A stretch of 5,022 nt of DNA from Octopus sinensis (taxonomy: Eukaryota): positions 1 to 5,022 of the forward strand of contig NW_021830346.1 in assembly GCF_006345805.1 (NCBI RefSeq), read 5' to 3'. The notes below the pieces were generated by a model. The model was not told where the DNA came from, made no database searches, and saw nothing but the letters and a program-made list of their open reading frames with translations. Below, piece after piece: positions 1 through 5,022 of the stretch (position 1 is its first letter; every line of letters begins with the position of its first letter). The translations under genes and the position numbers were made by a program.

Positions 1-13
1 AACGCAAATATAA

Positions 14-50
14 AATATATATAATATATATATATACATATATATATACA
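14..50. repeat. (TA)n microsatellite, imperfect
   Basis: Alternating TA run read directly, with a few CA and AA interruptions. Confidence 0.85.
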
Positions 51-306
51 GAGAAAATAAATTACTAAAACATGACAAACAAGTAACTATCAAATAAAAA
101 GCAGACAAAAACCAAATAAAGCACAAGTAAAAAAGAAAAAAGAGAAGGACGATAATGGTTGTTAATCTGAAAATGAATGAGTTTCGAACAGAAAAAAAAA
201 CAACAAAATACATAAAAGGAAAGAAATGCAGAGATCGGTTAAGCCTCTAGGTTTACGTGAATTCGACCTTTTTGTTGTAATTGTGTAGTCTATAGCGATA
301 CATCTC

Positions 307-308
307 TA

Positions 309-343
<35 letters not shown>
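307..343. repeat. (TA)n microsatellite; a short (TGT)n run follows at 376-390
   Basis: Read directly. These runs produce the YIYI and CCCC tracts of the spurious ORF 312..509. Confidence 0.9.
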
Positions 344-345
<2 letters not shown>

Positions 346-620
346 CAGCATTTCAGTATATATGTAAGGTTCTGTGTTGTTGTTGTTGTTATCATTGCTT
401 TTGTTGCTGTCTTTGTTACCTTGTTTCAGTAAAGTACATACAAATTGGCCGTCACGTTAATGTTATTAATACCAAGTCTAGCAGTAAATTATCGGAGTCC
501 GGGAATTAACGGAGTTGTTGTCTCGAACACACTTCCTGGTTATTATTCATTCTGATTCCTTATGTTTTGGGATCCAATCTCACATAAGCCCAATTGTTGT
601 CTTTTTTTATTTTTCAAGGG

Positions 621-775
621 TTACCGTTCACTTGGAATGCGGTCATACTGGGGCACCGCCTCGTAGAACTTTATTTGAATGAATCGATTCCAGTTCTAGT
701 TTTTTGCGGAACCGGTAAGCCACGGGGGCATAAACACACAAACACCTGTTGTGGACAAACACACACACACACAAA
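621..775 (-). mobile_element. Diverged 3' portion of an octopus-type tRNA-derived SINE (tRNA head absent)
   Basis: Blocks TGCGGTCATACTGGGGCACCGCC (638-660), AATCGATTCCAG, TTTTGCGGAACCGGTAAGCCACGGGGGCATAAACACAC and GGACAAACACACAC occur in the order I recall for the reverse complement of the abundant Octopus SINE body (TGCGGCCATGCTGGAGCACCGCC...TTTTGCCGAACCGCTAAGTTACGGGGACGTAAACACAC...GGACAAACACAGAC). The match is from memory, not from a search. Boundaries are approximate. Confidence 0.7.
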
Positions 776-827
776 TACATATTTATATAATATATATATA
801 TTATATATATATTATATATATATATAT
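776..827. repeat. (TA)n microsatellite, imperfect
   Basis: Read directly. It follows the (CA)n run at the edge of the SINE fragment. Confidence 0.9.
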
Positions 828-1285
828 GACAGAAGAAAAGAAAATGTTAGTAGCATCAAGTTGGTCATTCTTCGCTCTTACAAGCTCTTTCTGTTTCAAA
901 ATACTCAGTAATTTAATTACAAATTTGTACATTAAATTTAAATTTATGTGACATGAGTATAATTTCACCAGAGGAAAAAAATGTAGCTTTGGACGTTATA
1001 TGTGCATCTATTAATTCATTTTGTATGTTGGCTTATCAATTCATTTTATCAGACTTTATTAATTGAAACAGCTGTAAGAAGCGAAGATGACCGATTTGTT
1101 GTTAATAATAAACAATCATTAACTTCCTAATCTCCATTTTTGCCTTTTAAACGGATATAAGCTATATGCTTTATATATATTTGTTATTTTAAGGAATTTC
1201 ATTCTTCAAAAAGACATGTTATTTCACCAGTATTTCCGTGGATGAAACCATCACTTCATGAGGTTAACATATCCTCTAATTAAAT

Positions 1286-1286
<1 letters not shown>

Positions 1287-1349
<63 letters not shown>

Positions 1350-1500
1350 ATCTATCTATCTATCTATCTATCTATATATCTATCTATCTATCCCTCTATC
1401 TATCTATCTATCTATCTATCTATATATCTATCTATCTATCTACTATCTATCTATCTATCTCTATATATATATCTATTATATATATATCTATATATATATT

Positions 1501-1535
<35 letters not shown>

Positions 1536-1538
1536 TAT
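1287..1538. repeat. Compound microsatellite: (TATC)n grading into (TA)n
   Basis: About 170 nt of TATC units followed by a TA-rich run. It produces the spurious IYLS-repeat ORF 1258..1512. Confidence 0.95.
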
Positions 1539-1554
1539 ATTTATTATATAGAGG

Positions 1555-1605
1555 AGCTTCGACAGGACTAGAACTGTTTCATTCAAGAGAAATCTTCAGG
1601 AAGCT
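1555..1605 (-). ncRNA. Type I hammerhead ribozyme motif, - strand, predicted cleavage after GUC (position 1561)
   Basis: Mirror image of the + strand motif. CUGAAGA at 1599-1593, GAAA at 1580-1577, stem III ACAG/CUGU, and stem I AGCUUC/GAAGCU. The triplet is the canonical GUC (1563-1561) because position 1561 is G on the + strand. Confidence 0.8.
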
Positions 1606-1652
1606 TCCTGAAGATTTCTCTTGAATGAAACAGTTCTAGTCCTGTAGAAGCT
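1602..1652 (+). ncRNA. Type I hammerhead ribozyme motif, + strand, predicted cleavage after GUA (A1646)
   Basis: Stem I AGCUUC (1602-1607)/GAAGCU (1647-1652), extendable by AGG/CCU around one bulged A. Core CUGAAGA at 1608-1614. Stem II UUC/GAA with loop UCUU and a U.U pair at its base (1615-1626). GAAA at 1627-1630. Stem III ACAG (1630-1633)/CUGU (1642-1645) with loop UUCUAGUC. NUH triplet is GUA. All conserved core nucleotides are present; activity is untested. Confidence 0.8.
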
Positions 1653-1799
1653 CCTTCTATATAATAAATTAATTTTACTCTGCTATGTATTGAGTACCTT
1701 ATTTACTGTGGTTAACCCCGAATCAACCCGGGACCTACATATATAATTAGATATTATATATATATACATGCAACATCCATACATAAATACATTACATAC

Positions 1800-1800
<1 letters not shown>

Positions 1801-1835
<35 letters not shown>

Positions 1836-1882
1836 TATAATAATAAAATAATAATAATAATAATAATATATAATAATAAAAA

Positions 1883-1928
<46 letters not shown>

Positions 1929-1966
1929 GTAATAATAACAACAAAAACAACAACAACAACAACAAC
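1801..1966. repeat. Compound microsatellite (TAA)n followed by (CAA)n
   Basis: Read directly. It produces the poly-Tyr and poly-Cys tracts of the spurious ORF 1683..2018. Confidence 0.95.
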
Positions 1967-2150
1967 ATAAAAAATCTCTTAGGAATGAGAACCCAGGTTC
2001 AAAATTTGTCCAAGACACCCGATGGAGGCTGGAGGGTATATCAGCCGAAACGTTGTGTTAACAACAAACAAGATGAGGAAAAATATCTGTCAAATGTAAA
2101 TAATGTAAAGGATTTACATAATTCCTCATCTCTTAACTATAGAACTGTAT
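1967..2150 (+). mobile_element. Penelope-like element (PLE) terminal-repeat (pLTR) fragment
   Basis: Non-coding segment abutting a (TAA)n/(CAA)n tract. It carries a minimal hammerhead of the kind known from PLE pLTRs and a downstream hairpin, and it resembles from memory a very common Octopus repeat. No RT or GIY-YIG coding sequence is visible, so the PLE assignment is inferred. Confidence 0.6.
2014..2059 (+). ncRNA. Degenerate minimal type I hammerhead ribozyme motif (PLE type)
   Basis: Stem I GACAC (2014-2018)/GUGUU (2055-2059). Core reads CCGAUGGA (2019-2026) instead of CUGAUGA. Stem II GGCUGG (2027-2032)/UCAGCC (2041-2046). GAAA at 2047-2050. Stem III is reduced to the palindrome ACGU (2050-2053), and the triplet is GUU (cut after 2054). 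The core substitutions suggest this copy is impaired. Confidence 0.65.
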
Positions 2151-2185
2151 CATGATTGTGTTCTTTTGAGTGCCTTAGCACCATT

Positions 2186-2269
2186 CCTGTATTTATTCAG
2201 GGATTACTCTGTGGCTTCGGAGAGTTTTGACTCTTATTTTTAGCAAAGCAGGTTCTTATTGAGTACCCT
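2186..2269 (+). repeat. Diverged direct repeat, copy 1 of 2
   Basis: Hand alignment to 2615-2696 gives about 66 of 84 identical positions with 2 gaps. Shared blocks include GTTTTGACTC, TTTAGCAAA, CTTATT and GTACCCT. Confidence 0.85.
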
Positions 2270-2614
2270 AATATATATATTGAGTACCTTACTATATTCA
2301 AATATATTTCTATATTTCATATATATTTATGAATTTTGTCTATTCGGTTTTTATGCTTGAGGCCACAATGTTCTTTTATATTTTTAAATAATTTCACATA
2401 GTCCGCTTGCTTCAATGATGCTTGGGCAATCACACGAACGTAGGCATTAATGTAGCGAATGTGAGTAATTGTTACAAGTAGATCTAGCAGAGATGAATTG
2501 AGTGACTTTGGCGCTAAATTCGAAATCCTGTTATCAGATTAACTGACATTCCTTTTGCAACCTTTGCGGAGATAAGACGCAATTCTCATTCGCTTAAATA
2601 TTTTTCCTATTATG

Positions 2615-2696
2615 CCTGTTTTTATTTAGTGATTCTTCGTGACTTAGGAATGTTTTGACTCCTAAATTTAGCAAAACAGTGCTTATTTGGTACCCT
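2615..2696 (+). repeat. Diverged direct repeat, copy 2 of 2
   Basis: Aligns to 2186-2269. Both copies end in GTACCCT followed almost immediately by a (TA)n run. Confidence 0.85.
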
Positions 2697-2700
2697 TATT

Positions 2701-2752
<52 letters not shown>

Positions 2753-2801
2753 TATGATATATATATATGAATGTATGTATATATGTATGTATGTATATAT
2801 A
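2697..2801. repeat. (TA)n/(TATG)n microsatellite
   Basis: Read directly. Confidence 0.9.
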
Positions 2802-3345
2802 GCCTTCGCGTAAACATTTGTTTCGTTTTGTTCTCTTACTGTTATCATCTTATAATCATCTCTAATAATAACCCTTATGACTCGTATTACTACCTCGGTC
2901 AATCTAAAAGTATATATTTGTCATTACCTGTCATAAATAGCCTTTTTCTATTTGCAATATGCATTTTCCTTGATTTTTCATATTTTACTCTTACATTTCC
3001 ACGTGTATTTTATATTTTCTTTTCGTAACATATTTCTAGTATATATGTGTTTATATATTTATTCATAGAGAGAGGGGCATTTATGCGATTAAATAAATTA
3101 AATGTAAAAGGTTGGGTTTGATATACAAAATATGTATATATGTATACATGCAAAACGAAAGAAGGCAAAGACCGAAGATTTTCAGACGATCAATATTTAA
3201 GTATATATATATATATATATTCATATATTAATAGAGCAAACTTACACGGAGTACAAACGACAATGAAAATTAAAGGAGAGGAAATTATAACTCAGTGTCT
3301 TCTATACTGAGAATCTTTGGATCTCATCTGTTGACACCACACACA

Positions 3346-4033
3346 CAGTGTGTTCGGGCTAAATTTGACAGTTTGCATAACAGAAATCTAAACAAATTAT
3401 TTTTTTAAATCCCCAAAATATCAACTAGATGATGGCTGGGAGGTAACAGTTTGCCCAAAGTAGCTGCCTTCGTCTTCCATCACGAACTCAAGACGGCTCC
3501 GGAACCTAGCACACTTGTTCCTCACTGTGTCCCAAGGAAGATCCCCTTATACTCTATTGAGATTAGCCACTATCCTAGTCTTGGTTTTGCAGACAGAGCG
3601 GTTGATGTCTTTCTCAACTGCATTCTAACAAATAATAATCTATGATGTTACAATTGGGGAAATTAGGAGGTCAAAAATTTGGGCTAGTGAAGTAGAAATT
3701 CTCCGAAAACCACTTCTGAATCTGTCCGGAGTTGTGGCACGGAACCGGATTTTGCTAACACACGTAATGCCATCCAGGACAAACCTTCTCCAGTCGTGAA
3801 TTGACCAGTCTCCAGCAGTTTTACATAGTCATCTGAATTAAGCCTAAGGACCTGTTCAATGATGTGGGGCGGCGGCATGGCAGCACCGTCACCGGAAACA
3901 CACTCAAGGACCATCGCAGTTTGGGAGAACTTGGTTTCCATGGTGTTCTGTTACAGCGTACAGCTTTTCCAAGTTTCACAGATCATTGTGCAGTAGTCAT
4001 GATGTCGGCTTTTTGAACCCCGGCTTGGATGGA
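3346..4033 (-). mobile_element. Decayed IS630-Tc1-mariner DNA transposon, DD37D/maT-like, internally deleted, 5' end not found
   Basis: Transposase remnant on the - strand plus a candidate terminal inverted repeat CAGTGTGTTCGGGCTAAATTTGACAG starting at 3346, which resembles the CAGGGTG start typical of this group. No matching second TIR was seen downstream in the window. Confidence 0.8.
3451..4033 (-). pseudogene. Tc1/mariner-superfamily (DD37D-like) transposase pseudogene
   Basis: Hand translation across frameshifts near 3806 and 3622: METKFSQTAMVLECVSGDGAAMPPPHIIEQVLRLNSDDYVKLLET / VNSRLEKVCPGWHYVC*QNPVPCHNSGQIQKWFSENFYFTSPNF*PPNFPNCNIIDYY / AVEKDINRSVCKTKTRIVANLNRV*GDLPWDTVRNKCARFRSRLEFVMEDEGSYFG. 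These correspond to the family motifs QQDSAPCH, WPPNSPDCNPxDYY and CxRFRSRxEAVxxAxGGYxE. In-frame stops occur at 3755-3757, 3671-3673 and 3547-3549. The second catalytic Asp reads Asn (3749-3751), with 36 codons between it and the third Asp (3638-3640). The upstream segment SIQAGVQKADIMTTAQ*SVKLGKAVR (4033 to ~3956) is a less certain N-terminal remnant. Confidence 0.88.
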
Positions 4034-4529
4034 TCAGGATACAGGTAACCTCACAATCCTAAACTAAAAAAGGCAAGAAACGAATGTCCGATTGTAAATA
4101 CTACAGTGGTTAGAATTAACACAAAAGTCATAGGCTTACAAAACGATAGCGTATAGTATATTAATGAATGATAACATTAGCTTTTCATTTTTTATTTCCC
4201 AGCAGGCAGATGGAGGAGACACCGAGGCATATTTCGGATGCGTTCAGACCTCATTAGCGAGAAATAACTTCAAACACAAAACAGAAACAAAATAATGTAT
4301 TTTTGTTTAGCTATCAACCGAACCGACTGCATCAATGACTGATATCGCATTAGAAGGATGTGCCTCAAAAAGACAAAGTAACAAAATAAGAGCGCAGACA
4401 ATCAAACCCATCACACACACAAGCGCGTGCATACACACGGACAGACAAATGTAAAGTATTTCCCCGAGACGTGACCCTAGTACATCCGTTAATGCTAAAT
4501 AGTCCAGCAGACTAAAACACTTACATAAT

Positions 4530-5022
4530 GAATATGTGTGTGTGTATGCATGTATGTATACATATATATGCATATATATATATATATACACACACGCACA
4601 CACATGTACACACATATATACATCAAATATATAAATATTTATATACATATATTGAGAGACAGACAGACAAATAGATAGTTACATACATACATACATACAA
4701 ACATACAGTGTGTGTATGTATGCATGTATACATATATATGCATAGTTATGCTTATATATATGTATATAGGAATAAATATACATTATGCAAATGTATATAT
4801 AATATATATTATATATATATATATACGTATGCATATATATATATATATATATACCGTATGCATATATATATATCTATATATATATATATATACGTATGCA
4901 TATATACATAATATATATATATATATATATATATATACGTATGCATATATATATATTATCCTATATATATATATATATATATATTACATGTATGTACATA
5001 TGTAGACACATACACACACAAC
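4530..5022. repeat. Extended compound microsatellite region (TA, CA/TG, TACA, GACA units)
   Basis: Read directly. It produces the low-complexity ORFs 4708..4911 and 4712..5005 and the start of 4307..4648. Confidence 0.95.

What the first reader, a model, noticed from the sequence alone, without database searches (positions are those of the whole stretch)
1555..1652. Back-to-back pair of complete hammerhead ribozymes on opposite strands inside one palindrome
Seen: each arm of the palindrome folds into a full type I hammerhead (stem I AGCUUC/GAAGCU, CUGAAGA, short stem II, GAAA, 4-bp stem III, NUH). The two motifs overlap in the central AGCT, so the locus encodes a candidate self-cleaving RNA in either direction of transcription. 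Known: hammerheads mark the terminal repeats of Penelope-like retroelements and retrozymes, and PLE insertions can carry inverted terminal duplications. Inferred: this is a fold-back duplication of a PLE/retrozyme terminus, or possibly a small palindromic two-polarity ribozyme element that targets TA-rich microsatellites. Caveat: the U.U pair at the base of stem II is non-canonical and may weaken activity.
Basis: partly seen in the sequence, partly recalled or inferred. Interest (0 to 1): 0.85.

Follow-up and report, generated by a model that had tools for sequence, protein, structure and literature searches.

The report
Head-to-head Penelope retroelement mini-insertion
This 200-base palindrome is one of over a thousand similar stubs of a Penelope-like jumping gene in this genome, each likely made by joining two short DNA copies of the front end of the element's RNA; the two ribozyme motifs are real but are predicted to be locked in a hairpin, so the value lies in what the stubs suggest about how these elements insert.

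Summary
In detail: a 42-bp perfect palindrome with a type I hammerhead motif on each strand. It is not a one-off. The 202-base unit is the shortest form of a Penelope-like element (PLE) with Hydra-clade motifs; long copies carry RT plus GIY-YIG. About 1,140 back-to-back stubs occur across at least three subfamily groups (170 with this exact junction). All 81 examined have a 69-base tail on one arm only and, where read, sit in (TA)n. Their junctions vary but stop at the first base of hammerhead stem I, 29 bases below a TATA motif, often with one extra G. Junctions at the ribozyme cleavage site are rare (12 loci). In long copies either arm can be the longer one. Best reading: two cDNAs, primed from both target strands at two internal sites of an uncleaved, sense, probably capped RNA, run to its 5' end and anneal through AGCT. 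A read-through transcript folds into a hairpin about 70 kcal/mol more stable than the ribozyme, so a two-polarity ribozyme replicon is not supported. Inverted junctions and tails are known in PLEs; the fixed 5' stop and its bearing on the sense-versus-antisense template question were not found in the papers searched.

The parts
1539..1740 (.). Whole mini-insertion: short inverted arm + junction + long arm with tail
   Evidence: 40 of 40 scored genome matches cover the unit at 99-100% identity, 419 candidates; unrelated flanks in 30 loci
1602..1652 (+). Type I hammerhead motif, bases +1 to +51 of the element's putative RNA; predicted cleavage 1646/1647
   Evidence: descriptor scan; identical to the pLTR hammerhead upstream of the parent ORF
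1555..1605 (-). Second copy of the same hammerhead on the short arm; predicted cleavage 1561/1560; H17 = C private to this copy
1600..1607 (.). Head-to-head junction; both arms end at +1 and share AGCT (1602-1605)
   Evidence: 170 loci with this exact junction among 496 back-to-back pairs of this subfamily group
1653..1669 (+). AT-rich stretch (+52 to +68) at which short arms end: inferred first priming site
   Evidence: short arms end at about +62 to +72 (table 7, 69)
1670..1738 (+). One-sided 'tail' (+69 to +137) with an AC-rich stem-loop at 1710-1735; its end is the inferred second priming site
   Evidence: tail on exactly one arm in 81 of 81 stubs and 23 of 23 long pairs; continues into the 5' UTR and ATG at +184 in the parent; fold
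1539..1554 (-). End of the short arm (+52 to +68, one base deleted)
1460..1538 (.). Left (TA)n-rich target
   Evidence: sequence; TRF array
1739..1766 (.). Right (TA)n-rich target; the first ATAT also matches the parent sequence after the tail

Best explanation
The palindrome is the shortest insertion product of a Penelope-like retroelement with Hydra-clade motifs, likely made when the element's reverse transcriptase primed twice from a cut (TA)n target and the two short cDNAs were joined head-to-head at the 5' end of an uncleaved sense RNA. SHOWN: the sequence is bases +1 to +137 and, inverted, +1 to +68 of the element's pLTR; the parent encodes RT and GIY-YIG; stubs recur by the hundreds with one-sided tails and a sharp stop at +1. 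INFERRED: (1) a TATA promoter in the pLTR starts a capped RNA at the first base of hammerhead stem I; (2) the endonuclease cuts both strands of a TA repeat; (3) the two 3' ends prime at AT-rich sites near +68 and +137, which gives the one-sided tail; (4) both cDNAs reach the RNA 5' end, often adding a C opposite the cap; (5) their self-complementary AGCT ends anneal (or join by short microhomology or templated inserts) and each cDNA templates the other's second strand. The product lacks the promoter and is likely a dead end; RNA read through it would form a long hairpin, not two working ribozymes.
For: [quoted passage not shown] Hot spot: 12 of 35 outward-facing core pairs in the first 100 rows are 4-15 bases apart, none 16-107, the other 23 span 108-7,463. 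Counts: 496 + 588 + 57 back-to-back pairs in three subfamily groups, controls 0 (nearby duplicates included). Tail on one arm only in 81 of 81 stubs (51 of 51 among those not retrieved with the tail) and 23 of 23 long pairs. TATAAA at -29; TATAAA or CATAAA at the same place in four sister subfamilies whose -1 to -20 differ. Where an insert separates the arms, the base beyond +1 on the cDNA strand is C in 27 of 34 arms and never the parental base (p about 5e-8 against 1/3); the extra G also shows in the subfamily whose genomic -1 is C. In 23 resolved long pairs the tail arm is longer in 17 and the short-end arm in 6, by 0.4-4.5 kb (9 ambiguous and 1 two-tailed of 33 left out): a single folded cDNA cannot give the 6. 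RT does not stop at +1 in ORF-adjacent copies: 15 of 15 that reach it run through. Only 12 loci have junctions near the cleavage site, 1 with both arms exactly there. A purified PLE protein cut and extended both strands, started at two internal sites flanking the tail, used uncleaved RNA and was modelled as a dimer (PMC11167929).
Against: No RNA 5' end was seen: only contigs were available. 0 of 20 ORF-adjacent pLTR copies begin at +1, so no full-length copy of a +1-initiated RNA was found. The extra C could also come from terminal transferase activity, or from snap-back onto the stem I complement (8 of 27 have a second C; one matches 5 bases). Both arms of a locus carried the same subfamily marks wherever I looked, which does not separate one RNA from two. 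Deletions after insertion could explain some of the 6 short-arm-longer cases. The tail (69 bases) is longer than the 30-40 reported. That RT copies the cap as C is recalled, not from a call.
Confidence: 0.65

Rival explanations
1. Single-cDNA fold-back or self-priming (the published reading for PLE inverted junctions, on an antisense template): one strand folds on itself at the hammerhead and is copied back, giving the inverted arm.
For: Proposed for rotifer PLEs from palindromes at head-to-head junctions (PMC3846280 Discussion). Arms match within a locus. A minority junction fits a CTTC/GAAG hairpin (L072, L092).
Against: The commonest junction (170 of 496) has no loop at all, which suits annealing of two ends. 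The short-end arm is the longer one in 6 of 23 long pairs. The TATA at -29 and the extra G point to a sense 5' end.
Confidence: 0.17
2. Same two-cDNA insertion, but the stop at +1 is caused by structure (the cDNA copy of stem I snapping back) or by RNA processing, not by a capped transcription start.
For: +1 is exactly the 5' edge of stem I; snap-back would also add C; no full-length copy starts at +1.
Against: 15 of 15 ORF-adjacent copies that reach +1 run through it, where about a third should stop; most extra-C arms (19 of 27) have only one C; the TATA spacing is kept across subfamilies.
Confidence: 0.13
3. A small self-propagating palindromic element (MITE-like, retrozyme-like or viroid-like) that uses hammerheads of both polarities to process its own RNA.
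For: 170 copies share one junction and are about 99% identical; each isolated arm can reach the hammerhead fold at 2.4-3.4 kcal/mol cost.
Against: Two thirds of the 496 junctions differ; stubs arise separately in each subfamily; the full transcript buries both ribozymes by 69.5 and 70.7 kcal/mol; no promoter in the stub; 9 of 9 neighbouring repeats of one junction are direct duplications that include flanks; few junctions at the cleavage site.
Confidence: 0.04
4. Assembly or library artefact (fold-back chimera).
For: The window is a small contig; palindromes are a known long-read artefact (recalled).
Against: Hundreds of chromosome-placed copies with unrelated flanks, a fixed one-sided tail and subfamily-specific marks.
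Confidence: 0.01

Closest known systems
Hydra-clade Penelope-like elements (Craig et al. 2021, PMC8557442)
   Same: C-terminal GIY-YIG, DKT, RW(R/K), CxCx5C linker, CxxC and CxH around the conserved E and N, no CCHH, (TA)n target; hammerhead with U.U under stem II and an ACAG/CTGT stem III as in several listed members.
   Different: A 3' UTR of about 3.3 kb makes the unit about 5.5 kb (published members mostly under 3 kb); the hammerhead differs from that of Hydra-1_Obim and a motif from it is absent from the paper's supplement; the paper's passages I read do not describe 200-base back-to-back stubs.
Inverted pLTRs with a one-sided tail in Penelope elements (PMC3846280; PMC8557442 Fig. 2 legend)
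   Same: Head-to-head inverted copy, palindrome at the junction, tail at one end, TATA and initiator in the pLTR.
   Different: Here about a third of paired insertions are nothing but the two arms, the junction sits at a fixed base, and the tail is 69 rather than 30-40 bases.
Poseidon element of Anolis (PAc) in vitro (PMC11167929)
   Same: Two internal RT start sites bracketing the tail, an AC-rich stem-loop, both strands cut and extended, uncleaved RNA used.
   Different: Another clade; there the sites lie inside the ORF, here in the 5' UTR; that paper does not explain the inverted junction.
L1 twin priming (recalled, not read here)
   Same: Both target strands prime cDNA, and the two cDNAs join by microhomology to give an inversion.
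   Different: In L1 the two cDNAs cover different parts of the RNA; here they overlap and both run to the 5' end, giving an inverted duplication.
Non-LTR retrozymes (10.64898/2026.07.22.740005, first fifth read)
   Same: Short non-coding, hammerhead-bearing derivatives of PLE pLTRs.
   Different: Retrozymes are head-to-tail arrays that can release monomers; this is a single head-to-head pair predicted to be inactive.

Membership tests
Type I hammerhead ribozyme | CUGANGA and GAAA cores, NUH site, three stems with open stem I | tested here: met
   descriptor scan, both arms
Type I hammerhead ribozyme | Match to an Rfam hammerhead model | tested here: not met
   no hammerhead family at E<=5 or E<=10
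Type I hammerhead ribozyme | Core and stems conserved or covarying among relatives | tested here: inconclusive
   subfamily changes fall in N7, loop II and loop III, plus a G.U-compatible change in stem I; no compensatory pairs; subfamilies are close and many arms were retrieved by patterns fixing the core
Type I hammerhead ribozyme | Self-cleavage at the predicted site | not testable with these tools
   folding only: 2.4-3.4 kcal/mol cost in an isolated arm, 9.5 in the parent's first 200 bases, about 70 in the palindrome
Penelope-like element (EN+) | Single ORF with RT and GIY-YIG in the parent | tested here: met
   motifs read by eye in ORFs; look-alike clusters carry HTH_animal and, in 26-50% of members of some, GIY-YIG; Pfam scans and the PDB search themselves gave nothing useful
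Penelope-like element (EN+) | pLTR in partial tandem upstream of the ORF, holding the hammerhead | tested here: met
   20 ORF-adjacent copies
Penelope-like element (EN+) | Inverted 5'-truncated copy and one-sided tail | tested here: met
Hydra clade | DKT, RWK, CxCx5C, CxxC and CxH around E and N, no CCHH | tested here: met
   DKT, CNCPDKTTC, CDLC and CMH in P0002; RWR in L206, RWK in 8 of 9 homologs
Hydra clade | (TA)n insertion preference | tested here: met
   30 of 30 loci
Hydra clade | Generally short (<3 kb) | tested here: not met
   about 3.3 kb between stop codon and hammerhead; a tendency in the paper, not a strict criterion
Hydra clade | Placement in the clade by RT phylogeny with reference elements | not tested
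Non-LTR retrozyme | Head-to-tail tandem units, each with a hammerhead | tested here: not met
   head-to-head pair; nearby repeats are duplications with flanks
Two-polarity viroid-like RNA | Both ribozymes usable in a replicating unit-length RNA with one conserved sequence | tested here: not met
   varied junctions, separate origin per subfamily, hairpin lock; circular RNA itself not testable
MITE (DNA transposon derivative) | Terminal inverted repeats at both ends | tested here: not met
   the inverted repeat is internal and one end carries a 69-base tail

The most novel reading that the evidence does not exclude
The stubs are a genomic fossil record of the PLE integration reaction: a sense, capped, uncleaved RNA that begins with the hammerhead is copied from two sites by primers from both target strands, and the two cDNAs anneal end to end so that no separate second-strand priming is needed. 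This would explain in one step the head-to-head repeats, the one-sided tail and the missing target duplications of PLEs, would overturn the antisense self-priming reading, and would make this retroelement a steady source of more than a thousand near-perfect 65-bp hairpins.
Probability: 0.5. Interest if true: 0.72.

Novelty: new variant of a known kind. Interest (0 to 1): 0.52.

Why it matters
How PLEs form their inverted junctions and tails, and whether they copy a sense or an antisense RNA, is named as open in PMC3846280 and PMC8557442; the in vitro work in PMC11167929 leaves the later steps unvalidated. This family offers over a thousand short, young, nearly identical products with a fixed end, plus a minimal substrate of about 140 bases, so the two-primer model can be tested directly. 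It also warns that opposite-strand hammerhead pairs in animal genomes need not be viroid-like replicons, and that automatic tools may file such stubs as MITEs or miRNA hairpins. The ribozyme pair itself is likely inert.

Tried and rejected
Rfam: no hammerhead hit. Pfam on the parent protein and on homologs: only a sub-threshold VtrA_C hit, judged spurious, or nothing; PDB profile search: no hit. RNA evidence: no RNA holder listed on record; the 14 runs holding it that are guessed to be RNA are kept as contigs only. Laying four runs cannot show starts or strand; the loose ends at +1 in X1 and X9 are the upstream sequence of a sister subfamily, not RNA starts; one contig in X15 has a single G before +1, too little to count. 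Cleavage-site hot spot: looked for, not found (12 loci; one ORF-adjacent copy, L200, starts within two bases of the site). Diverged protein hits were decayed copies of the same family and gave no covariation. Neighbouring identical junctions were checked for re-mobilisation of stubs: 9 of 9 are direct duplications with flanks. The search for a paper on cap-derived G gave nothing relevant, so that point rests on recall. 'Not found in print' rests on seven searches of an open-access library that lacks most subscription papers; Repbase and Dfam were not searchable, and bioRxiv supplements were not seen. Earlier scan findings were not available. The species was not determined, and no related genomes were on offer.

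Full report
Observation. A perfect 42-bp palindrome is centred at 1603/1604 and extends to about 68 bp per arm; a descriptor scan of both strands of the window finds two type I hammerhead motifs, one per arm, overlapping at AGCT, with predicted cleavage at 1646/1647 and 1561/1560. Rfam models do not recognise them. The two arm differences (H17 and a 1-base deletion) are private to this copy.

It is a repeat. The 202-base unit 1539-1740 matched 40 of 40 scored places at 99-100% (419 candidates); the 30 loci read have unrelated flanks and all sit in (TA)n. The 26-base core occurs 2,794 times exactly (control 0), mostly as outward-facing pairs. Of 35 pairs in the first 100 rows, 12 are 4-15 bases apart, none 16-107, and 23 are 108-7,463 apart. 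Back-to-back pairs number 496 in the window's subfamily group (170 with its exact junction), 588 and 57 in two sister groups (nearby duplicates are included, so about 1,140).

Parent. [quoted passage not shown] In 20 copies the arm and tail run on into the 5' UTR and an ATG at +184, the pLTR arrangement of PLEs. The protein has DKT, RWR, CxCx5C, CxxC and CxH and lacks CCHH, the marks given for the Hydra clade; 802 homologs were found, the best at about 40-54% identity. Pfam and PDB gave no useful hit; Atlas look-alikes carry HTH_animal and GIY-YIG. No tree was built, so clade membership rests on motifs. The published Hydra hammerheads often have the same U.U under stem II, and several have the same stem III; this family's hammerhead differs from Hydra-1_Obim.

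Anatomy of the stubs. Numbering from the A of stem I as +1, the window copy is +1 to +137 joined head-to-head to +1 to +68. The 69-base tail is on exactly one arm in 81 of 81 stubs (30 were retrieved with a query holding the tail; 51 were not) and in 23 of 23 long pairs. Junctions vary but almost never pass +1. In the parent a TATAAA lies at -29, and TATAAA or CATAAA is kept at that place in four sister subfamilies whose bases -1 to -20 differ. In 43 junctions examined by script, 34 arms reached +1 beside an insert; the next base on the cDNA strand was C in 27, T in 6, G in 1 and never the parental A. This is what copying a cap would leave (recalled), though terminal transferase or snap-back on the stem I complement could also add C. 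Arms that stop one base short are followed by A in 17 of 23 cases, which I cannot explain.

Against a role for cleavage. Only 12 loci have junctions near the cleavage site, and one has both arms starting exactly there. The copied RNA was therefore mostly uncut, as reported for PAc in vitro. Folding puts the hammerhead 2.4-3.4 kcal/mol above the ensemble in an isolated arm, 9.5 in the parent's first 200 bases, and 69.5 and 70.7 in the full palindrome on the two strands. Subfamily differences fall in N7 and loops II and III, with no compensatory changes; the sample is biased by how arms were retrieved. So the hammerhead is plausibly functional in the parent and is predicted to be inert in the stub.

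One cDNA or two. In 33 long pairs each arm is a clean sense-derived segment. Of 23 resolved, the tail arm is longer in 17 and the short-end arm in 6; 9 were ambiguous and 1 had two tails. A single cDNA folding back cannot make the tail-less arm the longer one, short of later deletions. The commonest stub junction has no loop, which fits two ends annealing through AGCT. RT does not stall at +1 as such: 15 of 15 ORF-adjacent copies that reach it run through. The same call shows a gap in my reading: none of 20 such copies begins at +1, so no full-length copy of a +1-initiated RNA was seen. I take the stubs to come from RNAs used at their 5'-proximal sites, for example transcripts from the many terminal pLTRs; that is inference.

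Mechanism, most likely (0.65). Shown: identity with the parent's pLTR, the one-sided tail, the sharp stop, the extra base, the arm asymmetry. Inferred: a capped sense RNA starting at +1; two nicks in (TA)n; priming near +68 and +137; end-to-end joining; each cDNA templating the other. Rivals: fold-back or antisense self-priming (0.17), a structural or processing stop (0.13), a two-polarity replicon (0.04), artefact (0.01).

Known and new. Inverted pLTRs, junction palindromes, tails and opposite-strand hammerhead pairs 100-700 bp apart are in print (PMC3846280, PMC8557442, PMC4209133). The fixed stop below a TATA, the extra G and the abundance of two-arm stubs were not found in seven library searches. 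Papers seen: PMC11167929 and PMC4209133, first two of four parts of the text; PMC8557442, outline, passages, section 11, a supplement search and part 2 of 59 of the supplement; PMC3846280, passages and Discussion; 10.64898/2026.07.22.740005, first of five parts; PMC13282606 and PMC13000458, passages only. L1 twin priming and cap copying are recalled.

Verdict. A real feature, a new variant of a known kind. The exotic reading (two working ribozymes) is not supported. Interest 0.52, because the stubs make an open question about PLE integration directly testable.

Noticed in passing
window 1975-2150 (+), motif at 2014-2059: A second repeat family with a minimal hammerhead (5-bp stems I and II, no loop III). 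Relatives mostly read CTGATGA or CCGATGA in the core; this copy has two core changes. 2,208 candidates; copies sit after (TAA)n and some are head-to-head (L273, L274). Likely the end of another PLE family.
   Followed up: partly
window 2257-2297: Two tandem 21-base units that share 17 of 18 bases with the tail at 1684-1701; perhaps scraps of the same family.
   Followed up: no
window 3430-3990 (-): Broken coding-like stretch that recalls a Tc1/mariner transposase (recalled resemblance); a Pfam scan of 3687-3950 found nothing.
   Followed up: partly
L126-L165 junctions: Inserts between the arms are often short copies of neighbouring core sequence, as in templated end-joining; arms ending at +2 are followed by A on the cDNA strand in 17 of 23 cases.
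   Followed up: partly
window 1644-1660: A competing hairpin covers the cleavage site and the 3' strand of stem I in RNAs that extend past +60 or start upstream; one extra 5' G shifts the predicted fold back to the hammerhead (stem I pairing 0.19 to 0.85). A possible switch.
   Followed up: partly
window 1634-1641 (loop III): Loop III is partly self-complementary, and a subfamily variant makes it more so (duplex -12.8 to -15.2 kcal/mol), consistent with dimeric cleavage.
   Followed up: partly
L256-L263, L072: Stubs duplicated in direct orientation with 0.4-1.5 kb of flank: local tandem duplications or assembly duplicates.
   Followed up: yes
L098:1807-2959 (+): RT fragment of a different PLE-like family next to an arm that starts close to +1; not the Hydra-type protein.
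   Followed up: no
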